64,000 nucleotides of DNA from an uncultured Thermus sp. (GTDB lineage Bacteria; Deinococcota; Deinococci; Deinococcales; Thermaceae): positions 29,056-93,055 of the forward strand of contig CAMTVD010000016.1 of NCBI GenBank assembly GCA_947085095.1. The letters run 5' to 3'. The translations under genes were made by a program, and so were the position numbers. The notes below the pieces were generated by a model. It was not told the DNA's origin. It worked only from the letters and a program-made list of their open reading frames with translations, and ran no database searches. Position 1 is the first letter of the stretch, and every line of letters starts with the position of its first letter. Of the stretch, positions 1 through 64,000 are shown one piece after another.

Positions 1-3000
1 CTTAGCTACCTGGGGGCCAGGATCGCCCGGGAGGCCGCCGATGCCTTTGGGGCCTTCGTGGCCGGGGCTCTGGGCCCGGGCACCAAGCTCATCTCCTTGG
101 GCCAGATCGCCTGGGAAGAGCTCCATGAGGCCTACAAGGAGGCGGCGCGGGGGCTTCTTCGGGGTGGGGTGGACCTGATCCTATTGGAGACCGCCCAGGA
201 CATCCTCCAGGTGCGCTGCGCCGTCCTGGCGGTGCGGGAGGCCATGGCCGAGGTGGGGCGGGAGGTGCCCCTCCAGGTCCAGGTGACCATAGAGGCCACG
301 GGCACCATGCTGGTGGGCACGGACGAGCAGGCGGCTTTGGCCGCCCTGGAGAGCCTCCCCATAGACGTGGTGGGGATGAACTGCGCCACCGGCCCCGACC
401 TCATGGACAGCAAGATCCGCCACTTCGCCCAGCACAGCACCCGCTTCGTCTCCTGTCTCCCCAACGCCGGCCTGCCCCGGAACGAGGGGGGGAGGGTGGT
501 CTACGACCTAAGCCCGGAGGAGCTGGCCCGCTGGCACCGCAAGTTCGTGGCGGAGTACGGGGTGAACGCCGTGGGGGGGTGTTGCGGCACGGGCCCCGAG
601 CACATCCGCAAGGTGGCGGAGGCGGTGAAGGGCCTCCCCCCTCCTCCCCGCCCCCGGGCCTTCCCCCCCCAGGCCGCCTCCTTGTACCTGGCGGTGCCCC
701 TCAAGCAGGAGGCGAGCGTCTTCCTGGTGGGGGAGAGGCTGAACGCCACGGGGAGCAAGCGCTTTCGGGAGATGCTCTTTAGCCGGGACCTCGAGGGCAT
801 CCTGGCCCTGGCGAGGGAGCAGGTGGAGGAGGGGGCCCACGCCCTGGACCTCTCCGTGGCCTGGACGGGGCGGGACGAGCTAGAGGACCTAAGGTGGCTC
901 CTCCCCCACCTGGCCACGGCGGTCACCGTGCCCTTCATGGTGGACTCCACTTCGCCGGAGGCCATGGAGCTCGCCCTTAAGCACCTTCCGGGCCGGGTTC
1001 TCCTCAACTCGGTGAACCTGGAGGAGGGGCTTCCCAAGTTTGACCAGGTGGCCTCGCTGGCCAAGGCCCACGGGGCGGCCCTGGTGGCCCTGGCCATTGA
1101 CGAGAGGGGCATGGCCAAGACGAAGGAGGAGAAGGTCCGGGTGGCCCTGAGGATGTATGAGCGCCTCACGGAGCATCACGGCTTCCGCCCCGAGGACCTC
1201 CTCTTTGACCTCCTCACCTTCCCCATCACCCAAGGGGACGAGGAGAGCCGCCCCCTGGCCCGGGAGACCCTCCTCGCCCTGGAGGAGCTAGGGGAGAGGC
1301 TTCCCGGGGTGGGGTTCATCCTGGGGGTTTCCAACGTTTCCTTCGGCCTCAGGCCCCGGGCCAGGCGGGTCCTGAACTCCGTCTTCCTGGACGAGGCCAG
1401 GAAGCGGGGCCTCACCGCCGCCATCGTGGACGCGGGGAAGATCCTCCCCATAGCCCAGATCCCCGAGGAGGCCTATGCCTTGGCCCTGGACCTCATCCAC
1501 GACCGGAGGCGGGAGGGCTTTGATCCCCTTTTCGCCTTCATGGCCTACTTTGAGGCCCACCAGGAGGACGTGGGGGCCAAGGAGGACGCCTTTTCCGCTT
1601 TGCCCCTTCTGGAAAGGCTCAGGCGGCGCGTCGTGGAGGGGCGGAAGGGGGGCCTCGAGGCCGACCTGGAGGAAGCGCTAAAGGCGGGGCACAGGCCCCT
1701 GGACCTCATCAACGGGCCCCTTCTTGAGGGGATGAAGGAGGTGGGGGAGCTCTTCGGGGCGGGGAGGATGCAGCTTCCCTTCGTCCTCCAGGCGGCGGAG
1801 GTGATGAAGCGGGCCGTGGCCTTTTTGGAGCCCCACATGGAAAAGCGGGGGGCGGGCAAGGGCAAGATGGTCCTGGCCACGGTGAAGGGGGACGTGCACG
1901 ACATCGGCAAGAACCTGGTGGACATCATCCTCACCAACAACGGCTACCGGGTGGTGAACCTGGGCATCAAGGTCCCCATAGAGGAGATGCTGAAGGCGGT
2001 GGAGGAGCACAAGCCCCACGCCCTGGGGATGTCGGGCCTCTTGGTGAAGAGCACCCAGGTGATGAAGGAAAACCTGGAGTACATGGCGGAAAGGGGCTAC
2101 ACCCTCCCCGTGATCCTGGGCGGGGCGGCCCTCACCCGGGCTTACGTGGAGGAGCTAAAGGCCATCTACCCCAACGTCTACTACGCCGAGGACGCCTTTG
2201 AGGGCCTGAGGCTCATGGAGGAGCTCACCGGCCACGCCCCTTCCGAGCTCACCCGGCGGGAGGCCCCGAAGCCCAAGAGGACCCTTCCCCAGGTGGAGGC
2301 CAGGGCCAAGCCCGTGGGGGAGGCCCCCGCCATCCCCCGCCCCCCCTTCTTCGGGGTGCGGCGGGAAGCGGGCCTGGACCTGTACACCATCGCCCACTAC
2401 CTGAACAAGCTGGCCCTCTACCGGGGGCAGTGGGGCTACAGCCGCAAGGGGCTTTCCCGGGAGGCCTGGCAGGCCCTGGTGGAGCGGGAGGCGGAGCCCG
2501 TCTTCCAGCGGCTCCTCAAGGAGGCCAAGGAGGAGGGGTGGCTGGCCCCCAAGGTCCTCTACGGCTTCTTCCCCGTGGCCCGGGAGGGGGAGGAGCTCTT
2601 GGTTTTCCACCCCGGGACCGGGGAGGTCCTGGAGCGCTTCCGCTTCCCCCGGCAACGGGGCGGGGGGCTATCCCTTTTGGACTACTTCCGCCCCCGCTTC
2701 GCCCCGCCCCTAGGGGACGAGGAGGCCTGGATGCCGGAGGCCGCCTTCCGGATGGGGGCGCGGGATGTCCTGGGAGTGCAGCTCGTCACCATGGGGGAGG
2801 AGCCCTCCTTGAAGGCCAAGGCCCTCTTTGAAAGCGGGGCCTACCAGGACTACCTCTTCGTCCACGGCTTCAGCGTGGAGATGACCGAGGCCCTGGCGGA
2901 GTACTGGCACAAGAGGATGCGGCAGATGTGGGGCATCGCGGGCCAGGACGCCACCGACGTCCGCAAGCTCTTCCAGCAGGGCTACCAGGGGGCCCGCTAC

Positions 3001-3174
3001 TCCTTCGGCTACCCCGCCTGCCCGGACCTTTCCGACCAGGCCAAGCTGGACCGCCTCATGGGCTTCGCCCGCGTGGGGGTGCGCCTCACGGAGAGCTACC
3101 AGCTGGAACCCGAGCACGCCACCAGCGCCCTGGTGGTCCACCACCCCGAGGCCCGCTACTTCAGCGTGGACTGA
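1..3174 (+). CDS. metH: Cobalamin-dependent methionine synthase (5' end lies outside the window)
   Basis: Frame is open from base 1. Hcy/Zn motifs NCATGP and GGCCGT, pterin domain GERLNATGSK, B12-binding DVHDIGKN, activation domain RYSFGYPACPDL. Confidence 0.97.
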   Translation, partial: LSYLGARIAREAADAFGAFVAGALGPGTKLISLGQIAWEELHEAYKEAARGLLRGGVDLILLETAQDILQVRCAVLAVREAMAEVGREVPLQVQVTIEATGTMLVGTDEQAALAALESLPIDVVGMNCATGPDLMDSKIRHFAQHSTRFVSCLPNAGLPRNEGGRVVYDLSPEELARWHRKFVAEYGVNAVGGCCGTGPEHIRKVAEAVKGLPPPPRPRAFPPQAASLYLAVPLKQEASVFLVGERLNATGSKRFREMLFSRDLEGILALAREQVEEGAHALDLSVAWTGRDELEDLRWLLPHLATAVTVPFMVDSTSPEAMELALKHLPGRVLLNSVNLEEGLPKFDQVASLAKAHGAALVALAIDERGMAKTKEEKVRVALRMYERLTEHHGFRPEDLLFDLLTFPITQGDEESRPLARETLLALEELGERLPGVGFILGVSNVSFGLRPRARRVLNSVFLDEARKRGLTAAIVDAGKILPIAQIPEEAYALALDLIHDRRREGFDPLFAFMAYFEAHQEDVGAKEDAFSALPLLERLRRRVVEGRKGGLEADLEEALKAGHRPLDLINGPLLEGMKEVGELFGAGRMQLPFVLQAAEVMKRAVAFLEPHMEKRGAGKGKMVLATVKGDVHDIGKNLVDIILTNNGYRVVNLGIKVPIEEMLKAVEEHKPHALGMSGLLVKSTQVMKENLEYMAERGYTLPVILGGAALTRAYVEELKAIYPNVYYAEDAFEGLRLMEELTGHAPSELTRREAPKPKRTLPQVEARAKPVGEAPAIPRPPFFGVRREAGLDLYTIAHYLNKLALYRGQWGYSRKGLSREAWQALVEREAEPVFQRLLKEAKEEGWLAPKVLYGFFPVAREGEELLVFHPGTGEVLERFRFPRQRGGGLSLLDYFRPRFAPPLGDEEAWMPEAAFRMGARDVLGVQLVTMGEEPSLKAKALFESGAYQDYLFVHGFSVEMTEALAEYWHKRMRQMWGIAGQDATDVRKLFQQGYQGARYSFGYPACPDLSDQAKLDRLMGFARVGVRLTESYQLEPEHATSALVVHHPEARYFSVD

Positions 3175-3177
3175 CCC

Positions 3178-3699
3178 TTAGACCCACCAGGCGATGGGGC
3201 GGGTGGGGAAGGCTCTGGGGGCCACGGCCTCCCCCTTGGGGTGGCGCTCCATGGCGTAGTGGGGGAAGGCGTAGACCTCGAGGACCTCCTCCACCAGGTT
3301 CACCAGCCAGATCTCGGGGATGCCCGCCTTCTGGTAGAGGGGGAGCTTCAGGGTGCGGTCCTGGACCAGGGTGGTGTCCGCGATCTCCACCAGGAGGAGG
3401 ACGTCCTCAGGGCCGGGGTCCCGCTCTCGGTAGGCCTCCAGGGAAGGGCGGAGAAGGGCCAGGTCCGGGATGGGCTCCGAGTCGGCGGAAAGGGCTAGGG
3501 GGCACTGGACCATGACCACGGCTTCGTCGCCGAAGGCTTCCTGAAAGACCCTGTCCAGGTGCATTACGTAGAGCCGATGCTTTTTCCCCATGGGCGACAC
3601 GGCGTACACCTCCCCTTCCAGAAGCTCCACCCGCTCGGGAAGGGCCCCTGCCTCGTAGGCCTTGTGGTAGGCCTCCACCGTGAAGCGGTGCTTGACCAT
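3178..3699 (-). CDS. Uma2/DUF820 family PD-(D/E)XK-like protein
   Basis: HRFTVEAY...ERVELLEG...SPMGKKH...EPIPDL...LLVEIADTT...KLPLY...GIPEIW pattern typical of Uma2. Confidence 0.9.
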   Translation of the reverse strand: MVKHRFTVEAYHKAYEAGALPERVELLEGEVYAVSPMGKKHRLYVMHLDRVFQEAFGDEAVVMVQCPLALSADSEPIPDLALLRPSLEAYRERDPGPEDVLLLVEIADTTLVQDRTLKLPLYQKAGIPEIWLVNLVEEVLEVYAFPHYAMERHPKGEAVAPRAFPTRPIAWWV

Positions 3700-3707
3700 C
3701 TCCCCTG

Positions 3708-3715
3708 AGTATACT
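3708..3715. promoter_or_regulatory. Palindromic AGTATACT giving a TATACT -10 hexamer on both strands (divergent leaderless promoters)
   Basis: TATACT lies 6 nt before GTG 3722 (+) and 8 nt before ATG 3699 (-). The intergenic gap is only 22 bp. Confidence 0.65.
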
Positions 3716-3721
3716 TCGGCC

Positions 3722-5572
3722 GTGCTGGGCCTCTACCACGCCGCCCGCCTTCTTGGGCTCCGCCCGGCCCTCCTGGAGTCCCTGGGGCCAAAGACCCCCT
3801 TTTCCCGGCTCTCCCTCCTGGGGCTAAGGCCCCGGCACCGCCTCGAGGTCCTGGAGGACAGGCTCTACCTGGATGGGCGCCGGGTGGGGGAGGCATTGGA
3901 CCTCTTCCGCTATCTGGAAAGGGGCCTGGGCCGGGGCTTTTTCCCGGCCTGGATGGGCTTTTTCGCCTACGAGTTCGCCCGCCACCTGGGGCTTCCCACC
4001 CACCCGCCCGTGCCCGGCCTCCCCGAGGCCGCCTTCTTCTACTACCCTGAGGGCTTCGCCCTCCTGGAGGGGAGGTTGGTGGAGCGGCCCCCCTTCCCCC
4101 CAAGGCCCTTCCCTTACCTCCCGCCCACCTTTCCGCCCCTTGACCTGAGGAGCGACTACCCCGAGGCCCGCTTCCTGGAAGGGGTGAAGGAAGTCCAGGA
4201 GCGGATCCGGGCCGGGGTGGTCTACCAGGTGAACCTCTCCCACCGCTTCCGGGTCCGGGCGCCCCTGGACCCCCTGGCCCTCTACGCCCGCCTTCGGGAG
4301 CTGAACCCCTCCCCCTTCATGGGGCTTTTGGAAGGGGAGGGGTGGGCGGTGGTCTCGGGGAGCCCGGAGCGGCTCTTCCAAAAGGTGGGGGCCAGGGTCC
4401 TGGCCCGGCCCATCGCCGGGACCCGGCCCCGGGGGCGGGGCGAGGCAGAGGACCAAACTCTGGAGCGGGAGCTCCTCTCCTCCCCCAAGGAGCGGGCGGA
4501 GCACGCCATGCTGGTGGACCTGGTGCGCAACGACCTGGCCAGGGTGGCCCTGCCCGGGACGGTGCGGGTGCGGGAGCTTTTCACCGTGGAGCGCTACGCC
4601 CACGTGATGCACCTGGTTTCCGAGGTGGAGGGGTATACCCGGGCCCCCTTGGGGGAGGTCTTCGCCGCCCTCTTCCCCGGGGGGACCATCACCGGGGCCC
4701 CCAAGGGCACGGTCATGGAGGCTATCCGGGACCTCGAGCCCGTCCCCCGGGGGGCCTACACCGGGAGCCTGGGGTACGTGTCCGGCAGGGGGGCGGACTT
4801 CAACATCCTCATCCGCTCCTTCTACCGGGTGGGGGATACCCTCCACTTCTCCGCGGGGGCCGGGGTGGTCATCGCCTCCTCCCCCGAGGCGGAGTACCGG
4901 GAGACCCTCCACAAGGCGGAAGGGCTTCTAAGGGCCCTGAAGGGAGGACGTCCGGGAAGTCCCCTCGCCCCCCCTAAGCCCACCGCCTTCTGGGCCCCGC
5001 CCCCCCCACCCCGCCGGGTGGCCGCCCGGGTCCTCTTCCTGGAGAACCGGGACTCCTTCAGCTACAACCTGGTGGACTACCTGCGGGCCCTGGGGGCGGA
5101 GGTGGCCGTGGTGGACCAGGAGGAGGACCCCAGGTTTTCCGGTTTTACCCACCTCCTGGTGGGCCCGGGGCCCAAGGACCCCTTCACCGCCGGAAGGGTC
5201 TTGGAGTGGACAAAAAGGGCCCTAAAGGAGGGGATCCCCTTCCTCGGGGTCTGCCTGGGCCACCAGGCCCTGGGGGTGGCCCTGGGGGCGGAGCTTTACC
5301 GGGAGGCCCCGGTGCACGGGGAGGCCCACCCCGTCCACCACTCGGGGGAGGCCTTGTTCCGGGGTTTTCCCGACCCCCTGCCCTTCGCCCGCTACCACTC
5401 CCTGGCCCTGAGGCGGCTCCCCTCTGGCCTCCGCCTTTTGGCCTGGACGGGGGACGGGGTGCCCATGGCCATCTGGGACGGTAAGGCGGCCTTTGGCGTT
5501 CAGTTCCACCCAGAGAGCATCCTCTCCCCCTGGGGCATGGAGCTTCTGGCGCGGTTTCTGGAGGTGGGATGA
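3722..5572 (+). CDS. pabB: Aminodeoxychorismate synthase, PabB-PabA fusion (chorismate-binding + glutamine amidotransferase domains)
   Basis: YQVNLS, SGSPE, RPIAGT, KERAEHAMLVDLVRNDL, then GATase motifs NRDSFSYN, GVCLGHQ, QFHPES. Adjacent to pabC. Start moved to GTG 3722 after the -10 box. Confidence 0.88.
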   Translation: MLGLYHAARLLGLRPALLESLGPKTPFSRLSLLGLRPRHRLEVLEDRLYLDGRRVGEALDLFRYLERGLGRGFFPAWMGFFAYEFARHLGLPTHPPVPGLPEAAFFYYPEGFALLEGRLVERPPFPPRPFPYLPPTFPPLDLRSDYPEARFLEGVKEVQERIRAGVVYQVNLSHRFRVRAPLDPLALYARLRELNPSPFMGLLEGEGWAVVSGSPERLFQKVGARVLARPIAGTRPRGRGEAEDQTLERELLSSPKERAEHAMLVDLVRNDLARVALPGTVRVRELFTVERYAHVMHLVSEVEGYTRAPLGEVFAALFPGGTITGAPKGTVMEAIRDLEPVPRGAYTGSLGYVSGRGADFNILIRSFYRVGDTLHFSAGAGVVIASSPEAEYRETLHKAEGLLRALKGGRPGSPLAPPKPTAFWAPPPPPRRVAARVLFLENRDSFSYNLVDYLRALGAEVAVVDQEEDPRFSGFTHLLVGPGPKDPFTAGRVLEWTKRALKEGIPFLGVCLGHQALGVALGAELYREAPVHGEAHPVHHSGEALFRGFPDPLPFARYHSLALRRLPSGLRLLAWTGDGVPMAIWDGKAAFGVQFHPESILSPWGMELLARFLEVG

Positions 5573-6315
5573 AGCGGGTTCTCCTCCGCGGCGAGCCCTT
5601 CCCTGAGCCCCTTCCCGAGGGCTTCCTCTACCACGGGCATAGCGTCTTTACCACCCTAAGGGCCGAGGGGGGGAGGCCCCTTTGGCTGGAGGACCACCTC
5701 GCCCGCCTCCGCCGCCACGCGGAGGCCCTGGGGCTTTCCTACCCCGGGGACGAGGCCTTCCTGAAGGACCTAAAGGCCCTCCTCGCCGCTTTTCCCGAGT
5801 CTCCCTGCCTTCGCCTCCGCCTCACCGTGGGGGAGGGGGTGTGGCTTTCCGAGGCCCGGCCCTACACGCCCCCGCCCCTCGCCCTCTACCGGGAGGGGGT
5901 CCGGGTCCACCTCAGCGCCCACCGGGTCCACCCCGACCTCTACCGGTACAAGACGGGGAACTACCTCCCCTACCGCCTGGCCCTGAGGGAGGCGGAGGAG
6001 AGGGGGGCCTTTGAGGGTCTTCTTTTGGACCAGGAGGGGCGCGTGGTGGATGGGAGCCGCACCAGCCCCCTCCTTTTCCGGGAGGGGACGCTTTACCTCC
6101 TGGAGGGGGGCCTCGAGGGCATCACCCGGGAGAGGGTGGCCCAGGCCGCCCTGGCCTTGGGCTTCCGGGTGGAGCGGGTCCGTTTGCGCCCTGAAGAGCT
6201 GGAGGGTACCCTCCTCCTCGCGGGGAGCGGGGTGGGCCTCCTTCCCGTGGGCAGGCCCCCTGGGGCCCTCCTTCCCCTCATAGAGCGCTTCCTCCCCGCC
6301 TGCTATACTGAATAG
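5569..6315 (+). CDS. pabC: 4-amino-4-deoxychorismate lyase / class IV aminotransferase
   Basis: FTTLR, HLARL, YKTGNY, EGITRE motifs. Overlaps the pabBA stop. Confidence 0.85.
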   Translation: MKRVLLRGEPFPEPLPEGFLYHGHSVFTTLRAEGGRPLWLEDHLARLRRHAEALGLSYPGDEAFLKDLKALLAAFPESPCLRLRLTVGEGVWLSEARPYTPPPLALYREGVRVHLSAHRVHPDLYRYKTGNYLPYRLALREAEERGAFEGLLLDQEGRVVDGSRTSPLLFREGTLYLLEGGLEGITRERVAQAALALGFRVERVRLRPEELEGTLLLAGSGVGLLPVGRPPGALLPLIERFLPACYTE

Positions 6316-6374
6316 CGGTACCGCCAGCCCGAGGGTCCTGGGCTGGTCCCCCTTTTTGCACGGAGGAAAGAGGC

Positions 6375-6845
6375 ATGAAGAAGCCCATTTACCTGACCCC
6401 TGAGGGCTTTCGGCGCCTTCAGGAGGAGCTCAACCACCTGAAAACCACCAAGCGGCAGGAGATCTCCGCCGACTTTGAGCAGGCTTTGGAGGAAGGGGAC
6501 CTCCGGGAGAACGCCGGCTACGACGAGGCCCGGCGGGCCATGTGGCAGAACGAGGCCCGCATCGCCCAGCTGGAAGACCTCCTCGCCCGGGCGGTGGTGG
6601 TGGAGGGGAATGGCTCCTACGACCAGGTGGCCCTGGGGTGCCAGGTGGAGCTGGAAACGGAAACCGGGGAGAGGCTCTCCCTGGCCATCGTGGGGAGCCA
6701 CGAGGCGGACATCTTCAGCGGCAGGATCTCTGACGAGTCCCCCCTGGGCCAGGCCCTCCTGGGCAAAAAGGTGGGGGACGTGGTGGAGATAAGGGGCAAG
6801 AAGGGAGCCCAGGTCTACACCATCCTGGAGATCAAACCCCTATAG
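6375..6845 (+). CDS. greA: Transcription elongation factor GreA
   Basis: YLTPEG...EGDLRENAGYDEAR...ISDESPLGQALLG. GGAGG RBS upstream. Confidence 0.95.
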   Translation: MKKPIYLTPEGFRRLQEELNHLKTTKRQEISADFEQALEEGDLRENAGYDEARRAMWQNEARIAQLEDLLARAVVVEGNGSYDQVALGCQVELETETGERLSLAIVGSHEADIFSGRISDESPLGQALLGKKVGDVVEIRGKKGAQVYTILEIKPL

Positions 6846-7497
6846 CCTCCGCCGAGCGCAAGGGGCCCAGGTGCTCCTCCGCGTGGGCCTTCAGGGCCAG
6901 GAGGAGGCGGTCCAGGGGGGCTTCCTCTAGGTAGGGGAGGGCCTCCCCTCCGGGAAGGTGGAGCACCGCCCGCAAGGCCTCTACCGCCTTCTCTCCCAAG
7001 TAGACCCCCTCCTCCCCCAAGCGCCCCCCCCGAAGGTGCAGGCCCGGCCCCAGGAGGCTTGGGGAAAGCCCCCCCGCCTTCACCACCCGCCAGCCCGCCC
7101 AGACCAGGGGGAGGAGGGGGTTTTCGTGCTTGGCGATGCCCCTGAGGCCGGAGACGAAGACGGGGTAGATCCTGGGGGCGGCTTCGGGGGAGGCCAGGCG
7201 GTAGCTGAGCTCGGCCAGAAAGGAGGCGAGGAGGAAGCGCCTTGGCTCCTCCAGGCCGTGGAGCCTGCCCACCAGCTCCGCCTGGGTCAGGGTGGGGAGG
7301 CCCTCCTCCTTGGCGTAGAGCTGGAAGCGCACGTGGTGAAAGAGGGAAAGCCTACCCGTGCGGCCCGTGGGCCTCTGGCCTTTGCGGGCCACGGCCTCGA
7401 GGCTCCCCCTGGGGGTGAGGAAGCGGAGGAGGAGGTCCCCCTGGGGCAGGGGCCTTCTGCCCACCACGATGCCCTCCTCAACCCGGTACCTTTCCAC
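6832..7497 (-). CDS. recO: DNA repair protein RecO
   Basis: N-terminal OB fold (EGIVV..R...GDLLLRFLTPRG..AVARKG). Deinococcus-Thermus RecO-like. Confidence 0.85.
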   Translation of the reverse strand: MERYRVEEGIVVGRRPLPQGDLLLRFLTPRGSLEAVARKGQRPTGRTGRLSLFHHVRFQLYAKEEGLPTLTQAELVGRLHGLEEPRRFLLASFLAELSYRLASPEAAPRIYPVFVSGLRGIAKHENPLLPLVWAGWRVVKAGGLSPSLLGPGLHLRGGRLGEEGVYLGEKAVEALRAVLHLPGGEALPYLEEAPLDRLLLALKAHAEEHLGPLRSAEAIGV

Positions 7498-7504
7498 TTT
7501 CCCT

Positions 7505-7514
7505 AGTGTATGCT
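7505..7514. promoter_or_regulatory. Overlapping divergent -10 boxes (TACACT on -, TATGCT on +)
   Basis: 7 nt before the recO GTG and 6 nt before ATG 7521. 23-bp intergenic gap, no SD sequence. Confidence 0.6.
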
Positions 7515-7520
7515 GAAGGC

Positions 7521-7760
7521 ATGGAACGCACTCTGCGCGACATCCTGGAATGGGTGGTCCTGGGGCTTCTGGTGGTGGTGGGGGTCCTCCTGGCCCTCTG
7601 GGTGGGGGGCTGGGTCTTCACCTTTTTGGGCAAGGTCCTCCTGGCCCTCTCCGGCCTCATCTGGACTCTCCTCACCTACGCCATCCCTGTCCTGATCGTG
7701 GCCGCCATCGGCTACGGGGTGGTCTACTTCTTGCAGAGGCGCTCTACCAAAGCTTCCTAA
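7521..7760 (+). CDS. Small hydrophobic membrane protein, unknown function
   Basis: 79 aa, almost entirely hydrophobic, with host-like codon usage. Confidence 0.75.
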   Translation: MERTLRDILEWVVLGLLVVVGVLLALWVGGWVFTFLGKVLLALSGLIWTLLTYAIPVLIVAAIGYGVVYFLQRRSTKAS

Positions 7761-7784
7761 CCTTTTCCCCGGGGCAAAGACCTG

Positions 7785-7927
7785 GAGCCTTCGCGGGGTT
7801 GCCTGGAGGAGGCCCCCATCTCTTGGGCTTCCGCAAGGCCTACGGGGAGCTCCTGGAGCTCCAGGCCCACAGGCTGAAGGCATCTATCCTGGGGAAAGAC
7901 GCCTACACGCCGTATTACTTACGCTAG
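7785..7927 (+). pseudogene. cas1: 3' remnant of a CRISPR-associated cas1 gene
   Basis: One frame reads HLLGFRKAYGELLELQAHRLKASILGKDAYTPYYLR*, resembling my recollection of the C-terminus of Thermus type III-associated Cas1 (HPLGFRK..GE..E.QA.RLKA..LG...YTPFYL). The upstream part is frameshifted or missing. It sits directly before the CRISPR leader. The left boundary is approximate. Confidence 0.78.
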
Positions 7928-8291
7928 GGATAGTTGCTATCAAGCTTAGGCTTGCGCGAACGAACCGGCATTTCTTTACGCTTCAGTAGCGTTTAGTATC
8001 CTTGTTCAAAGCATTTCTGCCCTATTTTTTTGACCTGGTATACCGTTTCGGTGATGTGCTATAATGAGCCCGTCCCGGGTAACCGGGAGGGGATCTTGAA
8101 AGCCAAACTTCCCTTGGGGATGGGCAATATGCGTTTTCACCTTCTCATCGCACCTTCTGCTGTGGCTTGAGGATGGGGCAAAACCCCCCAAAAACCCCCT
8201 TTATTCGCCTTACGCATATTCCAAGCTTCATCTTTCTCACAAACCCCCCCTCCAAAAGCCCCGTCCCACACAGGGAAAACCAGGGGGTAGA
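7928..8291 (+). promoter_or_regulatory. CRISPR leader with extended -10 promoter (TGcTATAAT at 8057-8065)
   Basis: AT-rich, ORF-poor stretch abutting the first intact repeat, at the opposite end from the degenerate repeat. Confidence 0.8.
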
Positions 8292-9384
8292 GTTGCAGAA
8301 CCTTTAGCCCCGTCAGGGGATTGCGACTTCAGATTAAACTTCTTTGCCAGCTCCTCGGCCTTCTTGGTTGCAGAACCTTTAGCCCCGTCAGGGGATTGCG
8401 ACACCAGGATCTCCGCGAAGCGCGACAGCCCCTGGAGCTGGCGTTGCAGAACCTTTAGCCCCGTCAGGGGATTGCGACGGGGTTTGGCCCCCTGGCCCTA
8501 TCGGATGCCGCTAGGTTGCAGAACCTTTAGCCCCGTCAGGGGATTGCGACTCGGGTAAGGGCCGCAACTTCCACGGGTGCGGTTGGCAGGTTGCAGAACC
8601 TTTAGCCCCGTCAGGGGATTGCGACTTGCCTATCAAGCCATGTGGCACGAAGCCCAGCGTATCTTGTTGTAGAACCTTTAGCCCCGTCAGGGGATTGCGA
8701 CGGCTAGGGCCCCCGGATAGCCCGGGGGCCCATGCTAGTCGGTTGCAGAACCTTTAGCCCCGACAGGGGATTGCGACGCGTTCCCGCGTTCCCAGTCTAT
8801 AACCGCCCAAAGCTTAGTTGCAGAACCTTTAGCCCCGTCAGGGGATTGCGACGGCGTGGCCTCAGCGATGGTGTCCACCCTGTTCAACCGGGTTGCAGAA
8901 CCTTTAGCCCCGTCAGGGGATTGCGACTCACCAGTCCATCTATGTGCCCGGTGACTTCAATGGGGGTTGCAGAACCTTTAGCCCCGTCAGGGGATTGCGA
9001 CAGCTTAGCCCCATCCTTGGGACTTCTTTTTTTCCTTGTTGCAGAACCTTTAGCCCCGTCAGGGGATTGCGACCCACGCCCCATGCGGCCTAGCCCCACG
9101 CCGTGCGCGTACCCGCGTTGCAGAGCCTTTAGCCCCGTCAGGGGATTGCGACCCCGGCGCCTTTTCGTCCACTGGACAAATTCTTGAGCAAGAGTTGCAG
9201 AACCTTTAGCCCCGTCAGGGGATTGCGACTAGCCATCTTCGGTACCGGCGTATCGCCACCCATTCTTGGGTTGCAGAACCTTTAGCCCCGTCAGGGGATT
9301 GCGACAGGGGCTCCCAGGAACCTTGGATAGCTGGCTCATGGCCTGGGAGTTGCAGAACCTTTAGCCCCGTCAGGGGATTGCGCT
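8292..9384 (+). CRISPR. CRISPR array: 15 repeats of 36 bp (GTTGCAGAACCTTTAGCCCCGTCAGGGGATTGCGAC) and 14 spacers of 36-43 bp; type III-like
   Basis: Repeats start at 8292, 8367, 8443, 8515, 8590, 8666, 8742, 8817, 8892, 8966, 9038, 9117, 9194, 9270, 9349. Single substitutions in repeats 6, 7 and 12. The last repeat ends GATTGCGCT (degenerate). CCCC-GTCA-GGGG stem and ATTGCGAC 8-nt handle as in Thermus Csm/Cmr crRNAs. Confidence 0.99.
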
Positions 9385-9479
9385 CCCGGTTGTGGGGCCG
9401 GGTTTCGCCCCACCGTTTCCCTAGGGGTTTTTGCGTGGGTGCGCCGTGGGGGGGGTGTGGGGAGCCTATAATGCCTCCT

Positions 9480-10235
9480 ATGCGCCTTCTCTTCGTTGGA
9501 GACGTGATGGCGGAGCCCGGCCTCAGGGCCGTGAGCCTCCACCTGCCGGACATCCGGGACCGCTACGACCTGGTCATCGCCAATGGGGAGAATGCCGCCA
9601 AAGGTAAGGGCCTGGACAAGAGGAGCTACCGCCTCCTCCGGGAGGCGGGGGTGGACCTTGTCTCCCTGGGCAACCACGCCTGGGACCACAAGGAGGTCTA
9701 CGAGCTTCTGGAAAGGGAGCCCGTGGTGCGGGCCCTCAACTACCCCCCGGGGACGCCGGGGAAGGGGTTTTGGCGCCTGGAGGCCGGGGAAAGCCTCCTC
9801 TTCGTCCAGGTGATGGGCCGCGTCTTCATGGACCCCCTGGATGACCCCTTCCGTTCCCTGGATGCCCTCTTGGAGAGGGAGAAAGCGGATTACGTTCTGG
9901 TGGAGGTCCACGCCGAGGCCACCAGCGAGAAGATGGCCCTGGCCCACTACCTGGACGGCCGGGTTTCCGCCGTCTTGGGCACCCACACCCACGTGCCCAC
10001 CCTGGACGCCACCCGCCTGCCCAAGGGCACCCTCTACCAGACCGACGTGGGCATGACGGGTACCTACCAGTCCATCATCGGGGGGGATTTGGAGGCCTTT
10101 TTGGCCCGCTTCCTCACCGGCCGCCCCCAGCCCTTCCGCCCCGCCCAGGGCAAGGCCCGCTTCCACGCCACGGAGCTGGTCTTTGAGGGGGGTAGGCCCG
10201 TTTCCATCAGCCCCTATGTCTGGGAGGAGCCGTGA
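9480..10235 (+). CDS. ymdB: YmdB/TIGR00282 metallophosphoesterase
   Basis: [45 protein letters not shown] 9480 lies 7 nt after TATAAT. Confidence 0.93.
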
Positions 10236-12805
10236 CCGACTCCTTTGAGGCGCTAAGGGCGGAGGTAGACCTTCTGGGCCGCCTTCTGGGCGAGGCCATC
10301 AGGAAGGTTTCCGGGGAGAGGTTCTTCGCCCTGGTGGAGGAGGTGCGCCTCCTTTCCAAGGCTAGGAGGCAGGGGGACGAGGCCGCCGGGGAGGCCCTCC
10401 TTTCCCGGGTGGAGGGGCTTTCGGTCCTCGAGGCCGAGGCCCTGGTGCGGGCCTTCACCCACTACTTCCACCTGGTGAACCTGGCGGAGGAGCGCCACCG
10501 GGTGCGGGTGAACCAGGAGAGGGCACAGGCGGAGACCCCTGAGAACCCCAGGCCCGAGGGCTTTTTGGCCCTGGCCCTGGCCCTGAAGGCCCGGGGGCTT
10601 TCCCTGGAGGAGGCCGAGGCCCACCTGAACCGCCTGGAGCTCCTCCTCACCTTCACCGCCCACCCCACGGAAACCCGCCGCCGCACCCTGCGGCACCACC
10701 TGGAGCGCCTCCAGGCCGAGCTGGAAGAGGGCGGGAGGGATCGCCTCTTCGCCCGGGTGGCCCTCCTCTACGCCACCGAGGAGGTCAGGAAGGCGCGCCC
10801 CAGCGTGGAGGACGAGATCAAGGGGGGGCTTTACTACCTGCCCACCACCCTGTGGCAGGCCATCCCCAAGGTGGTGGAGGGGCTGGAACTGGCCCTGGAA
10901 AGGGTCTACGGCCGAAGGCCCCGCCTCAAAAGCCCCGTGCGTTTCCGCAGCTGGATCGGCGGGGACCGGGACGGGAACCCCTTCGTCACCCCCGAGGTCA
11001 CCGCCTTCGCCGCCCGCTACGCCCGGGAGGTGGCGCAAAGGAAGTTCTTAGAGGAGCTCGAGGCCCTGGTGCGGGACCTCTCCCTCTCCGAGGCCAAGGT
11101 GCCCGTGCCCTGGGAGGTGCGCCAGGGGGGCGAAGGGGTGGAGCGGTTTCCCGGGGAGGCCTACCGCCGCTTCTTCGCCCGGCTCCACGAGGGGCTCGCC
11201 CGGGGGGAGGCCACCACGGAGGGGCTCCTCTCCGCCCTCAAGGCGGCGGAAGGGGGGCTGCGGGCGGTGGGGCTTGCGGAAGTGGCGGAAAGCTTCCTGA
11301 GGCCCCTCGAGGCCCGCCTCACCGCCTTTGGCCTGGAGCTTGCCCCCCTGGACCTCCGGGAGGAGTCGGGGAAGCTCCTCCAGGCCGCGGCGGAGCTCCT
11401 TCGGCTGGGCGGGGTCCACCCGGACTTCCTCTCCCTCTCCCCCGAGGCCCAGGAGGCCCTTCTCACCGAGGAGCTGAAGACGGCGAGGCCCCTCCTCCCC
11501 GTGGGGGAGGAGCCCCAGGGGGAGGCCTTGAGGGTGGCCCTGGGGGCTTTTCGGGCCTGGCGGGACAAGGGGGCCCAGGTGGTCTCCATGACCCACCACC
11601 CTTTAGACCTCCTCGCCGTCTTCCTCCTGGCCCGGGAGGTGGGGCTTTACCGCCCCGGCAGGCCCCTTCCCTTTGACGTGGTCCCCCTCTTTGAGACCCT
11701 GGAGGACCTGAAGCGGGCCCCCCTGGTCCTCCGCCGCCTCCTGGAAAACCCCGTCTTCCTGGCCCACGCCCAAGGCCGGGGCGGGGTGGAGGTCATGATC
11801 GGCTACTCCGACTCCAACAAGGACGCGGGCTTCCTCATGGCCAACCTGGCCCTTTACGAGGCCCAGGAGGCCCTGAGCCGGGTGGGGGAGGAGAAGGGGC
11901 TTCCCGTCCACTTCTTCCACGGCCGGGGCACCTCCACCGCCCGGGGGGGCGGCCCCGCGGGCCGGGCCATCGCCAGCCTGCCCCCGAGGAGCGTGGGCCG
12001 CCGCCTCCGCCTCACCGAGCAGGGGGAGGCCCTGGCGGACCGCTACAGCCACCCCGATCTGGCGGTGCGCCACCTGGAGCAGCTCCTCTTCCACTTCGCC
12101 CAGGCCGCCCTGGGGGAAGGGACGGAGCCCCAGGCCTCCTGGCGGGAGGCCCTTTGGCGGGCGGGGGAGGAGAGCATGGCCCGCTACCGGGCCCTCTTGG
12201 CCGAGGAGGGCTTCTTCCCCTTCTTTGAGGCCCTCACTCCCATCCGCGAGATCGGGGAGCTTCCCATCGCCAGCCGCCCCGTCTACCGCCACGGCCGGGT
12301 GCGGGACATCCGGGACCTCCGGGCCATTCCCTGGGTCATGGCCTGGACCCAGGTGCGGCTTCTCCTCCCCGGCTGGTACGGCCTTAGCGCCCTGGAGGGG
12401 CTTCCTTTGGACCTCCTCAGGAGCATGTACCGGGAGTGGCCCTTCTTCGCCACCACCCTGGAGAGCGCCGCCATGGCCCTGGCCAAGGCGGACCTGGGGG
12501 TGGCCCGGCTCTACCTGCGCCTGGTGCCGGAGCCCCTTCACCCCCTTTTCCACCGCATCGCCGGGGAGTACCTCCGCACCCGGGAGCTCCTGGAGGCCAT
12601 CTTCCAGGCCCCCCTCCTCCACAACCAAAAGACCCTGGAAAGGCAGACCGCCCTGAGAAACCCCTACGTGGACCCCATCAACATCGTCCAGGTGGAGCTC
12701 CTAAGGCGCTACCGCTCCCCTGGCGGCCGGGAGGACGAGGCCCTGAGGAAGGCCCTCCTCCTCTCCCTCCTGGGGGTGGCGGCGGGCCTGAGGAACGCGG
12801 GGTAA
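10232..12805 (+). CDS. ppc: Phosphoenolpyruvate carboxylase
   Basis: [40 protein letters not shown] and the C-terminal RNAG. Confidence 0.97.
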
Positions 12806-12815
12806 GATGGGGCCG

Positions 12816-13355
12816 ATGGAGCCCTTGGGCCACCACCAGGACCAGCGGGTGGGGGTGTTCGTGGACACCCAGAACCTCTACCACTCCGCCCGCGATTACT
12901 ACGAGCGCAACGTGAACTTTGAGAGCCTCCTGCGCTTCGCCGTGGGGGGAAGGCGCCTGGTCCGGGCCACGGCCTACGTGGTGGAGCGGGAGGGGGACAC
13001 CTCCGCCTGGCCCTTCATCTACAAGCTCTCCACCATCGGCTACCGGGTGCGGCGCATGTACCTCACGGTGAAGGAGCTGGGGGAAGGGGGCAAGCCCATC
13101 TATGAGGGCAACTGGGACATGGGCATCGCCGCCGACATGGTCCGCCTCATGCCCCATCTGGACGTGGTGGTCCTGGGAAGCGGGGATGGGGACTTCGTGG
13201 AGATCCTCGAGGTCCTCATGGAAAGGGGCATCCGGGTGGAGGTCATCGCCTTCCGGGAAACCACCTCCCAAAAGCTCATAGACGCCGTGGACCGCTTCGT
13301 CCACCTGCCCGAGATCCCCAACCCCTTCATGGAACCCAAAAACCCCGAGCGCTAA
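12816..13355 (+). CDS. NYN/LabA (DUF88) PIN-like domain protein
   Basis: VFVDTQNLY...GNWDMGIAAD...LGSGDGDF. Start is 12816 (7 nt after TAAGAT) or 12807. Confidence 0.88.
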   Translation: MEPLGHHQDQRVGVFVDTQNLYHSARDYYERNVNFESLLRFAVGGRRLVRATAYVVEREGDTSAWPFIYKLSTIGYRVRRMYLTVKELGEGGKPIYEGNWDMGIAADMVRLMPHLDVVVLGSGDGDFVEILEVLMERGIRVEVIAFRETTSQKLIDAVDRFVHLPEIPNPFMEPKNPER

Positions 13356-13358
13356 GCT

Positions 13359-14396
13359 ATGGCAGGACTGGAAGCTTACGATTACCACCTTCCCCCGGAG
13401 CTCATCGCCCAAGAGGGGGTGGAGCCCCGGGACCTGGCCCGCATGATGGTGGTCTATAGGGAAGGTCCCTTCCGGGTGGAGCACAAGAGGGTGCGGGACC
13501 TCCCGGAGTTCCTGCGCCCCGGGGACGTGCTGGTCTTCAACGAGAGCAAGGTGATCCCCGCCCGCCTCCTGGCCAGGAAGCCCACGGGGGGCAGGGTGGA
13601 GGTCCTCTTGGTGCGGGAGAGGGAGCCCGGCCTCTGGGAGGCCCTCCTGGGCCCTGCCAGGAAGGCTCCCGTGGGCACGGAGCTTTCCTTCCTTTCCCCC
13701 AAGGACCTGGAGCCGGTCCCCGGCTTGAAGGCGAAGGTGGTGGGGGTGGAGGAGGACGGGGTGCGCCTCCTCCGCTTCCAGGGGGACCTGGTGGGCCACC
13801 TGGAGGAGGTGGGGGAGGTGCCCCTTCCCCCCTACATCAAGGCCCAGATTCCCCTGGAGCGCTACCAGACGGTCTACGCCAAGCGGCCGGGCTCCGTGGC
13901 CGCCCCCACGGCCGGCCTCCACTTCACCCCGGAGCTTTTGGAAAGGCTTCGGGCTATGGGGGTGGAGCTTCACTTCCTCACCCTCCACGTGGGCCCCGGT
14001 ACCTTCCGCCCGGTGAAGGGGGACCCCGGGAAGCACGAGATGCACGCCGAGCCCTACGAGATCCCCGAGGCCACCGCCTGGGCGGTGAACCGGGCCAAGG
14101 GGGAGGGGAGGCGGGTCATCGCTGTGGGCACCACGGTGGTGCGGGCCCTGGAGAGCGCCTACCGGGAAGGGGAGGGGGTGGTGCCGGGGGTGGGGGAGAC
14201 CCGGCTCTTCATCCGCCCCCCCTACGTCTTCAAGGCCATAGACGCCCTCTTCACCAACTTCCACCTCCCCCGCTCCACCCTCCTCATGCTGGTGGCCGCC
14301 TTCCTGGGGAACGAGCGCACCATGGCGGCCTACCGCCTGGCGGTGGCCGAGCGCTACCGCTTCTATTCCCTGGGCGATGCCATGCTGATTCTTTGA
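13359..14396 (+). CDS. queA: S-adenosylmethionine:tRNA ribosyltransferase-isomerase
   Basis: YDYHLPPELIAQ, PLPPYI, RYQTVYA, SVAAPTAGLHF, TNFHLP, YRFYSLGDAM. Confidence 0.97.
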   Translation: MAGLEAYDYHLPPELIAQEGVEPRDLARMMVVYREGPFRVEHKRVRDLPEFLRPGDVLVFNESKVIPARLLARKPTGGRVEVLLVREREPGLWEALLGPARKAPVGTELSFLSPKDLEPVPGLKAKVVGVEEDGVRLLRFQGDLVGHLEEVGEVPLPPYIKAQIPLERYQTVYAKRPGSVAAPTAGLHFTPELLERLRAMGVELHFLTLHVGPGTFRPVKGDPGKHEMHAEPYEIPEATAWAVNRAKGEGRRVIAVGTTVVRALESAYREGEGVVPGVGETRLFIRPPYVFKAIDALFTNFHLPRSTLLMLVAAFLGNERTMAAYRLAVAERYRFYSLGDAMLIL

Positions 14397-14758
14397 AGAA
14401 AGGCCAGGGCTTTCTCCTTGGGAAGGAGGGTGGGCTCCCGCTCCGGGGCGAACCAGGCGAGGAGGGCGGCCAGGTCCTCCTCCGGGGTGTAATCTTTGGG
14501 GGCCAGGAGGACCTTGTGGTCTCCGTCCAGGAGCTGGAGAAGGCCCACCACCTCCCCTTCCGCCTCGCCCAGGGGGTGCGGGGGGCCCAGGAGGACGGCG
14601 TCCACCTCCTCCCCGTCCGCGGGGTTCAGGAGGCCGGGGAGGAGGCCGTAGTTCACCGGGGCGGGCCGCTCCTCCCTCACGGGGAAGAGCCGCCCTTCTT
14701 TCCAGGCGTGCCGAAGGGGGCTTCCCTTGGTCCACTCCACGATCATCTTGAGGCGCAT
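14363..14758 (-). CDS. Short family I inorganic pyrophosphatase-like protein
   Basis: PVNYGLLP, DGEEVD (canonical DGDPLD) and D-G-D-H-K. Only 131 aa. Confidence 0.7.
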   Translation of the reverse strand: MRLKMIVEWTKGSPLRHAWKEGRLFPVREERPAPVNYGLLPGLLNPADGEEVDAVLLGPPHPLGEAEGEVVGLLQLLDGDHKVLLAPKDYTPEEDLAALLAWFAPEREPTLLPKEKALAFLQRISMASPRE

Positions 14759-14760
14759 GG

Positions 14761-16107
14761 CTAGAGGCCCAGGATCAGGCGGGCCACGCTCAGGTAGATG
14801 AGGAGGCCGATCACATCGGAGAGGGTGGCGATGAGGGGGTTGGAGACCAGGGCCGGGTCCACGCCGAGCCGCCTGAGGACCATGGGGAGCGTGGAGCCCA
14901 CCAGGTTGGCGAAAAGGACCAGGAGGAAAAGGGACAGGCCCACCACTGGGATGAGGGGGCCATAGCCGTCCAGCCCCACCTTGATGAGGAGGACGGAGGC
15001 CAGGGTGAGGCCTAAAAGGCTTCCCACCACGGTTTCCTTGAGGAGGACCCGCCGCCAGTCCCTGAGGTCCAGGTCCCGGGTGGCCAGGGCCCGGATGATG
15101 AGAGTGGCGGACTGGTTGCCCGTGTTTCCCCCGGTGCCTATGAGGACGGGCACGTAAAAGGCCAGGGCGGTCACCGCTTCCAAGACGCTCTCAAACCCCT
15201 GGAGGATGGAACTCGTCACCATTCCCGTGAGGATCAGGATGATGAGCCAGCGCACCCGGGCGAGCCAAAGCCCCACCGGGGAGGCCTGGCTGTAGACCAG
15301 GTCGGGCACGTCCACGGCGGCCAGCTTGTGGATGTCCTCGGTGGCCTCCTCTTCCAGGACGTCCAGGACGTCGTCCACGGTGACGATGCCCACCAGGCGG
15401 CCTTCCTCGTCCACCACGGGGAGCACGGTGAAGTCGTAGTCGGCCATGAGGCGGGCCACCTCTTCCTGGTCCGTGTCCGTGCGCACGTGGACCACCTTGG
15501 GGTTCATGATCTCCGCCACCTTGGTCCTGGGGTCAGCCACGATCAGGTCGCGCAAGGACAGCACCCCTTGGAGGCGCTCCTCTTCGTCCACCACGTACAG
15601 GTAGTAGATGGTCTCGGCATCGGGGGCGGCCCGGCGCAGGAAGCGGAGCACCTCGTCCACGGTCATGGTGGCCCGCACCGCCACGTACTCCGGGGTCATG
15701 AGGCCACCGGCCTCGTCCTCCTCGTACTGGGTGAGTTCCTCCACCTCGGCCCGGGTCTTTGGGTCCAGGGCCTCCTTGAGCCTTTTGGCCAGGGCCTCGT
15801 CCTCCTCCTCCACCGCCTGCAGGGCATCGGCCAGGTCGTCCAGGGAGAGCTCGGTGAGGAGTTCCTGCACCCGCCAGGGGGGGAGGGTCTTCAGGTACTC
15901 CGCCTGCTCCTCGGGGGCGAGGTTGGCGAAGACCTCCGCCGCTTTCTCCTTGGAGAGGAGGGTGAGGAGGACGTAGCGGTGCTCCCCGTTGAGGTCATCC
16001 CAAAGGAGGAGGAGGTCCTGGGGATGGGTCTCCTCCAAAAGGCGCTTGAGGGCCAGGGTGTCGCCCTCTTCCAGAGCTTGGAGAAGGGGGGAAAGGGTTT
16101 TCTCCAC
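14761..16107 (-). CDS. mgtE: Magnesium transporter MgtE
   Basis: N domain, CBS pair (AGGLMTPEY, YYLYVVD), GNTGNQSAT and VDPALVSNPLIATLSD. Confidence 0.97.
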   Translation of the reverse strand: MEKTLSPLLQALEEGDTLALKRLLEETHPQDLLLLWDDLNGEHRYVLLTLLSKEKAAEVFANLAPEEQAEYLKTLPPWRVQELLTELSLDDLADALQAVEEEDEALAKRLKEALDPKTRAEVEELTQYEEDEAGGLMTPEYVAVRATMTVDEVLRFLRRAAPDAETIYYLYVVDEEERLQGVLSLRDLIVADPRTKVAEIMNPKVVHVRTDTDQEEVARLMADYDFTVLPVVDEEGRLVGIVTVDDVLDVLEEEATEDIHKLAAVDVPDLVYSQASPVGLWLARVRWLIILILTGMVTSSILQGFESVLEAVTALAFYVPVLIGTGGNTGNQSATLIIRALATRDLDLRDWRRVLLKETVVGSLLGLTLASVLLIKVGLDGYGPLIPVVGLSLFLLVLFANLVGSTLPMVLRRLGVDPALVSNPLIATLSDVIGLLIYLSVARLILGL

Positions 16108-16151
16108 GGGCGGCCTCCTTTCTGGCCGAAGGCCGCCCGAAGGCGGCCTTC
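16107..16151 (-). promoter_or_regulatory. Mutually exclusive hairpins in the mgtE 5' leader (anti-sequestrator vs RBS sequestrator)
   Basis: GAAGGCCGCC-UUCG-GGCGGCCUUC is a perfect 10-bp stem. Its 3' arm can instead pair with GGAGGCCGCCCG (SD to first base of the start codon). Confidence 0.7.
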
Positions 16152-16185
16152 AGGGCCTGGGACTCGAGGGCAGAGCCTCCGACAT
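16150..16185 (-). CDS. Putative proline-rich leader peptide MSEALPSSPRP (MgtL-like)
   Basis: ATG TCG GAG GCT CTG CCC TCG AGT CCC AGG CCC TGA, 9 nt after the -10 box. The stop codon overlaps the 5' arm of the hairpin. Confidence 0.6.
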   Translation of the reverse strand: MSEALPSSPRP

Positions 16186-16194
16186 ACGCTTTCT

Positions 16195-16223
16195 AGCCTA
16201 TAGGGAGGGGGTTTCTCCGTCAA
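16195..16223 (-). promoter_or_regulatory. SigA promoter for mgtE: TTGACG-N17-TAGGCT
   Basis: Near-consensus hexamers with 17-bp spacing. Confidence 0.8.
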
Positions 16224-16256
16224 CCTGGCCCACTAGAAATGTGCGAAAAATTGCGG

Positions 16257-16286
16257 TTGACACGCTCAAGGGGTCTGCCCTATCCT
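16257..16286 (+). promoter_or_regulatory. SigA promoter for the ffh operon: TTGACA-N18-TATCCT
   Basis: Consensus -35 box, with the -10 box ending about 30 nt upstream of the ffh ATG. Confidence 0.7.
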
Positions 16287-16315
16287 GGAGCCCGGCCTTT
16301 GGGGCCAGGAGGGGC

Positions 16316-17608
16316 ATGTTCCAGAACCTTTCGGCGCGACTGCAAGAGGCCATCGGCCGCCTTCGGGGGCGGGGCCGGATCACCGAGGAGGACCTGAGGG
16401 AGACCCTCAGGGAGATCCGCCGGGCCCTCATGGAGGCCGACGTGAACCTCGAGGTGGCCCGCGCCTTTGTGGAGAGGGTGCGGGCGGAGGCCCTGGGGAA
16501 GCGGGTCCTGGAGAGCCTCACCCCCGCAGAGGTGGTCCTGGCCACCGTCTACGAGGCCCTGAAGGAGGCCCTGGGGGGCGAGCCCCAGCATCCCACCCTC
16601 AAGGACAAGAACCTCTGGTTCCTGGTGGGGCTCCAGGGCTCCGGCAAGACCACCACCGCCGCCAAGCTGGCCCTCCACTACAAGGGGAAGGGCAGGAGGC
16701 CCCTGCTGGTGGCCGCGGATACCAGGAGGCCCGCCGCCAGGGAGCAATTGAGGCTTCTGGGCGAGAAGGTGGGGGTGCCCGTGCTGGAGGTGATGGACGG
16801 CGAGCCCCCAGAGTCCATCCGCCGCCGCGTGGAGGAGAGGGCCCGCCTCGAGGCCCGGGACCTGGTCCTGGTGGACACCGCCGGCCGTCTGCAGATAGAC
16901 GAGCCCCTTATGGCCGAGCTGGCCCAGCTCAAAGGGGTGCTGCGCCCTGATGAGGTCCTCCTGGTCCTGGACGCCATGACCGGGCAGGAGGCCCTGGCCG
17001 TGGCCCAGGCTTTTGAGGAGAAGGTGGGGGTTACGGGCCTCGTCCTCACCAAGCTGGACGGGGATGCCCGGGGCGGGGCGGCCCTTTCCGCCCGGCACGT
17101 CACGGGAAAGCCCATCTATTTCGCCGGGGTTTCCGAGAAGCCCGAGGGTCTGGAGCCCTTCTACCCTGACCGCCTGGCGAGCCGCATCCTGGGCATGGGG
17201 GATGTGGCCACCCTGGCGGAAAAGGTGCGGGCGGCGGGGCTGGAGGCCGAAGTCCCCAGGTCCGCCAAGGAGCTTTCCCTGGAGGACTTCCTCAAGCAGA
17301 TGCAGAACCTCAGGCGCCTGGGTTCCTTCTCGGAGGTCCTGGGCATGCTCCCCGGGGTGCCCAAGGGATTGCAGGTGGACGAGAGGGCCTTTAGGCGCCT
17401 CGAGGCCATCGTCCTCTCCATGACCCCCGAGGAGCGTAAGGACCCCCGGGTTCTCAACGGCTCGCGGCGCAAGCGCATCGCCAAGGGGAGCGGCACCTCG
17501 GTGCAAGAGGTCAACCGCCTTCTCAAGGCCTTTGAGGAGACCAAGGCCCTGATGAAGTCCCTGGAAAAGAAAAAGGGCCGGGGACTCATGGGAATGTTCA
17601 GGAGGTAG
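16316..17608 (+). CDS. ffh: Signal recognition particle protein
   Basis: [34 protein letters not shown] and M domain SMTPEER. AGGAGG RBS upstream. Confidence 0.98.
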
Positions 17609-17615
17609 AAAAGAC

Positions 17616-17882
17616 ATGGTCAAGATCAGACTCTCTCGGTTCGGTTCCAAGCACAACCCCCATTACCGCATCGTGGTCACGGACGTTCGGCGGAAGCGGG
17701 ATGGGGCCTACATTGAGAAGATCGGCTACTACGACCCCCGCAAGACCACCCCGGACTGGCTCAAGGTGGACGTGGAGCGGGCCAAGTACTGGCTCTCCGT
17801 GGGAGCCCAGCCCACGGACACCGCCAGGAGGCTCCTCCGCCAGGCGGGGGTCTTCCGGCAGGAGGCCCAGGAAAAGGCCTGA
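17616..17882 (+). CDS. rpsP: 30S ribosomal protein S16
   Basis: [21 protein letters not shown]...GAQPTDTA. Confidence 0.98.
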
Positions 17883-17896
17883 GAGCTCAGGCCCAG

Positions 17897-17921
17897 CGCC
17901 CGGGGCATTCCCGGGCGTTTT
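17897..17921 (+). terminator. Intrinsic terminator after rpsP
   Basis: CGCCCGGG-gcatt-CCCGGGCG followed by TTTT. Confidence 0.7.
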
Positions 17922-17938
17922 CCTTTACCATGGACCCT

Positions 17939-18157
17939 ATGAGGGACCTGGTGGAATACTTGGCCAAGAGCGTGGTGGACCACCCCGAGGCGGTCCGGGT
18001 CCAGGAAAAGCGGGGCCGGGAGGGACCCGTTTACCTGGTGGAGGTGGCCGCCGAGGACAAGGGCCGCCTCATCGGCAAAGGGGGGCGGGTCATAGAGGCC
18101 ATCCGCACCCTGGTGCGGGCCTACTCCAAGCGCAAGGTGGGGGTGGAGGTGCGCTGA
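17939..18157 (+). CDS. khpA: KH-domain RNA-binding protein KhpA/YlqC
   Basis: LVEYLAKSVVDHPE...DKGRLIGKGGRVIEAIR, in the conserved position between rpsP and rimM. Confidence 0.93.
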   Translation: MRDLVEYLAKSVVDHPEAVRVQEKRGREGPVYLVEVAAEDKGRLIGKGGRVIEAIRTLVRAYSKRKVGVEVR

Positions 18158-18175
18158 CCCTGGCATAATGGGGGT

Positions 18176-18664
18176 ATGCGTCTGGTGGAGATCGGCCGCT
18201 TGGGTGCGCCTTACGCCCTGCAAGGGGGGCTCAGGTTCCGGGGAGAGCCGGTGGTGGCCCACCTGAAGCGGGTCTACGTGGAGGGGCACGGATGGCGGGC
18301 GGTGGAGGACCTCTACCAGGTGGGCGAGGACCTGGTGGTGCACCTGGCCGGGGTTTCCAGCCGCGAGCTGGCCGAGGTCCTGGTGGGCCTTCGGGTCTAC
18401 GCGGACGTGGCCGACCTTCCCCCCTTGGAGGAGGGGCGGTACTACTACTTCGCCCTTATCGGTCTTCCCGTGTATGTGGAGGGGCGGAAGGTGGGCGAGG
18501 TGGCGGACATCCTGGACGCCGGGGCCCAGGACGTGCTGGTGATCCGGGGGGAGGGGGAGAGGCTGCGCGACCGGGCGGAGCGCCTGGTTCCCCTCCAGGC
18601 CCCCTACGTGCGGGTGGAGGAGGGGGGCATCCACGTGGAGCCCATTCCCGGCCTCTTTGACTAG
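18176..18664 (+). CDS. rimM: Ribosome maturation factor RimM
   Basis: IGRLGAPYALQG...LPPLEEGRYYYFALIGL...GAQDVL, plus synteny. Confidence 0.95.
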   Translation: MRLVEIGRLGAPYALQGGLRFRGEPVVAHLKRVYVEGHGWRAVEDLYQVGEDLVVHLAGVSSRELAEVLVGLRVYADVADLPPLEEGRYYYFALIGLPVYVEGRKVGEVADILDAGAQDVLVIRGEGERLRDRAERLVPLQAPYVRVEEGGIHVEPIPGLFD

Positions 18665-19384
18665 ATGCGCTACACCTTTATCACCCTTTTCCCCCAGCTC
18701 ATCCGGCCCTGGCTGGAGGAGTCCCTCATCGCCAAGGCCCAGGAGCGGGGGCTTTTGGAGGTGGGGGTGGTGGACCTCCGGGCCTTCGGCCTGGGGCGGC
18801 ACCGCACCGTGGACGATACCCCCTATGGCGGCGGGGCGGGGATGGTCATCCGGGCGGACGTGGCTGTGACGGCTATAGAGTCCGCTCTTCCCGCGGACGA
18901 GGTCATCCTCCTCTCCCCGGCGGGAAGGCCCTTTACCCAGGAGGTGGCCGAGGAGCTCGCCGCGAAGTCCCACCTGGTCCTCCTTTGCGGGCGGTACGAG
19001 GGGTTTGACTCCCGGGTGGAGGCCTTCGTGACCCGGACCCTCTCCCTCGGGGACTACGTCCTCATGGGCGGGGAGGTGGCGGCCCTGGCGGTTTTGGAGG
19101 CCACGGCCCGCCTGATCCCGGGGGTGATCGGGGACCCCGTGAGCCACAGGGAGGACTCCTTCGTGCGGGGCCTTCTGGACTACCCCCACTACACCAGGCC
19201 CCCTGAGTTCCGGGGGCTTGGGGTTCCGGAGGTGCTCCTTTCCGGGAACCACCAGGCGGTGGCCCGCTTTCGCCGCCAGGAGGCCCTGAAGCGCACCCTG
19301 GAGCTTAGGCCCGACCTCCTCTTGCGGGCCAGGATCGGGGCCCTCGAGGCCCGGTGGCTTGCGGAAATGGACCGGGAAGGCTAG
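18665..19384 (+). CDS. trmD: tRNA (guanine37-N1)-methyltransferase
   Basis: [38 protein letters not shown]. Confidence 0.98.
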
Positions 19385-19440
19385 ACTGGAGGCTGTTGCC
19401 CACGAACCCTTCAGGGTTCCTCTGGGACGGGAGGCTAAGG

Positions 19441-19881
19441 ATGAACCGAGGAGCGCTTCTGAAGGTGGTGGAATCCCGCTACGCCCGCACGGACCTGCCC
19501 GAGTTCCGCCCGGGGGACACGGTGCGGGTGGCCTACCGGGTGAAGGAAGGGGGCCGCACCCGCATCCAGAACTTTGAGGGCATCGTCATCAAGATCAAGC
19601 GGAACGGCTACAACTCCAGCTTCACCGTGCGCAAGGTGAGTTACGGGGTGGGGGTGGAGCGCATCTTCCCCTTCAACTCCCCCCTCATTGACAAGGTGGA
19701 GATCGTGCAGCGGGGCCGTGCCCGCCGGGCCAAGCTCTACTTCATCCGCGAGCTTTCCGAGCGGGAGATTCGCCGCAAGCTCCAGGCCGACCGGAAGCGG
19801 ATCGGCCAGGACCAGGAAAAGGCCAAGGCCGCCAAAGAGGCCCAGGCCGGGGCTGCCCCCTCGGGCGAGGTCCAGGAGTAG
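19441..19881 (+). CDS. rplS: 50S ribosomal protein L19
   Basis: FRPGDTVRV...RIQNFEG...[17 protein letters not shown]...[17 protein letters not shown] upstream. Confidence 0.98.
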
Positions 19882-19895
19882 GCCGTTTTTTCCAT

Positions 19896-19921
19896 GGGGC
19901 GGGGCTTTCCCGCCCCCTTTT
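19896..19921 (+). terminator. Intrinsic terminator after rplS
   Basis: GGGGCGGG-gcttt-CCCGCCCC then cTTTT, between convergent genes. Confidence 0.75.
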
Positions 19922-20499
19922 CACTTGAGGAAGCCCAGGCTCCGGGCCCTTTCCAGGGCCTCCACCCGGTTTTTGGCCTCCAGCTTGGCGTAGAGGTTTT
20001 CCAGGTGGTCCTTGACGGTGTCGGGGGAAACGCCTATGGCGCGGGCCATCTCCTTTGCGGAAAGCCCTCGGGCCAGGAGCTTCAGCACCGCTTCCTCCCT
20101 GGGGGTGAGGCTGGGGAGGTCGGGGGGGAGGAGGCGCTCCTCGCCCGCGAGCACCCGGACGAGCCGCCTCTTGAGCTCAGGGGCGGATACCTCCTTGGAG
20201 AAGTAAGCGTCCGCCCCCGCCAAGGCCGCCTCCCGGAGGAGGGCGGGCTCCTGGTAGGTGGTGAGGAAGGCGATGAGCCCCTTGTAGCCTGCTTCCCTGA
20301 GCTTCCTGGTACAGGTCAGGCCGTCCATGCGGGGTAGGCGCAGGTCCAGCAGGACCGCTTCCGGGGTGAGGGCCAGGGTCTTGGCCAAGGCCTCCTCCCC
20401 ATCCCCCGCCTCCGCCACCACCGTGAGGCCCAGGGCCTCGAGGCCCGCCCTCAACCCCAGGCGGAAAAGGGGGTGGTCATCGGCGATGAGGACCCGCAT
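19921..20499 (-). CDS. NarL/LuxR-family response regulator
   Basis: REC domain (ADDHPL, LLDLRLP) and LuxR HTH (LTPREE...SPDTVKDH). Confidence 0.93.
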
Positions 20500-20556
20500 C
20501 GCCTTTTAGGTTACCCTCTTCCTGTGAAAAACCCGCAAGAGACCTATACTCAAGGC

Positions 20557-21417
20557 ATGCCCTTGACCTTGAACACCCTGGCTCAGCTCTCCGGCCTGGC
20601 CTCGGAGCACGTGCTGCGCGAGGAGGTGGAGGAGACGGGCGTGGCCCAGGAGACCATCCTGGAGAGGATGGCTGAGCGCCTGGCGGTCATGCGGGACTCC
20701 ATCCAAAGGGGCCTGGCCTCCGAGGCCCCCAGTGTGGCGGGCATGGTGGGAAAGAACGCCAAGACCCTGTGGGAAGCCCCCGATCCCCTAAAGGACCCTC
20801 TCCTCAAGCGGGTCCAGGCCTACGCCATGGCGGTGAACGAGGAGAACGCCCGCATGGGGCGCATCGTGGCCGCCCCCACCGCAGGGAGCGCGGGCACCCT
20901 GCCGGGGGCCCTCCTGGGCGTGGCCGACCACTTAGGGATTTCCGACGAGCGCCTCCTCATGCCCATGGTCCTGGCGGCGGGGGTGGCCAAGATGATCAGC
21001 CGGGTGATCCACATTGCCGGGGCCAGCGGGGGGTGCCAGGCGGAGATCGGCTCTAGCGCCGCCATGGCCGCCGCCGCGGTCACCGAACTTTTAGGGGGTA
21101 GCCCCGAGGCCTCGGCCCACGCCGCCGCCTTGGCCCTGCAGAACACCCTGGGCCTGGTCTGCGACCCCGTGGGAGGGTTTGTGGAGGTGCCTTGCGTGAT
21201 GCGCAACGGCTTCTACGCCGTCCACGCGGTGAGCGCCGCCTCCATGGCCCTGGCCGGAATCCGGAGCGTCATCCCCCCCGACGAGGTGGTCCTGGCCATG
21301 GCGGGCATCGGTCGCCTTTTGCCCCTGGAACTCAAGGAAACGGGTCTCGGGGGCCTGGCCGACACCCCCACGGGGCGGCGGTTGGCGGAGGAGGCCTTGA
21401 AGAGGGCTGGGCCCTAG
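20557..21417 (+). CDS. sdaAA: Fe-S L-serine dehydratase, alpha subunit
   Basis: [43 protein letters not shown]. Start lies 6 nt after TATACT. Confidence 0.93.
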
Positions 21418-22274
21418 CCCTCCTCCCCCTTGGCGATGGGCACCCCCACCAGGTTGCCCCACTCCGTCCAGGAGCCGTCGTAGTTCTTCACCCGGGGGTA
21501 GCCCAGGAGGTACTTGAGCACGAACCAGGAGTGGCTGGAGCGCTCGGCGATGCGGCAGTAGACCACGATGTCCTTCTCCGGGGTCACCCCTAGGGACTCG
21601 TAAAGGACCCTAAGCTCCTCGGGGCTCTTGAAGGTGCCGTCCGGGTTCACTGCCCTGGCCCAGGGGATGTTCCGGGCCCCGGGGATATGACCCCCCCGAA
21701 GGGCTCCTTCCTGGGGGTAGCCCGGCATGTGGGTGAGCTCGCCCCGGTACTCCTCGGGGCTCCGCACGTCCACCAGGGCCCCCTTCCCCTCCTTGACCTT
21801 GAGGATGTGCTTCAGGACCTCGTCCCGGTAGGCGCGGATGGACTCGTCCCGGTAGGGGACCTGGTAGCGGCCAGGGGGGTAGGTGGGCACCTCGGTGGTC
21901 AGGGGACGGCCCTCCTCCACCCACTTCTGCCGCCCCCCGTTCATGAGGCGCACATCCCCGTGGCCGTTGTACTTGAGGAACCAGAAGGCGTAGGCGGCCC
22001 ACCAGTTGTTCTTATCCCCGTAGAGGACCACCGTGGTGTCGTTGGAGACGCCGAGCCTTTCCATGAGCCGGGCGAAGCCCTCCTCGTCCACGAAGTCCCG
22101 CACCACCGGGTCCCAGAAGTCCCGCTGCCAGTCAATCTTCTGGGCCCCGGGAATGTGGCCCGTCTCGTAGAGGAGGATGTCCTCGTCCACCTCCAGGATC
22201 CGCACCTTGGGGTCCTCCAGGTGCTCCGCTACCCAGGCCGTGCTCACCAGTACCTCTGGATGGGCGTAGCTCAT
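21414..22274 (-). CDS. Thiosulfate sulfurtransferase (tandem rhodanese)
   Basis: GHIPGA repeats, active-site [23 protein letters not shown] upstream of ATG 22274. Confidence 0.93.
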
Positions 22275-22352
22275 GGTCCACACCTCCGGGCCCCAATATA
22301 CCCCTGAGTGTAAAGATGGCAAGGAAGCGCCGTCACATTTGGCAAGAGGTCC

Positions 22353-22381
22353 TTGTGTGGGAGGGGGGTTTCTGGTATAAA
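22353..22381 (+). promoter_or_regulatory. Putative promoter TTGTGT-N17-TATAAA (with extended TG)
   Basis: Lies immediately upstream of the riboswitch aptamer. Confidence 0.5.
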
Positions 22382-22382
22382 G

Positions 22383-22490
22383 GCTTCTGGGGAGTAGCCG
22401 CCCCGGAAGGGGGCCAGCCGGTCGTCACTACGGGAGTTTCCCCGGTCGGCTGGGGCGCCGAAGGGCGCATGGCGAGACCACCTGAACGGG
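22383..22490 (+). ncRNA. yybP-ykoY (Mn2+) riboswitch aptamer
   Basis: Signature segments GGGGAGUAGCC ... CGUCACUAC ... CCGG ... GGCGAGACC with intervening hairpins, in the 5' UTR of a membrane protein gene. Confidence 0.87.
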
Positions 22491-22532
22491 TGGCCTCGGA
22501 TTTGGCTTACTCCCGTAAGGAGGGAAGGGACG

Positions 22533-23216
22533 ATGGACTTGACTCTTTTGCTCATGATCGCGGTCTTCGTGGCTAGCCTCTTCATCCAGTGGGGGCTGCA
22601 GGCCACCTTCGCTCGCCACAGCCGGGTGGCCAACAGCCGGGGCCTTACCGGGGCTGAGGTGGCCCGGCTCATCCTGGATGCCCACGGGCTCCATGGAGTC
22701 CGGGTAGAGCCTGTGCCCGGGGCCCTTACCGACCACTACGACCCCCAGGCCAAGGCGGTGCGCCTCTCCGAGCCCAACTACGCCTCCCAGAGCCTCGCCG
22801 CCCTGGCAGTGGCCGCCCACGAGGTGGGGCATGCCGTCCAGGATGCCCAGGGCTACGCCTGGCTTCGGGTGCGGGCTAACCTCTGGCCCGTGGCCAGCAT
22901 AGGGAGCACCTGGGGGCCCATCCTGGTTCTCGCGGGCCTGTTCTTGGGGGCCCTGGGCCTGGCCAAGCTGGGCCTTTATCTGTACCTGGCGGTGGCCTTC
23001 TTCCAGCTCATCACCCTGCCCGTGGAGTTTGACGCCTCCAGGAGGGCCTTGGAGTACTTGAGGCGCATGGGCTTCCTCAGCGAGAGGGAGGTGGGCCCTG
23101 CCCGCCAGGTCCTAAAGTGGGCGGCCCTCACCTACGTGGCGGCCTTGGCCTCGTCCTTGGCCACCATCCTCTACTACGCCAGCCTCCTGGGGCTTTTCGG
23201 CAGGCGGGAGGAGTAG
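22533..23216 (+). CDS. YugP-like neutral zinc metallopeptidase (Zn_peptidase_2), membrane-associated
   Basis: LTDHYDP, VAAHEVGHAVQ, TLPVEFDAS.RA, AALTYVA. Confidence 0.9.
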   Translation: MDLTLLLMIAVFVASLFIQWGLQATFARHSRVANSRGLTGAEVARLILDAHGLHGVRVEPVPGALTDHYDPQAKAVRLSEPNYASQSLAALAVAAHEVGHAVQDAQGYAWLRVRANLWPVASIGSTWGPILVLAGLFLGALGLAKLGLYLYLAVAFFQLITLPVEFDASRRALEYLRRMGFLSEREVGPARQVLKWAALTYVAALASSLATILYYASLLGLFGRREE

Positions 23217-23465
23217 ATGCCCCTTCTCCTTTGTCCCAGCTGCGGGGCGGGCATGCGGGAGGTGGAGCGCCGGGGGGTGCTCTTGGACGTCTGCCCCCAG
23301 TGCGGTGGGGTGTGGCTGGACAAGGGGGAGCTGGAGAAGCTCCTCAGCCAGGCCCGGGAGGTGGAGCGCCATTACGAGGAGGAGCGCGAGGCCTACTACC
23401 GCAAGGAGGGGAAGCCTTACAAGAAAAAGAAGGGCTTCATGGACCTCTTTGACATCTTTGACTAG
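23217..23465 (+). CDS. zf-TFIIB-type zinc-ribbon protein
   Basis: CPSC...DVCPQCGGVWLDKGELEK, with C-terminal KKKKGFMDLFDIFD. Confidence 0.87.
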   Translation: MPLLLCPSCGAGMREVERRGVLLDVCPQCGGVWLDKGELEKLLSQAREVERHYEEEREAYYRKEGKPYKKKKGFMDLFDIFD

Positions 23466-23480
23466 GCCCAAGAAGGCGAA

Positions 23481-23515
23481 ACCGCCCCCAGGAAGACCCT
23501 GGGGGCGGTCCTTTT
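23481..23515. terminator. Intrinsic terminator between convergent genes
   Basis: ACCGCCCCCAGG-aagac-CCTGGGGGCGGT followed by ccTTTT. Confidence 0.8.
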
Positions 23516-23519
23516 GCCT

Positions 23520-24176
23520 CTACTCCGCCTTCTTGAGGCGCAGGTACCAGCGGCGGTACTCGGCGTACTCGCCCTTTTTGGCCTCGTCCGCCTTGAGCTC
23601 AGGTAGGGTGGCGGGGGGCTTCACGATGGCGGGCTCCCCGGGTTGCCAGTCGGCGGGGGTGTTGAGGCCGGTGCGGTCGGTGAACTGCAGGGCCCGGATG
23701 AAGCGGAGGATCTCGTCAATGTTGCGGCCGGTGGTCAAGGGGTAGTAGAGCATGCCCCGGAGGATGCCGTTGGGGTCAATGATGAAGACGGCGCGGACGG
23801 CGGCGGTCTCGCTGGCGGCGGGGTGGATCATGCCGTAGAGCTTGGAGACCTTCATGTCCAGGTCGGCGATGACGGGGAAGTCAATGGCGATCCCCGACAT
23901 CTCCTCCAGGTCCTTCACCCAGGCCAGGTGGGCGTGGATGGAGTCAATGGAGAGGCCGATGAGCTGGACCCCAAGCTCGTCAAACGCCTCCTTCCTCCGA
24001 GCGAAGGCTAGGAACTCGGTGGAGCAGACCGGGGTGAAGTCGGCGGGGTGGCTGAAAAGCACCACCCACTTGCCCTTGAAGTCGGAAAGCCGGATCTCCC
24101 CTAGGGTGGTCTTGGCGGTGAAGTCGGGGGCGGGTTCGTTAAGGCGGGGCAGGGTAGGGATTTCTTTTTCTTCCAT
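23520..24176 (-). CDS. Peroxiredoxin (Prx6/1-Cys type)
   Basis: FSHPADFTPVCSTE, YPLTTGRN, TPADWQPG. AGGAGG RBS before ATG 24176. Confidence 0.93.
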   Translation of the reverse strand: MEEKEIPTLPRLNEPAPDFTAKTTLGEIRLSDFKGKWVVLFSHPADFTPVCSTEFLAFARRKEAFDELGVQLIGLSIDSIHAHLAWVKDLEEMSGIAIDFPVIADLDMKVSKLYGMIHPAASETAAVRAVFIIDPNGILRGMLYYPLTTGRNIDEILRFIRALQFTDRTGLNTPADWQPGEPAIVKPPATLPELKADEAKKGEYAEYRRWYLRLKKAE

Positions 24177-24249
24177 AAGCACCTCCTGCTGGCCTGAGCC
24201 AGCGCGATTGCTATACCCCACGAGGGTTTGGTATCGCAAGCGATTCGCG

Positions 24250-24576
24250 TTAGCGGTTGTCCCCGGAGCCAGAGATCGCACCTCGCTCCAGGCGGGAGCG
24301 GAGTTTCCTCAGGTTGGCCTGGGCCACGGCCTCGAGGCCCACCCCCAGGTCGGTGGCCACCTGGGCCACGTACCAAAGCACATCCCCCAGCTCGGCCACC
24401 AGGGCCTCCTTGGCCTCCTCCGTCAGCTGCCCCCCCTGGTCGCGGAGCACCTTCTTGACCTTGTTGGCCAGCTCCCCCGCCTCCCCCACCAGGCCCAGGG
24501 TGGGGTAGAGGAGGCGGTAGGCCTCTGGGTAGCGGGCGGTCTTCTGCGCTTCTTTCTGGTAGGCTTCCAGCGTCAT
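24250..24576 (-). CDS. MazG-like nucleoside triphosphate pyrophosphohydrolase
   Basis: LGLVGEAGE...ELGDVLWY...NLRKL...GSGDNR. Confidence 0.9.
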   Translation of the reverse strand: MTLEAYQKEAQKTARYPEAYRLLYPTLGLVGEAGELANKVKKVLRDQGGQLTEEAKEALVAELGDVLWYVAQVATDLGVGLEAVAQANLRKLRSRLERGAISGSGDNR

Positions 24577-27500
24577 CCCGTGACCTCCTGGCGGATGCTG
24601 TACACCCGGCTTACCCCGCCCTCGCTGGTGACCCCGTAGAGGGCGTGGCAGGCCTCCATGGTGCGCTTCTGGTGGGTTACCAAAAGGAACTGCCTCCCCG
24701 AGCCCAGGAAGCGGACGAAGCGGAGGAGGTTGGCCTCGTCTAGGGCGGCGTCCACCTCGTCCAGGACCGCCAGGGGCAGCCCCCCCTGGAGCTCTCCTAA
24801 GGCGAAGAGGAAGGCCAGGGCCCCCAGGGTCTTCTCCCCCAGGGAGAGGAGGCGGAGGTCCTGGGTGCGCTTGCCCTGGGGGATGAGGAGGAGCCTGAGC
24901 CCTTTGGCCTCCCGCCTGGCCTCGGCCCTGGCCCCGAGGAGGAGCTGGGCGTGGGCGCGGAAGGCCTCCTGAAACGCGCCGAAGCCCTCCTTGAGCCTCT
25001 CCCCGTACTCCCGTTCCACGGCCTTGAGCTCGGCCTCGAGGCGCAGGAGGGCTTCCGTGGCCTCGGCCACTTCCCGCTCCTTAGCCTCTAGGAGGGGCTC
25101 CAGGGTGGCGAGTTCCCGTTCCGCCAGGGCGTTCACCGGGCCCAGGGCCTCCCGTTCCCGCTCCACCTGGGCCAGGCGGGCCTGGAGGGCCCGGGGGGTG
25201 CCCGGGTGGCGCTCCGTGGGGGGAAGCTGGGACAATTCCTGGGAAAGCTCCTCCAAAAGGGCTTCCTTGCGGGCCAGGCTGAGGCGGCTGGCTTCGCGTT
25301 CGGCCAAAAGGGCGTTCCAGCGGGCCAGGGTCTGGGCCAGGGCCTCGTCCTTTTCCCTCTTGTCCCGGGCCAGGGCCTCGAGGCGGGCCGTGAGCGCCTG
25401 GGCCTCCTCCTCCAGGGGGGCGAAGGCCTCCAGGCGATTCTTGAGTTCGCTAAGCCTGGCCCGAAGCCTCCTGGCCTCTTCCTGGGCCCTTTCCCAGGCC
25501 TCGAGGGCCTCCTTCAGGAGGCGAAAGCGCTCCCAGGCCTCCGCCTGGGCCAGGGTCTTTTCCAGCGCCTCCCTTTCCTCTTCCAGGGCCTTTAGGGGGG
25601 CCTCGTCCCAGGTCTCCTTGGGGGGTGCGGGGGCTTCTGGGGGCTGGGGCAGGGGGGCATGGAGGCGGGCCTTGAGGGCCGCCACCTGGGCCCTCAGGGC
25701 CTCGAGGGCCTCCCGCTGGGGCAGGGCCTTAACTTCCCGGGCTAGGGCCTCCCTTTCCCCCTCCAGGCGGGCGAGCTCCCCTTCCACCTCCTCCAGGCGG
25801 CGGCGGAGGAGGAGGGCCTCCCCTCCCTTGCGCACCCTGCCCCCGGTGAGGGCTCCCGAGCGCTCCAGGACCTCCCCCTCCAGGGTTACCAGCCGCTCCC
25901 TGCCTCCCGCCTTGCGGTAGGCCAGGGCGGCCTCCAGGTCCTGGAAGACCAGGGTGTCCCCCAGGAGGACCCGGAGGACGGCCTCCTGGGGAAGGCCCTC
26001 GAGGCGGAGCCGGGCCAGCCTATAGGCGGGGCCCAGGAGGCCCGGGAAGGGTCTTGGCGCGGGGGGCGGGGGAGGGTTGAGGAGGGTGAGGGGCAAAAAG
26101 GTGGCCCTCCCCCCTTCCCCCTTCAGCTTGGCGATGGCCCTCCTGGCGGCCTCCTCGTCCTGGGTCAAGACCCACTGGAGCCTGGGCCCCAGGGCCACCT
26201 CCAGGGCCAGCTCCAGCCCCGGCTCCGGGCGCACCAGGTCGGCCACCACCCCCAGGACCCCGGGCAGGCCCCGGACCCTCCGCGGGCCCTCCTGCAGGTC
26301 CGCCCCCGAGGCGAGGAGCCCATGGAGCCGCTCCCGCTCCTGGCGTAGCCCTTGGGCCTGGGCCTGGACCTCCCTGAGCTTCGTCTCCAGGGCTTGCCTG
26401 GTCCTCGCGCCCTCCTCCAGGGGGGCGAGGGCCCGGGTCTTCTGCAAAAGCTCCCCTTCCAGCCTTTCCCTTTCCCAAAGCGCCTCCTGGTAGGCCTTTA
26501 GGCGCTCCTGGTGGCGGGCCAGGGCCAGCTCGTACCGGTGCCAGGCCTCCTCCAGGCGGCGCTTTTCCGCCAGGAGCCAGGCCTCTTTCTCCTTCAAGGC
26601 CTTGAGGCGGAGGCGGGCCTCCTCCCGGCTCAGGGAGGGAGCGGGGGGCGGGGGGCCGGGCTCCTCGGGCCTCTGGCGGTCCAAGGCCCTCAGGACCCGG
26701 GAGAGCTCCCGCACCTCCCCTTCCAGGGCTTCCTTCTCCTTGAGGCCCAGGCGCACCGCCTGGAGGCGTTCCTTGAGGGCCTCGGCCTCTTCGCTGAGGG
26801 CCCCCCGGGCTCTCTCCAGGGACTGGCGCTGGGAGAGGAGGTTTTCTTCCTCGTCCCTAAGGGCTTTCAGGCGGAGCCCCAAGGCCTCCGCTTCCCTTTC
26901 CGCCTCCTCCTTGCGGGCCAGGAGGAGGCTTCGCCTCAGGGCCAGGGCCAGGGCGGCGAGCTCCTGGGCCTTCCTCGCCGCCAGGGCCTCTTCCTTCAGG
27001 ACTTTCACCCGCTCCCTTAGGCCGGAAAGCTCCTTCTCCCGGGCCGCCAAAAGCTCCAGGGCCTCCTCCAGCCTGGCCTCGGTGGCCCGGGCCGCCTCCG
27101 CCACGGGCTTGAGTCCAGCGGCCTCCTCCAGGTGGGAGAGGAGCACCTCCTCCGGGGCCTCGAGCAGGGCCCCTATCTCTCCCTGGCCCACGATGGCGTA
27201 CCCGCCCCGGCCCAGGCCCGTGCCCGCGAGGTGGAGGCTAAGGACCTTCTGGCTTGTGGGGCGGCCGTTCACCCGGAAGAGGCTCTTCTCCCCTTCTATG
27301 CGCCTTTCCACCAGAAGGCGCTCCCGCCCCCGGGAAAGCTCCAGGCGCACCTCGGCGAAGGCGGAGGGGGGCCTGCCCTCCCCCCCGTGAAAGAGGAAGG
27401 CCCGGAGTTCCTGGCCCCTGAGCTCATGGGCCCGGGCCCCGGTGACGAAGCGCAGAGCCTCCACCAGGTTGCTCTTGCCCGAGCCGTTGGGCCCGATGAT

Positions 27501-27596
27501 GCCGGTGATGGGGTCGGGGAAGTCCAGGACCGTCCGTTCGGCGAAGGACTTGAACCCCTGGAGGACGAGGCGGTCTAGGCGCCAGGCTTCCCTCAT
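24573..27596 (-). CDS. smc: Chromosome segregation protein SMC
   Basis: GFKSFA, Walker A GPNGSGKSN, hinge (GRATFLPL, GALTGG), signature LSLGEK, LDEVDAALD. True start is ATG 27596. Confidence 0.95.
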   Translation of the reverse strand: MREAWRLDRLVLQGFKSFAERTVLDFPDPITGIIGPNGSGKSNLVEALRFVTGARAHELRGQELRAFLFHGGEGRPPSAFAEVRLELSRGRERLLVERRIEGEKSLFRVNGRPTSQKVLSLHLAGTGLGRGGYAIVGQGEIGALLEAPEEVLLSHLEEAAGLKPVAEAARATEARLEEALELLAAREKELSGLRERVKVLKEEALAARKAQELAALALALRRSLLLARKEEAEREAEALGLRLKALRDEEENLLSQRQSLERARGALSEEAEALKERLQAVRLGLKEKEALEGEVRELSRVLRALDRQRPEEPGPPPPAPSLSREEARLRLKALKEKEAWLLAEKRRLEEAWHRYELALARHQERLKAYQEALWERERLEGELLQKTRALAPLEEGARTRQALETKLREVQAQAQGLRQERERLHGLLASGADLQEGPRRVRGLPGVLGVVADLVRPEPGLELALEVALGPRLQWVLTQDEEAARRAIAKLKGEGGRATFLPLTLLNPPPPPAPRPFPGLLGPAYRLARLRLEGLPQEAVLRVLLGDTLVFQDLEAALAYRKAGGRERLVTLEGEVLERSGALTGGRVRKGGEALLLRRRLEEVEGELARLEGEREALAREVKALPQREALEALRAQVAALKARLHAPLPQPPEAPAPPKETWDEAPLKALEEEREALEKTLAQAEAWERFRLLKEALEAWERAQEEARRLRARLSELKNRLEAFAPLEEEAQALTARLEALARDKREKDEALAQTLARWNALLAEREASRLSLARKEALLEELSQELSQLPPTERHPGTPRALQARLAQVEREREALGPVNALAERELATLEPLLEAKEREVAEATEALLRLEAELKAVEREYGERLKEGFGAFQEAFRAHAQLLLGARAEARREAKGLRLLLIPQGKRTQDLRLLSLGEKTLGALAFLFALGELQGGLPLAVLDEVDAALDEANLLRFVRFLGSGRQFLLVTHQKRTMEACHALYGVTSEGGVSRVYSIRQEVTG

Positions 27597-28087
27597 GGCA
27601 GGCGGATGGGCTTGGTGAGGTCCAGGTGGGCCAGGCCCGGGCCGGGCTTCCCCTCCACCAGGAAGCGGACCTCCTCCGCCTGGGGGAAGGTGGAAAGCAG
27701 GGTGTAGGCCAGGCTGTAGAGGCGGAAGACCTCGAGGCCCGCGTCCAGTCCCAGGGCGAAGTCCTGGGGGAGGTCCACGATGAGACGCTTCCCCTCGAGG
27801 AAAAGGGCCAGGGGCTTGGGGGCGCTCACCGCTTGCGACCAGGCCAGGAGAGCCTTGGCCCCCGGGGTCTCCCCCGGGCCCAGGTCCAGGGTTTGGGTTT
27901 CCTTTAGGAAGCCCTGGGGTGGGTTGGGGCGGTAGAGGACCAAAACCAGGGCGTTCTTGGCGGCCTCCTCGGCGGGGAGGGGGAGGGCGGTGGGGGGGCG
28001 TCCCCCCCCGGTCTGCCAGTAGAAGAGGCTTCCCAAAAGGAAGACGATGAGCCCCACGATGTTCCAAAGGGTGAGGAGCTTCCTCAT
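27593..28087 (-). CDS. GerMN-domain protein
   Basis: N-terminal TM segment; VDLPQDF...SLAYTL...EVRFLVEG...HLDLTKP. Confidence 0.8.
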   Translation of the reverse strand: MRKLLTLWNIVGLIVFLLGSLFYWQTGGGRPPTALPLPAEEAAKNALVLVLYRPNPPQGFLKETQTLDLGPGETPGAKALLAWSQAVSAPKPLALFLEGKRLIVDLPQDFALGLDAGLEVFRLYSLAYTLLSTFPQAEEVRFLVEGKPGPGLAHLDLTKPIRLP

Positions 28088-29235
28088 GGCGTCTCCAGGT
28101 AGGTGCGGATGGCCTGGGCCACGGCCCCGGCCACTTGATTGCGGGCCTCGGGGGTCTTGATCCGGTCCACCCCCACCTCCAGGACCACGGCGGCCCCGGG
28201 GACGTCGGTGAGGGCGTAGGGGCCCTCGGCCTTGGCCACCACGATGCCCAGGGCGGAAAAGGCCTTTTCCAGGGCTTCCCCTAAGCGGCGGGGGTCCCCC
28301 GCGTAAACCTTGAGGAGGTTGGCCTGCTCCTTGGGGGCGGAGGCCAGGAGGGCCTCCGCGTTCTGGGCCAGGGGAGCAGAGCGGGCCTTGGGCAGGTAGA
28401 GGTTCACCGCGCTCCCCTGGGTCACGTGGAAGGAAACCAGGACGCTGGCGCTTTGGGCCAGGCGCAGGCGGGCCTCGAGGGGAAGGGTCTCGTCCCCCCT
28501 CCGGGTCAGACGGCTTCCCGGCAGGCGGGAGGCCACCCTCCTCGCCAGGTCCAGGGTCAGGTCCTTCTCCTTAAGCTCCCCGAAGGACACGCCGGGGTCA
28601 GCGCCCCCGTGCCCCGGGTCCAGGAGGACCAGGGGGGTCGGGCGGGGCAGGGAGCCCCACTCCAGGGCCACCTGGTTCCCCCCGGGGTAGTAGAGGCGGT
28701 CGGGGGGCCTCTCCAAGGGGAGGAAGAGGCCTAGGGCGTCCATCCTAAGACCTGGCTCCTCCCCTTGGGCCAGGAGGAAGAGGACCCCGCCCCCCCGGAC
28801 CACGGCGTTCACCTCCCGGGAAAAGCGGAGGAGGAGGCGGTCCTGGCCCCTTTCCGTTCCCAGGAGCCGGGCCCAGGGGAGGTGGAGGAGGATCCCCTCC
28901 TGCGCCCGGTAGTCCAGGCCCAACGCTTCCGCCAGGGGGCGGAGGGGCACGTAGATCTTGCCTCCCCTTCGCCAAGCGGCGCCCGTCCTTGCCGCCTGGC
29001 CCTCTTCATCGGCGATGGGGAAGGTGCGCTGACGGCTCCCCAGGCCCAGGGCCACCTGGTTTTCCCCCTGCCAGAGGCTTAGGCCCAGGCCCTGGGCCAA
29101 AAGGCGGGCCTCCCCGTAGGCCACCCCCCGCCCCCCGGGGTAGAGGGCCTCCCCCTCGAGGGCCCCCGCTTTCAGGGGTTTGGGGGCCTGGGCCAAGGCC
29201 AGGGCTAGAAAGAGAAGCCCAACCCACCACCTCAT
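28084..29235 (-). CDS. N-acetylmuramoyl-L-alanine amidase (Amidase_3)
   Basis: Signal peptide; LDPGHGG.DPG, EKD, SFH, LEVG. Confidence 0.88.
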   Translation of the reverse strand: MRWWVGLLFLALALAQAPKPLKAGALEGEALYPGGRGVAYGEARLLAQGLGLSLWQGENQVALGLGSRQRTFPIADEEGQAARTGAAWRRGGKIYVPLRPLAEALGLDYRAQEGILLHLPWARLLGTERGQDRLLLRFSREVNAVVRGGGVLFLLAQGEEPGLRMDALGLFLPLERPPDRLYYPGGNQVALEWGSLPRPTPLVLLDPGHGGADPGVSFGELKEKDLTLDLARRVASRLPGSRLTRRGDETLPLEARLRLAQSASVLVSFHVTQGSAVNLYLPKARSAPLAQNAEALLASAPKEQANLLKVYAGDPRRLGEALEKAFSALGIVVAKAEGPYALTDVPGAAVVLEVGVDRIKTPEARNQVAGAVAQAIRTYLETP

Positions 29236-29666
29236 AGTTCCTCCAAGGCCCGGCGCACCGCCTGCTTTTTGTCGTCCGCTTTCTTTTGGTAGACCTTCTT
29301 CCCCCGGGCAAGGCCCAAAAGCACCTTGGCGTAGCCCCGCTCGTTGAAGTAGATCTTGAGGGGGACCAGGGTCAGCCCCTTCTGCTCCACCTTGCCCAGG
29401 AGGCGCTTGAGCTCGTGCTTGTGGAGGAGGAGCTTCCTGGGCCTTCTCGGGTCCACGTTCATGTAGGAGCCCTTCTCGTAGGGAGCGATGTAGAGGTTCT
29501 CCAGGTACAACTCCCCGTTCTGGAAGCGGGCAAAGCTTCCCGTGAAGTCCACCCTGCCCTCCCTCAGGGACTTGACCTCGGTGCCCTTGAGGGCGATCCC
29601 GGCCTCGTAGGTTTCCAGGATCTCGTAGTCGTGGCGGGCGCGACGGTTCTCCAGCGTGGGCCGCAC
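29232..29666 (-). CDS. smpB: SsrA-binding protein
   Basis: NRRARHDY...EAGIALKGTEVKSLR...RKLLLHK. Confidence 0.98.
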   Translation of the reverse strand: MRPTLENRRARHDYEILETYEAGIALKGTEVKSLREGRVDFTGSFARFQNGELYLENLYIAPYEKGSYMNVDPRRPRKLLLHKHELKRLLGKVEQKGLTLVPLKIYFNERGYAKVLLGLARGKKVYQKKADDKKQAVRRALEEL

Positions 29667-29671
29667 GGGGG

Positions 29672-30382
29672 CTATCTTACCCGATAGGCCTCCTCCCGGC
29701 GGTGCTGCAGGAGGGGGTACTTCTCCCGGTAGGCCTCGAGGAAGCCCCAGTCGGGCTCGGCCAGGAGGAGCCCCTCCTCCTCCCGCCTCCCCAGGACGCG
29801 CCCGTCGGGGGCGATGAAGAGGGTGGGGCTCCCCGTGTCCGCGCGGCTTGCCAGGAAGAGGTAGGCCTGGTTCTCCGCTGCCCGGGCCCGGGCCAGGACC
29901 TCAAGAAGCCCGGCGTAGGCCCCGGGCCAGGCGGCCCCCACCAGAAAGGCCTGGACCCCCTTCAGGGCGTAGGCCCGGAAGAGCTCGGGGAAGTCCAGGT
30001 CGTAGCAGAGGGCGAGGCCGAAGCTCCGGCCCCGCCAGGGGAAGGCCACGGGGCCCTTCCCGGGGAGGAGGCCCCGGTCGCCCTCTTCCCCTTGGGGCAG
30101 GTAGAGGTGGACTTTGTCGTAGACGGGGCCTTCGGGAAAAACCTGGAGCCGGTTGCGGGGGCCCTCCCCCAGATGGCCGGCCACGAGGAGGATCCCGGTT
30201 TCCTGGGCAAGCGCCGAGAGGGCTTCCGGAAGGGGGGGCGAGGGCGTTTTCCCCAGGACCAGCTCGGGCAGGAGCAAAAGCCCCGCCCCCTCCTCCCGGG
30301 CGGCCCGGGCCAGGGGGCTTAGGGCCTTAAGGAGCGCCTCTAGGCTTTCCCGCTTGCCCAGATGGGCGAGGGCGAGGCGCAT
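29672..30382 (-). CDS. Carbon-nitrogen hydrolase (nitrilase family)
   Basis: LLPE, YDKVHL, LCYDLDFPE (E-K-C triad), ARAAENQ. Confidence 0.88.
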   Translation of the reverse strand: MRLALAHLGKRESLEALLKALSPLARAAREEGAGLLLLPELVLGKTPSPPLPEALSALAQETGILLVAGHLGEGPRNRLQVFPEGPVYDKVHLYLPQGEEGDRGLLPGKGPVAFPWRGRSFGLALCYDLDFPELFRAYALKGVQAFLVGAAWPGAYAGLLEVLARARAAENQAYLFLASRADTGSPTLFIAPDGRVLGRREEEGLLLAEPDWGFLEAYREKYPLLQHRREEAYRVR

Positions 30383-30990
30383 TACCTCCGGCCCAGGAGG
30401 CGCCAGGCGCTGGGGAGGAGGAGGGCGGCGAGGACCGCCTTCGCCAGGTCCCCGGGGAGGAAGGGGAAGAAGCCCATGGCCAGCAGGCCCGAAAGCCCCA
30501 CGGCCTTGCCCGCCCCCTGAAGCCAGGCCCAGAGCCAGGGCAGGCCCAGGAGGTAGAGGAGGGCGTTCCCCAGGAGCATGGCGAAAAGGGTGCCGGGGAA
30601 GCTCCGGTCCAGGCCGAGCCGCTCCACCAAAAGCCCCACCAGCCCCGCCGCCAGGGGGAAGGCCAGGAGGAATCCCCCGGTGGGCCCGAGGATTTTAGCC
30701 AGGCCAGCTGTTCCCCCGGCGAAGACGGGAAGGCCCATGGCTCCCTCCAGGAGGTAGGCCGAGAGGGCCAAAAAGCCCAGGCGGCTTCCCAGGGCGGCTC
30801 CCACCAGCAAGACCCCCAGGGTCTGCCCGGTGATGGGCACGGGGGTGAAGGGGAGGGGGATGGCCACCTGGGCTAAGAGGGCCACAAAGAGGCTTCCCGA
30901 AAGGATGAGGCTCAGGTCGCGGCCTAGGGACCTGGTGGGCCAGAGGGTCTTGGCCAGGGGCAGGTAGGGTAGGGACTGGGTCTGCTGCAT
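30382..30990 (-). CDS. bioY: Biotin transporter BioY
   Basis: PFTPVPITGQT, GLPVFAG, GPTGGFL, PFLPGD. BirA site upstream. Confidence 0.95.
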   Translation of the reverse strand: MQQTQSLPYLPLAKTLWPTRSLGRDLSLILSGSLFVALLAQVAIPLPFTPVPITGQTLGVLLVGAALGSRLGFLALSAYLLEGAMGLPVFAGGTAGLAKILGPTGGFLLAFPLAAGLVGLLVERLGLDRSFPGTLFAMLLGNALLYLLGLPWLWAWLQGAGKAVGLSGLLAMGFFPFLPGDLAKAVLAALLLPSAWRLLGRR

Positions 30991-31018
30991 AACGCCTCCT
31001 TTTGAACCCTCGCTGGGT

Positions 31019-31052
31019 TCGTCAACCAGGCTAAGGGGATGGCGGTTGACGA
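31019..31052. promoter_or_regulatory. BirA operator overlapping the bioY promoter (TTGACT-N18-TAGCCT on -)
   Basis: Perfect inverted repeat TCGTCAACC-N16-GGTTGACGA, matching the BirA consensus spacing. Confidence 0.87.
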
Positions 31053-31107
31053 GTCAAGGTGCGGCCAGCGCCCCGGGACTTGGTGAAGGGACGTAGAATG
31101 GCCTTAG

Positions 31108-32133
<1,026 letters not shown>

Positions 32134-33303
32134 ATGCGCACCCTGAAGGACCTGGACCCCAAGGGGAAGCGGGTCCTGGTGCGGGTGGACTACAACGTCC
32201 CCATCCAGGGGGGCGTGGTCCAGGACGAGACCAGGATCCAAGAGAGCCTCCCCACCCTGCGCTACCTCCTTTCCGGTGGGGCCTCCTTGGTCCTCCTCTC
32301 CCACCTGGGCCGCCCCAAGGGGCCTGACCCCAAGCACTCCCTGGCCCCCGTGGCCGAGGCTTTGGCCCGGCACCTTCCCGGGGTGCGCTTCGTGCCCCAT
32401 AGCCCCGGCTCCGAGGAGGCTTACGCGGCGGTGCAGGGCCTGGCCCCGGGGGAGGTGGCCCTGCTGGAAAACGTGCGCTTTGAGCCCGGGGAGGAGAAGG
32501 ACGATCCCGAGCTCGCAAAGCGGTATGCCCGCCTGGGGCAGGCCTTCGTCCTGGACGCCTTCGGGAGCGCCCACCGGGCCCACGCCAGCGTGGTGGGGGT
32601 GGCCAGGCTCCTCCCCGCCTACGCCGGCTTCCTCATGGAGAAGGAGGTGAAGGCCCTTTCCCGCCTCCTCCACAACCCCGAGAAGCCCTACGCCGTGGTC
32701 ATCGGCGGGGCCAAGGTTTCCGACAAGATCGGGGTGCTGGAGAGCCTCCTGCCCAAGGTGGACCGCCTCCTCATCGGTGGGGCCATGGCCTTCACCTTCC
32801 TCAAGGCCCTGGGGGGCGAGGTGGGGAAGAGCCTGGTGGAGGAGGACCGCCTGGGCCTGGCCAAGGACCTCCTCGCCCGGGCCGAGGCCCTGGGGGTGAA
32901 GGTCTACCTCCCCGTGGACGTGGTGGCGGCGGAGCGGATAGAGCCCGGCGTGCCCACCCAAACCTTCCCGGCGGAGGCCATCCCCATCCCCTACATGGGC
33001 CTGGACATCGGGCCCAGGACCCAGGAGCTTTTCCGGGAGGCCCTGAAGGGCGTGCGCACCGCCTTCTGGAACGGACCCATGGGGGTTTTTGAGGTGCCCC
33101 CCTTTGACGAGGGGACCCTGGCCGTGGGCCGGGCCCTGGCGGAGCTAGCGGGCGCCTTCACCGTGGTGGGGGGAGGGGACTCCGTGGCCGCGGTGAACCG
33201 CCTGGGGCTCAAGGACCGCTTCGGCCACGTCTCCACCGGGGGCGGGGCCAGCCTGGAGTTTTTGGAGAAGGGCACCCTGCCCGGGATTGAGGTCCTGCAG
33301 TAA
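32134..33303 (+). CDS. pgk: Phosphoglycerate kinase
   Basis: [35 protein letters not shown]. Confidence 0.99.
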
Positions 33304-33361
33304 GGAAAACCCTCCTCCTCCGCCTCTTTCCGGGGCGGGGGTTTCCCTTTATGATGCCTCC

Positions 33362-34114
33362 ATGCGCCGCGTGCTGGTGGCAGGAAACTGGAAGATGCAC
33401 AAGGTGCCTTCCGAGGCCCGGGTCTGGTTCGCTGAGCTGAAGAGGTTCCTTCCCCCTTTGGAGTCGGAGGCGGCGGTCCTGCCCGCCTTTCCCATGCTTC
33501 CTGCGGCCAAGGAGGTCTTCTCCGGTACCCAGGTAGCCTACGGGGCCCAGGACGTCTCCGCCCACCGGGAAGGGGCCTACACGGGGGAGGTTTCGGCGCG
33601 GATGCTCGCCGATCTGGGGTGCCGCTACGCCATCGTGGGCCACTCGGAGAGGAGGCGGTACCACCAGGAGACGGACGCCCTGGTGGCGGAGAAGGCCAAG
33701 AGGCTTCTGGAGGCGGGCATCACCCCCATCCTCTGCGTGGGGGAGCCCCTGGAGGTGCGGGAGAGAGGGGAGGCCGTCCCTTACACCCTGGCGCAACTCC
33801 AGGGGAGTTTGAAGGGGGTGGAACCGGAAGGCCCGGAAAAGCTCGTCATCGCCTACGAGCCGGTCTGGGCCATCGGCACCGGAAAGAACGCCACCCCGGA
33901 GGATGCGGAAGAGATGCATAAGGCCATCCGCCGGGCCCTGGCCGAGCGGTACGGGGAGGCCTTCGCCGCGAGGGTGCGCATCCTCTACGGGGGGAGCGTG
34001 AACCCGGGGAACTTCGCCGCTCTCCTCTCCATGCCCAACGTGGACGGGGGGCTGGTGGGTGGGGCGAGCCTGGAGCTTGAGAGCTTTCTCGCCCTCTTGC
34101 GCCTGGCGGGTTAG
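33362..34114 (+). CDS. tpiA: Triosephosphate isomerase
   Basis: [29 protein letters not shown]. Confidence 0.99.
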
Positions 34115-34132
34115 GGGGCTACCCTCATATTT

Positions 34133-35251
34133 ATGCGCCTCCATCCCCGCACGCAGGCGGCCAAGGAGAGCATTTTCCCCAAGATGAGCCAGCTGGCCCA
34201 GAAGCTTGGGGCGGTCAATCTGGGCCAGGGCTTTCCCTCCGATCCCCCGCCCCCTTTTCTTCTGGAGGCCGTCCGCCGGGCGGTGGGCCGGTACGACCAG
34301 TACGCTCCTCCCGCAGGCCTTCCCCTGCTAAGGGAGGCCTTGGCGGAGGAGTTCGGGGTGGAACCGGAAAACGTGGTGGTCACCTCGGGGGCCACAGAGG
34401 CCCTTTACGTTCTCCTCCAGAGCCTAGTGGGGCCGGGGGAGGAGGTGGTGGTTCTGGAGCCCTTTTTTGATGTCTACCTGCCGGACGCCTTCCTGGCGGG
34501 GGCCGAGGCCAGGCTCGTGCGCCTAGACCTCACCAAGGAGGGGTTCCGCCTGGACCTCGAGGCCTTGGAGAGGGCCGTCACCCCCAGGACCCGCTTTCTC
34601 CTCCTGAATACCCCCATGAACCCCACGGGGCTCGTCTTTGGGGAAGCGGAGCTTAGGGCCATGGCCGAACTTGCCCGGAGGCACGACCTCTTTCTCATCT
34701 CCGATGAGGTCTACGATGAGCTCTATTACGGGGAAAGGCCAAAGCGCCTCATGGCCTTCGCCCCGGAACGCACCTTCACCGTGGGGAGCGCGGGGAAGCG
34801 CCTCGAGGCCACCGGCTACCGGGTGGGCTGGATCGTGGGTCCCAAAGCCTTCATGCCCACCCTGGCGGGAATGCGCCAGTGGACGAGCTTTTCCGCTCCC
34901 ACACCCCTCCAGGCGGGAGTGGCGGAGGCCTTAAGGGTGGCGAGGCGGGAGGGCTTTTACGAGGCCCAGAGGGAGAGCTACCGGAAAAGGCGGGACCTCC
35001 TGGCCCAGGGGCTTAGGGACTTAGGCCTCCATGTCTTCCTGCCCGAAGGCACCTACTTTCTCATGGCCGAGATCCCCGGCTTTGACGCCTTTAGGCTTTT
35101 GGAGGAGGCCCGGGTGGCCCTGATCCCCGCCGCCGCCTTCTACCTGGAAGACCCCCCAGAGGGGCTTTTCCGCTTCGCCTTCTGCAAGAGGGAGGAGGAG
35201 TTGGCTCTGGCCCTGGAGCGCCTGGCTCCTGTGGTAAACTCCCTGGCGTGA
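34133..35251 (+). CDS. Class I PLP aminotransferase (glutamine:phenylpyruvate / kynurenine aminotransferase-like)
   Basis: VNLGQGFP, NTPMNPTG, SDEVY, SAGK...TGYRVG, RFAFCK. Confidence 0.88.
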   Translation: MRLHPRTQAAKESIFPKMSQLAQKLGAVNLGQGFPSDPPPPFLLEAVRRAVGRYDQYAPPAGLPLLREALAEEFGVEPENVVVTSGATEALYVLLQSLVGPGEEVVVLEPFFDVYLPDAFLAGAEARLVRLDLTKEGFRLDLEALERAVTPRTRFLLLNTPMNPTGLVFGEAELRAMAELARRHDLFLISDEVYDELYYGERPKRLMAFAPERTFTVGSAGKRLEATGYRVGWIVGPKAFMPTLAGMRQWTSFSAPTPLQAGVAEALRVARREGFYEAQRESYRKRRDLLAQGLRDLGLHVFLPEGTYFLMAEIPGFDAFRLLEEARVALIPAAAFYLEDPPEGLFRFAFCKREEELALALERLAPVVNSLA

Positions 35252-36288
35252 AGCTAAAGCCTGTGGCGTACCTGGAAAAGGGCGAGTTTCCCCTGGAAGA
35301 GGGGGAGGCCCTAAGGCTCTACCGGGCCATGCGCCGGGCCCGGTTTTTTGACGAGAAGGCCCTCACCCTCCAGCGGCAGGGGCGGCTTGGGGTCTACCCC
35401 CCCTTCATGGGCCAGGAGGCGGCCCAGGTGGGCGTGGCCCTGGCCCTCTCCGCGGGGGACTGGGTGGTGCCCTCCTACCGGGAAAGCGCCCTGCTCCTCG
35501 CCCGGGGGCTTCCCATCCATGTCCTCATCCTCTACTGGCGGGCCCACCCCGCGGGCTGGGGCTTTCCCGAGGGCTTCCGGGGGGTAAACCCCTACATCCC
35601 CATCGCCACCCAGATCCCCCAGGCGGTGGGCCTGGCCCTGGCGGGGCGGCATAGGGGGGAGGACTGGGTGGTGGCCACCTCCATCGGGGACGGGGGGACC
35701 AGCGAGGGGGACTTCCACGAGGGGCTGAACTTCGCCGCGGTCTTCGCCGCCCCCGTGGTCTTCCTGGTGCAGAACAACGGCTACGCCATCAGCGTCCCTC
35801 GCTCCCGGCAGATGCGGGTGGACTACATCGCCCGTAGGGCCGAGGGGTACGGGATGCCCGGGGTGGTGGTGGACGGGAACGACGCCTTCGCCGTCTACCT
35901 GGAGGCCAAGAAGGCGGTGGAAAGGGCGAGGCGGGGGGAAGGCCCCACCCTCCTCGAGGCCCTCACCTACCGCCTCGCTCCCCACACCACCTCCGACGAC
36001 CCGAGCCGCTACCGCACCCGGGAGGAGGAGGAGGCTTGGCGGAAGAAGGACCCCATCCTGCGCCTTAGGAAGGCCCTGGAGGAAAAGGGCCTCTGGGACG
36101 AGGATAGGGAAAGGGCTCTTCTGGAGGAGCTGGAGGAGGAGTTCGCTCGGGAGCTTACCCTCGCCGACGCCGCCCCGGAGCCCCGGCCCGAGGAGATCGT
36201 GGAGCACGTCTACCAGGAGATGGGCCCCGATCAGAGGCGGGCTTACGAGGCCCTGAGGCGGGGCCTGCACGTGGAGGAGATATGGTAG
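35248..36288 (+). CDS. pdhA: 2-oxoacid dehydrogenase E1 alpha subunit
   Basis: TPP motif GDGGTSEGD...[15 protein letters not shown]. Substrate specificity uncertain. Confidence 0.85.
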
Positions 36289-37277
36289 CGGAGAAGACGC
36301 GCCTCTTGAACATGGTCCAGGCCATCAACGAGGCGCTGGACCTGGCCCTTTCCCGGGACGAGAGGGTCCTGGTCTTCGGGGAGGACGTGGGGCGGCTTGG
36401 CGGCGTCTTCCGGGTGACGGAGGGGTTGCAGGAGAGGCACGGGGAGAACAGGGTGTTTGACACCCCCCTGGCGGAAAGCGGCATCCTGGGCCTGGCCATC
36501 GGCCTGGCCATGGGGGGGATGCGGCCCGTGGCCGAGATCCAGTTCGCCGGCTTCCTCTACCCCGCCCTGGACCAGATCCTCTCCCACCTGGGGCGCTGGC
36601 GGCACCGCAGCAGGGGGCGGGTGGGCCTTCCCGTGGTGGTGCGGGCCCCCTATGGGGGCGGGGTCCACACCCCGGAGCAGCACGCCGACTCCCCCGAGGC
36701 CCTCCTCGCCCACGCCCCGGGGGTCAAGGTGGTGATTCCCTCCAGCCCGGAAAGGGCCAAGGGGCTTCTCCTTTCCGCCATAGAGGACGAGGACCCGGTC
36801 TTCTTCCTGGAGGCCATCAAGCTCTACCGGGGTTCCCGGGCCGAGGTGCCCGAGGGCTACTACACCCTGCCCCTGGGCCAGGCCCGCGTCCTCCGGGAGG
36901 GGAAGGCCGCCACCCTCATCGGCTACGGGGGGATGGTGGAGGTGATGCTGGAGGCGGCGGAGGTGGCGAGGCGGGAGGGGGTGGAGGTCATGGTGGTGGA
37001 CCTGGAGACCTTGGTCCCCCTGGACGAGGAGACCCTCCTCGAGGCGGTGAGGGCCACGGGCCGGGCGGTGGTGGTCTACGAGGCCATGCGCACCGGGGGC
37101 TTTGGGGCGGAGATCGCCGCCCGCATCGCCGAGGGGGCCATAGACCACCTCCAGGCCCCCGTCCTCCGGGTGGCGGGGTACGATGCCCCCTATCCCCCCT
37201 TCAGCGCCATAGAGCACCTCTACCGCCCCAACGCCAGAAGGGTTTTGGCCGCCCTCAGGAAGGTGCTAACCTATTAG
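36282..37277 (+). CDS. pdhB: 2-oxoacid dehydrogenase E1 beta subunit
   Basis: FGEDV, GGVFRVT, DTPLAE, EIQF. Confidence 0.85.
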
Positions 37278-37289
37278 GAAGGAGGCCCC

Positions 37290-37826
37290 ATGGTCAAGAC
37301 CCGCCTCAAGGCCGAGGAGTTTTTCGCCCTACCCCTGGAGCGGGGGGAGCTTGTGGATGGGGAGGTCCAGGAAGAGATGCCGCCCAAGCCGGAGCACGGG
37401 AGGATCGCTTTGCGCATTGGGTACCACCTGATGCGTTGGCTGGAGGAGACGGGGCTGGGCGTGGCCGGGGTGGAGGGAGGCTTTATCCTCCGCCGGGACC
37501 CCGACCGGGTGCGAAGCCCTGACGTCTGGTTCCTCTCCCACGGGAGGCTTAGGGAGGTGGCCCGGGAAGGGTTTTACGAGGGGGCCCCGGACCTGGCGGT
37601 GGAGGTGGTCTCCCCGGGGGAGGAGGCGGAAGCGGTGCTGGCCAAGGTGCTGGACTATCTGGGGGCGGGGGCCAAGGCGGTGTGGCTGGTCTATCCCGAG
37701 CTCCAGGCGGTGGAGGTCTACGGGCGGGGCGGGGAGGGGCGGCTTTTGCGGCCCGGGGAGGTGCTGGAAGGGGGGGAGGCCCTTCCCGGCTTCCGCCTTC
37801 TCCTAAAGGACCTCTTCGGGGCCTGA
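37290..37826 (+). CDS. Uma2/DUF820 family protein
   Basis: ELVDG...MPP...H...RSPDV...APDLAVEVVSP...KVLDYL...VWLVYP...LPGF. Confidence 0.9.
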   Translation: MVKTRLKAEEFFALPLERGELVDGEVQEEMPPKPEHGRIALRIGYHLMRWLEETGLGVAGVEGGFILRRDPDRVRSPDVWFLSHGRLREVAREGFYEGAPDLAVEVVSPGEEAEAVLAKVLDYLGAGAKAVWLVYPELQAVEVYGRGGEGRLLRPGEVLEGGEALPGFRLLLKDLFGA

Positions 37827-37943
37827 GTGCCCTTCGTTCAAGCGAAGGTCCCCCAAAGGGGGTTCTACAGCCCAGGCCAAGGTGTGGGCGCTTAGGGCTT
37901 TTTCCCCATGTTCTTTCGGCCAGAACCCGCTAGAGTAGGGGGC

Positions 37944-39218
37944 ATGGAGCGGCCCATCTCCGAGGCCTACTTTGAGGAGGCGAAGCGGCACATTCCCGGC
38001 GGGGTGAGTAGCCCGGTCAGGGCCTTCAAGGCGGTGGGGGGGACCCCCCCTTACCTGGTGCGGGGCGAGGGGGCCTACGTCTGGGACATTGACGGAAACC
38101 GCTACCTGGACTACGTCCTGAGCTGGGGCCCCCTGATCCTGGGCCACGCCCACCCCAGGGTCCTGGCCCGGGTGCGGGAGGTTCTGGAGCGGGGCCTGAC
38201 CTTCGGGGCCCCCCACCCCCTCGAGGTGGAGCTCGCCAAGAAGGTGAAGCGGGCCTATCCGGGCGTGGAGCTGGTGCGCTTCGTGAGCTCGGGGACGGAG
38301 GCCACCATGAGCGCCCTGAGGCTCGCCCGGGGGTACACGGGCCGGGACCTGATCGTCAAGTTCCGGGGGAACTACCATGGGCACGCGGACGGCCTCCTGG
38401 TGGAGGCGGGAAGCGGGGCCCTCACCCTGGGGGTACCCTCCTCGGCCGGGGTCCCCGAGGCCTACGCCCGGCTCACCCTGGTCCTGGAGTACAACGACCC
38501 CGAGGGCCTGAGGGAGGTCCTGAAGCGCCGGGGCGAGGAGATCGCCGCCATCATCTTTGAGCCGGTGGTGGGGAACGCCGGGGTCCTCATCCCCAGCGAG
38601 GACTTCCTCAAGGCCCTCCACGAGGCCCAGGCCTATGGGGTCCTCCTCATCGCCGACGAGGTGATGACGGGCTTCCGCCTGGCCTATGGCGGGGCCACGG
38701 AGCTTTTGGGCCTCAAGCCCGACCTCATCACCCTGGGGAAGGTCCTGGGTGGGGGGCTTCCCGCCGCCGCCTACGGGGGGAGGCGGGAGATCATGGAGAA
38801 GGTGGCCCCTCTAGGCCCCGTCTACCAGGCGGGAACCCTTTCCGGGAACCCCCTGGCCATGGCCTCGGGCCTGGCCACCCTGGAGGTCCTGGAGGCCAAC
38901 CCCGGCCTCTACGCCCACCTGGAGGCGGTGGGGGCCCGGCTGGAGGAGGGGCTTAGGGAGGTCCTTTCCAGGAAGGGCGTCCCCCACACCGTCAACCGGC
39001 TGGGGTCCATGCTCACCATCTTCTTCAGCGAAGGCCCCGTGCGCACCTTCGCCGAGGCCAAGCGCACGGATTTGGAGCTCTTCAAGCGCTTCTTCCACGG
39101 CCTCCTGGCCCGGGGGGTGTACTGGCCTCCTTCCAACTTTGAGGCGGCCTTCCTCTCCACCGCCCACGGGGAGGAGGAGGTGGCGAGGACCCTCGAGGCC
39201 CTGGACGAAGCCCTATAA
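37944..39218 (+). CDS. hemL: Glutamate-1-semialdehyde 2,1-aminomutase
   Basis: PGGVSSPVRAF, SGTEATM, YHGHAD, DEVMTGFR, YQAGTLSGNP. Confidence 0.97.
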   Translation: MERPISEAYFEEAKRHIPGGVSSPVRAFKAVGGTPPYLVRGEGAYVWDIDGNRYLDYVLSWGPLILGHAHPRVLARVREVLERGLTFGAPHPLEVELAKKVKRAYPGVELVRFVSSGTEATMSALRLARGYTGRDLIVKFRGNYHGHADGLLVEAGSGALTLGVPSSAGVPEAYARLTLVLEYNDPEGLREVLKRRGEEIAAIIFEPVVGNAGVLIPSEDFLKALHEAQAYGVLLIADEVMTGFRLAYGGATELLGLKPDLITLGKVLGGGLPAAAYGGRREIMEKVAPLGPVYQAGTLSGNPLAMASGLATLEVLEANPGLYAHLEAVGARLEEGLREVLSRKGVPHTVNRLGSMLTIFFSEGPVRTFAEAKRTDLELFKRFFHGLLARGVYWPPSNFEAAFLSTAHGEEEVARTLEALDEAL

Positions 39219-39226
39219 TGGGGAAG

Positions 39227-39448
39227 ATGCGCTACACCGTGCTCCTTCGCCCCGACCCGGAGACCCCCGGGGTGTGGCTGGCCGAGGTGCCTGCTATCCC
39301 CTGGTGCGTCACCTTCGGGCGCTCCCCGGAAGAGGCTCTGGAAAACGTCAAGGACGCGCTTTCGGCTGCCCTGGAAGCCCTCGAGGCCCTGGGGGAGGCG
39401 CCGCCTCCCGATGTGGCGGTGGCCCAAGTCTCCCTAGATGCCGCCTAA
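39227..39448 (+). CDS. hicB: HicB-family antitoxin (N-terminal domain only)
   Basis: YTVLL...[29 protein letters not shown]. Start is 39227 (7 nt after TATAAT) or 39218. Confidence 0.87.
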
Positions 39449-39650
39449 GACTTCCGAGGTGGCCCGCAAGCTGGAGCGGCTGGGCTTCCAACCCCTGCCC
39501 CGAAGGGGCAAGGGCGGGCACAGGGTCTACGTGCACCCGGACGGCCGAAGGGTGGTGCTGCCCATGCACTCGGGGGAGATCCCCTGGGGCCTTTTCAAGG
39601 CCATCTTGAAGCAAGCGGGCATCTCGGAAGAGGAGTTTCGCGAAGCGTGA
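39438..39650 (+). CDS. hicA: HicA-family mRNA interferase toxin
   Basis: KLERLGF...GKGGH.VY.HPDGR.VVLPMH...G...AILKQAG. Confidence 0.9.
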
Positions 39651-40945
39651 ACCTTAAAGACCCCATCTGCGCCATCGCCACGCCCCCCGGTAAAGGGGCC
39701 ATCGGCGTGGTGCGGCTTTCCGGGGAGGGGGCCCTGGAGATGGCCGCCCGGGCCTTCCGGGGCCGGGACCCGAGGCGCCTAAAGGGGGGGCGCTTCACCC
39801 TGGGGGAGGTGGTGGACCCGAGGACGGAGGAGGTCATTGACCAGGCCCTCCTGCTGGTTTTCCGCGCCCCCCGCTCCTACACCGGGGAGGACCTGGTGGA
39901 GTTCCAGACCCATGGCTCCCCTGCGGTCTTGAGGCGGGTGATGGAGGTGCTGGTCTCCTTGGGGGCCAGGCCCGCGGGAAGGGGGGAGTTCACCCTGAGG
40001 GCCTACCTGAACGGCAAGCTGGACCTGGCCCAGGCGGAGGCCGTGTTGGCCCTCATAGAGGCGGAAGGGGAGCTGGCCAGGCGGCAGGCCCTGAGGGGCC
40101 TCGAGGGGGCCCTTTCCCGAAAAATCGCCGCCCTAGAGGAGAGGCTTCTGGACCTCCTGGCCCACATCCAGGTCCTTTTGGACTACCCCGAGGAGGGGGT
40201 GGAGCCCCACCGGGCGGAAGGGGTGATCCGGGAGGCCCTGGGGGAGGTGGAGGGCCTTTTGGCCCAGGCCAAGGCCTCCCGCCTGGCCCAGAAGGGGGCC
40301 CGCCTGGCCCTGGTGGGGGCTCCCAACGCCGGAAAGAGCTCCCTCCTCAACGCCCTCTTGGGCTACGAGCGGGCCCTGGTTTCCCCTATCCCCGGCACCA
40401 CCCGGGACTACCTGGAGGCCCCCCTGGAGCTCTTCGGCATCCCCCTCATCGCCGTGGACACCGCCGGGGTGCGGGAGGCGGAGGACCCCCTGGAAAGGGC
40501 AGGGGTGGAAAGGGCCCTCAGGATCGCCGAGGAGGCGGATCTCGTCCTCTACGTGGCCGACCGCTCCGTTCCCAGGCCGCCCCCGCCCCCCCTCCCCTGG
40601 GAGAGGGTCATCCGGGTGGCCACCAAGGCCGACCTGCCCAAAGCCTGGGAGGACCCGGCCTTTCTGCCCGTTTCCAGCCTCACGGGGGAGGGGATGGGAA
40701 GGCTCAAGGGGGCCCTCAAGGAGGCCTTGCTGGGAAGCGGGGGTGGGGAGTTCCTCCTCACGGAAAGGCAGATGGAGGCCCTTCTTCGGGCCAGGGAGAG
40801 GCTTCGGGAGGCCCTCGCCCTTCCCGAGGACCTCATGGGCCTGGCCCTGGAGGAGGCCTTGAAGGCCCTTGCCGCCCTCACGGGCAAGGAGGTGGCGGAG
40901 GAGGTGGTGGCCCGGGTCTTCCAGAACTTCTGCGTGGGCAAGTAG
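39647..40945 (+). CDS. mnmE: tRNA modification GTPase MnmE
   Basis: [34 protein letters not shown]-terminal FCVGK. Confidence 0.97.
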
Positions 40946-40953
40946 GCCGGGCT

Positions 40954-43454
<2,501 letters not shown>

Positions 43455-43462
43455 TTACCCCC

Positions 43463-43602
43463 CTCTCTTATCGTCCCCGGGCGTTTCCCCCGCCCAGGCC
43501 GGCGTTGGCACCAGCCCCACCCCGATCCGGCCATGAAACGGAAGGGGCGGGAGGTTGCCGCGGTTTCACAGGGCCGTACCCTCCACCGCTCTGGATAAGA
43601 GA
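43463..43602 (-). ncRNA. SAM-I (S-box) riboswitch
   Basis: CUCUUAUCCAGAG.GGUGGAGGG.ACGGCCC.GUGAAACC..GGCAACC...GGUGCCAA...GAUAAGAG upstream of metY-metX. Confidence 0.97.
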
Positions 43603-43642
43603 ACGGGCTGGTTTTGGCCGCGCCCCGGCGCGGTTAGGGGAT

Positions 43643-43672
43643 AGTGTAGAAACCCCATGGCTTTCCCGTCAA
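43643..43672 (-). promoter_or_regulatory. Promoter for the S-box/metY-metX transcript: TTGACG-N18-TACACT
   Basis: Near-consensus hexamers upstream of the riboswitch, back-to-back with the tRNA promoter. Confidence 0.7.
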
Positions 43673-43678
43673 TCCCCT

Positions 43679-43707
43679 TTGACCTTTTCTCCTTCCTCCC
43701 CTATACT
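43679..43707 (+). promoter_or_regulatory. Promoter for tRNA-Pro: TTGACC-N17-TATACT
   Basis: Near-consensus hexamers with 17-bp spacing, 11 nt before the tRNA. Confidence 0.85.
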
Positions 43708-43718
43708 GGACTCCGCTA

Positions 43719-43795
43719 CGGGGAGTAGCGCAGCCCGGTAGCGCACCTCGTTCGGGACGAGGGGGTCGCTGGTTCAAATCCAGTCTCCCCGACCA
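43719..43795 (+). tRNA. tRNA-Pro (CGG)
   Basis: 77-nt cloverleaf CGGGGAG...CTCCCCG-ACCA. Anticodon arm CCTCG-TTCGGGA-CGAGG and T-loop GGTTCAAATCC. Confidence 0.98.
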
Positions 43796-43797
43796 CA

Positions 43798-43822
43798 GGG
43801 CCGGCCCTTGGGCCGGTCTTTT
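43798..43822 (+). terminator. Terminator after tRNA-Pro
   Basis: GGCCGGCC stem paired with GGCCGGTC, followed by TTTT. Confidence 0.75.
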
Positions 43823-43835
43823 GTATACTGCCCCC

Positions 43836-45299
43836 GTGCGCTTTCTGGCGGGCCTAGCCCTCTTCTTTTTGGGCCTCCACCTGATCACTGAGTCCTTGGC
43901 GGCCTGGAAGGGGCGGCGGCGGCTCCTTGCCCGGGTCCTGGCCTCCTCCTGGGGAAGTCTCTTGTACGGCCTCTTCCTTGGGGCCCTCTCGGGGAGTGGC
44001 TCGGGGCTTGGGCTTCTCGCCCTGGCCCTCCTCGAGGTGGGGGTCTTGACCCACCTCCAGGCGGCCCTCCTGGCCTTGGCCGCCACCCTGGGGGCGGGGG
44101 TCTGGGTGGGGCTTTTGGCCGTGGCCCCGGGGGAGATACGGGAAGCCTTCCTTCTTTTGGGGCTCCTCCTCTCCCTGGTGCCCGCTTGGCGGCGGTGGGG
44201 GCTTTTTTTTCTGGGTGTAGGCCTCCTTTTCTTGGGCTTTGGGGAGATGGGGGCGGGGCTGGCCCCGGTGCTGGCCCTGGCCCGGGAGGTGGAGGACCTT
44301 TGGACGGGCTATCTGGCGGGGCTTCTTCTGGGGGGTCTCCTGGGCTCGGCCAACGCCGTGGCCGCCATGGCCCTGCTCCTTTCCGGGGAACTGGCCGCCG
44401 CCCTGGTCCTGGGAGCGGGGGTGGGGACCACCAGCACCTTCCTTTGGGCCGCCCTTGGGGGTCGGGTGGAGGCTTTACGCCTGGGGGTGCCCCTCTTCCT
44501 CCACCGTCTCCTCCTTTCCCTCCTCCTCCTGCCCCTGGCGGGCGTTTTCCCTGGCGTTCTGCTCTGGCACCTGGGAGGGCACCTTCTCTACGCCCTCCTT
44601 TACACACCCCTCGCCCCTATCTGGGAAAGACTGGCTGAGCGGCTTTTCCCAAGACGGAGGGTGGCCCCCGAGTACCTGCGCCAGGAGGCCTTGGACACTC
44701 CCCTTCTCGCCCTGGCCCTGGCCCGGCGGGAGCTTGCTCGGGTGGCCGACACCGTGCGGGACATGCTGGCCCAGGCCATCCGCATCCTGAGCCAGGAGGA
44801 GGGGGGAGAAGCCAGTCTCCAGGACCTGGAAGAGAGGGTGGATGCCCTGACCCGGGAACTCGTCCTCTACACCTCGGAGCTGGTGAGCCGCACGGGGGAC
44901 GAGCGGGCGGTGGGGCTTTTCATGGCCGCCAGCGAGCTGGAGCACCTGGGGGATTTGGTGCGCCGGGTGGTGCGCCAGGCGGAGAGGCTCTGGTCCCAGG
45001 GTCTTCGCTTCAGCCCCGAGGGGAGGGAGGACCTCCTTTTGGCCGCCTCCAGGATCCTTTCACGCCTGGAGAAGCTGACGGCGGCCCTGGCCACGGGGGT
45101 AAGGGGCCTGGCGGAGGAGGTCTTGGGAGAGGGAGGAGAGGCCTTCTTTCAGAACCTCAGGCGGGCCCACCTGGCCCGCCTCGAGGCGGGTCTAGCTGAG
45201 AGCCGGGCCAGCACCCTGGCCCACCTGGACATCCTCCTCACTTTAGAGGAGGTGGATCAGGGCCTCGCCCGCCTAGCCCAGCTGGCCCTGGAGCTTTAA
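43836..45299 (+). CDS. Na/Pi cotransporter family protein with PhoU-like C-terminal domains
   Basis: [11 protein letters not shown]-terminus, degenerate repeats (LGAGVGTT), and a helical C-terminus (ELEHLGD, HLARL). Confidence 0.75.
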
Positions 45300-45309
45300 G
45301 CTAAGGGGC

Positions 45310-45825
45310 GTGGTGAGGATCCTCGGCGGCAAGGCCAAGGGCGTGCCCCTCAAGGTGCCCCCCTCCGCCCGTCCTTCCCCGGTGCGCCTCAGAAAGGCCC
45401 TCTTTGACTACCTGCGCCTGCGCTACCCCAGACGGGGGAGATTTCTGGACCTCTACGCCGGGAGCGGGGCGGTGGGCCTCGAGGCGGCCAGCGAGGGGTG
45501 GGAGGCCACCTTGGTGGAGAAGGACAAAGAGGCCATCGCCCTTCTCCGGGAGAACGCCAGGCGGGCCGGGCTTCCCGTGCGCATCGTCCCCCTGCCCGTG
45601 GAGGTCTTCCTGCTGGAGACCCAGGCCAAAGGGGAGCGGTACACCGTGGCCTTCATGGCCCCGCCCTACCCCATGGACCTGGTGGCCGCCTTCCAGGCCC
45701 TGTTAGAAAGCGGCCTGGTGGAGGAGGGGGGGCTTTACATCCTCCAGCACCCCAAGGAGCTCCACCTGCCCCTGGGGGAGCGCCGGGTCTACGGGGAGAA
45801 TGCCCTCACCTATGTGGAGGCCTAA
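45310..45825 (+). CDS. rsmD: 16S rRNA m2G966 methyltransferase RsmD-like
   Basis: RILGGKAKG, RPS...RKALF, LDLYAGSGAVGLEA, APPY. Lies upstream of coaD. Confidence 0.9.
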   Translation: MVRILGGKAKGVPLKVPPSARPSPVRLRKALFDYLRLRYPRRGRFLDLYAGSGAVGLEAASEGWEATLVEKDKEAIALLRENARRAGLPVRIVPLPVEVFLLETQAKGERYTVAFMAPPYPMDLVAAFQALLESGLVEEGGLYILQHPKELHLPLGERRVYGENALTYVEA

Positions 45826-46311
<486 letters not shown>

Positions 46312-46331
46312 AATCCCCAAGGGAGGTTGGT

Positions 46332-47924
46332 ATGAAGGCTTTGGCTAGCAAGTACGGGAACGCCTTGGAGCTGGGCCACCTGATCGGGGGTGAGGAGGTT
46401 TTTGAAGGGGAGGTTTTGGAGCGGCGGAACCCTTCCGATCACGAGGACCTGATCGCCCGCTTTCCCGAGGGCACCAAGGACACCCTGAGGAAGGCCGCCC
46501 TGAAGGCCAGGGAGGCTTTCTTGGAGTGGAGCCGCACCCCGGCCCCGGTTCGGGGCCAGGTCCTCTTTAACCTGGCCAAGATCCTGGAGCGGGAGAAGCC
46601 CACCCTGACCCGCCTCATGGTGCGGGAGGTGGGGAAGACCTTCAAAGAGGCGGCGGGGGACGTGCAGGAGGCCATAGACACCGCCATCTTCTTTGCCTCC
46701 GAGGGGCGCAGGCTCTACGGCCAGACCGTCCCCAGCGAGATGCGGGACAAGGAGCTTTTCACCTTCCGGAGGCCTTTGGGTGTGGTGGGCATGATCACCG
46801 CCGGGAACTTCCCCATCGCCGTCCCCAGCTGGAAGCTGATCCCGGCGGTCCTCACGGGGAACACGGTGGTCTGGAAGCCCTCCGACGACTCCCCGGTCCT
46901 CTCTTACCTCTTCGTCAAGCTCTTTGAGGAGGCGGGCCTGCCCGCAGGGGTCATCAACCTGGTCTTTGGCGGGGGTAAGGACTCCACGGGTCAGTGGCTG
47001 GTGGAGCTCATGGACGAGGGGCTCTTCCAGAAGTTCGCCTTCACCGGGAGCACCAAGGTGGGCCGCTGGATCGGGGAGGTGGCGGGGCGGAACCTCATCA
47101 GGCCCACCTTAGAGCTTGGGGGCAAGAACCCTTTGGTGGTCATGCGGGACGCCGATCTGGACCTGGCGGTGGAGGGGGCCTGGTGGAGCGCCTTCGCCAC
47201 CGGGGGGCAGCGGTGCACCTCTGCGGGGAACATCCTGGTGGACGCCCCCATCTACGAGGAGTTCAAGCGGCGCTTCCTGGAGAAGGTGGAGGCCACCGCC
47301 ATCGGCAACCCCCTCCTCTACCCTGAGGTCACCTACGGTCCCTTCATCAACGAGAGGCTTTACACCCGCTGGCTGGAGCACTACCGGTGGGCCGAGGAGG
47401 ACGGGGCCACCCTCCTTTTCGGTCGGGGACGCATCACCCGGGACAACCCTTACCCCCGGTTCCACGGGGACCCCGAGGCGGGCCTTTTCGGATGGCCCAC
47501 GGTCTTTGAGGCCCGTCCCGGCATGCGCCAGTTCCAGGAGGAGATCTTCGGCCCCACCATCAACCTGGTGAAGGTGGACGGGATTGAGGAGGCCATAGAG
47601 GTGGCGAACAGCACCCCGTATGGGCTTTCTAGCGCCATCTACACCAACCACCGCCACTGGGCCTACCTCTTCAAGGTGGGCATCCGCGCCGGGATGACCA
47701 GCATCAACAACGCCACCGTGGGGGCGGAGGCCCACCTGCCCTTCGGCGGCGTCAAGGCCAGCGGCAACGGGGCCCGGGAGTCGGGGATCTGGGTCATTGA
47801 GGAGTACACCTACTGGCAGGCGGTGAATGAGGAGTACTCGGGGAGGCTCCAGCTGGCCCAGATGGACACCGGCTACGTGAGCCCCAAGGAGCCCACGGAC
47901 TGGGGGCGGGTGTTGGGGATGTGA
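46332..47924 (+). CDS. Aldehyde dehydrogenase with extended C-terminal tail
   Basis: FTGST, LELGGKNP, GQRCTS, EEIFGP, PFGGVKASG. Confidence 0.95.
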   Translation: MKALASKYGNALELGHLIGGEEVFEGEVLERRNPSDHEDLIARFPEGTKDTLRKAALKAREAFLEWSRTPAPVRGQVLFNLAKILEREKPTLTRLMVREVGKTFKEAAGDVQEAIDTAIFFASEGRRLYGQTVPSEMRDKELFTFRRPLGVVGMITAGNFPIAVPSWKLIPAVLTGNTVVWKPSDDSPVLSYLFVKLFEEAGLPAGVINLVFGGGKDSTGQWLVELMDEGLFQKFAFTGSTKVGRWIGEVAGRNLIRPTLELGGKNPLVVMRDADLDLAVEGAWWSAFATGGQRCTSAGNILVDAPIYEEFKRRFLEKVEATAIGNPLLYPEVTYGPFINERLYTRWLEHYRWAEEDGATLLFGRGRITRDNPYPRFHGDPEAGLFGWPTVFEARPGMRQFQEEIFGPTINLVKVDGIEEAIEVANSTPYGLSSAIYTNHRHWAYLFKVGIRAGMTSINNATVGAEAHLPFGGVKASGNGARESGIWVIEEYTYWQAVNEEYSGRLQLAQMDTGYVSPKEPTDWGRVLGM

Positions 47925-47926
47925 GC

Positions 47927-48295
47927 TTATTGGGCGCTCTCCAGGTCAGGCCGGAGTCTGACCGCTTCCCTCAGGTAGACGTGGCGCACCCGGTCCTGGG
48001 GGGTGTTCGTGTTCCAGAGGGCCAGGACCCGGATGACCCGGGGGAGGCTACCCGGCACCGGTACCTCCCGGGCGGAGAGGAGGGGGACGCGGTGCATGCC
48101 GATTTGGCGGGCGGCCTCCGCGGGAAAGGCGGAAACCAGGTCCTCGGTGACGGTGAAGATGACGGCAGCCAGCTCCTCATGGCTTTGGATGCCGTTGGCC
48201 TCCAGCATCTTCAGGAGGAGTTCCCGGGTGGCCTGGTGGATGGCCTCGGGGGTGTCCTCTTCCACGGTGATGGCGCCTCGGATGCCCCGGATCAT
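47927..48295 (-). CDS. aroH: Chorismate mutase, AroH class
   Basis: [34 protein letters not shown]. Confidence 0.96.
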
Positions 48296-48354
48296 CGTTA
48301 GGCCCCATGCTAAGGGGTTTCCCCGGGGCAGGCAAGTTGGGTAGACTTTCCCCC

Positions 48355-49017
48355 ATGAACCTCATGGCGGTCTTTGCCCATCCTGACGACGAGATCGGGG
48401 CCGCGGGCACCCTGGCCCTCCACGCCAGGAGGGGGGACAGGGTTCTCCTGGTATGGATGACCAAGGGCGAGCTCGCCAGCCACTTTGGCGAGGCTCCCCC
48501 GGAGGAGGTGGCCCGGGTGCGGGAGGGGCACGGGGCCCACGTGGCGGGGCTCATCGGGGCCGAATACCGCTTTCTCCCCTTCGGGGACACCTTTCTCACC
48601 GGGGATAGAGAGGAGGCCTTGGCCCTGGCCAAGCTCATGGCGGAGTTCCGTCCCCAGGCGGTGATCACCTGGGACCCCCTGGATGTCCACCCCGACCACC
48701 GGGCCACCCACCAGGCGGTGCTTTCCGCCCTGAAGCTCTGCCGCATCCCCAAGCTGGTGGGGGAGGCCCACCGGGAACTCGTGCGCCTTTTCCACTATCC
48801 CAGGCGGGACCTCACGAGGCCCTGGGTCTATGTGGACGTGACGGAGACGGAGGAGGTGGCCGAGGCGGTCTTCGCCTTCTACCGGGAGTTTTACCGCTGG
48901 CCCTTCACCCTCGAGGACTTTCGGGCTCGGCGTCGGCTTCGGGGGCGGGAGGCGGGGGTTCCTTTTGCGGAAGCGTTTCAGACGGAGTCGCCTCCGGCAT
49001 GGCCGGGGCTTCCTTGA
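48355..49017 (+). CDS. PIG-L/LmbE-family deacetylase (BshB-like)
   Basis: AHPDDE, TKGE, HPDH, AEAF. Confidence 0.9.
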
Positions 49018-50281
49018 TACCCTCCTCCAGGGCGTGGGCGGGGGTGAGGACGTAGGCCAGGATCACCGCGGGGAGCACCAGGGGCAAGGTGGCGTACCCG
49101 CCCCACTCCGCGGCCAAGACGGTGGCCGCGAAGGGGGCCCGGGCCACCCCGGAGAGGACCGCCGCCCCCCCGGCCAGGGCCAGGGCCTCAGGGGGTAGGG
49201 CCAGAGGGCCGGGGAGGTGGGCGAGGAGGGCCCCCATGAGCCCCCCCAGGACCAAGGCCGGGGTGTAGGGACCGCCGTAGGCCCGCACCCCCTGGGCCAG
49301 GAGGAGGAGGAGGAGCTTGGCCAGGAGGAGGTAGAGGAGGCCCCAGGGGGAGAGGAGGGGGGTGGTGGCGATGGCCACCCATCCCAGGCCGCTTCCCAGG
49401 GCCTCGGGGAGAAAGAGGAGGAAAAGAGCCAGGAGGAGGCCCAAAAGGGCGTGCCTCAGGGGAAAGGCCCAGGGCTTTAGGCGGCTTCGCAGGAAGCGGC
49501 TTCCCTCCGTCCAGGAGGCGGCTAAGGCGGCGGCCACGAGCCCGGTGAGGACCCCCAGGGGGATGGCCGCGAGGTCCACCTCCACCCGGAAGGGGAGCAG
49601 GGGCGCGTAGCCGAAGAAGGCCCCGTAGACGGCGAAGCCCGAGAGGGCCCCGATCAGGGCGGGGGTGAGGGCGCGGGCCTCGAGGAGGAGGGAGCGGTAG
49701 AGGATCTCCGTGGCCAGAAGGGCCCCGGCCACAGGGGCGTGAAGGGCGGCGGCCAGGCCCGCCGCCAGCCCGGCGAAGGCGAGCCCACCCCCCACCCGGG
49801 GAAAGCACCGGGCCAGGGCGCTTCCCAGCCAGAGGCCCAAAACCCCAAAGGGCCCTTCCCGGCCCATGGGGGAGTAGAGGGCGATCTGCAGGACCCCGCC
49901 CAGGACCGCTCGGGGGTGGGCGAACCTGGGCGGAGGGTGGCCCTCCCGGGCGGCGAGGAGGAGGGCGGAAAGCCCCTGCCCGGTGCCCAGGAAGCTGGTG
50001 AGGGCGAAGAGGAGGGGGAGGAGGAAGGCTAGGAAAGGGAAGGGCGGGCCGGTGAAAGCCTGGAGAAGCCCCCTCTCCCCGGGGGCCTCGGGGGGGAGGT
50101 AGCCAAAGAGGGAACCGAAGAGGGCGCTTAAGCTCCTCAGGCCCAGGTTTAAAAGGGCCACCAGAAGCCCCGCTAGGGCCCCGGTGAAGGCGCTATAGAG
50201 GATAAGGGGGCCCGTGTTCCGCATCCCCTCGTCCAAGAGGGTGGGGAGAAAGGCTGGGGTGCGGGGCAGGGGCCGCATCAC
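48905..50281 (-). CDS. ClC chloride channel family protein
   Basis: GREGP gating motif, LAAGLAAALHAPVAG, EILY, ARAP; multi-TM. The start may lie further downstream. Confidence 0.83.
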   Translation of the reverse strand: MMRPLPRTPAFLPTLLDEGMRNTGPLILYSAFTGALAGLLVALLNLGLRSLSALFGSLFGYLPPEAPGERGLLQAFTGPPFPFLAFLLPLLFALTSFLGTGQGLSALLLAAREGHPPPRFAHPRAVLGGVLQIALYSPMGREGPFGVLGLWLGSALARCFPRVGGGLAFAGLAAGLAAALHAPVAGALLATEILYRSLLLEARALTPALIGALSGFAVYGAFFGYAPLLPFRVEVDLAAIPLGVLTGLVAAALAASWTEGSRFLRSRLKPWAFPLRHALLGLLLALFLLFLPEALGSGLGWVAIATTPLLSPWGLLYLLLAKLLLLLLAQGVRAYGGPYTPALVLGGLMGALLAHLPGPLALPPEALALAGGAAVLSGVARAPFAATVLAAEWGGYATLPLVLPAVILAYVLTPAHALEEGIKEAPAMPEATPSETLPQKEPPPPAPEADAEPESPRG

Positions 50282-51387
50282 AGGAAGTGTACCAAAGAGG
50301 CTGGGGTTCCCCGGGTCAGGCGGGGGGTGGAAAGGCCCAAAGCCCGGTACCCACCCCGGGTGAGGGCCCGCACCAGGAGGCGGGGGTCGGCCTTTCCCAA
50401 GAGGTGGAGGGCCTCCTTTTTCGCGTCCAGGTCCGGGCTACTGGCCCGGGAGTCTGTTCCCAAGGCCAGCTCCACCCCGTGGCGGGCGTAGAGGAGAAGG
50501 GGGGCCTCCCCCACCTCCAGGTTCTGGTTAGACCGGGGGCAGAGGACCACCTTGGCCCCGCTTTGGGCGATGAGCTCCACCTCCTCCTCGTCCACCTGCA
50601 CCCCGTGGACCAGGATGGTCCCGGGCCCCAGGACTCCCAGGGCGTGGAGGTAGCGGATGGGGGTGAGGCCCGGGGGCTCCCAGGGGGTTTGGGCGTAGCG
50701 GGCGTAAAGGTCCGCCAAAGGCCCCTCTCCTTTCCGCAGGAAGCGCACCTCCTCCGGGCTTTCCGCCGCGTGGACCATGAGGGGGATGCCCTCGGCCTGG
50801 GCGTACTGGGCCAGCTTCTTCAGGAGGGGCGGGCTCACGGAGTAGGGGGCGTGGGGGGCGAGGCCCACCCGCACCCTCCCTTCCCGCCTGCGCCAGGCCG
50901 CAAGCTTCCCCCGCACCCTGGCGAAGACCTCCTCGGCCTCGCCGGGCTCGGGGGCGAAGACCTCGTAGAAGGCCACGCCGGGAAGGGGGCTTTCCTGGAG
51001 GAGAAAGTCCATGACCTCGTCCTTGAAGACGATGTCGCCAAAGGCCCCCACGCCCGCCTTTGCCAGCTCCTCCAGGCCCCGCCTGGCCCCCTCGAGGCCC
51101 CTCAGCTCCCGGTGGGCCACCACGTGGGGGATGAAGCCGGCGAAGGGCCCCCGGTAGAGGGGGAGGAGGGAGAGGTCCAGGTGGGTGTGGGCGTTCACCG
51201 GGGGCGGGAAAAGGGCCTTGCCCTTGTGGACCACCTCCCCTTGGGGAAACCGGGCCATGAGCTCCTCCAATGGTCCCTGGCCCACCACCACCCCCCCCTG
51301 CACCGCGATCCCGCCCCGGAGCATGGGGGTGCCGAAACCGGTGTAGACCACCTCAGCGGTCCAGATCTCCGTCCTTAGCCAGAACAT
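50278..51387 (-). CDS. Amidohydrolase-superfamily deaminase (aminodeoxyfutalosine deaminase-like)
   Basis: NAHTHL, PHAPYS, HAAES..E, VHGV, CPRSN, LGTDS. Confidence 0.8.
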   Translation of the reverse strand: MFWLRTEIWTAEVVYTGFGTPMLRGGIAVQGGVVVGQGPLEELMARFPQGEVVHKGKALFPPPVNAHTHLDLSLLPLYRGPFAGFIPHVVAHRELRGLEGARRGLEELAKAGVGAFGDIVFKDEVMDFLLQESPLPGVAFYEVFAPEPGEAEEVFARVRGKLAAWRRREGRVRVGLAPHAPYSVSPPLLKKLAQYAQAEGIPLMVHAAESPEEVRFLRKGEGPLADLYARYAQTPWEPPGLTPIRYLHALGVLGPGTILVHGVQVDEEEVELIAQSGAKVVLCPRSNQNLEVGEAPLLLYARHGVELALGTDSRASSPDLDAKKEALHLLGKADPRLLVRALTRGGYRALGLSTPRLTRGTPASLVHFL

Positions 51388-52122
51388 ACCGGTTGGGCCC
51401 CCGGAGGAAGTCCACGGCCACGTACCCCCGGGCGAAGTAGTGGCCGAAGACCCTTTGGCTGTGCTCCCGCCACCTCAGGGCCAGGGCGGGGTCCTCCCTC
51501 AGGATCCGTCCCCAGTCCTCGGGAATCTGGACCAACACCCTTTCCGCCTCCAGGTCCAGCCGGGCCTCCAGGGGCACCTCCCCCTCCACCCGGTTGGCCT
51601 GGGGGAGGCCCGCCACCTCGGCTTCGGGCGAGGGGGCGTAGATGCGGGTGTAAACCCTTGGGGAAAGGAGGTCCCACTCGGCCAGGAGGCGGTCTGAAGG
51701 GGCGCCGGCGTTGATCCCGGACATGGGGCCGTAGTGGTCGGGGAGGTAGGTCCGGCTCGTGGCCCCGAGCTTCCTCAGGTTGAAGTTGGCGTTGGCCCCC
51801 CTCAAGGGGTCAAAGGTCCAGACCACTCTCCGGATACCCCGGCTTAGGCACCAGTCCCGCTGGAAGCGCTTGAGGAGTAGGGCCGCCCCCGTGCCCCGGT
51901 ACTTTTCCAGGACCCCCAGCATGTGGGAGTGCTGGAGGCTAGGGTCCTTGGTGGGGAAGCCGAAGACGAAGCCCACCATCTCCTCCTCCCAAAAGGCCCC
52001 AGCTACCAGCCCCCCCTGGTCCTGAACGGCGATGAGGAGGCCCCTGGGCACCAGGTCGCTTTCCGCCCGGCCCCAGACCTCCCGCTGGAGGTCCACCACC
52101 CTTTCCATCTCTTCCCAGCCCC

Positions 52123-52150
<28 letters not shown>
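51353..52150 (-). CDS. GNAT acyltransferase (D-amino-acid N-succinyltransferase-like)
   Basis: HSHMLGV, WTFDPL..ANA.FNL.KLG, SDRL. Coupled to the NSAR gene. Confidence 0.82.
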
Positions 52151-54763
<2,613 letters not shown>

Positions 54764-54773
54764 GGGGGCTATC

Positions 54774-55517
54774 TTAGCTCAGCCAGTCGGCCAAGGCCCA
54801 GACCAGGGGGGCGAGGAGGAGGGCGGGCAGAAAGGAGGCCACCCGCACCTTGGCGAGGCCCAGGAGGTTGATGCCCACCCCCAGGACCATGAGCCCCCCC
54901 ACCCCGGTGAGGAGGAGGACCCGAGGGTCTTGGACGGGGTCGGGGAGGACCTGGGCCAGGGTGCCCGCCAGGAGGGCCACCCCGCCCTGGTAGAGGAGGA
55001 TGACCAGGACGCTGAAGCCCACGCCGATGCCGAAGGAGCTGGTGAGGGCGATGGCGCTCATCCCGTCCAGGGTGGCCTTGAGGAGGAGGAGGCTCGCGTC
55101 CCCGGTGAGGCCGTTTTGGATGGAGCCCAAAAGGGTCATGGGCCCCACGCAGAAGAGGAGGCTTGCCGCCACGAAGCCCTCGGTGAAGCTTCCCCCGCTC
55201 CGCACCGCCCGCTTGATCTTCTCCCCCAGGCCCTCGAGGGCCTCCTCCACCCGGAGGGCCTCGCCCAAAAGCCCCCCCAGGACCAGGGCGAGGAGGCCCA
55301 GGACCACCCCGTCTACGGCCCCCCCCTTGGCCCTGCCCAGGGCCTGGGCCATGGCCAGGCCGATGAAGAGGGTGGTGAGCCCCACCCCCTGGACCATGAT
55401 GCGGGCCATGCGTTCAGGAAGCCTTCCCCTTAAGGCCAGGCCGAGCCCGGTGCCCAGGGCCACCGTGGCCGCGTTCGCCAGGGTTCCTGAAAGCTTATCC
55501 AAGAGGGTGAGCTCCAT
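54774..55517 (-). CDS. DUF554 family membrane protein
   Basis: GTLAN, FTEGFVAASLLFCVGPM.LLGS, KATLDG, YQG. Confidence 0.88.
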   Translation of the reverse strand: MELTLLDKLSGTLANAATVALGTGLGLALRGRLPERMARIMVQGVGLTTLFIGLAMAQALGRAKGGAVDGVVLGLLALVLGGLLGEALRVEEALEGLGEKIKRAVRSGGSFTEGFVAASLLFCVGPMTLLGSIQNGLTGDASLLLLKATLDGMSAIALTSSFGIGVGFSVLVILLYQGGVALLAGTLAQVLPDPVQDPRVLLLTGVGGLMVLGVGINLLGLAKVRVASFLPALLLAPLVWALADWLS

Positions 55518-55523
55518 GGGGGC

Positions 55524-55530
55524 TATTCTA
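55524..55530. promoter_or_regulatory. Overlapping divergent -10 boxes (TATTCT on +, TAGAAT on -)
   Basis: 6 and 7 nt before the two start codons, in an 18-bp gap. Confidence 0.6.
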
Positions 55531-55535
55531 AAGGG

Positions 55536-56189
55536 GTGGAAGTGCGCCTCACGGAGGACGGCACCCCCACCCTTTTCCACCCCGCCTATGGGGAGGCCTA
55601 CCATCCCAGGCAGGGGGCCCTCCTCCAGGCCCGGAGGCTTTACCTGGAGAAGACCCGCACCCACCTCCACCCGGCCCCCAGGGTCCTGGAGGTGGGCCTG
55701 GGCCTCATGGTGAACTTCCGGGTAACCCTGGAAAGCGCCCTGGCCCGCGGGGTTTTCCTCCGGTACCTGGCGGTGGAAAAGGAGCCTCTCCCCCGGGAGG
55801 CCCTTTCCGCCATCCGCCTCCCCCTGCCCCGGGGGGAGAGGATCTTTGAGGAGATCCTAAAGGCCTGGCCCGGGGAGCGCTTTTGGGGGCCTTGGGGGGG
55901 GCTTCACCTCCTTTTTGGGGACATCCGGGAGGTGGCCCTGCCCTCCAGGTGGGCCACGGCGGTCTTTCTGGACCCCTTCAGCCCCAAGGCCAACCCCGAG
56001 GCCTGGGAAAGGGAGGTGCTCCGCAAGCTTCGCCGAGCCTCGAGGCGGGGCGGGGTCCTCGCCACCTACTCCGCCCAGGGGGCGTTCCGGCGGGCCCTCA
56101 AGGAGGCGGGGTTCCGCCTCCACCGGGTAAGGGGGGTGGGGAAGCGGGAGTGGACGGTGGGAATCGCCGTAGGAGCTCCTCGCGGGTGA
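55536..56189 (+). CDS. Stand-alone MnmC-type (MnmD) tRNA methyltransferase domain
   Basis: TEDG.PTL....YGEAYH..GA..QA, LEVGLG, LDPFSP.ANPE.W, LATYS, GKRE. Confidence 0.85.
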   Translation: MEVRLTEDGTPTLFHPAYGEAYHPRQGALLQARRLYLEKTRTHLHPAPRVLEVGLGLMVNFRVTLESALARGVFLRYLAVEKEPLPREALSAIRLPLPRGERIFEEILKAWPGERFWGPWGGLHLLFGDIREVALPSRWATAVFLDPFSPKANPEAWEREVLRKLRRASRRGGVLATYSAQGAFRRALKEAGFRLHRVRGVGKREWTVGIAVGAPRG

Positions 56190-57279
56190 GGTAGCCCAGC
56201 TGGGCCGTTATGCGCTCCCGCTTGGGTAGCTCCCCCCGATAGAGCCAGAGGAACCAGGCCCCGGCCAGGCTACTCACCAGCCTGGGCCAGGGGGGCAGGG
56301 GCACCATGTGGAAGCCGAAGAGCCTGGCCCCGTGGGCCAGGTGGCTGTAGCCATAGACCAGGGCTACCTCGGGGTCTTGGGCCACCTTCTCGGCCACTTT
56401 CCTCAGGCTCTCCCGGGTCTGGCGGATGGCCTCGAGGGGGCTGAGCTCCATGGCCCGCTGGCTTTCCAGGTGGAGTTCCATGGCCGGGGTGCCCCGGGGA
56501 AGGCCGGGGAGGTCGGGGCCGGGGAAGGGTTTTTTCTCCACCCGGAAGAGGTCAAAGGGCCCCAGGCCCGCCCGCTCCACCCGGTGCTCCTGGTTGTAGC
56601 GCTCCTCAAAACCCTGAAGCCCGCGGATGAGGGCCAGCCGGGGGGTGAGGGGCTTAGGGGCAAGCTCGTCCAGGGTGACGGGTTGGTAACCGAGCCTCAG
56701 CATCCCGGGAAGGGCCAGCTCCAAGAGCTTCAGGGTCCTTTCGGGGCCATCGTGGAGGAGGACCACGCTTCCCGGGCGCAAGTAGTAAAGGAGCCTTTCT
56801 GCCAGGGCTTCGGGGGGGAGGTCCAGCCAGTCCTTGCTCTCCAGGTCCCAAAGGGCCACCCTTTTCCCCAGGAGGCGGGCGAAGGGGCGGGTGAAGGGGG
56901 TGTGGAGGCCGTGGGGGGGACGGTAGTACCGCCCGGGGTTTTGCGCCATGTGCCGCCACTCCACCCAGGGGAGGAGGAGCCTCCAGGCCTGGTGGATCTC
57001 CCCGTGGTCCTCCACCTGGTGGCCCTCCTGGCGGATTCTCTCCACCAGGTGGGGCCGCTTTCTGGCCTCTTCCCCGGTTAGGAAGAAGGTGGCCTTGACC
57101 CCGTGGGCCCGGAGGAGGGAGAGGAGGGCTTCCGTGCGCTCCGAGGGGCCGTCGTCAAAGGTGAGGGCCACTTTGGCCTCCCGGCGGCTTCCCTGGGCGT
57201 AGGCCCCAAGGCCCAGGAAGCGGAAGAGGAGGTCAGAAAGGCCGTAGAGGAGGAGGACAAGACCTAAAGCTAGTTCCAC
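56098..57279 (-). CDS. Polysaccharide deacetylase (NodB) with YkoP-like C-terminal domain
   Basis: ALTFDDGP, ATFF, H...H, YRPPHG, LLHDG. C-terminal ELHL domain. Confidence 0.85.
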   Translation of the reverse strand: MELALGLVLLLYGLSDLLFRFLGLGAYAQGSRREAKVALTFDDGPSERTEALLSLLRAHGVKATFFLTGEEARKRPHLVERIRQEGHQVEDHGEIHQAWRLLLPWVEWRHMAQNPGRYYRPPHGLHTPFTRPFARLLGKRVALWDLESKDWLDLPPEALAERLLYYLRPGSVVLLHDGPERTLKLLELALPGMLRLGYQPVTLDELAPKPLTPRLALIRGLQGFEERYNQEHRVERAGLGPFDLFRVEKKPFPGPDLPGLPRGTPAMELHLESQRAMELSPLEAIRQTRESLRKVAEKVAQDPEVALVYGYSHLAHGARLFGFHMVPLPPWPRLVSSLAGAWFLWLYRGELPKRERITAQLGYLTREELLRRFPPSTPASPPPLPGGGGTPPP

Positions 57280-58436
57280 CTGCCCCTCCCGAAAACGAGG
57301 GCGTAAAAGAGGCTAAGCCCCAGGAAGATGCCCCCCCCCGCCAGGAAGGGGGCATGGAGGCCGAAGGCCTCCCACAGGGCCCCTCCCGCCACAGGCCCCA
57401 GGGCCACGCCCAGCCCCTCCACGGTCATCAGGCTACCCCAGATGGCCGCCCGGTTCTCCTGGGGCAGGTTTTTGGCCAAAAAGCCATTCCATCCCGGCAT
57501 GAAGAGGCTGAAGCCCAGGCCCGCCACCACGGCCAGGAGGAAGACCTCTTCCAAAGGGGGAGCCTGGGCTAGGCGGAGCATGACCAAGCCCAAAAGGGCC
57601 AGGCCCAGGACCAGGGCCAGGCGGTACCCCTTGCGGTCCACCAGCCTTCCCGTCAGGGGCAGGAGGCCGAAGGCCAGACTCCCTCCCAAGAGGATGATGC
57701 CTCCCAGCCCGATGGGCTCGAGGCCCAGGCTCTCCTTGGCGAAGCGGAGTAGAAAGAGGGAGACCAAGGCGGGGGCGAAGGTCTGGCCGAAGGCGGCGGG
57801 CAGGAAGAGGAGGAGGCGGGAAAGGGGGTAGCGCTCCCGGGTCTTGGGGGGCACGGGGATGCGGAAGCGGAGGAGGCTTAGGGCCAGGGCCAAGGCCGTC
57901 CCCTGGGCGAAAAGGAGCACGGTGAGGCCCGCCTCCGGGTGGCGGGCGGCCACCTGCCCCACCCCCACCAGACCGATCCCCACCCAGGGCAGGACCAGGG
58001 TGAGGGTGAAAGAAAGGGCCCGGGCCTCCCTTCCCGGCACGGCGATGCGGCTGGCGTAGGTCATGAGCCCCGGGTATAGAGGGGACATGAAAAGCCCCCA
58101 AAGCAAGCCTAGGGTCCATAAGACCCAGGCTGCTTGAGCCCAAGGGGTGAGGAGGAGGGACAAAAGGCCCACGGAGGCCGCCATACTCAGGGCCAAGCCG
58201 AAGCCTATCCGCTCTGCCAGGAGGCCTCCCGGGCTCTTGGAAAGGTGATCGGCAAGATGGTGCAGGGTATAGGCCAAGGTGAAGATGGCAGGGCCCAGAT
58301 GGAGCGTATCCGGGGCGTAAAAGGGCAGGAAGCCGGCGAAGTACCCGCTCCGCACCCCTTCCATCAGGCCCACGGCCAGGATGAGGCGGACGAGAGGGGA
58401 CAAGCCGTCCCGGGCCCACGGCAGGTAGCGAAACAC
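57270..58436 (-). CDS. MFS transporter (LtaA-like)
   Basis: About 12 hydrophobic segments; LMEGVR, H.LAD, PGWN, WG...TVEGLG...GP. Confidence 0.8.
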   Translation of the reverse strand: MFRYLPWARDGLSPLVRLILAVGLMEGVRSGYFAGFLPFYAPDTLHLGPAIFTLAYTLHHLADHLSKSPGGLLAERIGFGLALSMAASVGLLSLLLTPWAQAAWVLWTLGLLWGLFMSPLYPGLMTYASRIAVPGREARALSFTLTLVLPWVGIGLVGVGQVAARHPEAGLTVLLFAQGTALALALSLLRFRIPVPPKTRERYPLSRLLLFLPAAFGQTFAPALVSLFLLRFAKESLGLEPIGLGGIILLGGSLAFGLLPLTGRLVDRKGYRLALVLGLALLGLVMLRLAQAPPLEEVFLLAVVAGLGFSLFMPGWNGFLAKNLPQENRAAIWGSLMTVEGLGVALGPVAGGALWEAFGLHAPFLAGGGIFLGLSLFYALVFGRGRWN

Positions 58437-58438
58437 GC

Positions 58439-58447
58439 TAAAGTATA
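58439..58447. promoter_or_regulatory. Overlapping divergent -10 boxes (TAAAGT on +, TATACT on -)
   Basis: 14-bp gap between two GTG starts. Confidence 0.55.
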
Positions 58448-58450
58448 CCC

Positions 58451-59134
58451 GTGCGCATCAGCGTGGTGATCCCCGCCCACAACGAGGAAGCCTACCTGCC
58501 GGGGGTTCTCAGGGCACTGGCGGCCCAGTCCCTAAAGCCCTTGGAGGTGATCGTGGTGGACAACGCCTCCACCGACCGCACCCGGGAGGTGGCCGAGGCC
58601 CACGGGGCCCGGGTGGTGCTCTGCGCCAGGAAGGGGGTGGCCTTCGCCCGGCAAGCGGGGCTTCTTTTGGCCCGGGGGGAGTGGGTGGCCATGACCGATG
58701 CCGACTCGTTGCCCACGGAGCGCTGGCTGGAGCGGCTGGCCGCGCGGGCGGAGGGGGCGGTGGCCCTCTACGGCCCCCTCCGCTTTTATGGGGTTTCCCC
58801 CCTCGAGGCCGCCTTTTCCGAGTGGGGCTACCGGGCTTTTCTCAACTTGATGGCCCTCCTGGGGCGGCCCAACCTGGCGGGGGCCAACATGATGCTTCTG
58901 AAGGAGGCGGCCCTCCGGGTGGGGGGGTTTCCCGAGGTGGAGGCCCGGGAGGACGTGCTTCTGGGCTGGAAGCTAAGGCGTCTTGGCCTTGTGCGCTACG
59001 TGCCAGATGCCTTGGTCCTCACCTCGGCCCGAAGGCTCAAGGGGGGCTGGGGGCCTTTTCTCCTAAGGCAGGCTAGAAACCTTTTGGGCGATCCTCGAGG
59101 TTACTTCGGGGGAGGCGGGGAAAGGGAAAGATAA
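58451..59134 (+). CDS. Glycosyltransferase family 2
   Basis: [29 protein letters not shown]. Confidence 0.92.
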
Positions 59135-60287
59135 GCCTCTTGGGCTCGGCGCGAAGGATTTCGTTGGCCTCGTCGTACACCGCCACAATCCTTTCCGCAA
59201 TCCGCTCCGCTGAGCGCTCTAGGGCCCAAGCCCGGGCCTGGAGGCTGAAGCGCTGCCGCTTTTCCTCGTCCCGAAGGAGCTCCAAGGCTTTATTCGCCAA
59301 GGCTTTGTCGTCCCCCGGGGGCACCAGGTACCCGGTCTTTCCCTCCTCTACCCCTTCTAAGGTCCCTTCCGCTCCCACCGCCACCACCGGCACCCCCATG
59401 GCCTGGGCCTCCCAGATGACCAGGCCCTGGGTTTCCGTCTCGCTGGCGAAGAGGAAGAGCTCGGCCAGGCGGTAGTAGCCGCCGATCCTTCGGTAAGGCA
59501 CAGGGCCCAGAAAGCGCACCCTATCGGCGATGCCCAGCTGGTGCGCCAGGGCCTGGAGGTGGGGAAGCTCCGGTCCCTCCCCAATGTGCACCAGGAAGAC
59601 CTCGGCTTCCTTGGCCATCTCCGCCACGGCCCTTAGGACCACGTCAAAGCTCTTTTCCTTTCCCAGCCGGCCCACGGTGATAAGGCGCCTCTTCCCCTCC
59701 GGCCAGGGGGAAGGGGAGGGGAGAGGGGCCTCTTCCAAAAGGCGGTTGTCAATCCCTGTGGGAATCACCCGGATGGGCCTTTCTATCCCGTAACTTTCCG
59801 CCAGGCGCTTCACCGGCTCCGTGGGGGCGATGACCACCTCCACCCGGTTGTAAAAGGCCTTGGCCAGGCGGGGCACGATGCCCGTGTACTTGTCCAAAAA
59901 GGCTAGGCCGGGCACATAGTGGGCGTACTTCTCGTAGTGGGTGTGGAAGGTGGAGACGTGGGGCAGGCTCTTGTTGCGGGCAAGCCTTAGGCCCCAGACC
60001 CCGAGGGTCAGGGGGGTGTGGGTGTGGATGATTTCAAACTCCGTGGGCAGGTACCGGGCCGAGGGCAGAGCGATCTGCTGCCCCTCGTAAAAGGGGTAGG
60101 CCACGGAGGGGACCCGCGCCACTCCCTCCTCGTTTTCCGGGGCCTCGGGGTGGGCTGGGGCCAGGACCCAGGCCTCGTGCCCCATGCGTCGGAGTTCCCT
60201 TAGGAGGAGGTAGACGCTGGTGGTGACCCCATTGGGGTTGGGGAAGTAGACATCGGTGAAGAGACCCACGCGGTAAAGGCGCATCAT
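59073..60287 (-). CDS. Glycosyltransferase family 4 (diacylglycerol glucosyltransferase-like)
   Basis: [44 protein letters not shown]. Confidence 0.9.
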
Positions 60288-60294
60288 CGGTAGT

Positions 60295-61359
60295 TTACTC
60301 GAGCGTTTGGTGGAGGAGTTTGGCTAGGGCCTCGGCGCTGTGTTGGGCGGTGCGCTCGCGAAGGATGCGTGCCCTCCCGTTTGCCCCCATGACGTGGGCC
60401 TCCTCGGGGTGCGCCATGAGCCATCGTACGGCTTCTGATAGGCGCTTAGGGTCTGGGGGTATAAGGAGCCCTTCGCGCGGGGAGATAACCTCTGCCTGGG
60501 GGGGAAAGGGACTTGTGACGACGGGGATTCCAGAGGCCATGCCCTCTAGAATCACAAGGCCGGGGTTGTCCCCAAGCGTTGGGAACAAAACCGCGTTGGA
60601 AGCCCGGTAGAGGTCGGCGATATCCCACCGGTTCTTCAAGAAGCGAACGTTGGTCAAGCCCATGTAGCGGGCGAGGCTGGGGTAAAGCCGGGCTAGGTTT
60701 CCGGCCCCCACTAGCACGAAGTCCGCTTGGGGGGTAAAACGAGCCACTCGTAGGATAGACCAGTGGTTCTTTTCCAAGGTGAAGCGTGCGGGGGTTAGGA
60801 GGGTGAAGCGCGTAAAACCGAACTTTTTCCGCAGATTTTCGCGCTCCTGGGGTTCTGCTGGTCTGAATCGGAGGTGATTTACTCCTACCGGAACAACGTC
60901 CGCCTGGAGGTTGAAGTTTTGCTTCAAAAATTGGGCGGCCCACTGGGTGCCCACGAGGATTCTGCTGGCCCACCGGATCTTGCTTGCCTTTGTCAGATTG
61001 TAAACTTGTTTGTAAAGGGCCTTTAGACCAAAAGGATAGTGGTATTCCAGCTGGTCGTGTATATAAACCACGTTGGGTCTTGGCAGTCTCTTTAAAAGCC
61101 TATAGGTGCCCGGGAACCAAGCCTGCAACACCCGGATTGGGAATCTACCCGCATTCGCTAAGTCATCTAAGTTCTTGTAACGATAGCAGGCTACACCGGC
61201 GTGGGCCAGGCGGAGGCCAAGTTCGTCTAATGAGGGCTCGTTTCGGAGAAACACGGTGGGTTTGATGCCAAAACGGGGTAGGAGGGGCAGGGTTTCCAGG
61301 AGCCAGATTTCGCTTCCGGCTACCCGAGGTGCATCCGTGATGAAGGCCACTTCAAGCAT
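60295..61359 (-). CDS. Glycosyltransferase family 4
   Basis: AGSE, PARFTLEKNH, FPTLGDNPGLVILEGMASG. Paralogous to the upstream GT4. Confidence 0.88.
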   Translation of the reverse strand: MLEVAFITDAPRVAGSEIWLLETLPLLPRFGIKPTVFLRNEPSLDELGLRLAHAGVACYRYKNLDDLANAGRFPIRVLQAWFPGTYRLLKRLPRPNVVYIHDQLEYHYPFGLKALYKQVYNLTKASKIRWASRILVGTQWAAQFLKQNFNLQADVVPVGVNHLRFRPAEPQERENLRKKFGFTRFTLLTPARFTLEKNHWSILRVARFTPQADFVLVGAGNLARLYPSLARYMGLTNVRFLKNRWDIADLYRASNAVLFPTLGDNPGLVILEGMASGIPVVTSPFPPQAEVISPREGLLIPPDPKRLSEAVRWLMAHPEEAHVMGANGRARILRERTAQHSAEALAKLLHQTLE

Positions 61360-61360
61360 C

Positions 61361-62407
61361 TTAGGCCCTGCCCAAGGCCCTGACCAGGGCCTCCGCACTC
61401 GCATTGAGCGTGTGGTGCTCGAGCACGAAACCGTGGGCCAGCTTACCCATGGCCTTTCCTCTCTTTAAGGCTTCGCTTAGTGCGCGGGCGAGAAGGGAGG
61501 GTCTAGGGGATACGAGGAGGCCAGTGACACCGTTTTGGATAAGCTCCTCTTGGGCCGGGATGGGGGTGGTGACCACGGGTAGGCCGGAGGCCATGGCCTC
61601 CAGGGTGGCCAGGGACTGGTTCTCCCCCAGGGTTGGGAGGAGGACGGCGTCCACGGCTCGGTAGAGCTCGGGCATATCCTCTCGCCTTCCCAGGAAACGC
61701 ACGTTCCGAAGGCGCAAAACTTGCGCCGTTTTCCGCCAAATCCCCTCCAGCTCGCCCGTTCCCACCAGGAGGAAGTCTACCTCAGGGAGAAGCCTGGCGG
61801 TAAGGAGGACAGCCAGGTGATTCTTTTCCGGGCTCATGCGGGCGGGGACGAGGACGGCGTGCCGGTTCAGCCCGTATTGGGCCCGCAGGGCCTCCTTCTC
61901 ACCGGGGGCGGGCGGGCGGAAGCGCTCCGTGTCCACGCCGTTGGGCACTGCAAAGACCTTTTCCACTCCGTGGACCTCTCTTAGCCACCGGGCGGCCCAG
62001 CGGGAGACGGTGATAACCGCTTCTGCCCGCCTGAGGTTGGGCACCTGGAGAAGGCGGTAGCCTAGGCGGTAGAGGTAGCGGCCCCCGAGAGGATAGAAGA
62101 TTTCTATTTGGTCGTGGATTAGGAGGATAAGGCGAGGGTACCGGGCAAAGAAGGCCCCGTAGCTCTGGGGATACCAAGCCGAGGCCACCACTTGATCAAA
62201 CCCCTGCGGCAACTCGGCCAAGTCCCGGTAGGCGTGGACGGAGATTCCCTGGGCCTGAAGGGCCTCTCGGATGGGCCGGTTGCCCTCCGTTAGGGGCAGG
62301 GCGGCCTCGGGATTAAGGCCGAGGCTTTTCAGGCGGGGAAGCATCTCCCCAAGATAGACCTCGCTCCCACCGATGCGCTTAGCGTCGGTTAGGAAGAGAA
62401 CCCTCAC
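61361..62407 (-). CDS. Glycosyltransferase family 4
   Basis: IGGSE, VPNGVD, PARMSPEKNH, ENQSLATLEAMASG. Confidence 0.9.
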   Translation of the reverse strand: MRVLFLTDAKRIGGSEVYLGEMLPRLKSLGLNPEAALPLTEGNRPIREALQAQGISVHAYRDLAELPQGFDQVVASAWYPQSYGAFFARYPRLILLIHDQIEIFYPLGGRYLYRLGYRLLQVPNLRRAEAVITVSRWAARWLREVHGVEKVFAVPNGVDTERFRPPAPGEKEALRAQYGLNRHAVLVPARMSPEKNHLAVLLTARLLPEVDFLLVGTGELEGIWRKTAQVLRLRNVRFLGRREDMPELYRAVDAVLLPTLGENQSLATLEAMASGLPVVTTPIPAQEELIQNGVTGLLVSPRPSLLARALSEALKRGKAMGKLAHGFVLEHHTLNASAEALVRALGRA

Positions 62408-62982
62408 AGGACCTCCAAGGCCATCGCCACCGCCTTGGCCTGCTCCTTGAGGGGCACGTAGGGGCCGCCCCTTTCCAGGGCGAGGGTTTCGTCGGGAGGA
62501 AGGTGGATGAAGCCCACGGGGGTCTCTTCCGGCAAGTGATAGAGGGAGAGGTAGAAGACCTGGTTGCAGAGGTAGCTTCCCGCCGAGAGGCTTTGGCTTG
62601 CGGGGATACCCGCCTCCCGCCAGCGCCTGAGAACCTCTTTCACGGGAAAGCGGGCGGGAAGGGCCAGGGGGCCTTCGGGTACCACGGGGGCGTCTTCCAC
62701 CCTCCTTCCCCGGTTGTCGGGGCGCTCAAAGTCCAGGAGGTTCACCGCCAGGCGCTCCAGGGAAAGGAGGGGCCTCCGTTCCGCCAGGCCTAAGTGCAGG
62801 ACAGCCTCCGGCCCCTCCCTATAGAGCTCGGCAAGGGTCTTTGCTACCTTTCCCGTGTCCACAGGGAGGAGGGCTTTACGGAGGGGCCTTCCCTTGACCC
62901 GTTCCGGGAGCAGGGCGAGAAGGGCCTGAGAGGGGTTGTGGGTCAGGCCCCCAAAGGGTTCAAAGCCGGTGACCAGGACCAT
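62404..62982 (-). CDS. pcp: Pyroglutamyl-peptidase I
   Basis: VTGFEPFGG..HNPS, LER.AVN, SAGSYLCN, GFIHLP. Confidence 0.95.
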   Translation of the reverse strand: MVLVTGFEPFGGLTHNPSQALLALLPERVKGRPLRKALLPVDTGKVAKTLAELYREGPEAVLHLGLAERRPLLSLERLAVNLLDFERPDNRGRRVEDAPVVPEGPLALPARFPVKEVLRRWREAGIPASQSLSAGSYLCNQVFYLSLYHLPEETPVGFIHLPPDETLALERGGPYVPLKEQAKAVAMALEVL

Positions 62983-63033
62983 GCCCCTGCCATTATAGGG
63001 GGGTTGCCTTTGACCTGGTATAAGATGGGGGGC

Positions 63034-63924
63034 GTGGACCTAGGTCTTGTGACCGACTCTGCCTCGGACCTCTCCCCCAAAGTGCTCCAGGACGAAGCCG
63101 TAGGCCTGGTGCCGGTCTATGTGCATGTGGGGGGCAGGAGGTACAAGGACTGGCAAGAGCTCACCCCGGACGCCCTCTACCAGGCCATACGGGCGGGGGC
63201 CGAACCCGTCACCGAGCCCCCCAGTGTGGAAGACTTCGCCGAGGTCTACGAGCGTCACCTTAAGGTGTACGACCGTATCCTCTCCATTCACGTTTCCGGG
63301 GAACTCTCCAAGACCGTGGACAGAGCCCGGCAGGCCGCTCTACAGGTGGCTCCCACCCGGATTCGGGTGGTGGACTCGGGAATGGTTTCTGCGGGGCTGG
63401 GGGCCATGGTCCTGAGGGCGGTGGAGATGTTGAAGCGAGGAGCGGAGGAGGAAGAGGTGGTGCGGGAGATGGAGAGGATGAAGCGCTCCAGCCTGTACTT
63501 TAGCGTGGCCGACCTCTCCCACCTGGCCCGGAACGGGCGGCTTCCCCGGTTTGGGGAGGTGGTGGGGAACCTCCTGGGCCTCCGCCCCATTTTGCGCATT
63601 GAGAAGGGGCACATCCGCTTCCTCAAGGTGGCCCGGGAAAACGCCGTGCCCGAGGCCTTGGCTGGCCTGGTCCTGGGGGAGTTCCGGGGGCGCACTGCCC
63701 GCATCACCATCGCCCACACCGACGCCAGGAGCGAGTGGTTGGATAGCCTAAAGCGGAACCTAGAAAGTGCTTTGCGCCTGGAGCGGGGCCGCATCACCCG
63801 CTCGGGGGCCACCATCGCCGCCAACGTGGGCCTGGGGGCTTTGGCGGTGCACGCCTATGCGCTAAGTGCCAACCCCTTATCATGTCAACATGGCAGCCCC
63901 TCTTCAGATCCAGCTGACCCCTGA
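63034..63924 (+). CDS. DegV/FakB fatty-acid-binding protein, with C-terminus altered by an IS insertion
   Basis: VTDSASDL, IHVS.ELS.T, VVDS, L.RNGR, IAH, GATIAANVGLGALAV. After ...VHAY the frame runs into IS sequence. Confidence 0.88.
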   Translation: MDLGLVTDSASDLSPKVLQDEAVGLVPVYVHVGGRRYKDWQELTPDALYQAIRAGAEPVTEPPSVEDFAEVYERHLKVYDRILSIHVSGELSKTVDRARQAALQVAPTRIRVVDSGMVSAGLGAMVLRAVEMLKRGAEEEEVVREMERMKRSSLYFSVADLSHLARNGRLPRFGEVVGNLLGLRPILRIEKGHIRFLKVARENAVPEALAGLVLGEFRGRTARITIAHTDARSEWLDSLKRNLESALRLERGRITRSGATIAANVGLGALAVHAYALSANPLSCQHGSPSSDPADP

Positions 63925-64000
63925 GGAGGACCGGCTCCTGCTGGAACTCTCCCTGGACCCGAAGACCCACAAGAAAACCCGCCTCTGGGCCGCCATGGTC
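63856..64000 (+). mobile_element. Left end of an IS630-family-like insertion sequence (runs out of the window)
   Basis: Abrupt break at the TA dinucleotide 63856-63857. ORF from ATG 63890 reads MAAPLQIQLTPEEDRLLLELSLDPKTHKKTRLWAAMV..., typical of IS630 HTH N-termini. TATCAT lies 6 nt before the ATG. Confidence 0.75.

Follow-up and report, generated by a model that had tools for sequence, protein, structure and literature searches.

The mgtE gene of this uncultured Thermus is preceded by a leader that, in our judgement, is rather probably a cis-acting translational attenuator composed of four RNA segments and a very short ORF. Translation of this ORF probably sets the amount of MgtE channel made, because a tiny ORF and competing hairpins can together hide or expose a ribosome-binding site (RBS). 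What we observed, and describe here, are the anatomy of the leader, its conservation, the covariation of two hairpins (A and B), their energy balance and the effect of a ribosome mask in silico. The elements lie on the minus strand of the window, i.e. the whole stretch of 64,000 nt that was analysed:

16218..16223, minus strand: -35 hexamer TTGACG of the mgtE promoter, from sequence reading and alignment
16195..16200, minus strand: predicted -10 hexamer TAGGCT, separated from the -35 by a 17-nt spacer
16150..16185, minus strand: putative leader ORF of 11 codons (MSEALPSSPRP, then stop), with ATG at 16185 and TGA at 16152-16150
16165..16171, minus strand: segment 1, GCCCUCG (codons 5-7), invariant at the nucleotide level; can pair with segment 2 UGAAGGC (16152-16146) or, via CCUC, with the Shine-Dalgarno sequence (SD)
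16126..16153, minus strand: hairpin A (segments 2:3), 12 bp, UUCG loop; its 5' arm holds the UGA stop; proposed ON state
16107..16139, minus strand: hairpin B (segments 3:4), 12 bp, 9-nt loop; its 3' arm consists of GGAGG, the spacer and the G of GTG; proposed OFF state
16114..16123, minus strand: extended SD of mgtE, AGAAAGGAGG, a 10-nt complement of CCTCCTTTCT
14761..16107, minus strand: mgtE, 448 aa, GTG start, with Pfam domains MgtE_N, CBS and MgtE

The sequence features that the earlier note had listed were all found on the minus strand where it had placed them. The mgtE product matched NCBIfam TIGR00400 with 410 bits (cut-off 233), and CCTCCTTTCT is the end of the 16S gene in the window's genome, which we take to be the mature 16S 3' end. 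The -35 element reads TTGAC(G/A) in 30 of 30 aligned loci, two of which have another upstream gene. The -10 element keeps TA...T and occurs as TAGGCT, TAGCTT, TAGCCT, TACCCT or TACCTT, each time 17–18 nt past the -35. A consensus promoter scanner did not call the mgtE promoter, since its -10 agrees with the consensus at just three of six positions.

The codons of the leader ORF are ATG TCG GAG GCT CTG CCC TCG AGT CCC AGG CCC TGA. Its ATG lies 9 nt past the -10 in the window and 9–10 nt past it across species. Among promoter-like sites before long ORFs of the window's genome, leaderless spacing peaked at 6–7 nt (12 sites), and a distance of 9 nt was seen at three sites. No usable SD is present ahead of the leader ATG, and given this and the distance to the -10, efficient initiation on the leader ORF is not assured. 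All three Pro codons of the ORF are CCC, the preferred Pro codon (65% of Pro codons in long ORFs of this genome). The two invariant Ser codons are non-preferred (AGT 2.4% and TCG 10% of Ser codons in the long ORFs).

The region was matched in all 32 genomes of the genus, and the leader was found before mgtE in each genome searched. In 29 of 30 loci, the promoter, the ORF and the two hairpins can all be aligned. A covariance model returned a single strong copy in each of the 27 sampled congeners and in the window's own genome, and in every case found the leader sits directly before a transporter gene. The short ORF with its stop inside hairpin A, described in the earlier note, proved to be conserved: the ATG is kept in 33 of the 34 leaders read (29 of 30 aligned loci plus L062, L143 and two leaders of a sister genus, g6), and in 33 of 33 ORFs the stop occupies the same structural place within the 5' arm of hairpin A. 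In L062, this position is kept by a TAG. Four independent indel events were found in the ORF, all of them in frame (+3 in L029/30, +6 in L026, +27 in L062 and -3 in g6); outside the ORF, changes of 1–2 nt occur in loops and spacers. The leader ORFs read contain no in-frame stop, and TAG and TGA are frequent in the other two frames.

Pro6 is present in all 33 ORFs read and is the only universally kept proline. A residue other than Pro is encoded by codon 9 in 4 of 33 ORFs and by the last codon in 10 of 33, and consecutive prolines occur in one species only. The universally kept codons thus spell Leu-Pro-Ser-Ser, while residues 2–4 and 9–11 vary freely, the length ranges from 10 to 20 codons and the peptide is hydrophilic. 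A Glu at codon 3, or at codon 2 in the case of g6, is found in some species only; many have Gly instead. Codons 5 (CTG/TTG), 9 (CCC/CCT/CCG) and 11 show synonymous variation. The synonymous sites of CCC UCG AGU showed no variation, so that the apparent conservation of the peptide may be an RNA constraint only. The T. thermophilus strains HB27 and HB8 carry the ORF as MREGPLPSSPER followed by a stop. L143, with the new variant MQEALPSSPIP and stop, came from a metagenome pattern scan that was too loose: it gave at least 119 stretches, and among the 80 loci listed there were four true leaders and L143. On the mgtE tree, the sister of the window's genome (G019) has lost segment 3 as well as the leader ATG, and a more open SD is predicted for it (probability of being unpaired 0.44–0.65).

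The core of hairpin A is GAAGGCCGCC-UUCG-GGCGGCCUUC at 16151-16128, which a U.G and a C-G pair extend to 12 bp (16153-16126). Over these 12 pairs, 99.7% of 339 alignment cells are paired, as compared to 25–57% in slid controls. The loop varies in length and sequence among the aligned loci, and compensatory changes occur in the stem (G-C for C-G in L007, AA/UU to GG/CC in L062). In hairpin B, CGGGCGGCCUUC (16139-16128) pairs with GGAGGCCGCCCG (16118-16107) over 12 pairs including one U.G, and 99.1% of the cells are paired. A and B share segment 3 and are mutually exclusive, and B covers the mgtE SD together with the start codon's first base, in agreement with the earlier note.

That note had also called for a search for covariation in the two stems, and the compensatory changes found include some in pairs that belong to B only. 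Pair 68:99 of hairpin B is A-U in 10, G-U in 10, G-C in 8 and otherwise in 1 of the loci; pair 67:100 is C-G in 23, U-G in 3, A-U in 2 and otherwise in 1, the A-U cases being the two species with a TTG start. As these covarying pairs are located in the loop of A and at the start codon, they support B specifically. The covarying B pair went through at least eight state changes on the mgtE tree and was never A-C. A sign test on independent contrasts for the best covarying B pair had 3–4 pairs, too few to test. The counts leave out the alignment with the divergent leaders, in which MAFFT misplaces the arms of L062 and g6.

The leader has a third pairing partner that the earlier note had missed: the invariant GCCCUCG of segment 1, which can pair with the 5' arm of A or with the SD. 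The 1:2 helix was proposed by RNAalifold, and 90% of its cells are paired with zero covariation, as expected when both sides are invariant. Its 7 bp are perfect in the two g6 leaders and in the 10 rows that read GAGGG; 19 of 29 rows show a C.A mismatch. Compensatory changes preserve A, B and 1:2 in L062 and in the g6 leaders. In the resulting layout (1:2 / 2:3 / 3:4), it is invariance that speaks for a possible 1:2 helix. A pairing of segment 1 with a GAGGGC in the early mgtE coding region was also considered on visual inspection of the alignment and dropped; several species have GAAGGC there.

The case beyond chance is made by conservation and covariation; folding energy does not show it, as the leader of the window folds with an unremarkable z of -1.48 and 14 of 200 shuffled sequences fold as well. 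The comparison of A and B suggested by the earlier note found the two nearly isoenergetic at 70 °C, where the means over 29 species are -12.8 kcal/mol for A, -11.5 for B and -12.7 for B together with 1:2. B is the minimum free energy (MFE) structure at 37 °C and A at 60–75 °C; at 37 °C, 15 of 29 species have a more stable A than B, and at 80 °C, 25 of 29 do. A 1:4 pairing is present in the MFE structure at 65–75 °C. In the free RNA, the SD is mostly paired (probability of being unpaired 0.10–0.32, and 0.16–0.32 at 65–75 °C), so that the model does not bear out the earlier claim of a free RBS when initiation fails. B was said to be favoured by a ribosome that reaches the stop codon, and folding agrees: with the footprint placed there, B forms and the SD is paired (unpaired 0.04–0.18 at 65–75 °C). 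With the P site on Pro6, the SD is unpaired with a probability of 0.52–0.63 in L009 and L029 (65–75 °C); in the window's own sequence, this mask opens it to 0.12–0.24 only. A footprint of -12 to +14 is assumed here, and these outcomes depend on it.

The mechanism that we propose would use segment 1 (GCCCUCG), segment 2 (the 5' arm of A with the stop), segment 3 (the shared arm) and segment 4 (the SD and the first base of mgtE). Two states would alternate: 2:3, i.e. hairpin A with the SD available, and 3:4, i.e. hairpin B with SD and start sequestered, accompanied by 1:2. Since the two differ little in energy at growth temperature, the choice between them would fall to where the ribosome stands on the leader ORF. 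A ribosome on the last codons or the stop would bury segment 2 and so leave segment 3 to pair with the SD, turning mgtE OFF. A ribosome dwelling on Leu-Pro-Ser-Ser would cover segment 1 and leave 2:3 intact, and mgtE would be ON. The naked leader RNA would be mostly OFF. For this to work, the leader ORF should be translated, presumably from a transcript with a 5' end of only 2–4 nt, and the speed of translation over Leu-Pro-Ser-Ser should vary. By analogy with enterobacteria, the varying input may be the sufficiency of divalent cations (Mg2+) for the ribosome. A dependence on Pro codons or EF-P would be pure analogy.

We could observe the same cassette in the sister genus g6, where it heads an ABC-transporter/NRAMP operon and not mgtE. 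The ABC importer is nitrate/sulfonate/taurine-like according to weak NCBIfam matches, all below cut-off. Behind its permease lies an NRAMP with motifs that we assume to be typical of Mn2+/Fe2+ transporters. Thus, the cassette is not mgtE-specific, and the link to Mg2+ is weakened. A possible homology with the leaders of genera g2–g5 was rejected; only the 7-mer TCGAGTC is common to them, which is not significant.

Textbook control of mgtE is exerted by the M-box riboswitch (ykoK, RF00380). Between 15800 and 16600 of the window, RF00380 gave no match even at E values up to 10 (gathering score 44 bits), and none of 151 genomes of the phylum had an M-box, whereas the B. subtilis and L. lactis controls were positive. 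The absence of an M-box at mgtE noted earlier therefore extends to the phylum genomes searched. Rfam yielded nothing relevant in the window region at E values up to 10, and nothing for the leaders of the other genera. The M-box is found at the same place, in the 5' leader of mgtE, with presumably the same purpose; unlike the Thermus leader, it is a large metal-binding RNA with no leader ORF. The scanner found no terminator-like site on the minus strand at 15900–16500, the leader being about 80 nt long, and hairpin B is followed by GUGGAGAAAAC with no terminator U-tract, in contrast to a classical transcription attenuator. RNA-seq of a congener (four runs) gave assembled contigs that span the full 801-nt locus. 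Literature searches, which covered CC-licensed PMC articles and bioRxiv preprints, found no account of the leader, nor a TSS map, Ribo-seq or expression data under varied Mg2+ for the gene.

The nearest known system is Salmonella mgtQ-mgtB, which is analogous and not homologous (PMC8092293). There, 1:2/3:4 and 2:3 stem-loops overlap an ORF of 8 codons, and 3:4 blocks the Mg2+ transporter's RBS (PMC8092293). Both systems would place a very short ORF, of 8 codons in mgtQ and 11 in Thermus, over alternative stem-loops, with translational control and a 3:4 helix covering the transporter RBS (PMC8092293); there is no sequence relation to mgtQ, and the host belongs to another phylum. The mgtQ-mgtB switch is intergenic within an operon (PMC8092293), whereas the Thermus leader is predicted to lie at the 5' end of the transcript, its ORF has no SD and starts 9–10 nt past the -10, and the acidic codons essential in mgtQ are not conserved. 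Since the stop sits inside segment 2, complete translation of the Thermus leader should repress, where that of mgtQ promotes (PMC8092293). MgtL-mgtA and CorL-corA of E. coli and Salmonella likewise have a leader ORF with Pro codons before an Mg2+ importer and alternative leader structures, and uORF translation efficiency is inverse to transporter expression (PMC11552253). Those leaders are long and act by Rho-dependent transcription termination (PMC11552253), in contrast to the leader of about 80 nt with no terminator seen and with proposed SD sequestration in Thermus; the peptides are unrelated. The trp/his/leu attenuators share the four-segment logic, in which a ribosome stalled on segment 1 selects 2:3. 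They differ by a terminator hairpin with U-tract; the output in Thermus would be translational, and there is no run of regulatory codons beyond the two Ser.

Other explanations have to be weighed against the attenuator. The A/B pair could be a switch made of RNA only, which senses temperature or binds Mg2+ directly, the short ORF being untranslated and conserved as RNA (as initial transcribed sequence and segment 1). The predicted shift of the equilibrium with temperature, the invariance of the LPSS codons even at synonymous sites, and the position of an ATG that has no SD and lies 2–3 nt past the leaderless distance would all fit. However, it would not account for the four in-frame indels, the stop whose place is kept even as TAG in L062, or the avoidance of stops in one frame when they are frequent in the others; and the searches revealed neither a known riboswitch nor a complex tertiary motif. 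We consider this switch unlikely. It is also quite unlikely that the same attenuator responds to another signal than Mg2+, namely to Ser and/or Pro supply, tRNA or general translation capacity. The universal Leu-Pro-Ser-Ser, its two non-preferred Ser codons and the ABC importer operon behind the g6 cassette agree with such a signal, but the enterobacterial precedent for ribosome-mediated Mg2+ sensing (PMC8092293, PMC11552253) argues against it. So do the presence of a divalent-cation transporter (MgtE or NRAMP) in both operons and the fact that there are just two Ser codons, with no known link of Ser to either operon.

A third possibility is a constitutive element that senses nothing, in which A shields the mRNA's 5' end and B fixes a low translation rate. 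The stable GC hairpin near the 5' end would suit this role, and structural work on T. thermophilus MgtE has revealed that cytosolic Mg2+ already gates the channel's activity at the protein level. Nevertheless, two mutually exclusive helices kept isoenergetic across about 30 species, a stop locked into one hairpin arm and the move of the whole cassette to another operon in g6 exceed the needs of a stabiliser, which makes this very unlikely. Finally, the 11-residue peptide could itself be the functional product, for example a channel modulator. Its ORF is conserved, and enterobacteria are known to have small proteins that modulate Mg2+ transporters; however, with residues 2–4 and 9–11 free to vary, a length of 10 to 20 codons, a hydrophilic composition and a core conserved at the nucleotide level, a functional peptide is extremely improbable.

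The attenuator reading can be taken further, although we regard the extension as doubtful. The cassette might be a portable ribosome-based sensor of divalent cations with near-leaderless initiation on a mini-ORF as its input, and evolution might have shifted the entire module, up to and including the start codon, between cation-transport operons that are unrelated (mgtE, and ABC/NRAMP in the sister genus), the other genera of the family having a second, unrelated and also undescribed mgtE leader. Because near-leaderless initiation would need intact 70S ribosomes, low Mg2+ would reduce the traffic to the stop codon and thereby release the SD.

To our knowledge, leader-peptide control of Mg2+ importers is established in enterobacteria only. 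If true, the Thermus leader would represent an independent, purely translational solution in a deep-branching phylum of thermophiles that has no M-box. The genus supplies structural biology with its standard ribosomes and its standard MgtE, so that a complex of leader and stalled ribosome, and the switch itself, should be unusually accessible to cryo-EM and in vitro translation. The presence of the cassette on a different transporter operon in g6 would amount to a natural swap experiment.

The leader lies on the minus strand of the window, within the intergenic stretch that separates the divergent genes ffh and mgtE. Pfam identifies both neighbours, and mgtE is also hit by TIGR00400 (410 bits). 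We number the segments of the leader 1 (GCCCUCG in the ORF), 2 (5' arm of hairpin A, with the stop codon), 3 (shared arm) and 4 (mgtE SD plus the first base of the start codon).

Features of the mgtE leader and its surroundings (window coordinates)
16223-16218, minus strand: -35 element, TTGACG
16200-16195, minus strand: -10 element, TAGGCT, 17-nt spacer from the -35 element
16185-16150, minus strand: leader ORF, MSEALPSSPRP (11 sense codons) plus TGA, starting 9 nt after the -10 element
16153-16126, minus strand: hairpin A (2:3), 10-bp core extended by U.G and C-G to 12 bp, TGA in the 5' arm
16139-16107, minus strand: hairpin B (3:4), 5' arm consisting of the A 3' arm plus two loop bases, 3' arm GGAGGCCGCCCG consisting of SD, spacer and the G of GTG
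16257-16286, plus strand: ffh promoter, TTGACA-N18-TATCCT, called by the promoter scanner
13359-14396, plus strand: queA, Queuosine_synth, 425 bits
12678-14735, minus strand: 685-aa ORF antisense to queA, without Pfam or NCBIfam family

These are the elements from which the earlier note had proposed a Mg2+-sensing translational attenuator: the promoter TTGACG-N17-TAGGCT with the ORF 9 nt behind its -10 element, the 11-codon ORF with its stop inside the 5' arm of A, and the mutually exclusive hairpin B over the mgtE SD and the G of GUG. All were found in place, B with 12 pairs that are kept nearly throughout the genus.

The promoter scanner called only the ffh promoter and not that of mgtE. An A/T-rich block upstream of the ffh promoter (16230-16256, plus strand GAAAAATTG) is strongly conserved, being kept throughout the genus and, in part, in further genera, and a small GGCC..GGCC hairpin lies between the ffh promoter and the ffh SD. 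Downstream, mgtE is probably monocistronic, because queA converges on it and the 685-aa minus-strand ORF is familyless and antisense to queA; in a GC-rich genome such as this one, a long ORF of that kind is most likely spurious. The extended SD of mgtE, AGAAAGGAGG, is complementary over 10 nt to CCTCCTTTCT at the end of the 16S gene of the same genome; with an SD so strong, sequestration is a sensible control.

The leader ATG follows the -10 element by 9 nt (10 in some) in every species and by 10 nt in the sister genus g6, and no usable SD precedes it. In this genome, promoter-like sites before long ORFs are most frequent at 6–7 nt, the spacing of leaderless transcripts, and three such sites are at 9 nt. 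Judging from this difference in spacing, the transcript probably begins 2–4 nt before the ATG.

The folding energy of the region (z = -1.48) shows that thermodynamics alone does not set the leader apart from chance; the comparative data carry the case. The region was matched in 32/32 genomes of the genus, and 30 loci were aligned. There is free variation in the spacer of the promoter, the loop of the hairpin and codons 2–4 of the ORF, but little or none in the stems, GCCCUCGAGU and the SD region. In three genomes ffh is ~20 kb distant; two of them (L029 and L030) have unrelated upstream sequence and still carry promoter, ORF and hairpins. We searched 151 genomes of the phylum with a covariance model built on the OFF conformer; it found one site per genome in 27/27 sampled congeners and in the window's genome. 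The leader is very likely a real, conserved cis-regulatory element.

In helix A (12 pairs), 99.7% of 339 cells are paired, compared with 25–57% in slid controls, and two pairs show a double change; in helix B (12 pairs) the value is 99.1%. Pair 68:99 belongs to B only, since its 5' base is in the A loop. It occurs as A-U (10), G-U (10), G-C (8) and other (1). A tree built on the coding region of mgtE shows at least 8 state changes of this pair, with A never opposite C, the independent contrasts being too few for a formal test. Pair 67:100 of B is C-G in 23 loci, U-G in 3, A-U in 2 and other in 1; A-U is seen in precisely those two species that start mgtE with TTG, and the single non-pair in the species that starts it with ATG. 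In the divergent locus L062, AA/UU to GG/CC and C-G to U-A changes preserve A with 13 bp and B with 12 bp. At L003:1704-1804 (G021) the shared arm is one base short (GGGC-GCC), which may be an assembly error and not a real bulge, as this genome is 65% complete and in 620 contigs. RNAalifold proposes a third helix, 1:2, between the ORF GCCCUCG and UGA(A/G)GGC of the A 5' arm. Of the cells of its 7 pairs, 90% are paired, with invariant sequence on both sides and no covariation; a helix of 7 perfect pairs arises only in leaders whose segment 2 has GAGGG. In the MFE at 65–75 °C, formation of A goes along with a further pairing, that of CCUC in segment 1 to the SD.

We compared the ORF in 34 leaders (the 30 aligned, L062, L143 and two of g6). 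ATG is present in 33/34, and the stop holds the same structural position in 33/33 (TGA 32, TAG 1). Indels inside the ORF amount to four independent events (+3, +6, +27 and -3 nt); outside it, length changes in loops and spacers are of 1–2 nt. In-frame stops were never seen, and TAG/TGA triplets are frequent in the other two frames. Codons 5, 9 and 11 show synonymous changes. The ORF is very probably under selection as such. LPSS is exact in 31/33 ORFs. Its codons never vary, third positions included, though AGT (2.4%) and TCG (10%) are non-preferred Ser codons; at least part of the constraint on this stretch therefore acts on the RNA. This codon invariance, together with the variable residues 2–4 and 9–11, argues against selection on the peptide. 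The three CCC Pro codons to which importance had been attached do exist, but Pro6 alone is kept in every ORF, 10/33 ORFs end in a residue other than Pro, and CCC is simply the preferred Pro codon.

The folding energies of A and B, a comparison suggested in the earlier note, are near balance at 70 °C, with means over 29 species of -12.8 for A, -11.5 for B and -12.7 kcal/mol for B+1:2; at 37 °C B+1:2 wins in 29/29. The helices are thus predicted to be energetically balanced. We then modelled the ribosome as a single-stranded footprint from -12 to +14 around the P site on three species' leaders at 65–75 °C. The probability of an unpaired SD was about 0.16–0.32 in free RNA and 0.04–0.18 with a ribosome at the stop, 0.52–0.63 with the P site on Pro6 in L009 and L029, and about 0.12–0.17 at Pro6 in the window's sequence; moving the P site to Ser8 leaves the SD mostly paired once more. 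The model reproduces complete translation as OFF, as proposed, and a pause on segment 1 as ON, the latter effect depending on footprint and species. The idea that failure to initiate would leave the RBS free does not hold in these foldings, the SD of free RNA being mostly paired.

By mgtE, G019 is the genome nearest to that of the window and its sister on the tree (MgtE 97% identical). It has lost the ATG and segment 3 (L006:1707-1797); 1:2 is extended to a 10-bp hairpin and the SD is predicted to be more open (0.44–0.65). An additional mgtE paralogue of this genome is distant (33% identity), and second MgtE paralogues with 31–34% identity to the window's protein occur in a few genomes of the family (G005, G019, G029 and G047).

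Both g6 genomes contain the cassette, though not at mgtE, whose leader there is short and plain. It lies at L204:378-474 (G066) and L210:1500-1596 (G067). It comprises promoter, 10-codon ORF (MEGLPSSPAA or MEGLPSSHRT), 1:2, A and B, all kept, and the SD through to the start codon, directly after which the downstream gene joins. The genes behind it form an operon for an ABC transporter with a fused double permease, for its ATPase, whose C-terminal domain is AAA_assoc_C, and for an NRAMP transporter; the last carries DPGN and MPHN motifs, typical of Mn2+/Fe2+ transporters. The ABC permease is present in 15/31 other genomes of the window's genus, with the cassette upstream in 0/10 regions and NRAMP behind it in 0/3 loci.

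We consider it fairly likely that the leader is a four-segment translational attenuator, in which full translation would turn mgtE OFF and a ribosome pause on segment 1 would turn it ON. The genes controlled and the precedent systems suggest Mg2+ or divalent-cation sufficiency as the input, to which we would give an even chance; Pro-specific sensing is less likely. Salmonella mgtQ-mgtB is closest in logic (PMC8092293), and MgtL-mgtA and CorL-corA show a looser resemblance (PMC11552253). The Thermus leader shares no sequence with these systems, and differs in its predicted position at the 5' end of the transcript, its predicted near-leaderless initiation without SD, its stop inside segment 2 and its output by SD sequestration only. 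No published description of it was found among CC-licensed PMC papers and bioRxiv preprints.

The conservation of ORF and A/B stems expected by the earlier note holds within the genus. In g6 the cassette stands elsewhere than at mgtE, and the model had no match in 102 genomes of other families or in g2, g3 and g5. A different, longer conserved leader precedes mgtE in 17/18 regions from genera g2–g5 (L063-L078 and L080). It is about 135–180 nt long, with a strong SD and GTG and, in 16/18 regions, an ORF beginning MED.S.SR. In a long-range helix, a CUUCC-rich stretch (CCACGG..CUUCC) is joined to that SD and start; the CUUCCUUCC/CUUCC-rich stretch could instead cover the mgtE SD. This leader has no Rfam family match and may represent a second mgtE control element that is so far undescribed. 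The absence of an M-box, already remarked from the window, extends to all 151 genomes of the phylum that were searched. At least three mgtE leader designs thus occur in the family, and the M-box is not among them.
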